A stretch of DNA of 64,000 bases from Schizochytrium sp. TIO01 (lineage: Eukaryota; Protista; Bigyra: Labyrinthulomycetes). Both the position numbers and the translations under genes were made by a program. Below, one piece after another: positions 1 through 64,000 of the stretch; position 1 is the first letter of the stretch; each line of letters opens with the position of its first letter. The DNA lies in NCBI GenBank assembly GCA_004764695.1, contig SMSO01000032.1:7162483-7226482 (forward strand), in the 5' to 3' direction. The notes beneath the pieces were generated by a model that ran no database searches, was not told the origin of the DNA, and saw nothing but the letters and a program-made list of their open reading frames with translations.

Positions 1-1
1 T

Positions 2-1357
2 TGTGTCGAGTCTAACTCAGACTATGGGATGATAGAATCGGAGCTTCAGTACGATATCAATTTTACTGTTCAGGAACTATACAAAACACAGAATAGTCTA
101 GGTTTTGGCGTTGTCTCTGTGGAAGAACATCTTGTTGGCGTATCAAAACTCGCCACTGACAATGAGACTTACCAGATGAAATTGGAATTGAGAGCCCATT
201 CCCGCTCTAATGCGCAGGACACTTATGGAATTCCCTGGCAGGATATTCTTGTATACCTTTTTGCGTTTGATCTATGTATGAACGTTTTTGCAAGACTAAT
301 GACGACACCAGTGCTCTTAAATGGAGTTAAAATCCGTAAAACAAAAGTTTTGGTGAAGGCAGATCTAGCTGGTGGTTTATTTACATCACCTGGGCGTTAT
401 TTTTCTATGTTTCTTCTTACGATTGTTTTTGGAGCACAGAATTACGTATTTTTAGATGCAGGGCATTACCCACATTCAATGGTATCTCATGTATGGTCTA
501 TTGCAGGTATTACCTCAATGTCGGGAATGCTTCTCACGATCCTCATGACGGGCACTGAATACAGATTTTTCACCACAGGTACTATGTTGTTCTTCCTTGC
601 CGGATTTGCTCGGGCAATCTTGTTGCAGCTAGTGATGGACAATGCGCAAACTTCCGTACGCAAGATTGGTCAGGTGCTGGAAAGGGATTGTACCCTCTTT
701 GATGAAGAGCATATGCACCTTAGTGAGATTCGTTGCAATGTTGCTGATAGTGTTGGAATGTCTGGATTGGAGGTGTCCTATAAGATTTTCTTCGAACCAG
801 TTGTAGTTACGATACTTTTGGTTTTCGCTCTTGAGATTATTGTAATTTTGTTCCACATTTCATGGTTTTGTATTAAAAAACGCGGGAAAGTTAACCCATC
901 TACTATGTCACACTCCTCCGGTACCATGTCCATAAACAGTCGGCACAGATATCGCGTGAGCGCACAGTCGACTATTCAAGGTGTCAGCGATTATGACAAG
1001 TGCGTTCTTCTCAGTAATCTTGGACACAGCCATTTTAGTCGTCAATGGGCAAGCCCAATCAACACGGTCCTGGGAAAGTTCACGCATGCCAGTACATCAA
1101 TCGAAGATGACCTAGTAATGTACGGGCCAGTCCTAATTAAGATGAATTATTTCCCTTACGCAGCAATAGCAGGGCGGATTCTAGGAAAGCGAGAAACGGT
1201 CGAGTGGATTATTCGGAATAAATTTTATGTTGGTGTATTAGCTTCAAATGGAAAGTTAGCGTCGAAACGTGAAAATGGCATCAAAGTAAGCAACTACATT
1301 TCTGAATATAAATTTGACGAAATGCCTTATCTGCTGAGCGGGGAGCCACTGCAGTAA
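2..1357 (+). CDS. Hypothetical multi-pass membrane protein, 5'-truncated by the window edge
   Basis: The 442-aa ORF from 29 is open in frame back to position 2. It has several hydrophobic segments (ILVYLFAFDLCMNVF, YFSMFLLTIVFG, VWSIAGITSMSGMLLTILM, VVVTILLVFALEIIVILF). Family not recognised. Confidence 0.6.
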   Translation, partial: CVESNSDYGMIESELQYDINFTVQELYKTQNSLGFGVVSVEEHLVGVSKLATDNETYQMKLELRAHSRSNAQDTYGIPWQDILVYLFAFDLCMNVFARLMTTPVLLNGVKIRKTKVLVKADLAGGLFTSPGRYFSMFLLTIVFGAQNYVFLDAGHYPHSMVSHVWSIAGITSMSGMLLTILMTGTEYRFFTTGTMLFFLAGFARAILLQLVMDNAQTSVRKIGQVLERDCTLFDEEHMHLSEIRCNVADSVGMSGLEVSYKIFFEPVVVTILLVFALEIIVILFHISWFCIKKRGKVNPSTMSHSSGTMSINSRHRYRVSAQSTIQGVSDYDKCVLLSNLGHSHFSRQWASPINTVLGKFTHASTSIEDDLVMYGPVLIKMNYFPYAAIAGRILGKRETVEWIIRNKFYVGVLASNGKLASKRENGIKVSNYISEYKFDEMPYLLSGEPLQ

Positions 1358-1908
1358 GACGTAAAGAACCTTGATCAATCGATATGCTACTTGTGATGCA
1401 AATATCAGCTCGGAGCATCCTACGAGGCGCAGCATGTGACATTAAATTCGACTTGACAGTTTATAGTCAGAGGTCCCATTCGCTCAGGTAAATATTTCAA
1501 ATTGCATATTTTTATTTGCGATTCATAGCTGATCCTGCTCAGTCCTCTAATTAATTTTGTGGACTTAGAGTTATGAGGCTATACAAGCGATTCTACTCAT
1601 ATAGGCTTGGAGTCTTTGCGGGAAGCGCTGTTGCTTCCAAGTTTATATGTATTATATTTTAATCATACAAGAAAATGTATCTCTCAACCCTTCCCATTTT
1701 TTTTTTTTAAAGTTCATGCAAAATCTACTAGTATCAAAACAAATTAACCAAATTGATTAAAATTTTAACCAAGAAGGAAACAGAAGCAAGGTATCATATG
1801 GATCTAAGCGAGGGAACTTAATCGTTGGTCAACAATAAAATTTAATTTCTATCTATCAGAAACCTCTCATACAGTATCCAAAAATAGCTCAGAACTCATA
1901 CTGGGTTT

Positions 1909-3810
1909 TCAATATTGGTCCAGCTGGACCCCACCCAAGGAAGCAACTTCTTTTAGTGCTTGCTCTACTTCGTAAGCAAACTCTTCTGAGTCGGTGTCTG
2001 AACTGCTGCGTTTCGACTCAACGCATAAAGTAACCTCGTCTTTGCCAGGGATATAGCATATCCCATATCCATTAGAAATTGCGGCTCCAAATAGACCACC
2101 AACAAATGGTCTTGAAATATAGGAGTTATTGGACGTCGATAAAATGAAGTTGGTAGCTTTGGCAAAGACAGGGTGACGAAATAACTCTGGTGTTGCTCCT
2201 TCAAACCGAAGACCAAGCAAATGTCGATCAATACCACGCCCGATTTGCCCTTTTTGAATATACTCTACATGCATATCGCATGCTTTCCGTAGATACTCGC
2301 CGGCTTGAGGAGATTTCGAAAGAGCTGCATTCACGAATTTTTCACTTGCAGTAGACACGACTCGACAGGTTTCTGTTCTTCCCTTGAAGAATTGCACCAT
2401 ACCAATAGTTGCATAGGTAGGTGGAGGCAAAGTTGAGCCTGTTCTACGGCGCCATGCAAGTTGCATTGCCATGTGCACTGCAGCATCGGGGCTAATTTTC
2501 GCTTCTTTCCAAACCTGCCGGCCAAGTCCGTAGCATTGATGAACAAAGACATCAGAATCAGCTATTTCAATGTCAATAATACGCTCAGCTTCTCGAATCC
2601 AGTCAAGAGATTTCTCATCTAAACTAAATTGGACTCGCTGGAACGGAAGAACAGCTCCTTTCGACATTGAGTCGTTCTCTTTCGTTGCTTCATCCTCAGC
2701 ATATGGGAGTGCATGATCGAGAAACATTCCCAAGGGAACAGGGGCATCAGCCCAACTATGCTCTACATTAATGGATGGATTGCCATCTTCTTTGATTCTC
2801 AATTGAAAAGATTTATCAAACCAAGAAGAACGCCCATCTCCAACAAGACCACTCTTGGCACATTCAGAATTGGTCGTGTCAATTCCATCTTCCAGCGAAA
2901 CAGCAAAAATGCTTGATTCAACTAAGTGCAACGCATCAACATTAGAAACAGAATTCAGCATGTGAGTTCGTGCTTGTGCCCATTGTGTCCGTGGAAGACT
3001 TGTTAAAACCGGAACTGGGTTGGGATCATTTCCTAGAGTTTTAGCTTCCTTTTGAATAGCACTAAATGTGGCTTTCAGATCCTTTAAAGAAACCACCTCG
3101 CGGCCTGAGAGGACAGGAACCGCATACAATCGCCTACCAGCAATAACAATAACGTGCTTGGAATCTTGCTCTTGATATTTTTCGAGGTGGTCCTCCTCGA
3201 TGCCAGGAACTCTGTTCAGCGAAAACATACGTTTATATTGCTCCATGCATTGTGGCGCGCCTCCACGGCCTTCGGACGCTGGAACCTTTTCCTTAAGAAG
3301 CTGGATATGATAAAGTAAAGCGCCCCGAGTTAACGCGGCTGCAGAGAAACATTGATTCCATTGCTTTCGTGCATCACCAAACAGGTAGCCCGCTACATTA
3401 CTGTGAATAGGCAACCCTACGCGCCATTGCATGTATGCACCTGGAATCCAGATATGATCAAGCCAGTTGCGATCCCTTTCAGCATAAGCCTCCAACTTGG
3501 CATGTGCAGCAGCAACACTGGGGTCCTTTTTTGCTTCTTCAACAAGATGTGCGACTTCTTGTATATCACTCTCTGTCTGCAAATATGGCCGAACGGTTTG
3601 CAAGAATTTGTCTAAGGTATCTTCAACCTTTGGCAGTGGAAGTTGAGGTAGGCTGTCCTGGTTTGCATATGTCGATGCAAAACGTTGACCTACATCTTGC
3701 GAACGAGGTCGCGCGATCGTAAAAGCAAACGAATAGGATGGAGACGCCCCAGCACTCAGCAATTTTAGGTTGCCATGATAAAATGTCCTCCGCAACATCT
3801 GGCTCCGCAT
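1909..3810 (-). CDS. Carnitine/choline O-acyltransferase (CrAT/CPT family), probably mitochondrial
   Basis: N-terminal LPQLPLPKVEDTLDKFL signature, RNWL, WFDKS, catalytic EHSWADA, GRTET and GIDRHLLGL. The N-terminus is Arg/Ser-rich and transit-peptide-like. Confidence 0.93.
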   Translation of the reverse strand: MRSQMLRRTFYHGNLKLLSAGASPSYSFAFTIARPRSQDVGQRFASTYANQDSLPQLPLPKVEDTLDKFLQTVRPYLQTESDIQEVAHLVEEAKKDPSVAAAHAKLEAYAERDRNWLDHIWIPGAYMQWRVGLPIHSNVAGYLFGDARKQWNQCFSAAALTRGALLYHIQLLKEKVPASEGRGGAPQCMEQYKRMFSLNRVPGIEEDHLEKYQEQDSKHVIVIAGRRLYAVPVLSGREVVSLKDLKATFSAIQKEAKTLGNDPNPVPVLTSLPRTQWAQARTHMLNSVSNVDALHLVESSIFAVSLEDGIDTTNSECAKSGLVGDGRSSWFDKSFQLRIKEDGNPSINVEHSWADAPVPLGMFLDHALPYAEDEATKENDSMSKGAVLPFQRVQFSLDEKSLDWIREAERIIDIEIADSDVFVHQCYGLGRQVWKEAKISPDAAVHMAMQLAWRRRTGSTLPPPTYATIGMVQFFKGRTETCRVVSTASEKFVNAALSKSPQAGEYLRKACDMHVEYIQKGQIGRGIDRHLLGLRFEGATPELFRHPVFAKATNFILSTSNNSYISRPFVGGLFGAAISNGYGICYIPGKDEVTLCVESKRSSSDTDSEEFAYEVEQALKEVASLGGVQLDQY

Positions 3811-4878
3811 GATGCCCTCTCTTGTTGACCTCAGATACCAGAATACTCAATTTAGGATCTGATTTGGGTTAAGGGCGCATTTGGTCGACCTGGATATCAG
3901 ATTTATAAATAAAAAAGTAAAAATAAAAAACTCATAACCAACCATAATAATAATCTACTAGCCTTAGGAAGGAGGAGAGAAGAGTACTAATAGGAGTATA
4001 TAAATGTTTATCCTTTCCAATTTTTCAATCTGTTCTTTTCAATTCAAAAATAAATAAATAATACAGTAAAAGATCGGAATGGAAATGCGTGCAGAGACAT
4101 TTGAAATTCACAATAAATACCTCTGGGGTCCCTACTTTGCGAAACAAGGTGCGCTATTACAGCGCGCATGGCTCTGATAGGCTGCGTCTATAAATAAATT
4201 GTAATTGATAAGGCATTGTTTTGATTTTTTTTTCATGCAAGCAAGAACAGTTTGACCAAATAAATGATTAATTAGAGCCCTACATTGGTTGGGTTTAATT
4301 GATGTTTCATGATTAAGACAGGCAAACTCAAACTAACCTCATCTTAAATAATGAGAATATGAACTTAAATCGTGGAGCAACAGGATTCGTTCTTAGAATA
4401 TCCTTGTAATATATCAGACACTTGACTCGTGAGAGGCACTCCAAGCTAATGTTTCGAGGTCAACATTATCGAACATGTGTGCAAGCATCACGTCTATAGT
4501 GCATCTTTAAATCAAGAGAGTGGAAAGGATTAAGATCACCATGGTACGTACTCTGTTTTTTTTATTTAAAAAAAAGGAGAAATGATTAGTTGCGAGATGT
4601 CGCCGAAAAGGCACAATTTCAAGTACATACCTAGGCTCATCTGCTGCAAACCAAAGATGGGCACGTGCGACGAAAACATTGCGTATCGTATAGATCTGAT
4701 AATGACATAAATCACTTCTTTTATAGGTTGGTATGGAACTGTTCACTTAGTGGGAAAATACAATCTTCATTTCAATTTGAAGAAGTCAGCTGGCATTGTC
4801 ACTGGAATCCATAAAATCCCAAGTTGTCCCTGTTCGGACAGTAGCTTCAATAGTGTTGTCTTGAGATGCGATCATTCC

Positions 4879-7800
4879 TCATTTTGATTCAAGCCCTTTG
4901 CGCAGAATGGATGCCAAATCGCCATTATTTTCTGGAGTACTACTTTTCGGACGCATGTATCGCGGGGAATCAGATTGCCCAAGAGGTTTCAAGGTTGCTC
5001 GGCCAGGTACAATGGATGTTTGCAAATTCGTAGGAAGGTGTGAATCAGGAGGCGATGGCGCTGGCTTTGGTGGGCGAGGTGGTGCGGAAAATGATGATTC
5101 TTCTGAAGCAGTTGGCGCTGCACGAGATGGTCGAGAGAATTGACGATCATGCACATATAAACTTTGAGAATCGGTATCGTCATCAAGATCTGCGGTGGAC
5201 TCCTCCTGAACTCGCGGCATATTAGGCGGCACCGAGGTTCTTCGTTGATGAGAAGGAGGAGGGCGAGACTGTTCAATCGTATCTGGTGCAGAAGGTGCCA
5301 TATCCTCTATGATATGGTTCACCAAGTTGTCAACAATCTGCTCCATTCGACCAGGATCTTCATTGCAAACCTGTTCAATCTTTGCAGCATTTTCACAAAC
5401 CTGTTCCACTATTCGGTGAAGTTTTTGGCGTAGTGCCTTGGTTGAAGAACTGTTCGTGGTTGCAGCAGCTGTTGGGGTACACGCATTGGGGTTTAAAAAA
5501 GGGTGTGATAAAAGTCCCCGGCGGCCATTCTTGTCCACGATTGGCGACCTTCTTGCTGGATCAAATTGCAAGCATTCTTTGATGGAGTCGACCATGTCAG
5601 GATAGGGTACTTCGAGCTCCGGAAATGCAATCTTATAGTTGGGATCCGAAATGCAATGGATTTTTTGAATAAGTTTCAGCTCATGAAATGGCGTCTGTCC
5701 ATAGACCAACAAGTACAAAATACATCCCATAGACCAAATATCACTTGCCCGGCCTTGCTTGAGCTTCATCCCTGGCGCGCCAATTTTGGGTCGGGAACCT
5801 GGAGCACTATTGATATCAATAATTGATTCAGGGCTCATAAAATTAAGAGTTCCAACCTGGGTGTCGCGCATGATATTAGTTGTGTCATTGGAGATTGCTT
5901 TTGCAATGCCAAAATCAATAAGCTTGAGTTTGCCTTTCACGAACAAAAAGTTTGCAGGCTTTAGATCGCCATGAACAATCCGCTCTTCATGAATCGCATG
6001 CACGGCTTGCAGCATATTCATCCACACTAGCCGAATGAAATTCACAGAGAGATTGCCTACCATTCCTGGTTCTGGTTTTGCTGCTCGCTGCTGTTGTAGC
6101 ATAAGATTCAAATCTATCTCTCCATGTTCCATAACAACATAAATGACTTTTCGTGAATGGTCAATCTCAGAGTCAATCAGAGTAATAATATGCGGATTTC
6201 CACGAAGTCGTTCCAATAGAGAAATTTCATTCTTGAAGCTGCTCAGCGCGGATGCGTCCGATCGAGAGAGTTTGATACGCTTCAATGCGTATATTTGGGG
6301 TTCATCCTCCCCTATAGCGAGAACCTTGAAGACTTTACTTGATCCACCACGTCCAATTACTGCGAGGCGTAAATAAGGACGACCATTTACCATGAATAAG
6401 TTTTTGTTTGAAAACATAGAGTCATGAAACCCCCGCGCCTCTACAGGGAGACTGTCTCTTCTGTCGCCATGTTGCGCAATTCCAGAAGTGATGCTCGCAT
6501 TTGCTGATAGGCGAGGTTCCTTCGCAGCAGAGCCTTCCAATCCAGAATGCGTCCTGCGTAGAACTACTGTGGGAGGCTTGTCATCAACAAGTGGAGCTCT
6601 TACCGTAGGTTTTGCAGGAGCATCTTTATCTTCTTGATCTCCAATCGGCATTGTCTGGGTTGGCTCGTTTTCCTTGAGCGGTTCCGGGTGTGTGTCCTGA
6701 TTGGGGGATCGCAAAGCATGTTCTGGTTTCCAATTTTTAATGTAACTCAAATCTCCTATCCTTTCCTTAATTGAACTCTTGTCTGAAGAAGGTGTCAGAA
6801 CACTTCCTGTTCCCGTACTTGAACCATCACCTTCAGCAATTACGCCCAGTGAAGAGTCTGGAGAAGATTGTGGATCTCCCGAGTTGGAAGCTCCTGGACT
6901 TAACACCGTTTCGTTTTGGTTTGGCACAGTTAGCCCTGTCTCTTCATCCTTGAGCACTACGCGTTGAGCACGACCAATCTTTGTGAGCTTCGTTTGCTTA
7001 CTGAGCAACCCAGTACGCTTTATTGAACTGCGCAGGGCCGTTGATCGCACACCTGTGCGACTGGAGTTCAACACTACGGTAGGCTCGGCTTTTGCAGGTG
7101 TCGCTGATAGCTCATTCTCTCTTGAAGATATTGTTCGCACTTTACGTGAGGCTGCGCCTCCTGAATCGCGACGCTTCTCAGAATTATCGTTAATGTTTGT
7201 TGGGCTAGTTACGCCTTGTGATCTAGAAGACCCAGATGACCCTGATTGAAAGGCGACTGTTACATCACCGTCGACTTCTGTTTGACTTTTCGCGAGCCAT
7301 GATTTAAGAATTGAACTTTTCTGGTTTGAATCAATGACTTTACTCTTCACAGCGTAGTCAATTACTTGAGCTGCCTCATCTATCGAGTAGTTCCGGGCCG
7401 CGAAACCAGACCATTGCTCATACAGCTCCTTGTAGTACTTGGCAATTCCACACTTGAACATGTGTTGGTAAACCAACCGAGCACACTTGGGCATGCCTGA
7501 TTTTTCCACAAATTGTGCGAGGGAAAGCCATATTCGGAGTTTGCTGTATGAGGCATTTTGCAAGTCCTTTGTATCCTGCTCGAGAAGTTTGATTTGTGCT
7601 TGAGTGCTAGCCTCCGGAGACAAATGCACGAGACAGGCGGCATCGTGCTGGAACAGAGCCTCGCAAGATTTGGTCTCAGTGCTTTCTTTCTGCAAAGCGG
7701 CATTCACTAAAGAACGCCGCGCAGTACTTGCAGGCGAGCAGAGCTCGGAGATCTCCTCACTCACATTATCAATATTGGAGGTGTCAAATGCCAGTTTTCG

Positions 7801-7890
7801 GTTGCGATCAATGGAGCGCTGTGTCCTCAATTTAATAGAATTAATACCACCACTGTCTGGGACAAGGTTCTCCTTGTCTGGAATCGTCAT
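4879..7890 (-). CDS. MPS1: Mps1/TTK spindle-checkpoint dual-specificity kinase
   Basis: Kinase motifs IGRGGSSKVFKV, YALK, HGDLKPANFL, KLIDFGIAKAI, DTTNIMRDTQVGTLNFMSPE, and GRASDIWSMGC, typical of Mps1. N-terminal helical TPR/Mad3-Bub1-like region. Confidence 0.93.
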   Translation of the reverse strand: MTIPDKENLVPDSGGINSIKLRTQRSIDRNRKLAFDTSNIDNVSEEISELCSPASTARRSLVNAALQKESTETKSCEALFQHDAACLVHLSPEASTQAQIKLLEQDTKDLQNASYSKLRIWLSLAQFVEKSGMPKCARLVYQHMFKCGIAKYYKELYEQWSGFAARNYSIDEAAQVIDYAVKSKVIDSNQKSSILKSWLAKSQTEVDGDVTVAFQSGSSGSSRSQGVTSPTNINDNSEKRRDSGGAASRKVRTISSRENELSATPAKAEPTVVLNSSRTGVRSTALRSSIKRTGLLSKQTKLTKIGRAQRVVLKDEETGLTVPNQNETVLSPGASNSGDPQSSPDSSLGVIAEGDGSSTGTGSVLTPSSDKSSIKERIGDLSYIKNWKPEHALRSPNQDTHPEPLKENEPTQTMPIGDQEDKDAPAKPTVRAPLVDDKPPTVVLRRTHSGLEGSAAKEPRLSANASITSGIAQHGDRRDSLPVEARGFHDSMFSNKNLFMVNGRPYLRLAVIGRGGSSKVFKVLAIGEDEPQIYALKRIKLSRSDASALSSFKNEISLLERLRGNPHIITLIDSEIDHSRKVIYVVMEHGEIDLNLMLQQQRAAKPEPGMVGNLSVNFIRLVWMNMLQAVHAIHEERIVHGDLKPANFLFVKGKLKLIDFGIAKAISNDTTNIMRDTQVGTLNFMSPESIIDINSAPGSRPKIGAPGMKLKQGRASDIWSMGCILYLLVYGQTPFHELKLIQKIHCISDPNYKIAFPELEVPYPDMVDSIKECLQFDPARRSPIVDKNGRRGLLSHPFLNPNACTPTAAATTNSSSTKALRQKLHRIVEQVCENAAKIEQVCNEDPGRMEQIVDNLVNHIIEDMAPSAPDTIEQSRPPPSHQRRTSVPPNMPRVQEESTADLDDDTDSQSLYVHDRQFSRPSRAAPTASEESSFSAPPRPPKPAPSPPDSHLPTNLQTSIVPGRATLKPLGQSDSPRYMRPKSSTPENNGDLASILRKGLESK

Positions 7891-9205
7891 GCTGCAAGCC
7901 AGACCTTGGCACTTCAGAGGGCAACGTTAATTTCAAGAAGCGCGCCTGGTATCTGGTCCGAGTTGCAACCAATATCGCTGCAACCCCGGCTTCCGTTGCA
8001 AGAGCCAGAACTGATAATCTCAGTTTCAACCAGCCTTTAAGCGCAACAAAGTCGTTTTAATATCTTTGGCCTTGTCACAGTCGAGGTTTGAGCTGCACTA
8101 CTTCAGACCTTCGGTTGCTCAATATTATGTAGTGAAAAAGGTGAAAACTGCCCAATGTAAAAAACCGCCCTCGCGTCCCACCTTGATCAGACGAATTCCC
8201 CTCTTCGTTCAACAAAGCAGAGCTGTTAGACAAAGCTAAAGCTAAGTAAGATCGACTGAGCAGCCTGTTTCCCCTGCCTTTCTTGCCCTTTGATCCACAG
8301 ATCGTGATCTTCTTGTGCCGCGAAGTGGTTATTAGTAAGTGATTGGAGTTTGTTGCGTTGTTTCACTGTTGCGGTTTGCAAAATCGTTTACTTATATGTT
8401 ACTATAAGACTACCATAGGATTGTTCTCCCTTACCAGCTCTCGTCATTTGCGACCTCGGTCTGAGTATAATATTAGTTCTCGCGCTGGGTCATAATATTA
8501 CACAAGTCACTTCATGGTGTATCTAAAACGAAGGGTCTACTCAATTGGTTAGCCAGCAACGAGACTGTTAAATGTTGAGCTAAATTTCATTCACCATCTA
8601 TCGTGCAGACGAAGGAATTTGCTTTAGAATGAGTTATACTAACTTATGGCAGGAACGATCTGAAAGTCAAGTGAGCGACTGCAGTGCATCGATGAAAAGG
8701 AAAGATGGAGCGCTTGATGCTTGCGCACTGTTGGTTATTTACTCAAATAATATAGAGGATATGGCTATACTATTTGTTCTTTCCTTTGAATGATCTGGTT
8801 CATCATTTTCATTTCTCCTTCTTCGTTTTTCTACCCCTGTTTTGTGTCCTTGAGTTCCGCCTTGAATAGTGCACCAAATTTCTTGTATGCATTCCTGATG
8901 AAAACGTTAAAGTTCTGCATGATTCTCAAGTTCTCTAGAACTTGAAGGAAAAAATGATTCTTACATAGCAAAACAATGAGTATTGGATTTATTATTTTTT
9001 TAACAATCTGCAATTGGAAAGGAGCAACCATTGCCGTCCTATCGAGTGGGAACATTTTTATTAGCTTATATCTCCAACTTAAATGTCATGAAAAGTCCAA
9101 TGTGTATGTTTCATGTAGATGTTTTTGGCAATACCCAGATGTTTGATGTCTGATCTGGTCACAATCAAGGGCAGTTCTGTGACTTTCTATTTGAGATATT
9201 GATCG

Positions 9206-9655
9206 TCATTTCCGGTGTCGGCGATGACCTCTTGTGCCTGTAAAACATTCACAAAAGGCCTCGAAATCTTCAATAGCAAGAAGTAAATCAACAAACCAGT
9301 GGTTGATATCTTCTTCAAAAAGCGCACAGTATTTTCCGTCGAGGCTTTCCCTACACTCTTGAAAGAAAGTTGTTCGCTCGGCGTTGTTTTCTTCGAGAAA
9401 CGTTTGAAGCATTCTGTCTGAATTCTTGACGTATTTCATATGTGCTTCCGTCTGCTCCAAAGAGTGTTCGGCAAGTTCTTCGAATGCATCTCTGTACTCC
9501 TCCAAGATATCTTCTCGTAGGTTCTTTAGCTGAGGTGCGAGCTCCTGGCTTGCTCGGTACAGCAACGTCCATGATTTTTCATCTGATACCCGAGACGGCC
9601 TTGGCGATTGTGACTCCCACTCCTTTCCTTCAATTGTTCTTGACTTGCTCTCCAT
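9206..9655 (-). CDS. BART (ARL2-binding) domain protein, CFAP36/ARL2BP-like
   Basis: 149 aa. The EHSLEQTEAHMKYV...LQTFLEE...FF..C...FVDLLLAIEDFEAF pattern matches the BART fold. Confidence 0.7.
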   Translation of the reverse strand: MESKSRTIEGKEWESQSPRPSRVSDEKSWTLLYRASQELAPQLKNLREDILEEYRDAFEELAEHSLEQTEAHMKYVKNSDRMLQTFLEENNAERTTFFQECRESLDGKYCALFEEDINHWFVDLLLAIEDFEAFCECFTGTRGHRRHRK

Positions 9656-10302
9656 CGTCGCTTCCCTTTTGACCTAGTGCAGTTATGCTTGGTGCATCTT
9701 GTCTCAGTGTTTCCCCACTTTAATTCCGCATCACTTACTTCAAGTTGTACTAGTACCGGCACCACAATTATACAGCTAGCCGTTCTCGGCAAAATCGGCA
9801 AATCATTACTTCCACTTTTGATAAATTAAATACTCCGGTCTTTGCGAGAGTACATAAAATAGTTTTAATATTGGTAAAGAAAACCAAAAACCAAAACTCA
9901 GTGTGTGACTTACTTTAGAAAAATGTCAACAACTGGCAGTCGAATCTATGCATCGAGCCCATCGTCGAGCTGTTATCTTCTCTTACATTGTAGAGTTGAC
10001 GAGCTGGCCGCTCGCTCACGACACATCACGCGGAGCCTTTTATCTTCAACACTTTGCCATTTGTTATTTGTTCCTATTATAATAAAAGCATAATATCATC
10101 ATCGACGTCAACAACATCACCAACAGCCTAACAATAGTCCAGAGAACCCCATTCTTAAAGTTCAATCAGAAGTCATGCACGCTCCCAGCATAAAGGACCT
10201 AAAGCGTGGCGACCAGAACCTTAGGGAACCTACATTCCACCTCCTCTGGCGCTAGGGTTTCGAGCGGCTGTATTACAATGTCAACCAACTTATACCGTGC
10301 AG

Positions 10303-10334
<32 letters not shown>

Positions 10335-11716
10335 ATACGTACGTACCTACCTAGCGATCACAAAGTTAGCTTGTTCCCATATCGCGCATCAACAATGTCC
10401 ACAACCCTTTTGTGAATTCCCTGCAGCCTCCACATCTCTCAGCCCTTGTGTATGCATGTGCTGGCAATGTCCTTGCCCCTCGAGCCAGCATATAACACGC
10501 ACGGAGGGATGAGCGCCGTGGTAAATTGTGAATTCATTCCTTTAGCTTCGAATTAGCGCATTCTCTATCTCTCCATCCATCTTGAGGCTTTGGTAACGAG
10601 GAGCTGTTCTGTTCATTTCGTCTAATTCCGCCATCCAGCACACCAACAAAGAAGCAAGCACTCGAGAGGCCCGCCCAAGCTGCAAATCTCGCACCAGAGG
10701 TGGCTTTTATTGGCGCTCCGCATAAATTGTCGCAGGGCTTTTGGCGTTTTGCGAACCGTGGATGGGATGGAATGGAATGGAATGGAGCGGAATGTTTGTA
10801 CCTCCGTCAATCCCTCATGAACTGCATAAACTCCTAGCGTTTAGGCTATCTGGGGGTAGCGCGAAGTAAAACTCAGAGAACACGAGTAGAAATAAGGAAC
10901 AAATAAGATTAAAAGCGAGAGCAAGGAAAGCAAAGCCGAGACCTCGAGGGGTCCTAACGGGGCCGTGGGTCGACCTTCCTCTCGCAAGCTCCGCTCTTCT
11001 GCGGCGCAGAGGCGTCGCCAGAAAGACGCCTGTCTCGCGTGCCTGGCCGTCTGCCTCGGAACCTTGGGTCCGCCTTTCTTGCGCCGTCTGTACTGCTGTT
11101 GATTGCGTCGTCCCTACCGCGCTTCTCCATTTGCCGACGTCCTCGTTCCGTAGTCCATCTCCTCGAGACTGCGCAGCTTCTCCGCACTGATTGTTTTTTG
11201 GCTAGCTGCTGGCACAGCTGTGAAGGGGGATCGTGATACCACTACGTGCTCGCGAGCCTCAATAAACGAGAATCATCAATATAGAGAGGTACAAAAGTGT
11301 ATATATATACAATATATACAGAACAGAGGCACGTATTTTCGAAGGTTTTCCTGGGCGCTGTAGTGGATTTCTGAGCATTTTACAAGTTTCCTACTCCTCG
11401 ACATCAGCAGACAAAGCTCAAAGGAAAGAGTTGACTCAGGTTCAGATCTGCTGGGCTGGTGTTGTAGAAAGTCTGGGCGAAACATTTATAACTAGACGCG
11501 TGGCGGGCTCTTCGAGATCGCTTCAGTCCGTTGCAGCTTACAAGACCTTGTAATTTCTCTGCTGGTCTTTAATTGTTGCTGCTCTGGAGCTGAGGATCAT
11601 TCAATAACGTCTGTCGAGAAGTGGAATCTCAAATTTTAGGATTTTAAATTTTGGGAGCGGACAAGACAACACTGTAAAAAGGGATTACGAAAGGTTGCGG
11701 GCTGTAGTTTGATACG

Positions 11717-13600
11717 ATGAGCTCTCCATCTCGAGAAAAAGAAGGTCCCATGAAGAAAGACAGACCAACGTCTGATGAGGATCATGCTGCAGATGACCAT
11801 GACGAGGAGGATACGTATGATGATGCCGACCCAGGTGAGCGTATGATACAGAGTCGAGACACAAAGGGGCGAAAAGAAGGGGATGATGAGGATGAAGAAG
11901 ATGATGGAGGCGTGACTGGAACTGATGATGAGGGGACTTCTCCACAAAGCAAGTCACCCGTACGCCGACGGCCCTACTCTTATAGTGATCTCGGCTTTAG
12001 CAGCTGGGGCGAACGGCCTTTGCAGTGGGATGCCGGCACTTGTCTTGGTGTGGACTTTGGAGGCACATTATCCAAGATTGTGTTTTTTGAGCCCAAGGAA
12101 GTGCCAGGGTATGCGAGCCCCCTTGCAGAGTATTTGCTGAACAAGACAACATACGGTAATTCCGGCGTTCGTGATTCACATTTATCATTTTTCTCAGACA
12201 AGCTTGGTGGGAGACTCCATTTTATCAACTTCGAGACGTCTCATACACATGGAGCTATAAAGGTGTTGAAGAACATGGGAGTACACAACATCCGCCGTGT
12301 CCATGCTACTGGAGGTGGCGCATTCAAATTTAGCCAACTCATTAAAGATGAACTTGGTATTCGCCTTTTGAAGCAGGACGAACTGGAAACAGTTGTGCGT
12401 GGTATTATCTTCACCCTTCTTGAGCATCCAGATAGTGAGTGCTACTCGTATGAGCCCGATCTCGAAGGCCTCACTGAATCTGGCCAAAAGGGTCGCCACC
12501 ATGGTGTATCGCACGACGCACTTTCTTATGAAATGCGTAAGGTTCCGCGGCCAATGCCTGTGTCTAAGGGATCATTTTTCCCACTTTTGGTGGTCAACAT
12601 CGGTTCTGGTGTTTCAATCATCAATGTCACGTCCCCGACTACGTTCAAGCGTGTCAGTGGTACTGCCGTAGGAGGTGCTACATACTATGGCTTGTGCAAG
12701 CTTCTCTGCCGATGCGACTCTTTTCAAGAGGCCATGGATCTTGCCGAGCTTGGCGATTCACGCGATGTAAACCTTACAGTGCAAGATATCTATGGTGGAT
12801 CCTACGACCAAGCAGGCCTTGGTGCGGAAGTCACCGCTTCCTTCTTTGGTAAAGCAGCTGCCGCACGAGGTCGCGTACGAACGAAGCGCAGTCGGAAGCG
12901 TCGTTATATTTCCTATCTAGAGCGCCTTGCACTTGTAATTCTCTCTCTTCTTACAGCAAATCTTCTCGTTGGAGCTTATGTGTCAATCGGTTCTGGGGAA
13001 TTCGGATTACGAGATATTGTGTTTATGCTCCTTCCCATCGGTATTGCATACCTCGTGTTCTGGTCGAATGAAGCCAAGTTAACTTCTTCTCATCCGCCAG
13101 ATGATTTAGCGGTAATGGCAGGGCCCCTTCATGCAAAGCGAAACAGCGGAGACAAGGCAACTCTATTCGAAGAGGCAGATATTGCGCGCGCACTAGTAGT
13201 CATGGTTGCTCAGAATGTCACTCAGGTAGCTTTTTTGAATGCAAAGGTACACAAGTCGCAACGTGTTCTATTCACTGGTAATTTCTTGCGACACAACCGC
13301 ATTGCCTTGCGTGCGCTTTCTTCAATGATGCAGTTATGGTCTCAAGGCAGTATCCAAGCTCTTTTCATGGAGCATGAAGGCTACTTCGGTGCAATTGGAG
13401 CTTTTCTGTATTCAATTGATAAAAATGCCCAACGCCATCCAGACGATGATACAGATGATCCAGCTGAATCTGTCACCAGTAGCGAGCCAAGTGATGATGA
13501 AATTGATGTCATTCAGGATCTCTTGTTCCGGGGCGGATTTCCACGTCGACGAACAACGCATATGGACAATTCAGAGGGCCACCAAACTACAGCTCAGTAG
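11717..13600 (+). CDS. PANK: Type II (fumble) pantothenate kinase with an inserted transmembrane hairpin
   Basis: Motifs GVDFGGTLSK, ATGGGAFKF, DELE, LVVNIGSGVS, RVSGTAVGGAT, DIYGG, ASFFGK, FTGNFLR and EHEGYFGAIGA. Confidence 0.93.
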   Translation: MSSPSREKEGPMKKDRPTSDEDHAADDHDEEDTYDDADPGERMIQSRDTKGRKEGDDEDEEDDGGVTGTDDEGTSPQSKSPVRRRPYSYSDLGFSSWGERPLQWDAGTCLGVDFGGTLSKIVFFEPKEVPGYASPLAEYLLNKTTYGNSGVRDSHLSFFSDKLGGRLHFINFETSHTHGAIKVLKNMGVHNIRRVHATGGGAFKFSQLIKDELGIRLLKQDELETVVRGIIFTLLEHPDSECYSYEPDLEGLTESGQKGRHHGVSHDALSYEMRKVPRPMPVSKGSFFPLLVVNIGSGVSIINVTSPTTFKRVSGTAVGGATYYGLCKLLCRCDSFQEAMDLAELGDSRDVNLTVQDIYGGSYDQAGLGAEVTASFFGKAAAARGRVRTKRSRKRRYISYLERLALVILSLLTANLLVGAYVSIGSGEFGLRDIVFMLLPIGIAYLVFWSNEAKLTSSHPPDDLAVMAGPLHAKRNSGDKATLFEEADIARALVVMVAQNVTQVAFLNAKVHKSQRVLFTGNFLRHNRIALRALSSMMQLWSQGSIQALFMEHEGYFGAIGAFLYSIDKNAQRHPDDDTDDPAESVTSSEPSDDEIDVIQDLLFRGGFPRRRTTHMDNSEGHQTTAQ

Positions 13601-14445
13601 TCAAGTGGATTTAATCTTTATTGCATTTAGGATAAGGATAAACTGGAGAGTGGATGGTACGAGCAATAACAGCATGTTAATGGAAATAGTGACAATTTGC
13701 TTTTTAATTTCATTATATATTTCTCCTTTATTTTTATTTATTAGTCTTGTCTTAACCGTTTGCTCTTTGCATGCTTGTTTGTATGACTTTTTTTCGTAAA
13801 CTTATCCTGGCCGTAATCATCTACATCAAGAAATGCTGATGTAATTGCTCAGGCTGTAAGATCTTTACAGATTACCCCAGGTGATGTATGTTCGTCTATA
13901 TGCCGTTTTCACAATTTCGAGCTCTCCAAATTTCACTTCCCGTAGTGACAGCTGTATCGTGGAGGGGAGCAAAGTTGTAGTAACGACAATGGGAAGGGGG
14001 CTGGGTGAAAGTCGAAGCTGAGGGCGCGTCCATCGAAATGATGGGTGATGTGTTAACTAAATAAAACAGAGATATTGGTGGGGCACATTTTCATAGTCAG
14101 CGCGCCATAAACTTTTTCGAATGGATAGTTCACAAGAGACAGCGTAGGTAGTAGTAGTAGTAGATAATAAAGACACAAACAGGCATTCGGGAATTGTTGG
14201 AGTATATGTAAACAGTCTCGTGCATCTGGCTGCCAAGTAGAAAATGAGCACAAAGGGGCATCGACTTGTCAACTGCCAAAGTGATGAAAAGGAAGAATGG
14301 GCACCAGAGAGAGATACAACTTTAAGTTGTAGCGAGACTGTAGTGGAAAGAAGCGAATGGTATTGAAAGGATATGGGGAGACTGATAAGCAAAGCAAACG
14401 TCTCTCGGAGAAGACAACGTCGCACATGCGACGAGGGCTCTATGT

Positions 14446-17400
14446 TCATTTGTTCACATGGTTCAAAATGTGGCGCCCGTACGTGAAGCGTGATAGCACA
14501 GCGTTGCGTGCATTAACTTCCTTGAAAAGACGCTCGCGCAAGGATCCCGTGGCCACTTCGTACGCCTTGGAAACTACAAAGTTTCCGTACGGATCTTTAG
14601 CAAGGTGCAAGATGATAGATCCATCAGACTCAGGTGGGTTTGGCTTGAGGCCGAGCTGTGCAGCATGAGCTCCATCTGCGTCGAGGATGGGAACAACAAG
14701 CGCTTCTAGCTGGGCCTCCGTTGCGCATTTAAGGGCCTTCTCGACCAGATGACTTCCAAACTTGTGTTTAGCAAGCTCGAGGACGTGCACAGCTACGACT
14801 CTTTGCAATTTATCCTGCTGGGCGGGAGTGCCATAAGCAAGAACGTGTCCAGCAGCAAATACACCATGCTGATCCCAGACAAGGGATCCGTAGGAACTCT
14901 CGAGACTTTTCATAATTGTAGAAATGTACGAGGAGCGGTGTGTATCGCAGTCACCAAGCACCAAAAGCACAAGTCGTGAAGCATGTTGGTTTCTGCTCAA
15001 GGAGACCGTGTCTGCTGCAATGGCGTGCTCAAGACGAGTCATCAAGGCCTCATCCTCCTTATCAAGCTTAGGGCGAGGACGCACGGGACTGCTGCCTCGG
15101 CGGCTGCCACTACCATTGCTGCCGCCGGCGCGTCCTCCGCCTCGAGATTGACCTGCACCAGACCCGTTGCGCTGCGGTTTGTCACCTCCGTTACGAACGA
15201 GCAGGTCGACAATGCGTTGGAGAACATGCGTCGCGTTTGCATCACAAGCTGTGCGACGAATGAGGTCGTCATCGGTACAAAGCTCCGCAACAAGATCTCG
15301 GCGCCACGCGGGGCTTGCGACTTCAAGAGCACGCTGCACGACACGCGTGCCGTATTGATCGAGAGACAGTGCAAGGACCTGACCCTTCATTTCTGCAAGA
15401 AGCTTTAGTCGTTGTTCTCCACTGCAGTGGACGAGAAGGTTCTGTACAACGTAATTAGCAAACACATCTTTCATGAGCTTTTGGAGATCCTGAGTTGCCT
15501 CCTCAATGAGAATGTCTCGGTCTTCGCTGGTGGCGCTCTCATTAAGGAACTGGATATGGCGGGAGCCATGACTATCGCATGCGAACTCCACCACGTGGCC
15601 CTTGAGTTCCTGCACGGAGGGTCGAAATCCTGCGTGTTTGTGTTGCTGGAGCAAGGTGGAAAATGTTTTGCCATCGAAGCTGCTGCTATCAGATCCCTCA
15701 TAAGATTCCGGAGACATCATCATATCAGATGAGCACTTGCTCCCAAGTTTCTGCTGGTGGTTTGGAGTGCTGGTGTTGTGTCCATGCATGGCAGGATTCG
15801 AGGAAGTAATTCCACTGTTGCTGTTATGGCCTTGGTTGCGTGGGTTGCGACCATTACAGTTGTTGCCACCATTGTTGCTCTGGTTACGACCTCCACGGCT
15901 GCCACGGGCACGCCCAGAGTTGCGGCTACCGCTTGAGTTGGTCGGAGACTGTGCACCACTGTTTGATCGAGTAGGAGGTACAGCAGTCTGGTGTTGCCCA
16001 GAGTTAGACGTTGGCGATCCGAGCCCCCCATTTGGCATGTGGTGTCCCATCATTGTTGGTGACATTTGAACCGGGCTTGGCGCATGCTGAGGAGGTGCTG
16101 AGTAATAAAGGTTATTTGCAGCTGCTGCAGCAGCTATTCTCTGCTGCTCGAGCATGATGAGTCTTTGCTGTTCTTGCATTTGCATCCACTGCATCATTAC
16201 CTGACTCTGCATTGTCTGGATGGCGCGAAGCTGCTCCGCCGTTGCCATGGAGATGCCTGCCGGCACGTTAGCTCCCATGGGAAAACCATACTGGCCTGCT
16301 CCGGGATATACCATACCCATCGGAAAAGCGCCGGGCATCCCGGCAGAAGTGGGTGCAGAGTTGAGCTGGCTGTAAGCCTGAGAATCGTAATGCTGCGAAT
16401 ACATTGTGGGGTCATGCAATCCCATCATGTGCTGCGGCTCGCCGCCGCTCATTGGTGCCACAGAAGCTACATGCTGGCAGGGCTGCTGTTGCGAATATTG
16501 ATGTTGTTGTTGTTGTTGTTGCTGCTGCTGGGGCTGAGAGTTACGATGGTTCGACTGTCTGCTCTGGGCATCAGATGCTTCGTTATCGTGGCCACGCTGC
16601 GCTTGGGTTTGCGGAGACACTGTAGATGAGCGAGTGTCGATAGGGCCAGACTCAATGCCACTGGTTTGGTGCTCTCGAGAAGATCCCCGTTTGGTGAGCA
16701 CTTTGTCGTGCGCTCTGCGGAGCGAGGCTTTGTCTTCGAGATCCCAGTCCAAGGATGATGATGAGGAGGAAGTGGTAGAAGCAGCGGACGAAGACTCATG
16801 CGAGGTCTTGCTTTCTAGAGGCAAACGAGGAGAAGCAGGAATTGCGGGAAGGCCTCCGAAGTTTCCGCCCAAAGACGAGAGTGACAGAAACACAGCAGAT
16901 TCCGAGGTAGCGCGTTGATGGCCACGAGCGTGGTGGTGACTAGCATGCGAGGGAGATGACGATGTTGAAGAAGAGTTGTGACTCGATTCAGCACTGTCGA
17001 AGATCGTGGGCGGAAAGGCTTTGCGAAGAGTATTTTCAGAAGAGTGAAAAATAGAATCATCATGACTTCTCATGGGCTTGCCTGCGTCGTTGGCAGCAGC
17101 TGCGGCAGCTGCAATCGAATCAAGCGGGCCAGCAAATGTGACGCTACGGCGCTTAACGTAGTGAGATCGATCAGGTCCCGAATTGCCCAAGTGCGACTCT
17201 CCACCAAGTTCCGGAATTCGCTCATCTGCATCGTGAGGGCTGCTGTTGCCCATGTCGGGTTCTTCAACTGGCTCGCGTGACAAGAGCTGATCAGGGCGTG
17301 GATCATAAAATGAGCCTGAAGAAGGTGAAGACGCTGAAGATCCACCAAAGAGCATGGAAGGGTCTCCAACAGTGACCTTGAGATCATCTGCAGCATAGCT

Positions 17401-17760
17401 GGGTGAATCAACAACAGGGTCGCTGAGCCAGTCAGAATAACTTTGAGACTTGAGTTCAAGACCCATAAGGCTTGTATGACGTGCATGGCGGGTGGGCGGA
17501 TGGGATGCAGGTGACTCTGCCGGCATAGCCAGGGCACTCATTGAAGATGTAGTCTGGTCTGCCTGGTCGAAGCCATCACGCAGCGCAGCGGCGACATCCA
17601 GCTCATCGAGCAGGTTCGGGAGGCCCATGTCATTCCATGTGGTCTGGTCCCAGGTCTTGCATTTCTTGCTGCGCTCTCTGGAGCTGCGGCTAAAGCCGGG
17701 AGGTACCACGGGGGTCGGCGCGTCGAATGCGCTACGCTCGCTTGCAGAATGCTCGTACAT
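14446..17760 (-). CDS. Pumilio/PUF RNA-binding protein
   Basis: Eight C-terminal PUF repeats (DSHGSRHIQ, DVFANYVVQ, DQYGTRVVQ ... HKFGSHLVE, DPYGNFVVS, then YGRHIL). Long S/Q/N-rich disordered N-terminus. Confidence 0.92.
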   Translation of the reverse strand: MYEHSASERSAFDAPTPVVPPGFSRSSRERSKKCKTWDQTTWNDMGLPNLLDELDVAAALRDGFDQADQTTSSMSALAMPAESPASHPPTRHARHTSLMGLELKSQSYSDWLSDPVVDSPSYAADDLKVTVGDPSMLFGGSSASSPSSGSFYDPRPDQLLSREPVEEPDMGNSSPHDADERIPELGGESHLGNSGPDRSHYVKRRSVTFAGPLDSIAAAAAAANDAGKPMRSHDDSIFHSSENTLRKAFPPTIFDSAESSHNSSSTSSSPSHASHHHARGHQRATSESAVFLSLSSLGGNFGGLPAIPASPRLPLESKTSHESSSAASTTSSSSSSLDWDLEDKASLRRAHDKVLTKRGSSREHQTSGIESGPIDTRSSTVSPQTQAQRGHDNEASDAQSRQSNHRNSQPQQQQQQQQQHQYSQQQPCQHVASVAPMSGGEPQHMMGLHDPTMYSQHYDSQAYSQLNSAPTSAGMPGAFPMGMVYPGAGQYGFPMGANVPAGISMATAEQLRAIQTMQSQVMMQWMQMQEQQRLIMLEQQRIAAAAAANNLYYSAPPQHAPSPVQMSPTMMGHHMPNGGLGSPTSNSGQHQTAVPPTRSNSGAQSPTNSSGSRNSGRARGSRGGRNQSNNGGNNCNGRNPRNQGHNSNSGITSSNPAMHGHNTSTPNHQQKLGSKCSSDMMMSPESYEGSDSSSFDGKTFSTLLQQHKHAGFRPSVQELKGHVVEFACDSHGSRHIQFLNESATSEDRDILIEEATQDLQKLMKDVFANYVVQNLLVHCSGEQRLKLLAEMKGQVLALSLDQYGTRVVQRALEVASPAWRRDLVAELCTDDDLIRRTACDANATHVLQRIVDLLVRNGGDKPQRNGSGAGQSRGGGRAGGSNGSGSRRGSSPVRPRPKLDKEDEALMTRLEHAIAADTVSLSRNQHASRLVLLVLGDCDTHRSSYISTIMKSLESSYGSLVWDQHGVFAAGHVLAYGTPAQQDKLQRVVAVHVLELAKHKFGSHLVEKALKCATEAQLEALVVPILDADGAHAAQLGLKPNPPESDGSIILHLAKDPYGNFVVSKAYEVATGSLRERLFKEVNARNAVLSRFTYGRHILNHVNK

Positions 17761-19709
17761 ATTGATCAGCCTACGTTTAAATTAAGAATGCAGAGTCTAT
17801 TCTTCAACGAATCACAGGACGTTTTAATCAATAAGATTATGATTGTCCGAATTTATTGTTCTTTTGTAAATCTGCCGTACTTGAGTAGAGTCCTATTGGA
17901 AAAGAAAGCTCAAGGAAACAAAGACCTCAAGCGTCTTCAGCCCCGCGATAAGCGTTCTTACTGACCGAGCAGATTCAACCCAGCAGTACTGCCAGACAAG
18001 AACCCACGAGGGATGGGAAGTACGACCCTGCAACCAAGACGAGTTTTACAGGTTTAAAGTATAGCGTAAGTCGAAGTGATTCTCAACTCTGCAAATTGCA
18101 TGAGCTACTGATCAAAGCGCCGTGTAACGAAAGGCAAACAAACAGTCACCTTCGCTACCGCAAACCTGGCCACGCAATGGCCCCCAGTTGCCCTGCGAGG
18201 ATTCTTTGGCCTTTTCAACACGAGCCAAGTGGCCTGCGTCTCCTTCGATCGCTCAATCGTTGAGCGATCGATCGATCGATCAGTCTCCGTCGAGTGATCG
18301 ATCGATCAATTCATGTTTGCTGGCGAAAGGCTGCTGGCGCGCGTGCCGCCAATAGCCTACTTACAGGCGCGTATTATCTACTTGCATTTCCATTTGTTTC
18401 ACTTGTGGCCCTCCATACACTGTCAACTATCCCATTTCTCGAGGGAGCTAAAGGCGCACACCCGGTGCCCTGGGCTGTTCAGCCGAAGGCCGCTGCTGGG
18501 GAGGTGTGCGCTCACCTGACAAGGTGTATCCGGAGGAAGACCTAAATAGTAAAGTGTGAGTACACACCAATGTCTGTTAAGGTCTGCACAGGAAAGTGCG
18601 CGACGCCTGGCGTGTTAACAGAAGAGACACTGAGAGGGGTTTTCCTTTAAATTCTCTCTCTCTCTCTGCTTTATCTGTTCTTTGGAAAAGAGAAAAAGAA
18701 ATACCAAAAGACTTTTTTGTCATTCCCCTTTTTTTTTAATTTAATGTTTTTTTTTGTGATGGTATGATAAGATCCGGTAGCTAATGAATAAACTAGACAG
18801 GGAAAGAAAAAAAGAAAGAAAGAAAAAATACTTACAATCCTTTTCAGAATTACTAACAAAAGTTATTAATTAAAATATAAACTGCCCAGCACGATCAGTG
18901 ATTAACATGAATCGAAGCGGGGAACTCTTTGGAAAGTCTATTATGCCAAATTTAGGTTTCTGCTCATCATTCACCCACGAATTGAGCTTCGACAGGTAAA
19001 ACCACACTAGTTTTGAACAATCAAAAACTGAGGCTACGAACGCATGTCGCGGCTTGGCAAGTTAATCTCCTCCGCCATCGAGCTTTGATCTTCCTTTTCC
19101 AATCAGCGAAGCTGACAATTCACAATAACCTGATAAATAATTCCATCATGAAAGTACTCTTTCCAGCAAAAACAAACAAACAAAAACAGAAAGCGAGGCC
19201 ATGGAAGCAACGAGGTTAAGTAGTCGCGAAGGGATCACGAGTAGGCAGAGCAGACATTCAAGAATCGACGTGAATTATGCATGTCTTCTCCAGTTCTTTC
19301 TCTACGCCGTACTGCTGATGTCATGTCGCTCCTCAATTTCTTGCCTTTCTTTCGTTGGTATTTCTTTTTTTAAAGCTATCCATTGAGTTATACATATATA
19401 TATTTATTTTTTTACTAAAACAGATGATGGTCTATTTCTGTGATAGTTTATTCATTCAGTTTGAGAAAAGCACTCCTCTCCTTTCTCCGTGCGACAGTTT
19501 CAGAGAGTCATCCGAAGATCATCACCACCAGAGTCTCAGTCGTCAGACCCAGCTTGAAACTTTTTAATAATTGGTAATGAATCGACAAACAGCCAATCAC
19601 CCGTGCCCATAGAGCGAGCAAACTACGTTATGCATTTCATTTCTTCCTGCCTTCCGTGATTCTGCATGGTTCACCAGTTTCCCGCAAACCATGTCCTCGA
19701 ATTGAGCAA

Positions 19710-19753
19710 TGAGTGAATGAGTGAATGAATGAATGAATGAATGAGTGAATGAA
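19710..19753 (+). repeat. (TGAA/TGAG)n microsatellite
   Basis: Seen directly in the sequence. Confidence 0.85.
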
Positions 19754-20515
19754 TTGCGACCGCCTTCAAATTCCGCCTTTTTTCCTCGATTTCTTCCTAC
19801 TGATTCCTCCTCAGTTTCTTTTGATTGAGTTTAATTAATTACTTCGTTCTTTCTGGCTCAATCTTTAGTCCTACTGCGAAGGTAGCTGTGGCTAGTAGCG
19901 CGACCGTAGTACAGTGCTACAGTGAGGCCGAAAGGGAGCGAAAGAAAGAGGAAGCAGTAACCCAGGAAATCTTTTCGCTTCTTCTTTGCTCGTCTCAGTC
20001 AGTCTCAAGGCTCGTGACCCTTACATGAAGAGTCCCTGTTTGTTTGGAGCCCTTCTTTATGCATCATTGCAGCGGTAGAAGTAAAAGGTAATAATCCAAC
20101 TCACGCATTCTCATCTGTCCTTTTTCTTACAGCAAAAAGAATGAATGATCACTTGTCAGCTGTCATTTTCTTTTTCTTAAGTTAATTTTAATTAAAATAA
20201 CAATAATTACTACTAAAAGTTATTTAATTTTAATAAAAATGGTAAATAGGTAAATTTCATCGTCGAATGCTTCGAAGAAGTTGCTCATGATGATCGTAGC
20301 CGCCTCATCCATCGTCCTGGTCTCCTCGCGTATCAGCAAAGGATGCCTGAGATCTTCTCGGCATTCATTTTTCCTCTCGCCTGGCAAGAATACCTGCTAT
20401 ATGGCATGCCTGATCAGTCACTTGCTCAAATTCTGTCCAAGACTAACCTGTCACGACCCCCAATACCTCTCAAGGGGAAGAAACACGTGAAGGCGGAGAC
20501 AGAACAGAACGTATT

Positions 20516-20558
20516 AGAACAGAACAGACAGAACAGACAGAACAGACAGAACAGACAG
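20516..20558 (+). repeat. CAGAACAGA 9-bp tandem repeat
   Basis: About four copies visible directly. Confidence 0.75.
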
Positions 20559-21777
20559 TCAGGTCAGAACGGCTGAAGGCGGCTGCTGGAAGCGCCACGG
20601 GTAGGCACGCGACTGACTCGCTCGCTGCAGCTCCTCCTCTCCACGCCCAGCAGAGCTTTTGACAACTGTCAATCGCTTCCCGTATTCTGATCAATCAAGG
20701 CATGGGTCAATCAATCAATCGATCGATTAGATCAGTTCTGCGTCATTGAGATCAAGTCACTCCAAGATTGATCTTGCCGTTAATAAGAGATAGATTGATC
20801 AGATACATATACATACATTCATGGCATATACTTCGAAGTTCGAGGGTCTTTCCGCGTGTGTGAGTGAGTGTGCGCGCGTGAAGATGTGATAAACTGCCCA
20901 AGTATCGATGAGCGATCGCTGCGACGGAGCCGAGGTCGGGAGAAGACGCAGGCACAGCTGAGCCAGCGAGGCCGCCTGTCGTGTCTTACGAACGCAACTC
21001 ACATATTTTGTCACAAGTTAAGCAATGATTGGAATGGGATGAACAATCATGGAGATCGACCGTCATCTCTGTCAATTCGCTACATTCATTCATTCCGGAG
21101 GACCTTGATTTGTCACGTGCCAGCCACTTCAAGCAAGCAGAACGAGGATAAGTCTGCCCTTGAAGAAGCAGGTCGCATCGTGCCGCTTGCACGCGCTCCC
21201 AGCCAAGGCGTGGGCTTTCAAAGTCCAACCCCATTACGATAAGCTCCGCAATCAATCTGGCTTCATGCGTGCAAGCGAACTGCGCTATCGGCTGGTCCCT
21301 TCTCCAATTTATTCAGGATTGGCCACGATCGATGCATGTGATTCATTCATTCATTCATTCATTTGTTCTGTTGACAGCAGATTCCATCATCTGTTTTGCT
21401 GTCTACGAATTTTAGAAACCCACAGATATTTTATGACGTCTTTTATTTTGTCTTTTATTGTAAAAGGGAAACGACCAACGGAAAGAAAGTCCTTTCAGGA
21501 TGATGTTGAGATCCTTCTGCAAACTGCGAATGAAACTTGGGCGTGCGCTCAGTTGACGGGCGAGCGAGCGAGCGAGCGAGAGAGAGAGAGAGCGAGCGGG
21601 GGAGCGGGGGAGGCCATGCATGCATAGCAGGAGCTAGCTAGCTACCTCTTGCGAGCTGAGCAGCCCCGAGGGAGGCAGGCACGCGGCGGCAGTCGAGGTG
21701 CGCTCGCGGGCTCGTGGAGCAACGCAGCTCTGCTGTTTATCGCAAGCCAAAGCAGAGCAGCTTTCTTTTTTCTTTTT

Positions 21778-21779
<2 letters not shown>

Positions 21780-21816
<37 letters not shown>
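21780..21816 (+). repeat. (TTTC)n microsatellite
   Basis: Seen directly in the sequence. Confidence 0.9.
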
Positions 21817-21817
<1 letters not shown>

Positions 21818-22137
21818 TTCCCCTTTTATTATATTTTACGCAAGCAAGCTTTAGGTTGGTTTTAATCAACTTATTGATCAACTTACTTCGTGCAAAGCGG
21901 AGAGAGAACTCGCAGAAAGCATTTCTAGTTACTGCAACGCCATCATTCGCTTTCTCGATCCTCGAAGAAGACTATGTATGAATTGTGTGACTCTTTCGCC
22001 CGTTCTGCGTAAAGAAGAACCGGCACGAGCACGAATAGTGAACGGAAAGTGAAAACGAATGTGTAACAACTTTTGCATGGAAGCACTCCTTCATATTCAT
22101 TCATTCATTTATTCATTCATTTATTTATTTACTTATT

Positions 22138-22181
22138 GATTTATTAATCGATTTATTAATCGATTTATTAATCGATTTATT
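22138..22181 (+). repeat. 12-bp tandem repeat (GATTTATTAATC)x3.5
   Basis: Three perfect copies plus a partial copy. Confidence 0.85.
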
Positions 22182-22985
22182 TGTAAAAGCGCGGCTGCAG
22201 AGAACGGTCTCCTCGACGTGGAGGTATGAACGACTCGCCTTGATTGCACACGTCTGAGACCATGAGACCATGGCCGTGCCCATGATTTATTGCATCATGA
22301 TCTTGAGTTCATTATTGTTGAGCCTCGGTAGGTATGATCTTGTCGGCTCACGGGTCATAATGGTTTCATTTCGTGTGCATTCATTCCACTCTTAGTTTCA
22401 AAGCTGGCAGTTCTGACCCTTTTTTAAAGGAGAAGAAGTGATGCATTGCCCGACGCCGTTGATTGGTCAGCCGATGCTCATCGCCCACACTCCATCAGCG
22501 GTCCTGGCCGTATGTCGATGAGCGAGATGAGCATGATCACTGGCAGCTGCAATGCTTTCCGTTCTACCCTCGAGGGCGCATGGCTGCAGCTGGGCTCCTC
22601 AATCCTGAATCACCGCCAGAATCCCAGATCTTCATCCTCTTTAGTTGTAAACAGGCCTTTCTACTCTTCTTTGTTATTGTTATTTGTTTACCTGTCTATC
22701 TTTTTTTCTTTTTTTTTAAAGTAATTTTTTTTAAAGTAATATAACCCTGGCTAAATTCAAAATGTCCCGAATTATGTCCGCAAAATATTTTTGACTAAAA
22801 TCGCCAGAAAACCCTGTAAAGATCTAAAATCGTAAATTTGATTGTATGATCATGTTGAAACAACTGTTTCCCTAAACTGAGCACGATTTCTTTGCAGAAG
22901 CAAGCGTATTGAGCTCACGCTACTCGTCCAAAAATTGGCTCACAACCTCGATAAAACGGCCTAATAGGGCAAATAGGCCTTTAGA

Positions 22986-23012
22986 TTTTCAGGACGTAAT
23001 ACGTCCTGAAAA
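22986..23012. repeat. Subterminal palindrome of the transposon (left), TTTTCAGGACGTA-A-TACGTCCTGAAAA
   Basis: Perfect 13-bp arms around 1 nt. Homologous to the right-end palindrome. Confidence 0.85.
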
Positions 23013-23205
23013 ACTGAACTTTGCATTAGCGAAAACGTATAAGAGTTTGGGTATTTTGGTTAGTTTAATAGTTTAGTTAATATAAACAATAGTAGTTTAT
23101 TTTTGCGTTGCTCAAGTCGGAGAAACATCTAAAGATGAAGATTTCGCGATAAATGAAGATTTTATATAAGCTAAATGTAATATTAATTTTTTGTGTGGAT
23201 AATTT

Positions 23206-26200
23206 TTATGTATGGAAATGAGGAATCGTAATTTGCTCCTCGCTATGAAATTTGATATTGCAATGCTTACAAATGTAAGCATTGCAAGTTTGGCACCATC
23301 GAGTGGTCTTCCGTGGATTACGATATGGATGGTCTGGCGCCGATCCCCGTTCGCAATCAACACAACACATAATGCAGGCTCCCCTCTTCTTGAACTTGCC
23401 CACGCATTCATGCTGTCCAACTAAACGAGTTTGTAGAAGTTCTGGGAGTCGTGACTTACTGTATTGATACTGTTGCGGCGATTCTAGCGAGGCTGTAGAA
23501 GTAGGCGAAATGGTGTTATCAGTTGCTCTCCAGCAGAATTCTATGTCAGACATGGAACAAGTATTGTCAAATGGGTAAAGGGATTCCATTGAGACAACCC
23601 TAATTTCTTCTGCGAGACTACTTAGATAGCCTCTATAGCAGCACAGATTTTTGCGTAGCATTGACCATTCCGTAATTGTTTTACACTTCGATGTGAGGTT
23701 CCGATGCTCCATTGAGAGGAGCTGATACGCTCGAAACGAGTTGTATAAAATATAGTCAATGAATGTTAAACAAACCAAAGCATTAGGAGTCAGCTTTGAA
23801 GTACGAATGCTCGCTCCATTGATAGTTTTTCTAGTGATATCAACTCCGCCCATCATCTTATTCCAGACACTAACAGTCAAAGGCAGTAGGCGTTTGCAAG
23901 GCGGTGGGGTTCCGTTGACCAGCACGTCGTCACTATGCCTCCGCCAAAGCTGCAAAGCGAGTTCGGCACTGTGTAAATCCACAGCATAACCCCAGTCTGG
24001 TGATTGGTCTGGTGCAAAACGAGGAAACCTACCAAGTTGATTGCCATAAGCAAAGCCCATGTATTCATCACTCAACGCTTTGAAATACTCACGCCATGAC
24101 TGGCGCTGGGCACATGAGACTTTGATTAGCACTCCTTGCATGATTTCCTCAGTTGTGGCATATATAAGGAGGGTGTAAGGGACATCTAAAGTAGCTGCAT
24201 GATGGATACACTGAGTTCGAAACGACGGATTTGGGACTAACGACTCGAACTCACTTGTTCCACATTTGCATTCGTGCCACGCACTCTGACCAGCAACTCG
24301 AGACTTTAACTCATCTATAGTTTTGGCATTTGTACTTGTTTTGATTTCTAAGGCAAATACATCATCTATAACAAAATTGTTTCCTTCTAGCTCTGTATTC
24401 CTCAAAAGAACAGCTGCACCGTCGGGTGAGTCTGCTACAAATTGGACTTCCCGATTAATAATCAGACCATATTTGCGTAGCTGGAGAATACAGAATTTAT
24501 TGGAACTTGCTTTCTTAACCCATCTGGAAAGATCTTTCGCCACGTCTGCCTCATTTTCAATCCCCAAAGCCAGTGGGTTTTTATGATTCGAAAACCCATT
24601 TTGAATAGGCTTCATAAACCAACTTGGTGTGATTGTTCTAAGAAATGATTTCTGGCGTTCCTCGAAAGTGCATGTATGGTTATCATCAATCGTTTCAGAA
24701 TTGTGCAAGGGAAAGCTGTCCCCAATGTCACTACTGTCACTCATTTCCAGCAGGTCTTGAGTAGTGGACTCCTGAGATGCATGCTGAGGGTGTATGTCTT
24801 CCTGTAAGGAAGATAGTTCTCCGTTTGAGACCGTTTCATGATCTATAGTTCTTGATAGGATGTCTACGATCCGCTTGGCTAGTTCGATCTTTTTGCCATC
24901 AGTCTTTGCACCTACATCCAAAGAAAGTAACTTTTGGATAAGCTCATTTTTGTTCATACGTTGCATCCAGTATGTATATTCAAGAATAAGACCCTCCCCT
25001 TGACGCTTCCTTTTATATTGCTTCTGAGCTCCTTCAGATGAATAAGAAGAACGCTTATTAGGACGGGGGAATAATGAGATAATTCGTTGCGGGTCAAGAC
25101 AAGCGAACGATTTCACATCGTGGTGTAAGGCCATAAGCTCATCCGAATGAACGAATGGAGCATTTTTAAAGTTGATACAGGTAAAAGCACCGGTGCTTGT
25201 AATTCTAAATTGCCGAGCCATAAACCAGTCAGGTGTTCTTTGGGAAATTGTCATTGAGAAGATATTGGCGTTCACAAGGTTAATTTTATGATTAGCTTGT
25301 GCCTTCATCTTATATGTACTCATGTCACACGGCTCTATCTCAATCTCAGCATGTGGAACGCGCTTTACACCACCTGGTGAGTTCCAATCTACTCCAGCAG
25401 GAAGTACTTCGTAACTCCAAACTTGGTCAGCCAAACAACGGTCGTTCGTGATGAGTTGTGCAACTCTATGCTTTCCCGCACCGTGACGCATCATCATCGC
25501 AGCAACAAAATCGCCATTCTGGTATCTTTGAGCGGTGTAGGTGCTTCGACGGCCATTCCTGTTAATGATAGTTTGACTTCCCCTCACAGGCGTAGCAGGA
25601 ACTGGTCCTTCAACATCTATAAACGGGAATGACGAGGTCTTGCGACAAGTTCCAAGAAATTTGACTCCCTTTGACTGAAGAATTTGAGTTATGTTTGTTG
25701 CACGATCCATATCCTGAGGTTTCGATAATGCCAGATAACCACGATCAATGAATACACGAAGCTCTGAAGACACAGACGCATCAGGGCTTTCTCCTGACTC
25801 CCCCTCATTCAGAAAATCTATTGCCTTGCTTACAATTTTATGAACAGGTGAGTGGGAAGTCTCTAACCGTGGTACTAGGAGCAGACCTGTACCCACAGAG
25901 CACACAAGATGTATCACGGGTTTCTGTTTTTTTGTTTTCGTTGGAATGGTACGAATTCCAAAATTCTCCCACTGAGGAGAACCATAGGGAAGCTTGTCGT
26001 CATCAAGATCGATCCAAGTGGTTTTAGGGACAAAGAACATCTTCACCCAATGGCGCTGAGCAGCACCTCCCATTTCATGGATGATCGGACTTGAGGAGCA
26101 TACTCTAGCCTCGCGTGACCCTTTTGTTGCCCGATTGGACTTGTCCAGGCTCATTGCCTTTCGAACTTTTGAATAGGATACCGTATGGGCTAGATTCCAA

Positions 26201-26721
26201 TGACCTGGTGGGTCCTCAAGACACTCCGAGAACGACTTTCCTGCAACTCGCAGAGAAATTTCAACGAGAAGGTAGGCACGGAAATCTTGATCCGTGATAG
26301 AAAATGGCGGAGATGCGTTTGAGCTAAGACTATTCAACCATTCCTTAACTGCAATCACCCAGCCTGGCGGCAAACAAATCTTGAAACTATCAAGCCTGGT
26401 AAATTTGTAGTTATTGTCAACACGAAGAACCTTTCGAATCCTTTTAGTAATCTCCGAACTTTCTTGTTGAACCTTGGGGAGCATTAATTCGCTTGAGCAA
26501 TTGTACTTGAGTTGGACTGCGTTCATGCCAAGTTGAGACCCAGATAGGTTGCTGTGGTACTTTGCGCCTTCAGTGGAGTAAGATTGAAAGGTCCAGTTTT
26601 CATGGCCAGGAGTACTTGCCGATGAACACTCATAGAGATCGTTCTCGTCTTCATCAGAAGAAGACTCATCAGAGGAAATGTAGATTGAGTCCTTGTCATT
26701 CTCGACGTCATCTAGAGACAT
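23206..26721 (-). CDS. piggyBac-type DDD transposase with inserted YqaJ/lambda-exonuclease and SAP domains and a C-terminal Cys-rich domain
   Basis: Acidic N-terminus; WIDLDDDK (D1); VFIDRGY (D2); FLGTCRK; QRTPDWFMARQFRITST; SAP-like MNKNELIQKLLSLDVGAKTDGKKIELAKRI; GIENEADVA; GL...VADSPDG; LEIKT; QCIHHA; WNKMMGGVD (D3); LYNSFRAY; CIMC...RKTTRWCQTCNAYICKHCNIKFH. Confidence 0.85.
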   Translation of the reverse strand: MSLDDVENDKDSIYISSDESSSDEDENDLYECSSASTPGHENWTFQSYSTEGAKYHSNLSGSQLGMNAVQLKYNCSSELMLPKVQQESSEITKRIRKVLRVDNNYKFTRLDSFKICLPPGWVIAVKEWLNSLSSNASPPFSITDQDFRAYLLVEISLRVAGKSFSECLEDPPGHWNLAHTVSYSKVRKAMSLDKSNRATKGSREARVCSSSPIIHEMGGAAQRHWVKMFFVPKTTWIDLDDDKLPYGSPQWENFGIRTIPTKTKKQKPVIHLVCSVGTGLLLVPRLETSHSPVHKIVSKAIDFLNEGESGESPDASVSSELRVFIDRGYLALSKPQDMDRATNITQILQSKGVKFLGTCRKTSSFPFIDVEGPVPATPVRGSQTIINRNGRRSTYTAQRYQNGDFVAAMMMRHGAGKHRVAQLITNDRCLADQVWSYEVLPAGVDWNSPGGVKRVPHAEIEIEPCDMSTYKMKAQANHKINLVNANIFSMTISQRTPDWFMARQFRITSTGAFTCINFKNAPFVHSDELMALHHDVKSFACLDPQRIISLFPRPNKRSSYSSEGAQKQYKRKRQGEGLILEYTYWMQRMNKNELIQKLLSLDVGAKTDGKKIELAKRIVDILSRTIDHETVSNGELSSLQEDIHPQHASQESTTQDLLEMSDSSDIGDSFPLHNSETIDDNHTCTFEERQKSFLRTITPSWFMKPIQNGFSNHKNPLALGIENEADVAKDLSRWVKKASSNKFCILQLRKYGLIINREVQFVADSPDGAAVLLRNTELEGNNFVIDDVFALEIKTSTNAKTIDELKSRVAGQSAWHECKCGTSEFESLVPNPSFRTQCIHHAATLDVPYTLLIYATTEEIMQGVLIKVSCAQRQSWREYFKALSDEYMGFAYGNQLGRFPRFAPDQSPDWGYAVDLHSAELALQLWRRHSDDVLVNGTPPPCKRLLPLTVSVWNKMMGGVDITRKTINGASIRTSKLTPNALVCLTFIDYILYNSFRAYQLLSMEHRNLTSKCKTITEWSMLRKNLCCYRGYLSSLAEEIRVVSMESLYPFDNTCSMSDIEFCWRATDNTISPTSTASLESPQQYQYSKSRLPELLQTRLVGQHECVGKFKKRGACIMCCVDCERGSAPDHPYRNPRKTTRWCQTCNAYICKHCNIKFHSEEQITIPHFHT

Positions 26722-27194
26722 GACACACAGCTGACGTTAAACTCAAGCGCCAATGGACCTCTTCGCTGAGGGAAGTGCTGATAGATCCCAAGTAGACTAG
26801 CAAGTGGACGATGAAGTAAGGTATGATGTACTTTTGTTGGTACTGCTGGCACTACATGCTGGCGCAAGATATTATTGATGTTTATCAGTATTAATTGTCT
26901 GGTAGAACAGGTACCGTGGGAGAACCTAACGACCATGTGTCAAATACCTGTTAACCTAACCACCACCTAACCGCCACTGAGAATGTCATTGTTTGGTCCT
27001 AAACTCAACTATCAATCGGAGAATCATGAGAACATGATAACATATGGACAGGTGAGGTCGGGGAGGGTAAACTAAACGAGTTTCATCCCGAACAGAGCTA
27101 GACTGTTGAATTGATCAATGACTCAAGTAGGTACATATTTTTCGGGACGTAATAAGTCCTTAAATACTCTACCGGGAAAATTAAAGTTTATCCG

Positions 27195-27225
27195 ATTTTT
27201 CGGGACGTAATACGTCCCGAAAAAT
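27195..27225. repeat. Subterminal palindrome of the transposon (right), ATTTTTCGGGACGTA-A-TACGTCCCGAAAAAT
   Basis: Perfect 15-bp arms running into the terminal TAGCCAGGG. A degenerate copy lies at 27137-27160. Confidence 0.88.
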
Positions 27226-30200
27226 AGCCAGGGATAACAAATTAGATAACTTGAAATCAATATATTTATGTCTTATTATTCTTTTAACTAAGATATAATA
27301 GATAAGTAATACAGAACGTGTTGCTTTCCAACAGATCGTGGTAACTTGATCGATTGAATGAATGTGGTTGAAACCTTCCGCGGTCTCCGAGGTTTCCATG
27401 CAGGCGGTACTCACTATCAAGTCGGGGCGCCTTCTACGCCTTAGACGGGCGATGTGCAGGCTGGTTTTTTCGAGGCAAGCCAGAGGCTCCACCCACTTTT
27501 CAAGATCGCCAGCCCTTTGATGTCTCCGGCAGCGCGTGCAATGACAACGACACTTGTGGCGGTGCAGTGATATCATAATACCTTTAGAATAATAACAATA
27601 ATAATTGTTATGCGCCCAAAAGATCATGCGTAGCTTAGTTGTCCAATAGCAAAGCGATAGGAGACTGTAATAGGAAGATAGAATCCAATTTCATTTCAGG
27701 GAACACACTTCATTACACTTTTGTTTATTTTACTTTTGCTTTTGCTTTTACTTTGCTTTTACTTTTGCTTTTATATCTCTCTCAGGTGTGTTTGTTTCAC
27801 TTAGCCGGGCATAGAGTAATTATGCAGTGGTAAAGAGAATCGAAAGTAGCTCGCTCAGGCTTTTATGTGTGACGCCATTAGACTTTATAAAGAGGGATGG
27901 GGCTACGTACTACTGAATGGAGGAGTTTGCGAACCATGGCGGCCTCGGTTTACTATTTATTTTATTTCCATCATGTTGTCACATCAGAGGCAATGAAACT
28001 TGCGAGTTCCTAGCGATGATGTGGAGCGCCTGAGTTGTTTATGCCCTCAGCGAAATGTAGTACCTCTGAGATCCAGCGCCGCGTTCTCTGTTCTCACCTC
28101 CTCGCGTGCCGGAAAGTCTGCGCTGGACAGCGGTGAAATCTTGGGGCTTTCAGGTTTCTTCGTTTAGTGAAGACCAACTCAAAGTGCGAGAGAACTTCAG
28201 AGCAAAACCAAACAACAGAAGATGTGTAAAGTGCACAATCGATGAGATCTTCGAAGAACGCAAATGCAAAGCTGGGCATCGAATACTGTGGATTATGACG
28301 TTCTACATGGACTCCAAAAGCCTCACAGAGGTATTTATTTTTCTCTAAGCTTTGAGAAGAACATTGTTGGTAACGCACCAAAAGAGGTGCAAAGGAAGTC
28401 TGCACGGGTGTCATTGCATAAAGAAGGGGGAATGAGGCGCACTCATGATCATTAGCATCATCTAGAAATCGCCCGTGGCTTCAGGTCCCCTAAATCAGGT
28501 AAGGCAGTCCCAACACACCATTGAGCCGTCCAGTTAAGTTTACGCCAAGCTTCAGATCTTCGAACAGACCATTTCATAGTGGATACGTACAGAGTTAACC
28601 GAGCAAGAAAACAACGACTATCTCACGACCACCGTGCTTTCATTAAAACACGTGCGTAAAACTAGACCCAGTGCTTGGCCGATGTCACTCTTAAGAAAAC
28701 TTGGTCCCTCTCAAAGTCTGCGCTTAAGCAATCGCATCGATGATCGATCAACTGAGACTACGCCTTGAACACGTCAGTAGGCACCCTTAGCATATGACAC
28801 TGACACTGGCACATCAAAGCAGCAAGGTAGTTTGATTTGAGGTGCATACACAACCTCTTCTACGGCATGTGCTTCGAAATTCCAGATCCTGGAGTGCACA
28901 ACCTTGCAATCATATGTGCAGTTTTATTCCCAATTCTTTTGAGCCTCGGGCATCAATTATCAAAGAGTTTGCAATACATATATGCATTGCATGCATGCAT
29001 GCATACACAACAGGGCAAGTACGCAAAATATGGATCTTCATTGTACAAGTCAGCCCTTTTTCATCATCTTCTTACTTCTTGTTTCTCCTAATTTCTTCTT
29101 TTTCAGTTTGTTTCTTCACCGAAATAATAATAATAATAATAATAATAAAGTTGCCTCAAGCCACAGCTGAGTGATTCAACAGCCTCTCAGAGAACTACTA
29201 CACTAGCACTAACAGTACCCAAGTATGCCGGACTTGTAAGTTCTGAGAACCAGTGAGCCTCCTTCAGGGCCACCTCGGTTCCCAAAACCCATTATAAAAC
29301 CATCTCCAGAGCATTTTCCGCCTGTACCTAGCTACCTATCTCAATAGCAGTAACGTAGCAGTTCTTCATCCAAAACATAATTATCGCAATGGTTGGTAGT
29401 ACCTACCTACTCCTAGGTATACGCATTTGTAATTTTCTATGATGGTTTGCTAATTTTATCCTATTTAAGAAAAGATCTCGTGTGTTCTGTTCTATCGTAC
29501 GAATATGATATAACATTTTAAATTTTATTTTCCACCGCTGGTAAATGACGCAGATATAACATAAAACTTTAAACATTAAGGAAAAACTAAAGATGAAAAA
29601 TGAAAAATGAAAAACTAAAATGAAAAACTAAAAAGGTGGGCGCTTTCCAAATGATCGTGATCTCCCTCAGGTTGTGCACAAGCAAGCTCGAGACAAGAAC
29701 TGGTGGCATTGGCGGTGTTCGAGGGCTTATTAGATCTCCGTGGGCCAGGCTCGCTTTCTAGATCTCGATGTTTTCTGGTAGCTGGCAACAACCATATGCG
29801 AGCCGCTCTTCGAACGGTTGTGCACACACACATTTCTTGAGGAATCGTTCTCTGGCCATGCCAGTAATGAATGGTTTTTCTTTCATTCATCAAGCCTTTG
29901 GTTTACTTGTTTACAGTGCAATGCACTTATTTCTTTTTTCATAGTCTCCGCGGTTCACGACGACAACGATAAGTCGATCACTCTGAAGAGTATCACGATG
30001 ATTGACCGTCACCAGTTTGCCAGGCATCACGATGGTGTGTAATCAACTCGCCTGTCTGAGGATAAGGTTGCGAAGCAGCATTTACATTCTTAATTGATTT
30101 GATCTTGAAGATTTGACCTTGGAGATCTGATCTCCAGGTTCAACTTGAACAGTTGGCTCAAGGCGCATGAACGCGCAGATTCTCGACAACGCCGGGAATC

Positions 30201-33200
30201 GTGCGCCCGAAACAGATAAAATCGAGCGATCGGGACTCATTATGGTGCTTCCGCAGCTGCGCGGAAACACTTAGTTTTGGCCCAAAGGTGTTAGTGAGCA
30301 GCTCACGCTGTTCGTTATTTATCACTTGTGGCTCTGAGTGCGAGAGAATGCTATTCCGGCATTCTGAAATGAATGAGCACCGCCATGATCATCAACTTGA
30401 AGATCATGCCGCTCAAATGCACCTGCAGTGGTCTCAGCTTCGAACTGGTAAACTCGTGGGTACGGAGGGGTAGGTAGGTACCCACCACGTCAAAGAAGCC
30501 CTCGAAGTTTACTCTTCATTCCGCCTGTGCTAGCTAGCTTGCCAGCTACAGTGCACGTGCTCGATAGCTGTCCTGGCACCTGCATGAAATGCAGAACGAC
30601 GATAGATCGCACGACATCGAAGCGAAATGACAGATACGGGCAAAATGTAGCCACAGATCAAGTTGTCACCGATTTATCTGCTGCTTCAAGTTTGGGGAGT
30701 TCTGTTAAAGAACTCGAGGACGAAAAGAGGGTGTGCGCAAAAGAATTAACCGGCACCGAGTCGATTATGATCGTTTAGTTTTATATGAACCATCATCGTG
30801 TGGTATTGTGGTTCAAGATGCTTGATCAAACAACGTCCGTCAGTATAAATGCAAACAGGAATACATAAAACGAGCCACGAGTATCACCGTGTGAGGATCT
30901 ACGAGCATTTTGGTGGGCAGCCAGCCTCAGCCTACTTGAATTACAACTAACTTTTAAGTTGAGAGGAAGGGAACCACTCTACTTCGTTCCTCTCCAATTT
31001 CCAAGTTAGTCCTTTTCCCTATTCGTCCTAACGTGATAGAGCACATTTTGATTTCGGATCGTGGAGACTTTTCGTGGAAACATGAATGTTAGAATTCTAT
31101 TTAATTTGCTTTGCTGTGGAAAATTCAAGAACTGATCCTGCCCTATATTAATCTTTCAAAGAACGGTTTTTTTTGTAAATATATTAACCCAGTTTCTCAT
31201 TTGCAGCGCAAAGAAGCTGACCTTCGCTTTTTAATGTTTCTTGTTTCTTGTTTCTCTTTTTATTCTTTTTTTTAATATAACGGCGTTAAGGAAAATATAT
31301 GATGGATAGAAAAAGCCGTGTTAAGTTGTGGAACTTGAGCCATTTCCACCCTCTTGATAGGAACCCGGAGAGTTCGCAAGGTTTGCCATCTTGATCGTTG
31401 ACTCCAATATTGACTCCAATGCCTTAAGATGTTTTGTCAAAGGTCGCAATGACATTGCAAGTTTGAGCAAGTCTGAGCATGCATAAATTAGGATCGACAC
31501 GCGGAATGTTTCGGTTTCGACTTGAAATGCAAACAGTCGAGGCAACGTTCGAGCTTTCTCACCATCATCATGAAATAGGTCCTATTAGTCCTGGTCAAGG
31601 CAGTTGTCAAGGACGATCTTGATCATGCACAGGTGTGTACTACCTGCTATTTGCTCAACTCGAAGCCAGTTTTGTCACCTCATCGCCTGAATTCAGTTTT
31701 TAGATAGTAAGAAGTAGATGAAACACCTCAATCTACCAAACGGCAAGCTGAAGCGAGTTGAACTTTACAGTACAGGTAGCTAGGTATAGGTAGTAGCTAT
31801 CACGCGAATACTCTCAGATCCCATCATTTCCAAGATGCAATTCATGTCAAAAAGTTAGATTCATTTTATTCTAGCAGCCCAACCTTTCGGTGTTGTTGGG
31901 GAGTATTCAGGTCGTTGAGGATGCAATAATTTGAAGAACAGATCTATGAACTCTGCCACTCTCGCTCGATTTGGACTAGTAGCAAATGGCATGTAGCCCA
32001 AGTGGGAGAAAAGAAAACAAGTCAAAGTCAAGGACACGTTCTCCCACCGGCAAGATCGTCAACAGTTTCTCTCGTCAATTCGCAGCAGAAGGATCGAGAT
32101 ATTTTTTTTCTTTATTTTCGATGTTTTCTCTTCATGTTTTTCTTCAAAAACCTAGCGAGCTAACGATTGTTTTGTTTTGGCTCAAATTGAAATTCATGGA
32201 TTGGTAGGAGTTGCTTCTGACTGGTGATAGATAGAAACAAGGCACCTATTTTTTTTCTTCCTCTTTTTTAAATCAATTCTACTTTTAAAAAGTTTAATCG
32301 TTCCTTCCTTCCTTCCTTGCTTCCTTCCAAGTCTTTCTTCATTTTTTGAGAATCAATCGTACGATCGAGCGAGGGCGCAACTTAAAGGAAATTCCGCTGA
32401 GAACCACCGTTGTGGCATGGCAGAAAAACTTAAACCCCCAGTATTCTTACTACGATACGCAGAGAATAAGCCGTGTCTTGACATCGCACTCGTTGCTCTC
32501 TCTTCGTTGGAGCTATGATAAACTATTATGTTGCAACAAATCAAGACTCTGAAACACGATACTGGTCACTTCAAGTTCATGACGCGCAAAGCTTAGTGGA
32601 AATATTTGTAATGAGTATTGTAGGGACTCTATCCAGCACGTGCACGCAACGGAAGAAATCATAACTTGCACTTGAAAACTTAGTGCTCTATATTGAGCGG
32701 CAGTTAGTTGTGGTTTCAATTCGTGTTAATGACACATAAGAACTGCCAAGATACTACTACATATCAGGTACCTGCGCCTACAAGCTAGAAAGATTAGCGG
32801 CCTCTCGAAAGACATGGAAAAGCAGTAGTTGGCTCCTAGGTTCTTTCAACTTATCCATCGAGAGCAGCAGCAAGTCTACGCTCACCTAATTGAATTGAGC
32901 CACCAGCATTGAATCCCTTGAAGGTATTGAGCCTACTCCCGCACCCTTACACTCTGATTTGTTCGAAATTGGCTCAGCAGTTGCTTCGATTCGATAAGTA
33001 ACGCGAGACACCGGAGACTGCTATGGTGCACGTGCAGGTACAACAGATCTAACGAAACGGAATGAATCTGCTTCGGCAATTACTATAGCCATAATTGCGT
33101 ACACGAGTGCCTGAGGAGAATCTCCTAATATAAAACTTGAGGTTGTTCGGTACCTAAGGTTAGTGCCTCTCTAGCTCTGAAAGCAAGGATAAAAGACCGT

Positions 33201-33287
33201 TCAGAGGCAAGAGGTTCAAGCTTTAAAGCAACAGAAAGAACACACATCATAAGAAAGAGAAACAAGAGTAGATTCACATGTTTATAC

Positions 33288-35621
33288 TCAGTAGTTAGCT
33301 GAGAATCCTGCATCCTTAAGTGAAATGTAGGCCTCAGACGTCTTGATACAACTCATTGTCTCCTGCTGTGCATATAGTGAGCTTGATTTAGGCGAACTGT
33401 CAGCATCGTCCTCGGCAACGTAGAGGTTGTTTGACTCGTAAGGGTCATCTGCAAGGTTGTATAATTCCATTTCTTTTGCGTCGGTGGTGTAAAGCATTTT
33501 CCAGTCCCGAATGTGCAATGCCCACGAGCAGTATGTATCTGGATTCTTTTTGATAGCCCTCCAGTTTTCAGTTTGCTGATCGCAATATTCAAAATACAGG
33601 TAGCGATGCAAAGTCTGTCCATCATCGTCACCAGCAATTGAAGGAACAAGACTCACCGAATCTAATGGGCGCTTTAAACCAACAGAGCCACCAACTTCTA
33701 AATCAATGGGGCTTAAGCCTGCAACATCGCCAAACGTAGTGAAAAGGTCCACAGAAGACATAGGCGTATCCGATACCACACCGGATGTTACACCCTTCCA
33801 GTACATGATCGCAGGCATGAGGAGTGAGCCTTCGTAAATCATGCGCTTCAAACCTCGTCTACCATTTGTGGAGTTAAATGTGTCCACACTATGCAGGACT
33901 TTGAAACCATTTCGTACATTGACAACCAAATTCTGATCTGCTTCAACACGTTCAGGGCCATTATCACCAACAAAGATCAGCAGGGTATTAGTGAGCTGAT
34001 CATATTGGTCAATCAGATCCATCAGGCGCCCAATGTCTCGATCAATATAATTTTCCATAATGCTTTTATGAGCACACTCTTGATCATCGACTCCCCGCTC
34101 AGAGTTCTCATTATTTGGAGCCCTAACTAGGTTGTTCTTACAGTTAGCATCACTGTATGGAGCTACCTTTCTTTGTTTGTCATTTGGGTTTGAGCTCCAC
34201 GAACAAACGTGAGGAATAGTTAAAGAAAGGTACACAAAAAAGGGTGTTGTCAGGTCACCAGTTTCGCTTGTGTACGTTGCAACATGATCCTTAACATAAT
34301 CAATTGCAGCATTTGTGAAAACATCTTGAACAAAATCACACTTGGTATCACTCGGATCATAGAAAGGGGCATCAAGTCCAGAACAATAGTCTTCAGAGGC
34401 ATCTTGATTTCGAGGAAGCAAATCTGAGCTCCCATATTTTTCTGCATTGTTCTTGCCGTCCACGCTGTTGTTGTAGATACTTACCGGGAAACATGCATGC
34501 GCATCCAAATGTGTGAGCTGACCGTAGAACCAGTCAAACCCTTTCTGAATGGGGTGCGATTGTTGCCCGTATTCTCCCAGACCCCATTTGCCCACAAGTG
34601 CAGTTTTATAGCCAGCGCTCTGCAGCATGGATGCCATAGTTACATCGTCATCTGCTAAGGGGATATCATCATAAATGCCAGAATTGCCGCGGACACGGGA
34701 ATGACCTGCATGGCGACCAACAAGCATAGAATACCGACTAGGTAAACAAACTGAGTTTGGAGAGTATGCGCGAGTGAAAACCACACCCTTGTTAGCCATT
34801 CTTTGCATATTTGGCGTGGAGAGCGTGTTAAGTTTTTTGGCATTTTGGTTGATTTGCGAGACTCCAGTATCACCAACGCCAATATCATCAGCAAGTACTA
34901 AAATTATATTTGGACGCTTGCCGTGGAGTTGATGACTGGTATCAATGCCTAGATTCTGAGCAGCCGGAAGCTCGGCGCCGCGAATAGCAATAGAAATCAA
35001 ATCGCTGGATGTTTTCCATATTTCTGCAGACATTGGAGATGTGATCAGGTCGTTGGAAAGGTCAATACCCCAGATAGCAGAAGCCTCCCGGCTTGTGGTG
35101 AGTCCACAAGTATCCTCTTCTGTAGTTTCTTGGTCCGAGCATTCCAACTGCCACGACCAGTACTTGCGAAGATTCTCGACTTGTTTCCACTTGGGCCCGT
35201 CTAGAATGGAACAAGAATACAACTGACACACAAGTTGCGACTCCCCTTTGATTCTGTACACCTCCACATGAGAACAGCTGGTGTCCTCTTCACAAGCTGC
35301 AAAACAAGCACTTGACTTCTTAGCAAGGACTTCGCTGCCAATTGCGCATGAAGTTCGCACACGAAGGCCCTGATTCCTCCATGTATGGCACTTGCTCGTG
35401 CAGCTTGAAACTTTGGTGGTAGTACATTCTGAGCTAACAAGCAATCGATCTAAGAATGACTTCGTAGTTTGTGAACTACTAATGCGCACTGCTTCGCTTG
35501 GTGACAAGTTCGAACCAACGACTAGTGCCATGATCATCATGAAGACACCCCAGATAAAGAGCATTCGTCTTGGCTGAATGCCACGAAGCTGGTGGAGATT
35601 CGCCAAGCCTGTCGAACTCAT
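33288..35621 (-). CDS. Arylsulfatase (family S1) with N-terminal signal/anchor and Cys-rich PAN/apple-like region
   Basis: RPNIILVLADDIG, formylglycine motif CLPSR, GYKTALVGKWGLG, PH, GDNG, YEG and ELYNLADDPYE. Hydrophobic segment LFIWGVFMMIMALVVG. Confidence 0.92.
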   Translation of the reverse strand: MSSTGLANLHQLRGIQPRRMLFIWGVFMMIMALVVGSNLSPSEAVRISSSQTTKSFLDRLLVSSECTTTKVSSCTSKCHTWRNQGLRVRTSCAIGSEVLAKKSSACFAACEEDTSCSHVEVYRIKGESQLVCQLYSCSILDGPKWKQVENLRKYWSWQLECSDQETTEEDTCGLTTSREASAIWGIDLSNDLITSPMSAEIWKTSSDLISIAIRGAELPAAQNLGIDTSHQLHGKRPNIILVLADDIGVGDTGVSQINQNAKKLNTLSTPNMQRMANKGVVFTRAYSPNSVCLPSRYSMLVGRHAGHSRVRGNSGIYDDIPLADDDVTMASMLQSAGYKTALVGKWGLGEYGQQSHPIQKGFDWFYGQLTHLDAHACFPVSIYNNSVDGKNNAEKYGSSDLLPRNQDASEDYCSGLDAPFYDPSDTKCDFVQDVFTNAAIDYVKDHVATYTSETGDLTTPFFVYLSLTIPHVCSWSSNPNDKQRKVAPYSDANCKNNLVRAPNNENSERGVDDQECAHKSIMENYIDRDIGRLMDLIDQYDQLTNTLLIFVGDNGPERVEADQNLVVNVRNGFKVLHSVDTFNSTNGRRGLKRMIYEGSLLMPAIMYWKGVTSGVVSDTPMSSVDLFTTFGDVAGLSPIDLEVGGSVGLKRPLDSVSLVPSIAGDDDGQTLHRYLYFEYCDQQTENWRAIKKNPDTYCSWALHIRDWKMLYTTDAKEMELYNLADDPYESNNLYVAEDDADSSPKSSSLYAQQETMSCIKTSEAYISLKDAGFSANY

Positions 35622-37976
35622 TGTGTTTGAGGTTTTAATGAAGAACGCAAGTGGCTACTTCAGATCAAAGTGCTGCCAATGGCAGCGAGAGAATTCGTCT
35701 TTCACGCAAATCTGAGTCGTTTTGAACTTTCCCTGAGTTTATTATAAAGAAAAGATTAATCTCTCATTCACCGAATTCTATAAATGCTCAAGGTCTGTGA
35801 TCAAGAAGTCGGCACTTCTCAGTACCCTTGATGCCACGTTGCAATCGTTCGTGTCCTGTCTTGATGTTTGGGTTGTCAATGAAACTGTAATTAAACCCTA
35901 GATCCGTGCAGCTGGGGTAACTGAATAAACTGGAGAAGGCAAGCACGGGCACGGTCAGCTTGCAGGGCAACTCAAGACCAACAAAACTTTACGTTTCTTG
36001 TAAAGCGGATGAGTTAGACCAGCAGCGAGGCCCAATCAACAAGCCAAGTGCCCTACCCCTCCCACCGCTCAAGCGTAGCTCGCTAACGTACGAGCTCGCT
36101 CCTTGCCTTTCTGCTCTTCCACGGAGTCAGAAAAGGGTCTTGCTTCTTAGTTTTCTCTTCCTGGGCCATGCAAAGACAACCCAGCGTGATCATCTACTTG
36201 AGTTTAGCAAGAAGCGTGTCTGGTAACCTGAATACGGGGATAGGCGTAAAAGCTAAGTGCACATAGTAATGAATATGTAGCCAATCACGGAAAGCACTTT
36301 TTCAGTACCCTGAAGTGACTTCTTTCACCATCGTTTAGTCATCCTCTCAAATGCTAAAAGACTTTCTGGGACCGCCTCCTTCAGTAACTTGCTATACGAG
36401 GAAGTCTCCCTCTAGGCGTCATTGTGCAGCTGCTTTGCGGTCTTCTACGTGTACTCGACCCCGCGCGCCAAGCTTTCCTTCATGTTTTGCAGCTTGTTCC
36501 AGATTCTAACCAGAATGAGCGACGAGACTGCCAATATGGAGCCTCGGTCAAGTTCTTGGCTGTTTTCGGCTGTCGTACTTCATCCTTCATGCATTTGCCA
36601 TAGCCGCGCCAGGTACATGCAGCTGAATACACATGTACGATGTGTGCTCGAGCGGCCTCAAGCTCTTCGAGGCAGACTTGCAATCAAACGCCGACCGACG
36701 TCAGTCTTCAAACCACGCGAGCGAAGAGCTGACTTCATTATCGCAGAAATGCTTGCTTGGCGTTTGCTTCTTATCAGACACTAAAAGAGGGACACAAGCA
36801 AAAAAGAGTGCCAGAGTAGCACCAGTTAGTCATCTACGTAGCACCTAGATTGGTAAAAGCAACTGCAGGCTCCAGCGGTTGCAGCACGAACTAGGATGAT
36901 GCACCCACAGTACCAAGATCTCCTCAGATACTGCCTTCAGAGTAGTAGAGTCTACCCCCCAGAATGTCCTGTGGGGTTATCATTGCTCTCATATGTACAT
37001 GCAAAATCGTCAAATGCCGTCAACTCGTGGGTTGGATATGTTTGAATAAGGAAAGAAGAAGAAAGTTAATGGAAGGCCTGTAATATCAATACTTCGACAT
37101 TATCCTCAGCGCCGTGTGCTCAGGCACAGATCTCCATTTTCGTTGGCGCTGCAAGAGTTGGGTTGAAACAGAAAAGGTAAACGAAGTAGACCAGAAGGCT
37201 AGAAAAACTAAAGTCTGAATACCGTACTAAGCTGGCAAAAACACCATATTTGTGATGTTGCAGGTTTGACACAGGAAAGAACATTAGAAGTTAAGTGCAT
37301 CTCCACATTACCCCTTGTTCAACTTCAACAACTCCTTACGATTTATTAGTCTGAATTAGAGCTAAAGACAAAACAAATACTCGTTTCACTTAATTCTTAT
37401 TGTTTTTTGTTTTGTGTAGGTACGCCTCATCTTGTAAAAATACTAGCTATGGCAGGAGTTGGCATCCGAGGAAGCATGGCGGTCTATTTTCTTTTTGTTG
37501 CTGCAGGTCTGCATTGTTTTTGGGTTATAAAATCAGAAAGAAAAAATAAAATCGAAGAAGGGTGCTGTGAATGTTGCTGCTGGTATTGTACGTTATCAGA
37601 ACGCCCTCAGAAACCAATAGTACTACACATTATCGGTCGTTTTTGGAGATACGATGTTGTATCTTATTTAATCACGATTATATCAACTATTGCCTTTCAC
37701 ACAGCAATTTAATAAATAGTTTTCAGGTGTTGTTAGATTGAGCGCTAATTGATTGTGGCATGGATATTCGTTCTCGAATAGGACCATCTTTTATTTTTTT
37801 AATTAATTTCAGATCTACGTCCCAGCATAATCGTCAATTGCACAGTCAAGATACGAGTTTAAACGAGAGCTTGGATAGTTGGAACTAGAATGCGGCAATG
37901 TAAATTTTTAAAAAGAAAAGAAAAAAAGCGATACTTCGGCGGTAGCATGACACAATTTAACTTTTTTTTTAAATCT

Positions 37977-40700
37977 TCAGAAAAATACGTTGAAGCGGGA
38001 TGCAGTACTTGACGATTTAAATCTAGACGATGACGGCTTCCCGGTAAATCCACTTAGCTCATCCATATCATACGATGTAGAGTTTCTCTTTTTCCGTTGG
38101 TTTCGTCGCGAAGATGCAACTGAGCCAGCGCGGTTCGATCGGGAACCATAAGAATAGCTTGGGCCTTTTTTTCGATCGTCGCTAGCATCGCTGTCTTCTT
38201 CATTCCCGCTGTCATTGCTATCGTCTTCATCTTCGTCTTCGTCCTCATCACTGCCCTCTTCGTCCTCATCTTTAGATGAAGATCCTAGTTGGCCTTTAGC
38301 TTGTGCAAGCTGGACTTCTTTTGGCTTTTCCCATACACTCTTACCCGTGAGCCGATTGTAATAAAATTCAGTCCCATCTTCATCATGGCAGATCTCCCAA
38401 TCTCCAACGAGGGCTTTCACATTCTCTACAGTTTCTTGCGATTCTTCTTCATGAGCAAGTTCTAATAAGTCAGTTGGGACGGTGTAAAAGTAACGCAGCT
38501 TTTTAATAACTACCCTGCCATCAGACGAACATTTGCAGCGAACTCTTGTCATGCCTTGGACAAACTCAAGAAGCGTCACTTCCATGAATGCGCCGTTGCT
38601 GCGAATCATTTGTAGCTTCACTCCTGCTTGAAAAGCAGTCAAGTCATCCAAATCTGTGAGGCAAACATATCCACTCTGACGAAGTGCATCCGCTGCCACC
38701 TCTACAGCTTCGGTCGTTGTCTCCATCCCCTGTCCTGGTTGCATTTGTGATGAAGTTGAGTCCATTTGAACTATACTTTGTTCATATCCATATGAAGTAG
38801 AAGCATAGTTTTCTTCTGTAGAAGGTGGAAGAGCCTCGTCTTGTGCAAAGTTAGCCGTGTTTTCTGACCAATCTGGTGGAAAAAACACACCGCTGCCCGT
38901 AGTACCCGCTGGTATTGGTGCATATGGAGAATCAATATAGTATTGATCCTCGTAATCTTGACCTGAGCCGACATCCAGCGAATATCTGTTTGATTTTGCG
39001 TCATCTAGTTCATAATTTTGTAATCCAGCTCCAGTATTTGCATCAAGCGAGGTGGCCAAATAATCATCATTGTTGCTTACGTATTGATTGTACTGGGTCC
39101 TCTCCCCACCTGAAGCAAAACCGTGTTGGATATTATCCTCCGGAAACACATAAAGTGACCCCAAGGAACCTCTCTCATTGTTTGGATTTTGGGATTGAGG
39201 GCTTTTTCCTCCATCACTCCAAAAGTCCTCCCACTCGCTACGATAGTTTTTAGTATTAGGAACGACTTTGTGTCGAACTTGGTGTCCACGAAACGCTTTC
39301 TGTAAGGACACTGCAGCTTTTTCTGTCAAATGTTTTTCCATTGCAATTTGCAACTCATTTCGAACCGCAGTTGGAATTGAACTAAATTGTGGACCTGACA
39401 ATAGTGCAAGCATGTCTTGAATGTCATGGACACTGGTCGTTTGAGTAGGCTTGACATTGGGATATCGTACATGCTGAGGAAGTCCTTGTGCTCTCCGAAG
39501 GACATTCACATAATTTGAAGCCAAACTCCCACGCCATGCTGTCTGAATTGTAATCGCAGCGGCTTCTCGATATGCCACGCGAGAGAATTGCAATTCATTG
39601 GAGCGAATCATCCGATAGAAATCGCGAAGACGAATTTTGAAAAGACGTCCAATAGAGATTTGCTGGCGGGCTGCTTCCTTCAAAATCGATTTTCGAGCTT
39701 CTTGCACCTGCAAGAGTTCTTCTTCGAGCTCTCGCTTCCGTTTTTCCAGTAGAACTGCTTGGTCACTTAATTCTTGCTCCAAACTATCAAGTTCTTTCCT
39801 TCGAGCAAGCTCCAGGGGCAACGATCCTGTTTGTGTATGTAGCATTTTATTCAACGAGCTTCGAGCTCCTCGATTTGCCAGGATGACATTAATTTCATTC
39901 ACCTGGCTGGAAAACCGGTCCTGGCCTAAAGGATATTGACGGGCCTGTCGAGATGAATTATGATGATCAGTCTTAGCAGAGCGCTCCGATACTGCTGATC
40001 TGGGTCTTATTATCATATCTGGTTGTGAGTGCCGCCGTGTCCTATGCTCGCGCGAATGTGCAGATGTTGGCTCATTCTGATTTTCATTCCTCACTTTATT
40101 TGGATAGTCCGAAAAAAATGCATCTGGAAGGGTATTGAGCAAAGTCTTGGTAGGCTCTTCTCCCTCGCTAAATAAACTTTCGCATTCATCAATCTGATCA
40201 TTTATTGAAACCTCACCAGGGGATCTTCCATTCTGATAGGGCTCACCTGAAGATCTAGCCCACAAAGCAGCCACAAAGTCGCGTTTCTTACGTTCCTTTT
40301 CGGTAATATGTGGTTTTCGAGCCTGAGGGTCACTTTGTGCTGATTGTGGCCTTACTGTAGCATTGACTGCAGGGAGTTGCTGAGGTCTTCTTCGCCCGGG
40401 AAGGTTTTGTCTCTGATGGATTGGTTGCTGATCATGATTTGTGGTGAGAGTAATTGAAGATTTGCGGACCCTACTAGCAGATGCTCGGCGCTGGTTGCCC
40501 TTGTCGCGATGAACGCTTTCGGGAGATGATCGATTTGCTGATTTTGCTTGACGTGCGGCTTTTGGTTCTATTGCATGTTTTTTTCCCTGAATCTCTTGCC
40601 TTTGGTGCGTTTGTTGAAGAAGTTCTTGATGGTGGCGAAGTTGTTGAATCTGCATGACCAAAGGAACATCTTCAGTTTGAGCACTTGGTCGACCACGCAT
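37977..40700 (-). CDS. IQ-motif and WW-domain protein with coiled coil and acidic tail
   Basis: IQ motifs AAITIQTAWRG and AAVSLQKAFRG. WW domain WEICHDEDGTEFYYNRLTGKSVWEKP. Confidence 0.8.
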   Translation of the reverse strand: MRGRPSAQTEDVPLVMQIQQLRHHQELLQQTHQRQEIQGKKHAIEPKAARQAKSANRSSPESVHRDKGNQRRASASRVRKSSITLTTNHDQQPIHQRQNLPGRRRPQQLPAVNATVRPQSAQSDPQARKPHITEKERKKRDFVAALWARSSGEPYQNGRSPGEVSINDQIDECESLFSEGEEPTKTLLNTLPDAFFSDYPNKVRNENQNEPTSAHSREHRTRRHSQPDMIIRPRSAVSERSAKTDHHNSSRQARQYPLGQDRFSSQVNEINVILANRGARSSLNKMLHTQTGSLPLELARRKELDSLEQELSDQAVLLEKRKRELEEELLQVQEARKSILKEAARQQISIGRLFKIRLRDFYRMIRSNELQFSRVAYREAAAITIQTAWRGSLASNYVNVLRRAQGLPQHVRYPNVKPTQTTSVHDIQDMLALLSGPQFSSIPTAVRNELQIAMEKHLTEKAAVSLQKAFRGHQVRHKVVPNTKNYRSEWEDFWSDGGKSPQSQNPNNERGSLGSLYVFPEDNIQHGFASGGERTQYNQYVSNNDDYLATSLDANTGAGLQNYELDDAKSNRYSLDVGSGQDYEDQYYIDSPYAPIPAGTTGSGVFFPPDWSENTANFAQDEALPPSTEENYASTSYGYEQSIVQMDSTSSQMQPGQGMETTTEAVEVAADALRQSGYVCLTDLDDLTAFQAGVKLQMIRSNGAFMEVTLLEFVQGMTRVRCKCSSDGRVVIKKLRYFYTVPTDLLELAHEEESQETVENVKALVGDWEICHDEDGTEFYYNRLTGKSVWEKPKEVQLAQAKGQLGSSSKDEDEEGSDEDEDEDEDDSNDSGNEEDSDASDDRKKGPSYSYGSRSNRAGSVASSRRNQRKKRNSTSYDMDELSGFTGKPSSSRFKSSSTASRFNVFF

Positions 40701-42607
40701 GGTGACGTGGGAGACAGGAAAGCGTTCCTTTATTCTGTGCAGCTAGACAAAGCGTTGCCGCTTTGTGTTTTTTCGCTGGGGAATATCGAATTTTCAATGG
40801 CGAAGCGCAAACCAAGATGCAAAGTAGCTTATATATGTACTGGAATGTATGAGTTACTTAGAAAATCCTCTCTTGGACGGCTCGCAAGCGAGGTATATCT
40901 AATCTTGAAGGTATAGCACCCAACAAAACCGCTTGTTTCTATCAGAGGAGAACCACGAGGAGGCCAGCCGCCGCGTCGCACCTTTTTGACGCGGCCCTAG
41001 ACTCCACTCCGAAAAGCCTTGGCAGGCTCGCCAGCCATACCAGCGCCGTTAGCACGCTCAGCGGTCTATCGTATCCGGTGTTGCACGGAGTCTCGTTCTT
41101 GTGTTGGTTTGTCACCCCTTTTTTGTTCTCAAATTCTTGCGTTACTGCTTCCTTAAACAAAAAAAAAAACACAATCGTGCAGTCTATTATTGTTATACTT
41201 CTAATTTTATTATTCTAGTTTTAAAACTTGCCACCTGGGTACCTATTTTTCCTCCTCTTACCGTGCAGGAGCCAAAACAAGGTGGCTTGACCAACGTCGT
41301 CAAATCAACTCCAAATTCCATTAACCGATGTCTGCGTTTATGGTTGCTGCTGATTGCTAGTCCACAATATATGTGACTCGCGAGTTCCCGCCCAGCTTCA
41401 ATATGCTACCACTGACAAAAGTAACACACGGAGCTCATTTTCTAAGCCTTCTCAGTCCAAAGACGTGTGTACCTGTTCCTTCTCCAAATGTAAAAGTTAC
41501 TACCTACCTGCTTGAATTTCGTTATGCTTCGTGACACCCTTTAGGCCTCTCCTGCTACCAATCTTGAGCTGCATGGAAGAGCGAAATCAATGCAATATTA
41601 CTGCCTGTGCTAATCTGGACTCGCTTATGATCCTTAGCCGCGAGGCTTCGTTATAAATTCAGCTTTATGTTTGCACTTACGCTATCGGTCGGTTCCTCAT
41701 CCACAAGGAGACCGCCACCGCAGAGGAGACAGAGCAAAAGGCTTATTACCGGATCTTCTAAAATAGACCACTTTCCTGGACCAGTGGAATTTGTGGAACT
41801 GAGCTCGAGAAACTCAGCACTTTTTCCACTACTTCGCAAGAATACTGCCTATTCCTTTGAAGTTTGACGCATTGCTTGCATAGGAATTGGTTATAATTGT
41901 CGATCTTCAACATAAAATTGCGGTAGCTAGCTTGATGTCTGGCCATCTTGGTCGAGTGGCGGTGACCAGCAATTTTTTAATTAAGACCGTCACAGGCATA
42001 GTAATCGTCTTTAAAAGGAAGTCCTGTTAGCACTGCCTATCAAATTCTAGTGCCGACGATGTGGTCCTCTTCATCTTGCAAGTTGAAGCACCCTCCGGTT
42101 CTTCGCACAACAAAGCTATAAAAGTAGGTTTCTTTGGGTTTTGCTTGAAGCAAGGGAAATGAGCTCCTGCAAAAGAGATTGAGCAGATATCGTCACAATA
42201 GTAACTAACACTGTCACTGGCGCTGGCGTTGACAATGATATTGACAAATGACAATGACAATATGATCGATCCAGTGATGAGGATTTTGCATAGGATTTCG
42301 CATACCGAATATTGGAGTTGGTAGTAGAAGAAGAAGAACTCTCTTTACCAGAGCACATGAGATGAATTCATGAACTTGAAATAATCGAATTCAACGAGCT
42401 TTACGCGTGCCACTTCACGATATCGATCGATCGTAAGAATATATATGCTAGGTAACCTACGAACAAAAGCACTTCAGGAATTGATGATGGAAAATGTTAT
42501 ATAACTTGAAAAGGAAAAGAAAGTTGTGCTTATACCAAATGGATTAAGAGTCCTACTAATTGAAAAAGAAAAGAAGAAATGAAAGGAAGAAGAAAATGAG
42601 TGATTGA

Positions 42608-44458
42608 ATGAATGAAAGCGCTTTGGGCTCCGACGGAGCTTGCTCTGCAAACTGCAACGCCGGGCGTGAGATGAGGGCCACTGCGTCGGTCTTCGTGCGC
42701 AGCCTGCTCCGAGGTGCCAACCCGGCCCCGGCACAGCCACTTCTTCGTTCAAGTGTTGTCTCGCGCTCCGTAATCTTGTCTTCTGCACCACCACCACCAC
42801 CACCAGCATCCTCCGGATCATCCTCTAGAGCGTCTTCATCTTCTACTAAAACGTCCCCAACGTGGGCGTATCCTCCAACTTCAACTTCTTCAACTGCAAT
42901 GCAGGCTGATTCCAGCGAAGGCAACTCGTCTTCCCCACAGCGAGGAGATGCAGGTGTCCAGGATGCAGGGGCAGCGCAAAAGCTAGGGCAAGACAAGGTT
43001 GATGCTCGTGGAGCACCAGAAAACTCTGGTGAATCTGATGAGGCAATTATGGCACGTGGTATTTCTGATAAAGATCTCAACGAGAACTTAGATGAGGGCA
43101 ACCCTGACAAGAAAGTTTTGGTGATTGTTGGCGCAACAGGCGTAGGAAAGTCAAAGTTGGGCGTAGAGCTTGCACTGAAGCTGGGCGGCGAGGTGGTGAA
43201 CACCGACGCGGTGCAGATGTACAGGGGCTTGGACATTTCGTCCGCAAAACTGACAAAAGAGGAAATGGAGGGCGTTCCACACCATGTGATCAATATCCTT
43301 GACCACAACCAGTATTGGACTGTCAAAGACTACCGCAATTATACTCTGCCGATTATTGAGGATATTATTGCACGTGGAAAACTCCCAATTCTTGTGGGAG
43401 GCACACTGTATTACCTGCAAAGCCTCTTGTGGCCGGCCTTGCTTGACGCAAGTAACAATGCTGATGACAACGGAGAGGAAGGGGACGAGGAAGTTAAGAT
43501 CCCTGATGGACTAACCCCACACCAATATCTGCAGCAGCTGGACCCGGAACGCGCAGACCACTTGCACCCACGCGACGAGCGGAAAGTATTGAGGAGCATT
43601 CACATCACCGTTACTTCTGGTCGGCCACACTCAGAAATCTTGAAAGAACTTAAAGAAAGCGGTATTCAAGACCAACTCCGATTCCGCACTTCGATTTTGT
43701 GGCTTCAATGCAAGAGGCACGTCCACAAGGACCGCATTGACAGGCGCGTTGAAGATATGCTCCAGCGTGGAGTTGTTGAGGAGGCCGTTCAATATATTGA
43801 AGAGCATAACTTGACAGACAAACTAATGGCGAATGACCCGTCACTCCAACATGGACAGTTTCAGGCGATCGGGTTCAAAGAGTTCCTCCCGTTTTTGCGT
43901 GCGTCGAAGAATCCAACAATGGATCCCATCAAGTTGAAGGAAATCAAACAGGAATGTATGAGTCTTCTTCAACTCCATCACATGCAATACAGCAAATACC
44001 AAACGAAATGGATCAACAAACGTCTTTTGCCACGAAATGCCCCGGTTTTTGGTCTTCCTACAGATCGCTACGAACAGGATCCAAGTAGCTGGAAAACGGA
44101 TGTATTAGATCCTTCATTGAAAATCTGCGAATGGCTCATGTCCTCGAAGTCACTAGCCAATACAGAACCTGAAGGTATCTCAAAGTTGAACAAGACTATT
44201 GACTCTCAACAACTTACAACCCACTACTGCAAGGCATGTCATGTTACAATCGTTGGAGATACGCCCTGGAAGAGCCACCTTGGGAGCCATCGCCATCGGA
44301 GGCGAACACGAGACCAAAATAAGCGAAAGAGTACCTGCAGTGAATTCGCGGAACTCGTCCAAGCGGAACTCCAGCGGGAACAGAACGGTGGGGAAGCACC
44401 CAAATCTCCTTCTTCTCCAAGTCGCAAGAAGACCCCTCAGACGAAGGATCAGGACTAA
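42608..44458 (+). CDS. TRIT1: tRNA dimethylallyltransferase (MOD5/TRIT1 type)
   Basis: P-loop GATGVGKS, DAVQMYRGLDISSAK, VPHH, VGGTLYY, QAIGFKEF, and a C-terminal zinc finger CKAC...WKSHLGSHRH. The start is uncertain (ATGs at 42608, 42671, 42899). Confidence 0.93.
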   Translation: MNESALGSDGACSANCNAGREMRATASVFVRSLLRGANPAPAQPLLRSSVVSRSVILSSAPPPPPPASSGSSSRASSSSTKTSPTWAYPPTSTSSTAMQADSSEGNSSSPQRGDAGVQDAGAAQKLGQDKVDARGAPENSGESDEAIMARGISDKDLNENLDEGNPDKKVLVIVGATGVGKSKLGVELALKLGGEVVNTDAVQMYRGLDISSAKLTKEEMEGVPHHVINILDHNQYWTVKDYRNYTLPIIEDIIARGKLPILVGGTLYYLQSLLWPALLDASNNADDNGEEGDEEVKIPDGLTPHQYLQQLDPERADHLHPRDERKVLRSIHITVTSGRPHSEILKELKESGIQDQLRFRTSILWLQCKRHVHKDRIDRRVEDMLQRGVVEEAVQYIEEHNLTDKLMANDPSLQHGQFQAIGFKEFLPFLRASKNPTMDPIKLKEIKQECMSLLQLHHMQYSKYQTKWINKRLLPRNAPVFGLPTDRYEQDPSSWKTDVLDPSLKICEWLMSSKSLANTEPEGISKLNKTIDSQQLTTHYCKACHVTIVGDTPWKSHLGSHRHRRRTRDQNKRKSTCSEFAELVQAELQREQNGGEAPKSPSSPSRKKTPQTKDQD

Positions 44459-44960
44459 TGTTAATGCTAATGAAGTAGGCACTGGACATTTGATGCACAA
44501 GCAATTCGCTTGATCGGTGGACGTAGTAAATGCTACTATTCTCCGATTGTGACCCAAATCACCTTGTGTACAAATCATGCACACAAACATACACATGTAA
44601 ATTCTGTTTGAAAAATTATCATCAGAAGAAAACGAAACGCGCAACGTAGCTTGCTAAACTTTTACCCTTGCCTCAGCGGCATTGCTCTTATGGCCTCTAG
44701 CGAGTTTGAGAATAACTATCAATAAAGACAATCAACATTTATTAAATTCCTAATAACAGTACTCATGGGGTGATGCAATCACAGTGAGTGATTTCTAGTT
44801 GAGATTTGCTTCTTGAAAAAAAAACACGAGTAAAACATAGACACATAACGAAAGGAGTAGGTGTTGAGAGGCACACCTTCAGAACCATAGTCTTAACATG
44901 AAAGAAAAGGAAGCCCTGACTTCCCATACTGGCAAGAGTCAAGCATGGGGACTCTCGTAC

Positions 44961-45935
44961 TTAGGGACATGGCTCGTACTCGTCTGCAATTTCATCAAAC
45001 AGCTGGTTCTTGGGTAATGCTGTCTGAAAGTTTGGTTGTCCCAATGGAAGTTTACCACCGCGCATGGTTGTCTTTATTCTCCATGCATCAATAAATTCTG
45101 TGCCATTGCTTACGCTAGATTCGGGCCGTTGCTTTGACATCAAGCCCTTACCTCCTGCTAGAAAGTTGCGTTCAGATATTCTCATTGTTCGTGAACGTCG
45201 TGACTCTGCCCTCTCTGCATCCCGGCATACGTCATACTCAGATGTTGCCTGAACGCTCTTGCGAACTCGTCGCCTCTGCTCACGAGGCAAGCGAAGACCA
45301 TCTTGGCGCAAGACCTCTGTAGTGTAATTTCGTAAGTGCTCTTCCACGGGAACTCCAAATGCTGTAGGTGGTCCATCCAAGGCAAATGGCGGATTGTAGA
45401 CTCCGGGCCGGGATTTTGTTGACAAGAGATGATGCAGCTTTTGTGCTACCTTTTTGAATTCGTCTTGCATCTCACGTAGCTTGCGCTCCTGCTCCTCCTG
45501 AGCGGCGCGCTCCCGATTTGCTGCGAGCTGAAGTCGCAGTTCGCTACTTTTAGCAAGGATATTTGCAATGTATGCCTTTCGCGCTCTGAAATCATGCTTG
45601 TATTTCCGACTGTAGAAGCCACGAAACACGTGCTGAATTACAGATGCTTGATAGTGAAACATGCATTGTAAAGCTTGCTCTTCAAGAGCTTGTGCAAGTC
45701 GCTCACATTCTCTACGGCCACAATGACCTCGAAATACACGGGAGATCTGTTTACAGGCATATCGCTTGAGTTTGTATTGCTGGTAAGCAAAGTGCCGTCG
45801 CATCTGTCGCTGAATAAGCACAGTTGCTCCAAGTTCCTCTTCATAAGCGTCGTTGCGGTCTTGTAGAGCCCGTGCTACTGCGCTGGATACTGAAGACTCT
45901 GCAATTTGGCGTAGATGCAAGAAAAGGTCTGCCAT
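44961..45935 (-). CDS. SPATA17-like IQ-motif protein
   Basis: Three IQ motifs (IQRQMRRH, ISRVFRGH, IQHVFRGFYSRK), DFRARKAYI, and HHLLSTKSRPGVYNPP. Confidence 0.75.
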   Translation of the reverse strand: MADLFLHLRQIAESSVSSAVARALQDRNDAYEEELGATVLIQRQMRRHFAYQQYKLKRYACKQISRVFRGHCGRRECERLAQALEEQALQCMFHYQASVIQHVFRGFYSRKYKHDFRARKAYIANILAKSSELRLQLAANRERAAQEEQERKLREMQDEFKKVAQKLHHLLSTKSRPGVYNPPFALDGPPTAFGVPVEEHLRNYTTEVLRQDGLRLPREQRRRVRKSVQATSEYDVCRDAERAESRRSRTMRISERNFLAGGKGLMSKQRPESSVSNGTEFIDAWRIKTTMRGGKLPLGQPNFQTALPKNQLFDEIADEYEPCP

Positions 45936-46681
45936 TTTGCCCTAAGTTTAAGTGTTGTGAGCTCACTCCTTTGTGTGTTGACGCGCAAGTGCAACAGCCA
46001 CTGCCCTGGTCTTTGTTGCAGCTGTCTTTATGCTCTTGCACTAACGTGGCCAAAACTGACACAAAGGGGTCTCGTGTAAAGAGAGAAGAATAAGGAGTGG
46101 ACTACTCCTTCAGGGTTGCGAGTCTTCTCGCGTCACTGGGAGTTCCCTGTAGCCCCAATAGCGCAAGGGTGACTTCCGATCGCGCAGCTTCAGCAAGCTG
46201 CGCTCGGCTGACCTTGCTATGCGAACTCGCACCCGCACGAGCTGTGCTCTGTGCTTTGTGATTCCCATTCAGTTTTCACGTGCTAATAGTAAACTGGGAG
46301 AAAGGTCCGTTGACAGAAACGTGCTTCCCAGCAGGAAAGAACAGAAAAAAAAAGTACCAATACACATATGCATGAAACATGAAGACATGAGGGAGGCAGG
46401 TGTGCACGGTAGAGAACGTACTCTAGCGAGAACGCCTTCGCGCTGCGCTTATACTGTAAGATTGGGCCCAACCTTTAATTTAGGCCAAAGTCATTTTGGG
46501 GCATCAAAATGGCAACAGGAGGATACAAACACAAAGAAAGATGCTTTGCAAAATTATATTATCAGATCTTAAAAAAGATCTGATAATTTATTGGCTTTTT
46601 TAAATTCGGCCAAGTAAAACCTTGTACCATCTAGATTTCGCGTGAATCATAAATCAAGTGTAATCATCAGCTTCTTCGGGC

Positions 46682-48358
46682 TCAGCTCTTGACACGCTTC
46701 AACAACTTATCTTTGGGTTTTGATGGGCTTGTAAAAATTATGCGGCCATCTGAACCGCATGAAATAATTGTACTAGAATAAGCGTTTGATGGACAGCTGA
46801 TAAAAGCGACCCTGTAGGCGCAACCTTCATGCAGTTTGTAATCAATCGAATCTGTAAGGAGAAGTGAGGAAATACGCACGCTTCCATCAAAACCACAACT
46901 AGCAAGTGCTGCATGTGAGGATGACATCAGTTCTCGTTCTGATCGAGTCGAAGATGAGCAAAATTGCAGGTCCATTATCCAAGTGCGATGAGCTTGAATC
47001 TTACGGACACAAATTCCATTTTGCACATTAAGAATAGCTAAAATACCTGACTTGAAACCTGCAACAAGGACTTCTTGGGGTGAAGTCCCAGATGCTTCAA
47101 ATGTGCATGTTGCCATAGCTGTTACCTCTGAACCCATATCGATTTCGTGCCTTTGTGCCAAAGGCTGGGTAGGTTCTCCTGGCATATTCAAATAAGTAGA
47201 TAATTCATATATTTTCACCGTTCCATTTTTACACCCTACACAAAGAAAATCTTCGGATAAGGTGAGCTCTATGCGAGTCACAAAGTTACCAATCTGGTCA
47301 GCAAAAACAGGACAAGGATCGCCGGAATTCGATTGATCTGAAACTTTATTGATTTCATTCTCAGGAGAAAGTTTTGTGCGATCCCAGATGCGGTAACCTC
47401 CGTCAGGACTAACAGCAATAATCGCTTGATTCCAGCGTGAAGCTAATCTCAATTGAGAAACACCTCCAAAGTGTCCTTTTAAGATTGCTTTGCAAGTAAA
47501 GTTTGTGAGATTCCATACTCGAACGGACCCGTCTACTGATGCAGAAATGAGTTCACTTGCACGATAAACGCACGCGATCTGAGATATCGGTCGGGAGTGT
47601 CCTTGAAGGGTAGCAACAACTTCAAGACAAGGGATTGCAGACGATGCACCAGATCTAGTTTCATATATTTGCTGAGAAATGGGCTTTGTCCACACCCGCA
47701 GAGTGCAGTCGTCCGAAGCGGTAGCAAAACGTTGAGCACCTAGTGCACAAGACTGGGTTATCCCAGCTCGATGACCCCAACAAAGTCCCTCAATACCTGT
47801 TTCCTTACCATTCTCACTAATGCGACGCAAGACTCCAACGCCGCCATCACAACCGGTAAATAAAAACGATGGCCATAGCAAAACCAGGCAGCGGACAGGA
47901 TGTTTATGAATAAATTTCTGTGGAGGTTTCTTTGGTGCTGTGATGCTATCGGCTGCAGATTTTGCATAGCGTGAACGCCAGTAATCCGCATCACATGCTG
48001 CCCCTCCAATGAGATATTGTGACATATCATTATAATTGACTCGGACTGATATGTTCCATCCATTGCGAGCAGATTGGACAAGTTCCGCAGTGTTGGCATT
48101 ACCCACACCTTCACGATTGCTCTCACGAGATTGATTGTTCTCATTCTCTGCATTCACGTTCTTTGCCGTGCGAGCTGATTGTGAAGATCTTTGTGAAGAT
48201 CTCGAAAGATCTCCTTCCTTTTGCAGAATGTGGCGTCCGGGCTTCTTGAATTCTTGAGTTCCAACTCGGCCAATTTTTAAGCGTGGCACGATACTCCCTC
48301 CGCTGCCTCTCGGTTGTGGTGGTCTCGGTCGCAGCGTCTGAGACACAGGTTCTTGCAT
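46682..48358 (-). CDS. WD40-repeat protein
   Basis: GH...ATASDDCTLRVW, GH...ISASVDGSVRVWN, GH...YRIWD and further WD repeats. Confidence 0.85.
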   Translation of the reverse strand: MQEPVSQTLRPRPPQPRGSGGSIVPRLKIGRVGTQEFKKPGRHILQKEGDLSRSSQRSSQSARTAKNVNAENENNQSRESNREGVGNANTAELVQSARNGWNISVRVNYNDMSQYLIGGAACDADYWRSRYAKSAADSITAPKKPPQKFIHKHPVRCLVLLWPSFLFTGCDGGVGVLRRISENGKETGIEGLCWGHRAGITQSCALGAQRFATASDDCTLRVWTKPISQQIYETRSGASSAIPCLEVVATLQGHSRPISQIACVYRASELISASVDGSVRVWNLTNFTCKAILKGHFGGVSQLRLASRWNQAIIAVSPDGGYRIWDRTKLSPENEINKVSDQSNSGDPCPVFADQIGNFVTRIELTLSEDFLCVGCKNGTVKIYELSTYLNMPGEPTQPLAQRHEIDMGSEVTAMATCTFEASGTSPQEVLVAGFKSGILAILNVQNGICVRKIQAHRTWIMDLQFCSSSTRSERELMSSSHAALASCGFDGSVRISSLLLTDSIDYKLHEGCAYRVAFISCPSNAYSSTIISCGSDGRIIFTSPSKPKDKLLKRVKS

Positions 48359-49663
48359 GATGTGTGATCTTGGGAGAATCGTGACATAAAGTAGTGCAAC
48401 TCAAAGTTACCCAGGTACCCGAGAAATTCAAAGCTACAAAATGCAATATATTGTAATGTGTCTGATCTGGTCAGATGCCACCAGTGGAGTTTCTGTACGA
48501 TTCTATTGAATTTATACGAAATTATCTTCTCTGTAAATGATAGCAATTCTTCGAATTAGGTGCAAGCTCTCTGGTTTAAAGAGTGTGTCGTACCTCCCTT
48601 TGCACGCGCAAACCAAGGCACGGTGTTTCTTCACACTGGGTAGGAAGTATCTGCAGCCTCTCGATTCTCCAGTTCTTCAAGATTACCAACTCTTGCGCCT
48701 GATTGTAATGGCTTTCTTCGTCCTTCGTTCCTGAATCTTATAATACCAGAAATCAATGAAATGATTGAAGCTACCTATTTAATAAAATGCACAGAACTTC
48801 AGGTTCCAAGTACCTACACTACCTACAGCAGCCACAGCCACAGCCACACCTGTGTCCTCAAGCGTAGAACTTCACGACAGAGTCAAGAGCAATGAGGACG
48901 CCAGTTTGTTCTCCACAACCTCGCCTGGGTGGCCACCGTTGATCCTCTTGGATGCCTGCCTGCAATCTTGAACCACCTTGTCATGGGAACGCCGCCATTG
49001 CACACCAGCATTAATCGCACCCTTTGTTACATTTGTCATTGGCTCGAAGCGCTTACACATCCCCGGTGTCTCTCTTCCTACAATACTAGCTAGGTAGGTA
49101 CCCTCCTAGGTGCTTCCTACTCGACACATCTAGGAACCCCAACCAGCCGGCGAAATGCATGACACGTGAACTTGGGGGTTACTCTGTACGTCCTTCCTCT
49201 CTTTTCCGCACAGCCCCCTTACTCTCTACAGCCGCTAATTTGCCCGATCTTGGCTTACTTTCCCTCCTTACCTCCTTCACGAACTCCTCAGGTACCCCTT
49301 GGAGTGCCTCCGTGCAGAGACGATAGTCTAATGGCTAATGGTTGTCGGGATAACTCGGGGAGATAAGCAGGGGGGCCTCGTGGCAAGAAATAGCCTGCTG
49401 AGAATTGCACCATCGACGGCGGCTTCGGTGTCACCGTCATTGTAAGAGTGGCCTAAGGAGCGCCTAAGGCAGAAAGCGCACAGTACTTCGTTTCATCCGC
49501 GAGCTCGACGACGCTTCTGCTGCAGGCCTCCTTCGCTCTTGTCGCAGGCATTAGACCTCATGAAATGCAGGGAAACCGATGTCGGCCTCGACCAGGTGGC
49601 TTCGTGCTCCGCGTGAACTACATCGCATCGCACTGTATTGCATTGGACTTCTTTTCTTCACGA

Positions 49664-49704
49664 TGCATTGCATTGCATTGCATTGCATTGCATTGCATTG
49701 CATT
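49664..49704 (+). repeat. (TGCAT)n pentanucleotide microsatellite
   Basis: About eight copies seen directly. Confidence 0.9.
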
Positions 49705-50872
49705 ACATCTCTTCACATTGCATTACAATGTGCCGCGACTTCGAGAAATGCAATGCGAAGGAATGTAATGTACTCTCTTGAAGGTTTCGAGGTCGCAGGA
49801 CGTCAGTGTGTTGGCGGCTTAGGTGGGCTCCTTCTAAACTAAATGCAGCCCTTTGGCCTTTGGAGTTGAGTTTGTTGGATTCCATGCCATGTGGCTGGAT
49901 TTGGTGAGATCTCCTTCGCTCGTTTCTTCTTTGTTGAGGCTTCTTTCGTCTGTTTCTTTCGTTTGTTTGTTTCTTTTGTTTGTTTGTTTGTTTCTTTTGT
50001 TTGTTTAAAGGTACATGACCATCGTGGGTACCTACCTACCTACCTACCTGCCTATGAGTACGTGTAATCATAGGTAAAAGTTGTTGATATTTGTTTGTTG
50101 ACATTACAGAGAAGGAAGAAGGAAATAAAGAGAAAGAATCGATCAATACTTTTCATCATAGTTCGGATCCTCGTTAAATCAAGCGCAGCAAACCCTCAAC
50201 GGCCTGCGGAGACTTCGGTAAGTACGCCTGGCTCTTCGAACGAGCTCCTTTGGGCTCTGGCTCGCGGCTGGCGTCGCCAGGGGCGCTACATGGTGGTGCC
50301 TGTCTTGTGCTGCGTGCCGAGGCGTGACCCAACCGTCTCATTCGTTTGCGGGGTCTTGAGGACGAATGGACGAATGAATATCCATGCAGCCATTCAAGCT
50401 CACGGCGAAATATGACGACCGAAGGAGGCAACTTCTTCGGTGAGGCTCCGAGGGGAGGCTCATGCGACGGGGGGGTTGGATCAGGGTGTGAGAAATCCTG
50501 ATGGGTACTTGACTAGATCTGAAGAACACGCGAAATACGAGGTCTGCGAGAACTGGACCCCGTGTGAGTTGGTTCGTGATTGTTTTATGCCCTGGATTCT
50601 TTAGTTAATAGGAAAGATACTCAAGGATACAAAGATCAACCTTGAAATGCCAAGTTACGAGTGCAGGGGAATATTGTGACGGGGGTGGATGTAGATGCTG
50701 CGCTTGAGTATGGTGAACTAACAAAACTAGTAAGCTTGAATTTGTATCGTTCAATGACGAACTATGGGGATTGCTCATCGACCAATCCATGCACGGAATT
50801 TAAACAACATAGAAGGTTCAAAACTTTTGAGAGTAGCTAGTCTAAGCTAACTTCATTTGATCACTGAATACC

Positions 50873-52347
50873 ATGTTCAAGAAGGGTGCACAGCGTACCT
50901 TTGCCTCGGCGGCCTCGGCCCCGGCGGCGAAGAAGGTCGTCTTTGTTGATGGTGCTCGTATTCCGTTTGCAATGGCTGGCACCACATACAAAGATAAGAT
51001 CTCCTACGACCTTGCTCGCATCGCAGCTAAGGGTATTGTAGATCGCACTGCCATCGACAAGAATGAAATCGACTATGTTGCCTGGGGTACTGTCGTTCAG
51101 GAAGTGCGCACCAACAACTTGGCTCGTGAGGTCACCCTTGGTGCTGGCCTTCCCCTTGGCATCCCGTCCCACACCATCGGCCAGGCCTGTATTTCTTCTA
51201 ACCAGGCTATCTGTACTGGTGCTGAGAAGATTCTTTCTGGCCAAGCCGAGGTCGTTCTTGCTGGTGGCTCTGAGACCTTCTCTGATGTCCCCATTCGCTT
51301 CTCTAAGCCAGTGCGTGAGCGTCTTCTGGTTGCAAACAAGGCTATGAAGAAGGGTCCCATGGGAATCGTCAAGCTTCTCCGTGGCCTCAAGCTCAAGGAC
51401 CTTGCCCCTGAACCTCCCTCGATTATGAACTTTAGCACTGGCGAGGTTATGGGCCACAGCAGTGATCGCCTTGCCTCCCGTTTCGGTGTAAGCCGCCAGG
51501 ACCAGGACGAGTTTGCTGTGCTCTCGCACGTTAACGCTGCCAAGGCTCACTCTGAGGGATTCTACAAGGATGAGATCCTGAACGTTAACGGATCGACCGA
51601 GGAGAACTGCATTCGTGGTGATACTACCTTGGAGAAGCTCCAGAAGCTCAAACCTGCGTTTGTCAAGCCTCACGGCTCCCACACCGCAGGAAATTCATCC
51701 CCTCTTACTGATGGTGCTTCTGCATGCCTTATCATGAGTGATGACAAGGCCAAGAGCCTTGGCTACACCCCTCGTTCTCACATCAAGGGATGGAACTTTG
51801 TTGCCGTTGACCCTTTCGAAGAGATGCTTCTTGGGCCTGCTTACGCCATTGCTCGCTTGCTTAAGGCGCACAACCTTACCCTTGCAGATATCGACGTCTT
51901 TGAGATCCACGAGGCCTTCGCTGGCCAGGTGCTGAGCAACCTCACTGCCCTTGAGTCTGATAAGTGGTGCAAGGAGAACCTTGGCTCTGACAAGATCGGA
52001 GCAATTCCCTTTGACAAACTCAATCAGTGGGGTGGATCCCTTTCCATTGGTCACCCCTTCGGTGCTGTAAGTTTACTCGTTTCTACCTTATCTTGGTTGG
52101 CCCTAGTGTGATTTCACCCTTTGGGCTCCTGCAGACTTCACTCTTCTGATGACTAACCAGTGACCTTTAAACACAACCTCACGCCTTTGGCATTACTTGT
52201 TTTACTGTATACATATAAACACAGACTGGTGTTCGCATTGTCACTACCGCCACTAACCGTCTACACAAGGAGGACAAGAAGCTCGCTCTTCTTGCTGCCT
52301 GTGCTGATGGTGGCCAGGCTCACGCTTGCCTCATCGAGCGTATGTAG
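50873..52347 (+). CDS. HADHB: 3-ketoacyl-CoA thiolase, mitochondrial trifunctional-enzyme beta type; exons 50873-52066 and 52225-52347
   Basis: NLARE, catalytic ACISSNQA, HEAFAGQ. A GTAAGT...ACACAG intron (52067-52224) restores GHPFGA|TGVR and the second catalytic Cys in ACADGG. Confidence 0.93.
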
Positions 52348-52903
52348 GTCCATTAATTACTTCCGCGTCTCCCTGCGTTCTCTAATCTTTTTAATGTTTG
52401 TGATTCGAGTCCATTCTGAGCCCTGGTAGCTTTTGATATGCCCGGAATTGTATCATGCAAACTAGAGGTTAACTTGTTTAAAGTCTAATGCCGGAAGCCT
52501 GACAACAGTAGAGAATAACTTTGTGCATTGCCAATTTTCCCCTTTTATTCTTTTTCTCTTCATCTTTTATTTGCCTCATGCTGCAAAAGAATTTGACATC
52601 TTGCATATTTTAAGAGCGCTTACTTGAATTCTTGATGAAGTCAGGACGACTGTATAAATCTATAACGACATATATACAATCTGATGATAGTAAGTACATT
52701 TTTTTAAAACTTTTAAAGGGTTGGTTTTATGGAGCGAAGGAAAACGCTCTTCTTAGGCAGGACTAGATGTGTAGGTTTCTATGAAAAGTAATACTAATAC
52801 AGGATCAAAGCTTTATGCATTGAGGAGAAACATGATCCTATCAATCAATACTCTACCGTGGAGCGTTTTCTTCAATTGGATTGTGAATGCACGATGTTGA
52901 AGG

Positions 52904-54160
52904 CTAAGCACTTGTCGAGGACTCTGAAAGTCGATAAGTGTCTTTCCGGGTGCATTTGAGCCTTCCAAGCTCGAGAAGCGCAAGAATGAGAGCCTTACCC
53001 GAGCCTGTTGCACCACTTGCGGCTGCGACCTTTTCTACGTCACCGGTGGTAATCTGATCATGGTTACTTGCGAGATCCAGAACCTTATTCAGGGTTGGTA
53101 CATCAACCTGGGTTTGTACATAACTTGGTAAAGCATCAAGGTCCTCTTCAAGTAGAAAACAATCAGCAGGACCATCTGCTGTGACGCCTTTGCGTTCCTC
53201 TGACAATAAGGAAGATGGTGAGGATGTAAACCTATCAGAAAGCGTTGGTTGTTCACGTACAGGGCTTTCGACATAGGAAACAGGAGCATCAAAATCTTGA
53301 AACCTTTCTGAGAGTCCAAAGTCCTCTAGAGTTGGTGTTCGTGGATCACTGTCGTTTGATGAGAGGCTCATTGTAGAACCGCGTTTCTTAAGCGAGGCTT
53401 GCACTGGTGTAAGAGTCACGCCCACATTTGCATAACCCGGCCGAAATGCACTCTCAGGAACCTCTGGAATAGGTTTGGCGTGTGAGGTAGGAGGGGTATG
53501 GTGTTTGTAGCCCCCTGTGCGATGCGACCGCGAATACGTTGAGGGTGGCGCTTTAAGTTCACTTTGAATAAACTCAGACTTACGCCGCGAACTACGAGAG
53601 ACAGAGACCATTGGTGTCTGTGCAACAATATTGCTTGGTGGACTCCCTGCAGAGTAAGAAGAAGATGACAAAGATGCACCACCTGAAAGATTCGTTGTAG
53701 AGCTTTCTAAGGAGGCTGAAGACGGCATTTTTCTTGTGCTGCTAAGATAACTTGCAGATGTGGGGGGTATGAAATCCTCCCCAGCTAGCGAAGCGCGAGG
53801 ATGTCGACGATTAAATGAGTAGTTATGCTCTCGGCATACAGCCGCCAGAAGCCATGCATTTTGGTCGCGTTTAACCTTGGCTGCATCTAGCATTTGTCGT
53901 AGAGAAGGTGCAGTCCGCTCGTAAAGGCGCTCAGAGTATTCCAAGGATTCCTTCAGGTCATCAATTCTGGACGTGAATGCACTGAGCTGTTCTTTCGCAA
54001 CTGCTGTGTGATTGACTCCTGTTTGTCCAGCATTTACACTATTACTGGTGCCATTTTCTAGGTCGTGGCGAGCTCGTTCATAGGAGGCTTGTGCCACGCG
54101 ATGGACATCGTCAACAGCTGATTCCAAGGCATTCCCGAACCGACCAAGAATCACCTCCAT
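52904..54160 (-). CDS. Probable SKA3 (spindle and kinetochore-associated protein 3)-like protein
   Basis: First ATG at 54160. N-terminal coiled coil, PRTPTLEDFGLSE (similar to the SKA3 PxSPxLxDFGL motif), and a C-terminal EEDLDALPSYV...LILALLELGRL...YRL Ska-type helical domain. Confidence 0.6.
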   Translation of the reverse strand: MEVILGRFGNALESAVDDVHRVAQASYERARHDLENGTSNSVNAGQTGVNHTAVAKEQLSAFTSRIDDLKESLEYSERLYERTAPSLRQMLDAAKVKRDQNAWLLAAVCREHNYSFNRRHPRASLAGEDFIPPTSASYLSSTRKMPSSASLESSTTNLSGGASLSSSSYSAGSPPSNIVAQTPMVSVSRSSRRKSEFIQSELKAPPSTYSRSHRTGGYKHHTPPTSHAKPIPEVPESAFRPGYANVGVTLTPVQASLKKRGSTMSLSSNDSDPRTPTLEDFGLSERFQDFDAPVSYVESPVREQPTLSDRFTSSPSSLLSEERKGVTADGPADCFLLEEDLDALPSYVQTQVDVPTLNKVLDLASNHDQITTGDVEKVAAASGATGSGKALILALLELGRLKCTRKDTYRLSESSTSA

Positions 54161-55025
54161 GGTTCCCTCCACAGGCACCCTGATGCGCAGCTGCTGGAGA
54201 TAGGATCCACCAAGAGTTCATAAATTGTCAAAAGTCAGGGTAAGTTCTTCCCAGGTTCCCTGGCAGAATCAGGGTTGTTTTGTCTATTTGTTTGTCCTCC
54301 CGTGCTCTCAATCTCATGGCGGTTGTTCACATTTGCAACCGGACGATAATTACAGATAATTCTAACAGCACAGAGACTTACTACCGCCGTAAGCTATTTG
54401 TGGCAGAAGTGAATGAGAAAATGAGGATCTCGCGATGAGAAATCGCTGCAATCACCGGCCTGAGATTCGCCCTAGGCTTTGTTTTGTTCGTTCTTACTTG
54501 AGGGGTATGGCCATGCCAGTTTCATTCCATTGTCATGCATGCCGAGAGGATAGGACGCTGATCGCCATGAGCAAGCAGATCATAAGAGTGGGTACTTAAC
54601 TCAAGCCTGGCTAGATCACTTATTCTAAGGGACTTTATAAAGGTGATAATTCTTTAGAGTGAACAAAGTAAAAGAAAAAAAGAAAAGTATGCAAGCAAAA
54701 GATGAGCAGAAAAGTAAAAAGAGAAACACAAACCAAAGAAAAGACAAGAAAAGAAAAGTTGACTGATCTGAGCAAGAGAAACGATAATGGTGCGTGTATT
54801 CCCGAAGAAGGGAATATAGAATGGTCACCATAGCAAGACTGTTTGCAATGTAGCACGGGCATTGTCTAATAAAACCAAACCCATCAGTGAGTGTGAGTGA
54901 TGTGCTGCTCAGAAAACTTGAAGTCCGCGACGGTGAATATATATAGCTCCATAGTTTTCTTTCAAGTTTGTTTTCTGCAAATAATGATTATATATTCTTT
55001 TTGACTACGTACTTATTCATGAGAG

Positions 55026-55027
55026 GA

Positions 55028-55078
<51 letters not shown>
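55026..55078 (+). repeat. (GAAA)n microsatellite
   Basis: Seen directly in the sequence. Confidence 0.9.
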
Positions 55079-55442
55079 GATAAAAAGAATGGTGTGGAAA
55101 TCAAAGTAAAACAAAGGTAATTAAGAGCAAAAGCGCCAAGCCCGCCTCCAGTCCTGCGGGAATCGCGGCGAGCGTCAGGCAAAACCTCATCGACCAAAGT
55201 TCTGGTCATTCTCACATCCAATAGGATTGCCCTCGCTCGGACGCTCAAACAGCCCGTCTTGGTCTAGTCGAGCGCTTTCCAGTGTCTGTGGTGCAAAAAG
55301 CAAATTGCTTCAAAAACTTCACGTGAAACACTCACTCAGTCACTCAGTCACTCACTCCGAGCGACCAGAGCCAGATTCTCCAGCGATAAACCCACAAGTC
55401 CGTGAGCAGTCCGGCACGCAAACTCAGCAAACTCGAAGCAAC

Positions 55443-56400
55443 ATGCCCCAGTTCGAGGTCCGCGTTGCTAAGGAGCGCTTCAAGTTCAACTGTGCGCATT
55501 TCATTGCTTTCAAGGTAGGTTCTGCCCTCTCTCTCTATTTATTTACCAGGGTCACGGGAGCAGAGTTCGTGCAGGTTCTCCCTCCGCTACAACAGACTCA
55601 CGGTCACACGTAATGCATGTGATGGCACTAGACTTCAAGGCCGAAAGGTAGTGTCTGTGATGCCCTTGTATTGGATAGAAGCCAACTTGAGGATTGTACA
55701 GTAGTGTGCGCGTAAGCATGTGATGGCGTAGGCGTGAACTGTCGAGCTTGACGTGCTATAGTATAACGCTTGCTCTCATGATCAGGAAACTCAGTTTGAA
55801 CGTGTAATTAAAAGCTCTTTACGGATAGACTAACATTGAATCATGGCAAATGCGATGTGATTTGGCGCAATTGATGATACACAGGGTTTCCGTGAACGTC
55901 TCCATGGCCATAACTACCAGGTTAGCGTTAAGCTTCGGGGTGACCGCGGCCCTGATGGATACGTGCTTGACTTTGGCGAAGTGAAGGAGCATGTGATGGC
56001 CTTGTGCAAGAAGTGGAACGAACGCTTCATTTGCCCCGTAAACAGTGATGTTCTTGAAATTGACATGACCTCCAACGACACAAATGTCCTCATTACTTGC
56101 GAGGATGGCGCCAACTTCTCTTTCCCGAAGGATGACTGCTTGTTTCTTCCGCTTGTTCACTCCTCAGCGGAGGAACTCGCTGAGCACTTTTGTGGTCTTC
56201 TTGTGGCTGCCGTAGGTGCTGAGCGTCTTCGTTCGCGTGGCATTACTGACATGGAGGTCTCTGTTGCCGAGGCGCCGAACCAAGAGGCTATCTACAGTTG
56301 TACTGTTGACCATTTGCTGGAGCAGGCTGAAGGCGCTGTCAAAGCTCAAGCTCGTGTTGATCGCATCCCGAGACCTTGCTTGTGCGAGCACCATGCATAA
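55443..56400 (+). CDS. 6-pyruvoyltetrahydropterin synthase, PTPS-III type; exons 55443-55514 and 55885-56400
   Basis: A phase-0 GTAGGT...ACACAG intron (55515-55884) joins FNCAHFIAFK|GFRERLHGHNY. Downstream are VLDF, SSAEELA and VSVAE. Confidence 0.92.
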
Positions 56401-57295
56401 ACAAGAAAATGATGGGATCTTAGAACACCGAGAAATTCATTTCACACTCCCTAACACTCCGTTGTTATTCGCGTATCTTTTCATTGCGGCTCAGCATTTG
56501 ACAAATCTCCTGCTGTGACCCGTGTGGCTGTCAAGGGTCTACTCAGACTGATGGACATGAGGTCTCACCTATCAAACACACATCTATACATAACCTATAG
56601 TTAGTCAGTAACATCTTTTTCCATTTTCACTCTGCAAAATAGAAGTATGGAAGATGAACTCTCAGTTGTACTGTCAAGGCAAGGTCTGCTAGAGATAGTT
56701 GGAAACCTTTATTATAATGTTAAAGAATAGGTTACCACTTCTTAATAATGCAGAGTTACAAGAATTGTATAACCCAGACAAGAATTGAGGACATGCAAAG
56801 TCACAGAAACATTTCAAAAGAAAGAATATGTTATGATAATTTTAAAACACGTGAATCTAGGGGGTTTTATAGCGTAATTGCAGGAGCTAGGCACTTGGTT
56901 CAACGCTAGGGTGGATGTATTCCAAAGCAAAAATATCTTGTAAACTTTTTTCTCATTTAACTGGTAAATTCTTGTCAATAACCTAAAATTGTGACGTTGG
57001 AAATATGTAGAACGAGCTATTCCTCATCGTCATTTTCTTATATGTCGGTGGCAAGATCAAGGCAGTTTAAAGTCATTTTCTTGAATGTGATAGTAAGAAT
57101 GTATTCATGTGATTTGTTTGTTTAGTGTTGCATATTCAATAACTGAATAAAAACAACAGACGAATATAAAATAAGAGCAAAGAAAGGAAGAACATATTAC
57201 ACAGATGTAGAAAGTGTGTCGTGCACCTGCGTAAGACCAGATCTCACAAAAAAGATGCAGAGGGAAGGATGGACATGACAGAGAAGTTCATTAAC

Positions 57296-60200
57296 TTACT
57301 TCTTCTTGTTGGACTTGCCCTTGCTCTTCTTCTTAATAGAACGAAGGCGCTTCTTCTCCTCTTGTGCAGCAATCTCAGCCATTTCCTGGTTTGCGCGACG
57401 CTCCTCGACGCACCTGAGGGTTAAGACCTTGACAGTCTGCGCAGAGTCCACAGTGCGTGGGTGTTCCGGGCCATAGAGAGCCTTGAGAATGGCGTACGCG
57501 GAGCGCTCGTATTCGAGGGATTGAGTCCACGAGGCCATGCCGGCCATAGACTGAGCCGAGATGCGAAAGAGGATTGCAAGTTGGTGTTTATCATCGCCAC
57601 AACGCGAGATGGCCTCCTGGACGCAAGCAAATGCGGTCTTGGGCTGGCTAATCTCGAGGTACATGGTAGCGAGGCGCTGGTAGATAGCGGTGAGCTGCTG
57701 GGCACGAGGTCCAGCCATGAGTTCGTACAGGTAAGCTGCGCGGCGCATGTGCTCAACAGCGCGGTGGTAGACCTGCTGAATGTGGTACAGGTTTCCGAGT
57801 GCGAGGTGCATTGCAGCAATGTTCTCGCTGTCCTGTGCTCCAAGTACGTTTGCGAGTGCAAGAGCACGGCGATGCTGAGTGATGGCACCACCCACGTCGC
57901 GCACGATGCGAAGAATGTCCGAGATGGTCATGATGCATGCAAGAGCGTTACGGTGGACGGGGCCTTCGACCTGGCAGACCATAGTCAAGGCCTCCATGGC
58001 AAACTGGTACGCAAGCTGAAGCTCCTGGGCAGGGGCATTCTTGAGCGAGAGGCGGTTTCTTGCTCCAGCAATGCGGTCTCTGACCTCTTGCAGGCACCAC
58101 TCCGGCCGCACAGTCTTCACGATCGGCACAGTGTCAACCAAGTCGGCCTCAAAGAACGGGGTCTCAGCCTCAAGGACGTAGTTGCGAGAGGCCATGCGAA
58201 TACCGCAGACCTGGCACATTCTGCGCATAAGAACCTTTGAAGATGCACGGGATTCCTTCTGGTCCTCAGCAGAGGTGCTCCACCACCAGCGAAGCTCGTA
58301 GCCAAAGTGCTCCTTAACGAGAGCGCGAACGGTTCTGCGGACGACAGTGGCACCGACACTGCTGGACATGTCTTTGTTAAGCCAATCCTCGACGGTGACA
58401 TCCTCAGCAACGCTCTCGTTGCTGTTCTCGAGCTGACCAAAGACGGCGTTCAAGATGCGCACAATGACGGTGGCGAGCGACTGCTTCAAAGAAGCCTGTT
58501 CATGCATGATACGGCGGAAGATCCACTTGAGGCTGCGCGAAACCATCTCAACTTCGCAAAGCTCGTGAAGAGCACGCGGGGCAGCAGGGATTGCAACAAA
58601 GGTGGACTCGTCCTCACCAGCCTGCACCATCTCGGTTGACTCGACCTTGGCAAGAGCATCAGCGATCTTACCGAGGTAGCGCACATTGATACCAAAGTTG
58701 TGCATTGTGCTCACGAGTGCAGCTCCGTCAGCAGGCGTAAGGATGCCATTGCGGAAGCTGTTCACGAGACCAGGGACCTGCGTATCGAGAAGAAACTCTG
58801 CGAGCTCCTTGGCGTCCTTGACAGCCTTCTCGTCACGGAGCTCCTTCGGCTGGTATTCGGAGTAGAGGTTCACATCAAGGGAAGGCAACTCCGCATCAGG
58901 AACCTCATCGCGAGCTGCTATAATCTCCTTCTCAAGCTCATCCGTAATTTCTGAAGACCACTGAGACTCTTCAGTCTGCTTGCCGTGCTTCTCCTCATAC
59001 GAGGCATAGATCTCTTCAGCCTTCTGGCGACGAATGATCTCCTGGCCACGTCGGTTCTTGTCGACGAGGTGCTGCACAAGCTCAGGTCTGAGCACAGCAA
59101 CATATCCGTTCTCACGGACCTTACCTTGCTCAAGTTGCTCCTCGGTATAGAAGTTCACGTCAACCGGTGTGGACTTGGTGATGTCGAGCAGATATCTGCG
59201 TCCGTCAGCACCGCGCAGGCCCTTGCTGTTTACGGGGGCTGAGATGGTCACATCCTCAGCGTTCTCCTCACTTGTAGGCCGCACCTTGCCTCCGCAGACG
59301 TAGAGCGACTTCATGAGGGTGGCAACGTCCTCCGCCATCTCCTCCTTGGCGTGGATGTTGCGGCCGAGGTTCACGGATCCGTAGAGCAGAGTGTTGACAT
59401 GATCGTGCTGGAGGATGCCAGGAACAAGACTTTGGGCGATGACACGGAAGCCCTGAAAGTCCACAAGCACTGTGTTCAGAGTGTGCACGCGGTCACCGGG
59501 TTCCTCGGCAGTATCCTTGGCCTCAAGGCGCTTGCGCTCCAGGACGTGGTTAATGTTACGGATGGTCTGGAGGTCATGGTTTGATCCACTGTATGTGGCA
59601 ATCGGGTTCAGACCCTCTGCATTTCCAGCCTCAGTGTTGGCGATAAGACCATAGCCGTGGTCCATCTGTGCGACGGAGAGAAATGCGTTGTTGAACATGA
59701 ACACGTGGGACTCGGCAGGCTCAGTCGGGTTGAGCGGTACAAGCTGACCTTCAACAAGAGCAATGGCACCACGGCGCGCGTTGTCCGCAAAGTCGTTGTG
59801 CAAGGCCTCAAGAAGTCTAGCACGGCAGATGCGCTGCTCAAGGTTCTCTACAGGCATCTCCAGAAGGCCCTGGTACTCCTCATTCCAGTCACGAGGGTTT
59901 CCAGGCGACTCGGTCATGTTCAGGGGGTCATAGACGCTCTGGAAGGCGCGGTCGCGATCATACACGTGCGGTGTGTTGACCTCCTCGTTCCACTGGCCTT
60001 GCGGGTGAGGCATGAGAGGGCTGCGGTTTGCTTCCGCGTAAAATGTGGGCAAGTTTGCGTTGGTGGTGATGGCGGTGACATCGTGCTCTGAGAGACCAGA
60101 GTCACGGATAAGATCCTCATTGCGCTTCTTGGCAGCGGCCAGGAGGTTCTTGTACTGGGATGCAAAGCCAGATACCACCAGAGAGAGAAGCTCTACGAGG

Positions 60201-61198
60201 GTCGGGCAGAGCGGCGAGCCCTTGGCGACCTCCGGGTTGAAGACGGCTTCCGAAGAAGCGTTCTGGAAGAAGCCTTCGCGGCACGCTGTCACGTGGTAGG
60301 TCTTGCCATCGTTAGCAGTTACGCGCAAGTAGAAGAGATCGCCCTTGAGCTTGCGGCTCGAGGGAGGAGGGTTCCATCCAGAAGGCACGAGCTCGCGAGC
60401 GCAGATCGGCATCTCGCGAGTGAGCATCTTGATTACATCGCTCGACACCACTCCGTCAGCGGCTTGCTGCTGGCCCGGGTAGAAGCTCTCAAGGTTCGCG
60501 GGCACAGGGAGTGGCAAGCTTGAGGGGATCTTAGCAGCACTGGCCATGGCGGCATCCTCGTCAAGGGTTTCCTGGCCGTCGTGAGCAGCAACCTGAACGA
60601 TTTCACTTGACATTCCGGAGAGAGGCCCAGGGGGGTTGCGAAGCGTTTTGCGAACATGGTTCACGTGCTCCCAAGCCGTTGTGGCGGAGTATTGGTCCGG
60701 GAGCAGCAGAAGGTAGTCGCCACGGGCGAGCGACTCACACTCGCCGAGAATAGCATCCTCATCAAGACGAACAGTGCTCTGAAAAGGGTGGCGAGCGGCG
60801 GAAGGTGTTGAGCTAGTAGCGTTGGAGGACTTCTTCTTGGACTTTGAAGCCTTCTTCGCGTGTTGAACGTGCTCGGCGACCTCGGAGGCACTCACGGTCT
60901 CGAGATGGCAGCAGTTCGAGATGTGGCAGAGCTCAGGAACATCGCGAAGGAGCTGCTTGAGGTTAAGAACAGTCTCCTGCAGCCTGACCTGAGGGATCTT
61001 GAGAGTGGTCTTCACCTTGCGACCTCCAAAATCGAGGATCACGAGAGGAGCGTCGAAGACGTCATCGTTCTCCTCGGCCTGTTCCTGCTCGGCGGCGACA
61101 TTTTCCTCTGCATCAGTGCTGGCCTCGGGGTTCTTTTCGACGGTCTCCTCTGAGGAAGAGGCGACCACCTTCTCCGTAGCGTCTGCTGCTGCTGCCAT
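57296..61198 (-). CDS. CLU1: Clustered mitochondria protein (CLU1/CLUH)
   Basis: SGWNPPP..RKLKGDLFYL, RDWNEEYQ, DFQGFRVIAQSLVPGIL, KGLRGADGRRYLLD, HNFGINVRYLG, and C-terminal TPRs ending YGPEHPRT. Confidence 0.95.
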   Translation of the reverse strand: MAAAADATEKVVASSSEETVEKNPEASTDAEENVAAEQEQAEENDDVFDAPLVILDFGGRKVKTTLKIPQVRLQETVLNLKQLLRDVPELCHISNCCHLETVSASEVAEHVQHAKKASKSKKKSSNATSSTPSAARHPFQSTVRLDEDAILGECESLARGDYLLLLPDQYSATTAWEHVNHVRKTLRNPPGPLSGMSSEIVQVAAHDGQETLDEDAAMASAAKIPSSLPLPVPANLESFYPGQQQAADGVVSSDVIKMLTREMPICARELVPSGWNPPPSSRKLKGDLFYLRVTANDGKTYHVTACREGFFQNASSEAVFNPEVAKGSPLCPTLVELLSLVVSGFASQYKNLLAAAKKRNEDLIRDSGLSEHDVTAITTNANLPTFYAEANRSPLMPHPQGQWNEEVNTPHVYDRDRAFQSVYDPLNMTESPGNPRDWNEEYQGLLEMPVENLEQRICRARLLEALHNDFADNARRGAIALVEGQLVPLNPTEPAESHVFMFNNAFLSVAQMDHGYGLIANTEAGNAEGLNPIATYSGSNHDLQTIRNINHVLERKRLEAKDTAEEPGDRVHTLNTVLVDFQGFRVIAQSLVPGILQHDHVNTLLYGSVNLGRNIHAKEEMAEDVATLMKSLYVCGGKVRPTSEENAEDVTISAPVNSKGLRGADGRRYLLDITKSTPVDVNFYTEEQLEQGKVRENGYVAVLRPELVQHLVDKNRRGQEIIRRQKAEEIYASYEEKHGKQTEESQWSSEITDELEKEIIAARDEVPDAELPSLDVNLYSEYQPKELRDEKAVKDAKELAEFLLDTQVPGLVNSFRNGILTPADGAALVSTMHNFGINVRYLGKIADALAKVESTEMVQAGEDESTFVAIPAAPRALHELCEVEMVSRSLKWIFRRIMHEQASLKQSLATVIVRILNAVFGQLENSNESVAEDVTVEDWLNKDMSSSVGATVVRRTVRALVKEHFGYELRWWWSTSAEDQKESRASSKVLMRRMCQVCGIRMASRNYVLEAETPFFEADLVDTVPIVKTVRPEWCLQEVRDRIAGARNRLSLKNAPAQELQLAYQFAMEALTMVCQVEGPVHRNALACIMTISDILRIVRDVGGAITQHRRALALANVLGAQDSENIAAMHLALGNLYHIQQVYHRAVEHMRRAAYLYELMAGPRAQQLTAIYQRLATMYLEISQPKTAFACVQEAISRCGDDKHQLAILFRISAQSMAGMASWTQSLEYERSAYAILKALYGPEHPRTVDSAQTVKVLTLRCVEERRANQEMAEIAAQEEKKRLRSIKKKSKGKSNKKK

Positions 61199-61547
61199 GG
61201 TGGTAGCAATAATAGTTATTCTGTTCTAGATTCCGCAAGCAAGCCTCAGGAGTGGCTTGCGCGAAGGAAAGTTGCTCTAAACAAAAGCCCACAGGTGAGC
61301 TTTCCTATTGGCTTGCTTCTAGTTTATATAAGTTTCCTTGAGCTTTTCGTTGAGCTTGTGGCGGCGCAAGTACGCGCTGCTGCAGGAGTTGCTTGAGCTG
61401 CTTCGTGAGCTTGCTCAGCTACTTACTGTCCGAACGGTCCTGTGGAAGTGACCGATCTTCGAGGGTTGGTGATCGACAGCTCGATCTTAACTTTGGAGGT
61501 TTGTTTGATCGGCAAAGCGATCGATGGATTGCTGGATTGACGAAGGT

Positions 61548-61551
61548 GCTG

Positions 61552-61582
<31 letters not shown>

Positions 61583-61597
61583 TACTACTACTACTGC
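61548..61597 (+). repeat. Compound (GTT)(GCT)(ACT) trinucleotide repeat
   Basis: Seen directly, upstream of CLU. Confidence 0.85.
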
Positions 61598-62990
61598 AAA
61601 ATCTCTTTCTCCTTTTATTATCCATTGCATTGCAAACTTAAGTTTTCTTTCATTTACTTTTGGTAGGCACAATTCAAGTGTTGACTGTCTATTATCTATT
61701 CTACCTAATCTAGTAGGTAGCTTAGGTAGGCAGATAGATGTCTAAGATACCAAACAAACTAACAGAGAATCAGATAAAACATTCATTAGAGTCATTTCAC
61801 TTTATTTATTTTTCTTTTAAATTGAATTAAATGTAAGAGATACCAAGATAGATCTCTCAATATATGGATACGTGGATAGATATATAAATCAAATAGATGG
61901 ATGGATAACTTATTAGCATCGCGAGGGACTTCGAAACAGACAGAAATCGAAACCAACTCGAACGTGGCCTTTCTTTCCTTCTCTCTGCTTCTCCGCTTTT
62001 CTTTCTTGTTTGTGCGTTGAGAGGCAGAAGATGGATCGATTTGATGATGGCGATGGCGATAAATGCACAGCAAAGCGAGACGAAGGCCGAAGTACCACAA
62101 GAAGGCGCAGAAGATGTAGTTTGACTTGCTTTCATGAAATACTTTGACTTCTTTTCTTTCAGAATTTCATCTTTATGCACCAATTGAATGAATGACAATT
62201 CTAAAAGAAAAGCAATTTTTAATAAGCAATTAATAAAGCAAATAAAAGACTCAGTCTCACTAGAACTAAAACTTTAAAGCAGACAGAAGAACATCATAGC
62301 TTTTTTTCTTTTTTTTTTTTTTTTTTTCTTTTCTTTTCTTTTCTGATGGCTTTTCCTTCTGCCTTCGCCTTCAAGATGTGAAATGTGGTCTTTGCCGCTA
62401 CAACTGCAGCGCTTCAGGCAAGCAATAAACCCCTTTTCTCAACGTTGGAGGTGCTCCAAACTAAGACGAGAACAACATCGACTCAAATGAAACTACACCA
62501 AAGCAAAATATCACAAAGTTTTATTAAAGGCCCTGAAAAAGAAGGCATTTCGCAAGCACTCCTACCCCATGCACTAAGCATCTCTTACCCATCTCTCCCT
62601 GCTTCTCATCACAATGGTCCCCACTAGACTGCTCTGTTTGATCCCCAATCCATTGACTAAGCTAAACCATAGGATGGTTCCGGCTAGGAGGGGGAATGAT
62701 TCTGCGGCTGCGGATGCTCAGTGGTGACAAACGTCTCTGTTTGTCACGCGGCGCTGCGCTGCTTCAATTCACTAATTAATTAGCGATGAGCGTTTTCTGG
62801 AGAAGAGCTTCGTGCTTAACAGAGCAAAAACCCTGATGGATAGAGACTGTGCGTGTATGTTTATAAGTTTATATATATATATGTTTGTGTGTGTTGTGCG
62901 TCTCCAGATCGTATTTGCTTCATGCCCTCTGCGGAAGAGCAGGTTCGCAGGAAAGAAAAGGTGGAGGAGCGGCGCGAAGTGACCTCTGTG

Positions 62991-63060
62991 CTTTTCTTTT
63001 CTTTCCTTTTCTTTTCTTTTCTTTTCTTTTCTTTTCTTTTCTTTCCTTTTCTTTTCCTTT
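62991..63060 (+). repeat. (CTTTT)n microsatellite
   Basis: Seen directly in the sequence. Confidence 0.85.
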
Positions 63061-64000
63061 CGCACCTCTTTTCTTTTCTTCTCTTTTCATCCAATTTGGT
63101 GCACTATGTACGTGTTTATGTATGTATGTATGTATATATGTATGTATGTATACTCACTGATACACGGATGGATAGATATGCAGGCACGAGACCCGCAGAA
63201 ACAACGTAAAGTGAGGCGCCTTTCCACAGTTTTCATCTGATCGAGAGATAGAGAGAAATGGCGTCGGCACATAAAGACTCTTTCACTTTTGCTTTCTCCT
63301 GTTTGGAAAGTGGAGTAGTCAATGTGTTATAAAAAGCAAGAGACTCGCCACTTGAAATCAGACCTGTAAATCCAAATGTAAACCAGGCAAAGTGAACTAT
63401 TTAGATAGATAGGAGGTGCCTATTTACCCTTAGGCGGCGGAGGTGACTTCGAGAAGAAAGACATTAGACCTCGAGGGACTTACTTGGTTTATTTTATTAT
63501 AAAGAAAGGTCAAGTCGCACTTCGTTCTCTCCGCACGAAGCCAGAAAACGTCCTTGCGACGCGAGAGTTTTCTCTTCTATGCACCCATTGTCGCTCCACA
63601 CTCCTCAACCCTCAAGCTCATTCATTGCAAACTCGCATCTGATTCTGATTTCCTCAGAACTAACTCATTCTTGTCATCTCGAAATCGACTCGAAGATCAC
63701 TTTTTTCAATTTTCCCCCCCAAAAATCAATCAAACGAAAACATTGTATTTCAATTTATTTCAATTATATTAGAAAGTAAATAAATAATAAATAAATAAAT
63801 AAATACTACTTTTATTTAGGCCTCAGTAATTAAAAAAAATTACATCTGTACTATATGGACTCATTCATCCCGTCTTCACTGCCGCGGACTGTGCGGCGAT
63901 GAAGTCAATGGCACAAAATTCTGTTATGATCCGCACCACACAAAGTAAAGCAATTGCACAAGTATTTCGAATAAGCAGCGTATTACAAGAAGCGGCGACC

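What the first reader, a model, noticed from the sequence alone, without database searches (positions are those of the whole stretch)
23206..26721. piggyBac transposase with a YqaJ/lambda-exonuclease domain nested inside its DDD catalytic core
Seen: one uninterrupted 1,171-aa ORF, roughly twice the size of a typical piggyBac transposase. The piggyBac motifs are in order: D1 WIDLDDDK (~26000), D2 VFIDRGY (~25740), GTCRK (~25645), D3 WNKMMGGVD (~23850), N..Y helix, C-terminal Cys-rich domain. Between D2 and D3 sit about 400 extra residues with ordered YqaJ/lambda-exonuclease motifs: QRTPDWFMARQFRITST (~25240), GIENEADVA (~24550), GL....FVADSPDG (~24425), LEIKT (~24345), QCIHHA (~24205). Established: canonical piggyBac has a single RNase H-fold nuclease, cuts via hairpins and needs no exonuclease; lambda-exonuclease is known to accompany other superfamilies such as ISL2EU and some Kolobok groups. 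Inference: this is a two-nuclease transposase. A 5'->3' resection nuclease tethered to the transpososome could process donor flanks, steer repair, or promote recombination-based copying. I do not know of this nested architecture being characterised, but divergent Repbase groups (piggyBacA, piggyBacX) should be compared first.
Basis: partly seen in the sequence, partly recalled or inferred. Interest (0 to 1): 0.92.

Follow-up and report, generated by a model that had tools for sequence, protein, structure and literature searches.

The report
piggyBac transposase with nested exonuclease
This is an intact, very recently active jumping gene of the piggyBac type whose single enzyme carries a second, complete DNA-degrading enzyme (lambda-exonuclease type, with a small DNA-binding SAP module inside it) spliced into the middle of its catalytic core, a design shared by a large unannotated protein family in diatoms, oomycetes and plasmodiophorids and not described in any paper I could search.

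Summary
Window 23206-26721 (-) is one uninterrupted 1,171-aa ORF inside a 4,489-bp element (22745-27233). The element has CCCTGGCTA/TAGCCAGGG ends and a 4-bp duplication (ATAA). The genome holds seven copies, 99.8-100% identical.

Pfam alone sees nothing in this protein. Three other lines of evidence agree:
- **Family profile against the PDB.** A profile of 36 full-length relatives hits piggyBat and piggyBac transposases in three collinear pieces (D1+D2, D3, Cys-rich tail). Between D2 and D3 it hits LHK-Exo, mimivirus R354 and a Ku70 SAP domain.
- **Structure.** An AlphaFold model (pLDDT 82) superposes on piggyBac at Z 24.9 across both sides of the insert, and on lambda exonuclease at Z 12.5.
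- **Conservation.** 30 of 36 relatives keep both catalytic sets: D240/D326/D961, and R503/E724/D767/E792/K794.

All nine datable insertions have perfect NTAN duplications; only one is TTAA.

The best reading is a two-nuclease piggyBac transposase whose tethered 5'->3' exonuclease processes the 5'-phosphate ends made by transposition. The architecture is shown; the role is inferred.

The scan had already found the same family on other copies in this genome (s1-831035, s1-825049). I class it as a new variant of a known kind.

The parts
22741..22744 (.). Left target-site duplication, ATAA
   Evidence: Seven copies aligned with their flanks; similarity stops here and the same 4 bp recurs at the other end.
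22745..27233 (-). Whole transposon, 4,489 bp; the transposase gene runs on the minus strand
   Evidence: Boundaries come from seven copies at 99.8-100% identity on five contigs.
22745..22753 (+). Terminal inverted repeat CCCTGGCTA (piggyBac-type CCC end)
   Evidence: (I9).
27225..27233 (+). Terminal inverted repeat TAGCCAGGG (piggyBac-type GGG end)
   Evidence: (I9).
27234..27237 (.). Right target-site duplication, ATAA
22986..23015 (.). Subterminal palindrome TTTTCAGGACGTAATACGTCCTGAAAAA; likely a transposase (Cys-rich domain) binding site, inferred
   Evidence: D1, I2. The L009 paralogue has analogous palindromes near both ends.
27139..27226 (.). Two further copies of the same ~30-nt palindrome at the other end (27139-27168 and 27197-27226)
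   Evidence: D1, I1, I5.
23206..26721 (-). Transposase ORF, 1,171 aa plus stop
   Evidence: Identical protein at seven loci.
25624..26469 (-). aa 85-366: N-terminal half of the piggyBac DNA-binding/dimerisation domain plus the first part of the RNase H-like catalytic domain, with D1 (D240, codon 26002-26004), D2 (D326, codon 25744-25746) and GTCRK
   Evidence: HMMER pairs profile positions 6-358 with piggyBat residues 37-362. The VIA alignment to 6x67 starts at model residue 85. D240 and D326 are each kept in 34 of 36 relatives.
25405..25623 (-). aa 367-439: all-beta insertion domain, as in piggyBac and Tn5
   Evidence: Strands E367-439 in the model at pLDDT about 90. 374 residues align within piggyBac chain range 117-517, which contains its insertion domain 372-433.
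25102..25257 (-). aa 489-540: N-terminal segment of the lambda-exonuclease/YqaJ domain, QRTPDWFMARQFRITST, with R503 in the position of the 5'-phosphate-binding arginine
   Evidence: HMMER pairs it with LHK-Exo 3syy residues 2-67. Q494 and W499 are kept in 35 of 36 relatives and R503 in 34 of 36. Lambda exonuclease alignments start at model residues 454-489.
24838..24978 (-). aa 582-628: SAP-like helix-loop-helix module nested in a loop of the exonuclease domain, between disordered linkers 556-577 and 629-676
   Evidence: The family profile hits the Ku70 SAP domain 1jjr at 1.6e-3. Pfam SAP is found in 12 of 36 relatives, best 2.2e-10. The SAP of P0026 maps to query 588-621. Helices 582-628 are confidently modelled. 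Pfam does not call SAP in this protein itself.
23938..24666 (-). aa 686-928: PD-(D/E)xK core of the exonuclease domain: E724, D767 (codon 24421-24423), E792 (24346-24348), K794 (24340-24342), R835, Q837, H840
   Evidence: Lambda exonuclease Z 12.5, LHK-Exo 11.6, R354 11.5. The R354 alignment pairs GL..F.A.SPDG and lEiK. D767 and Q837 are invariant; E792 and K794 are kept in 34 of 36.
23818..23898 (-). aa 942-968: return to the piggyBac catalytic domain, WNKMMGGVD, with D3 (D961, codon 23839-23841). W953-N954 correspond to piggyBac Y439-N440.
   Evidence: HMMER pairs it with piggyBac 6x67 residues 433-517, PQMVMYYNQTKGGVD. D961 is kept in 34 of 36 and N954 in 33 of 36. Residue roles are from PMC7351741.
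23581..23817 (-). aa 969-1047: C-terminal half of the helical DNA-binding/dimerisation domain
   Evidence: The VIA alignment to 6x67 runs to model residue 1047 and chain residue 517; helices 979-1048.
23242..23427 (-). aa 1099-1160: C-terminal Cys/His-rich zinc domain (piggyBac CRD-like)
   Evidence: HMMER pairs it with the piggyBat CRD, residues 514-577. C1116, C1119, C1143, C1146, C1151, C1154 and H1159 are near-invariant. Weak B-box hit; zf-Tnp_2 in one relative.

Best explanation
Window 22745-27233 is an autonomous, very recently active DNA transposon of the piggyBac superfamily. Its single 1,171-aa protein is a two-nuclease transposase.

Shown: a piggyBac-type DDD enzyme (D240, D326, D961, with the beta insertion domain, the helical DNA-binding domain and a Cys-rich tail) is interrupted by a complete lambda-exonuclease/YqaJ-type PD-(D/E)xK nuclease (aa ~489-928; R503, E724, D767, E792, K794). 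The interruption lies in the loop between the insertion domain and the D3 segment, equivalent to piggyBac residues ~421-432. The exonuclease in turn carries a SAP DNA-binding module in one of its own loops.

Inferred, first step: the DDD site does the usual piggyBac chemistry, namely a nick at the 3' end, a 4-nt hairpin, hairpin opening, and staggered 4-bp strand transfer. Target choice here is relaxed to NTAN.

Inferred, second step: the tethered exonuclease is a 5'->3' end-processing enzyme. It loads on the 5'-phosphate ends that this chemistry creates right next to it. My preferred version is that it resects the 5'-phosphorylated cohesive overhangs of the emptied donor site. That would block piggyBac's seamless re-ligation and channel the break into homologous repair from the sister chromatid or homologue, which restores the element and turns cut-and-paste into a net gain of copies.
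For: - **Mobility.** Seven copies on five contigs are 99.8-100% identical over ~4.5 kb, each with a different perfect 4-bp duplication. One older copy is 97% identical.
- **piggyBac hallmarks.** The ends are CCC...GGG. The duplications are 4 bp with a central TA in 9 of 9 insertions, including two paralogous families, L009 and L010.
- **Architecture by profile.** The 36-member profile hits piggyBat at 5.4e-10 in three collinear stretches and piggyBac at 2.1e-6. LHK-Exo, R354 and Ku70-SAP hit between D2 and D3. The R354 alignment pairs SPDG and EIK.
- **Architecture by structure.** The AF2 model has pLDDT 82.4 and pTM 0.77. It matches piggyBac at Z 24.9, rmsd 3.9, 374 residues, model range 85..1047, so the two halves re-form one fold around the insert. 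It matches lambda exonuclease at Z 12.5 over 202 of 228 residues. Foldseek agrees.
- **Language-model neighbours.** For aa 680-930, 28 of 30 named neighbours are YqaJ clusters.
- **Both sites under constraint.** 30 of 36 full-length relatives, at only 16-36% identity to this protein, keep all of D240, D326, D961, R503, E724, D767, E792, K794 and Q837.
- **Exonuclease character.** All structural neighbours are 5'->3' end-processing nucleases: lambda exonuclease, LHK-Exo, R354, MGME1, Dna2, Cas4. No TnsA or restriction enzyme is among the 50 entries listed by VIA-align. R503 lies at the conserved Arg of the QRT..W...R...T.S motif shared with LHK-Exo. Its equivalence to lambda exonuclease R28, the 5'-phosphate binder, is from my own knowledge.
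- **Rationale for donor resection.** piggyBac leaves complementary 4-nt overhangs that are re-ligated without synthesis (PMC7351741). The same nuclease type has been recruited independently by ISL2EU as a separate ORF (PMC4122938) and by KolobokE as a fusion downstream of the transposase (PMC9587614).
Against:
- Pfam gives no hit for this protein itself.
- Lambda exonuclease works as a toroidal trimer, whereas piggyBac is dimeric. Whether a nested monomeric domain is processive is unknown.
- Nothing in the data separates donor-flank resection from flap trimming at the transposon ends.
- Copy number is low (about 9). That does not argue for an efficient copy-restoring mechanism.
Confidence: 0.55

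Rival explanations
1. The exonuclease trims the transposon's own 5' flaps. Targets in this family are NTAN rather than the palindrome TTAA. The 4-nt 5' flap carried from the donor site would therefore usually mismatch the new target at its outer bases, so the canonical ligation without synthesis fails. The built-in 5'->3' nuclease removes the flap, and the gap is filled from the target strand. This activity may be what permits the relaxed target choice.
For: Nine of nine insertions have perfectly identical left and right duplications, although seven different 4-mers are used: ATAT, ATAA (twice), TTAA, TTAG, CTAT, CTAA (twice), CTAG. Ligating a donor-derived flap would give unequal left and right copies unless it were corrected, so the flaps must be removed or corrected. 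The insert sits next to W953-N954, the equivalents of piggyBac Y439-N440, which hold the flap and hairpin bases. N954 is kept in 33 of 36 relatives, which matches the retained central TA.
Against: Host flap nucleases or mismatch repair could do the same job. Canonical piggyBac tolerates mutated flanks and flaps in vivo and in vitro (PMC7351741). A processive exonuclease on the transposon end would risk degrading the non-transferred strand. KolobokE has strict TTAA duplications and still carries this nuclease type, so relaxed targets are not needed to explain its recruitment.
Confidence: 0.22
2. The PD-(D/E)xK domain is a second-strand endonuclease, as TnsA is to TnsB in Tn7. It would cut the 5' strand at the transposon ends or open the hairpins, replacing part of the piggyBac hairpin pathway.
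For: Two nucleases in one transposase is the Tn7 logic (my own knowledge). R354 and Cas4-type relatives also show endonuclease activity; that is my own knowledge, and the entry titles only name R354 as Cas4-like. The domain lies close to the DDD site in sequence.
Against: The nearest folds are exonucleases, and no TnsA or restriction endonuclease is among the 50 entries listed by VIA-align. The N-terminal W...R...TS motif with the 5'-phosphate-binding arginine is conserved. The piggyBac hairpin-handling residues (W/Y-N before GGVD) and the beta insertion domain typical of hairpin-forming transposases are retained. The 4-bp duplication and CCC/GGG ends are unchanged.
Confidence: 0.08
3. The nested domain no longer cuts DNA. 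It serves as a structural, DNA-binding or regulatory module, for example for end or chromatin binding together with SAP.
For: Some paralogues in this same genome have lost the exonuclease residues while keeping long open frames: L013 = P0015, L011 and L014. SAP is a DNA-binding module.
Against: In the mobile copies and in 30 of 36 relatives every catalytic and phosphate-binding residue is kept, at only 16-36% overall identity to this protein. The paralogues that lost these residues have no recognisable terminal repeats, so they look like immobile or domesticated derivatives.
Confidence: 0.05
4. Artefact: a chimeric or mis-assembled ORF, or an intron-containing gene in which the middle is not part of the mature protein.
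For: No RNA data could be obtained.
Against: Seven identical copies lie on five contigs. The same collinear order is found in 36 full-length proteins from independent sources, including Skeletonema dohrnii and Plasmodiophora brassicae. The middle is in frame, confidently folded, and has conserved active-site residues.
Confidence: 0.02

Closest known systems
piggyBac superfamily transposases (Trichoplusia ni piggyBac, PDB 6x67/6x68; piggyBat, PDB 9c0f)
   Same: DDD triad on an RNase H-like fold with a beta insertion domain; a helical DNA-binding/dimerisation domain built from segments before D1 and after D3; a C-terminal Cys-rich domain; CCC...GGG element ends; a 4-bp duplication; subterminal palindromic repeats.
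   Different: About 450-500 extra residues (exonuclease plus SAP) lie between the insertion domain and D3. Duplications are NTAN, with TTAA in only 1 of 9. The sequence is so divergent that Pfam DDE_Tnp_1_7 misses this protein and finds only 3 of 36 relatives. Canonical contiguous piggyBac ORFs coexist in the same genome.
Lambda exonuclease / YqaJ family (lambda Exo 1avq/3sm4, LHK-Exo 3syy, mimivirus R354 5yet)
   Same: PD-(D/E)xK core with D...ExK; the N-terminal QRT..W...R...T.S motif; a downstream conserved Q. Z is 11.5-12.5 over nearly the whole lambda exonuclease chain.
   Different: It is not a free-standing protein paired with a single-strand annealing protein. It is a domain nested inside another enzyme, with a ~145-residue SAP-containing loop inserted after its N-terminal helices. 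Its oligomeric state is unknown. Pfam YqaJ does not reach threshold.
KolobokE transposons (Kolobok superfamily)
   Same: A DDD/E transposase fused to a lambda-exonuclease-like PD-D/ExK nuclease in an element that makes 4-bp duplications (PMC9587614).
   Different: It belongs to a different superfamily (C/DxxH signature, RR...YY termini). The nuclease lies downstream of the transposase domain, not inside the catalytic core.
ISL2EU transposons
   Same: A cut-and-paste element that carries a YqaJ exonuclease (PMC4122938).
   Different: The exonuclease is a separate ORF beside a PIF/Harbinger-related transposase.
Tn7 TnsA/TnsB
   Same: Transposition machinery that combines a DDE enzyme with a PD-(D/E)xK nuclease (my own knowledge).
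   Different: These are two polypeptides. TnsA is a restriction-endonuclease-like 5'-end cutter, not a lambda-exonuclease-type enzyme. No structural match to TnsA is among the 50 entries listed.

Membership tests
piggyBac superfamily (transposase and element) | RNase H-like catalytic fold with a DDD triad | tested here: met
   6x67_C Z 24.9 and 9c0f_C Z 21.8. D240, D326 and D961 pair with the piggyBat/piggyBac D positions. Each is kept in 34 of 36 relatives.
piggyBac superfamily (transposase and element) | Match to Pfam DDE_Tnp_1_7 (PF13843) | tested here: not met
   No hit for this protein at E<=10, whole or in segments. Only 3 of 36 relatives hit, best 2.4e-10. The family profile does reach the PDB piggyBac-family chains.
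piggyBac superfamily (transposase and element) | C-terminal cysteine-rich domain | tested here: met
   Profile stretch 988-1059 pairs with the piggyBat CRD, residues 514-577, at 16.2 bits. The Cys/His columns are near-invariant. zf-Tnp_2 is found in one relative. The evidence is modest.
piggyBac superfamily (transposase and element) | Element termini 5'-CCC...GGG-3' with short terminal inverted repeats | tested here: met
   CCCTGGCTA/TAGCCAGGG in seven copies. CCCTGGAT/ATCCAGGG in paralogues L009 and L010.
piggyBac superfamily (transposase and element) | [quoted passage not shown] | tested here: inconclusive
   The length of 4 bp and the central TA are met in 9 of 9 insertions. The full TTAA is present in only 1 of 9.
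Lambda exonuclease / YqaJ (PD-(D/E)xK) | PD-(D/E)xK core fold of the lambda-exonuclease type | tested here: met
   3sm4_B Z 12.5 (202 of 228 residues), 1avq_A Z 12.4, 3syy Z 11.6, 5yeu_A Z 11.5. Foldseek probability 1.00.
Lambda exonuclease / YqaJ (PD-(D/E)xK) | Catalytic D...E-x-K triad | tested here: met
   D767 is kept in 36 of 36, E792 and K794 in 34 of 36. They are paired with SPDG and EIK of R354.
Lambda exonuclease / YqaJ (PD-(D/E)xK) | N-terminal W...R...(I/V)T(A/S)S motif with the 5'-phosphate-binding arginine | tested here: met
   QRTPDWFMARQFRITST pairs with LHK-Exo EQRTEEWFAARLGKVTAS. W499 is kept in 35 of 36 and R503 in 34 of 36. The equivalence to lambda R28 is from my own knowledge.
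Lambda exonuclease / YqaJ (PD-(D/E)xK) | Match to Pfam YqaJ (PF09588) | tested here: not met
   No hit for this protein. One of 36 relatives hits at E 0.0062, below the gathering score. Language-model neighbours are 28 of 30 YqaJ.
Lambda exonuclease / YqaJ (PD-(D/E)xK) | Processive 5'->3' exonuclease activity; toroidal trimer | not testable with these tools
   This needs biochemistry. A trimer of the domain exceeds the size limit of complex prediction, so no job was sent.
SAP domain | About 35-residue helix-extended loop-helix DNA-binding motif | tested here: inconclusive
   Pfam SAP is found in 12 of 36 relatives (best 2.2e-10) at the column range that maps to query 588-621. The profile hits Ku70 SAP at 1.6e-3. 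Helices 582-628 are confidently modelled. Pfam does not call it in this protein.

The most novel reading that the evidence does not exclude
The built-in exonuclease changes the logic of piggyBac transposition. By destroying the cohesive 5' overhangs at the donor site, and/or the donor-derived flaps on the element, it would abolish seamless excision and force homologous repair that restores the donor copy, which is effectively replicative spread. It would also free the element from the palindromic TTAA target, giving NTAN insertion. This would be a natural, single-polypeptide two-nuclease transposase with altered repair outcome and target range.
Probability: 0.3. Interest if true: 0.85.

Novelty: new variant of a known kind. 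Interest (0 to 1): 0.72.

Why it matters
piggyBac is one of the main transposon tools for genome engineering. It is valued for seamless excision and TTAA specificity.

This natural lineage has a second nuclease nested inside the catalytic core, relaxed NTAN targeting, and copies so recent that the native sequence is probably active. It offers a directly testable system for two questions:
- how a transposon can steer the repair of the breaks it makes;
- how target specificity and flap handling are coupled.

It also shows a third, independent and structurally most intimate recruitment of lambda-exonuclease-type nucleases by eukaryotic cut-and-paste transposons, after ISL2EU and KolobokE. That recurrence argues for a general selective benefit.

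In addition, it gives a name to a family of at least several hundred sequence clusters in diatoms, oomycetes, plasmodiophorids and marine metagenomes that are currently 'hypothetical' or 'SAP domain-containing' proteins.

Tried and rejected
**Searches that gave little or nothing**
- Pfam on the whole protein and on four segments found nothing relevant.
- phmmer of the single sequence against the PDB found nothing. Only the family profile worked.
- The word-index homologue search returned only the protein itself.
The 8-member alignment gave only 4 loci. The one full-length locus, L024, keeps all catalytic residues but has no recognisable CCC/GGG ends, so it added no duplication data.
- Six literature searches for any description of the fusion found none. 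Repbase cannot be searched here.

**Comparisons that led nowhere**
- The nested exonuclease was compared with the genome's standalone YqaJ ORF (L031): no significant similarity, so there is no evidence for a local donor.
- The family profile was compared with a canonical piggyBac ORF of the same genome (L029): only a weak N-terminal match at 31% probability.

- Model coordinates are not exposed, so distances between active-site residues could not be measured.
- Complex prediction was not used. A trimer of the domain exceeds the size limit, and I make no binding claim.

**Reading rejected**
- A Tn5/IS4-like rather than piggyBac identity: Tn5 scores Z 12.7 against 24.9 for piggyBac.

Full report
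**1. The observation**

The minus strand of window 23206-26721 carries one uninterrupted ORF of 1,171 codons.
- WIDLDDDK, aa 236-243
- VFIDRGY, aa 323-329
- GTCRK, aa 357-361
- QRTPDWFMARQFRITST, aa 494-510
- GIENEADVA, aa 720-728
- FVADSPDG, aa 761-768
- LEIKT, aa 791-795
- QCIHHA, aa 837-842
- WNKMMGGVD, aa 953-961
- a Cys/His-rich tail, aa 1116-1159

Off-the-shelf annotation fails on this protein. Pfam gives no DDE_Tnp_1_7, YqaJ or SAP hit for the whole protein or for four segments, even at E<=10. A single-sequence search of the PDB finds nothing.

**2. It is a mobile element, and a young one**

The protein is encoded seven times in the 64-Mb assembly at 100% amino-acid identity, and once more at 97% in a copy that is now broken. 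More distant paralogues lie at 26-40% identity.

Aligning the copies with their flanks shows that similarity starts and stops at the same bases. The DNA is 99.8-100% identical over ~4.5 kb. In the window the element is 22745-27233 (4,489 bp). Its ends are CCCTGGCTA...TAGCCAGGG, and it is flanked by a duplicated ATAA.

The seven copies sit in different places. Their perfect 4-bp duplications are ATAT, ATAA, TTAA, TTAG, ATAA, CTAT and CTAA. Two paralogous families at 38-40% protein identity (L009, L010) have CCCTGGAT...ATCCAGGG ends, with duplications CTAA and CTAG. So 9 of 9 insertions are NTAN and only one is TTAA.

There is no swarm of short derivatives; only nine matches to the terminal 200 bp exist. 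Palindromes of ~30 nt (GGACGTAATACGTCC core) lie near both ends, and L009 has analogous ones. In piggyBac the Cys-rich domain binds a palindromic internal repeat (PMC7351741). These palindromes are therefore plausible binding sites, but that is inference.

**3. The family**

An exhaustive HMMER search of 1.84 billion cluster representatives gave 491 clusters at E<=1e-3 and 35 at E<=1e-30. Full-length relatives of 1,000-1,450 aa share 16-36% identity with this protein in the alignment.

Named members come from the diatom Skeletonema dohrnii and from Plasmodiophora brassicae, where the protein is annotated only as 'SAP domain-containing protein'. The ESM Atlas places the protein in a 56-member cluster labelled Oomycota. 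The rest are unnamed metagenome or run-assembly proteins.

- D240, D326-R327 and T358
- Q494, W499 and R503
- E724, D767, E792, K794, R835, Q837 and H840
- W953, N954 and D961
- the C-terminal Cys/His residues

**4. Test of the nested architecture by sequence**

A profile of that alignment was searched against all PDB sequences.

| PDB entry | Protein | E-value | Region of the family profile matched |
|---|---|---|---|
| 9c0f | piggyBat transposase | 5.4e-10 | Three collinear stretches: 6-358 with residues 37-362 (through D1, D2, GT.R); 847-902 with 408-463 (D3); 988-1059 with 514-577 (Cys-rich domain) |
| 6x67 | piggyBac transposase | 2.1e-6 | The D3 segment: PQMVMYYNQTKGGVD pairs with P.....WN..KGGVD |
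| 3syy | LHK-Exo alkaline exonuclease | 1.6e-4 | Between D2 and D3, N-terminal motif: EQRTEEWFAARLGKVTAS pairs with sQRtpdWFllRkFriTSt |
| 5yet | mimivirus R354 | 2.1e-4 | Between D2 and D3 |
| 1jjr | Ku70 SAP domain | 1.6e-3 | Between D2 and D3 |

A second profile restricted to the C-terminal half gave the residue-level pairing with R354: GLL...F.A.SPDG ... lEiK.

Scanning each of the 36 members against Pfam gave SAP in 12, DDE_Tnp_1_7 in 3, and zf-Tnp_2 and YqaJ in one each. A language-model feature search with aa 680-930 alone returned YqaJ clusters in 28 of 30 named hits, and the best was from Nucleocytoviricota.

**5. Test by structure**

AlphaFold2 with the 36-sequence alignment gave a confident model: mean pLDDT 82.4 and pTM 0.77. 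Only the acidic N-terminus (1-39), the two linkers around the SAP module (556-577, 629-676) and the linker before the Cys-rich tail (1052-1089) are disordered.

Foldseek ranks piggyBac first, then Tn5 and piggyBat, then lambda exonuclease. VIA-align results are below.

| Structure | Z | Aligned residues | Model range |
|---|---|---|---|
| piggyBac 6x67_C | 24.9 (rmsd 3.9) | 374 | 85..1047 (chain 117..517) |
| piggyBat | 21.8 | 356 | 85..1044 |
| Tn5 | 12.7 | 303 | 107..1028 |
| lambda exonuclease | 12.4-12.5 | 202-206 of 226-228 | from 454-489 to 926-928 |
| LHK-Exo | 11.6 | 179 | 496..901 |
| R354 | 11.5 | 223 | 467..909 |
| MGME1, Dna2, Cas4 | 7.5-8.8 | 156-172 | not tabulated |

One rigid superposition on piggyBac covers residues on both sides of the insert. 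In the model, therefore, the two halves re-form a single piggyBac fold and the exonuclease folds as a separate domain. I could not measure inter-residue distances because model coordinates are not exposed.

**6. Where exactly the insert sits**

Chen et al. (PMC7351741) define the following for piggyBac:
- the catalytic domain is residues 263-457, interrupted by a beta insertion domain at 372-433;
- the active site is D268, D346 and D447;
- Y439 and N440 hold the 4-nt hairpin or flap;
- N440 reads A-2;
- T-3 sits in a pocket formed by V414, L416 and Y439.

By the HMMER pairing, W953-N954 correspond to Y439-N440 and D961 to D447. The model's beta strands 367-439 correspond to the insertion domain.

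The exonuclease-SAP module therefore replaces the short loop (piggyBac ~421-432) between the insertion domain and the D3 segment. This is right beside the residues that handle the flanking 4 nt. N954 is kept in 33 of 36 relatives. That fits the retained central TA of the NTAN targets, but the link is inference.

Within the exonuclease, the N-terminal helices (489-540) and the core (686-928) are separated by ~145 residues that hold the SAP-like helices 582-628. The SAP domain of P0026 maps to query 588-621. The nesting is thus two levels deep: DDD[Exo[SAP ] ].

**7. Are both nucleases functional?**

Thirty of the 36 relatives keep all nine checked residues of both sites, at only 16-36% overall identity to this protein.

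The exceptions are informative:
- L013 (= P0015), in this same genome, keeps DDD but has lost R503, E724, E792 and K794.
- L011, which is 99% identical to P0003 from an independent assembly, has lost residues of both sites.
- L014 has lost most of them.
- None of the three has recognisable CCC/GGG ends.
- L009 is bounded by inverted repeats and a duplication, and it keeps everything.

Mobile copies therefore keep both sites. Immobile long-ORF derivatives lose them, and they are candidates for domestication.

**8. Mechanism**

*Shown:* a piggyBac-type element with a two-nuclease transposase, recent mobility, and NTAN duplications.

*Inferred from established piggyBac chemistry (PMC7351741):* excision leaves 5'-phosphorylated, mutually complementary 4-nt overhangs on the donor flanks, which are re-ligated seamlessly. 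It also leaves a 4-nt 5' flap on each transposon end.

A lambda-exonuclease-type domain needs a 5'-phosphate end, and its phosphate-binding arginine is conserved here. It is tethered beside the DDD site, where both kinds of end arise.

- **Preferred reading.** The domain resects the donor flanks. This prevents seamless closure and channels repair into homologous recombination, which restores the element. The benefit would be general, which fits the independent recruitment of this nuclease type by ISL2EU as a separate ORF (PMC4122938) and by KolobokE as a downstream fusion (PMC9587614).
- **Main rival.** The domain trims the flaps. With non-palindromic NTAN targets, donor-derived flaps would mismatch the new target. 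If they were ligated, the left and right duplications would differ. Yet 9 of 9 duplications are perfect, so the flaps are removed or corrected. Host enzymes could do this, because canonical piggyBac tolerates mutated flaps, so the built-in nuclease is not strictly required.
- **Weaker rivals.** A TnsA-like second-strand cutter is less likely, because every structural neighbour is an end-processing exonuclease and the hairpin apparatus is retained. A non-catalytic module is unlikely, given the conservation.

**9. Novelty**

None of six full-text searches found a piggyBac with a YqaJ, lambda-exonuclease or PD-(D/E)xK domain. The closest described cases are KolobokE and ISL2EU. Repbase and subscription journals could not be checked.

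The scan itself had already flagged other copies of this family in the same genome, and two follow-ups reached the same reading (s1-831035, s1-825049). These are not independent evidence.

I class the finding as a new variant of a known kind: a piggyBac-superfamily transposon with an unprecedented nested second nuclease and relaxed target.

**10. Limits**

- There is no biochemistry.
- The organism was not identified. The relatives point to a stramenopile.
- The duplication statistics rest on nine insertions in one genome.

Noticed in passing
L011 (G000:C6:1870910-1877533), ORF 1399-5133: A 1,244-aa paralogue with an intact open frame has lost residues of both active sites (D240->H, D961->G, R503->G, E792->K, K794->N) and has no recognisable CCC/GGG ends. 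An independent assembly holds a 99% identical protein (P0003). It is a candidate domesticated or immobilised derivative.
   Followed up: partly
L013 (G000:C30:1535500-1543500), ORF 2101-6018 (= P0015): A 1,305-aa paralogue keeps the DDD triad but has replaced the exonuclease residues (R503->E, E724->D, E792->H, K794->H). No terminal repeats were found. A 509-aa ORF lies convergently just downstream.
   Followed up: partly
L028, L029, L030 (G000:C31:7606601-7607800; C13:2563422-2564621; C13:6427843-6428133): The same genome also has canonical piggyBac-type ORFs with a contiguous DDE_Tnp_1_7 domain and no nested insert (Pfam E as low as 5e-32), in open frames of 846-1,060 aa. Their ends and duplications were not examined.
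   Followed up: no
L031 (G000:C36:4088765-4089157, minus strand): A standalone YqaJ-domain ORF (407 aa, Pfam E 4e-22) lies elsewhere in the genome. It shows no significant similarity to the nested domain, so it is not an obvious donor.
   Followed up: partly
window 27181-27627 (-): A 148-aa ORF starts outside the element and ends 53 nt inside its right end. In the reconstructed empty site the open frame runs 54 nt past the insertion point (169 codons stop-to-stop). The element may have clipped the 3' end of a small host ORF, or this may be chance.
   Followed up: partly
L008/L012 (G000:C34:602116-608623): An older copy, 97% identical in protein and DNA, has a TAA stop splitting the ORF and a damaged left end (TTGGCTA instead of CCCTGGCTA). 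A further 300-bp end fragment at 85-88% identity lies at G000:C31:2011616.
   Followed up: partly
window 22710-22739: A perfect tandem duplication of TTTTTTTTAAAGTAA lies immediately left of the insertion site. The element sits in very AT-rich DNA.
   Followed up: no
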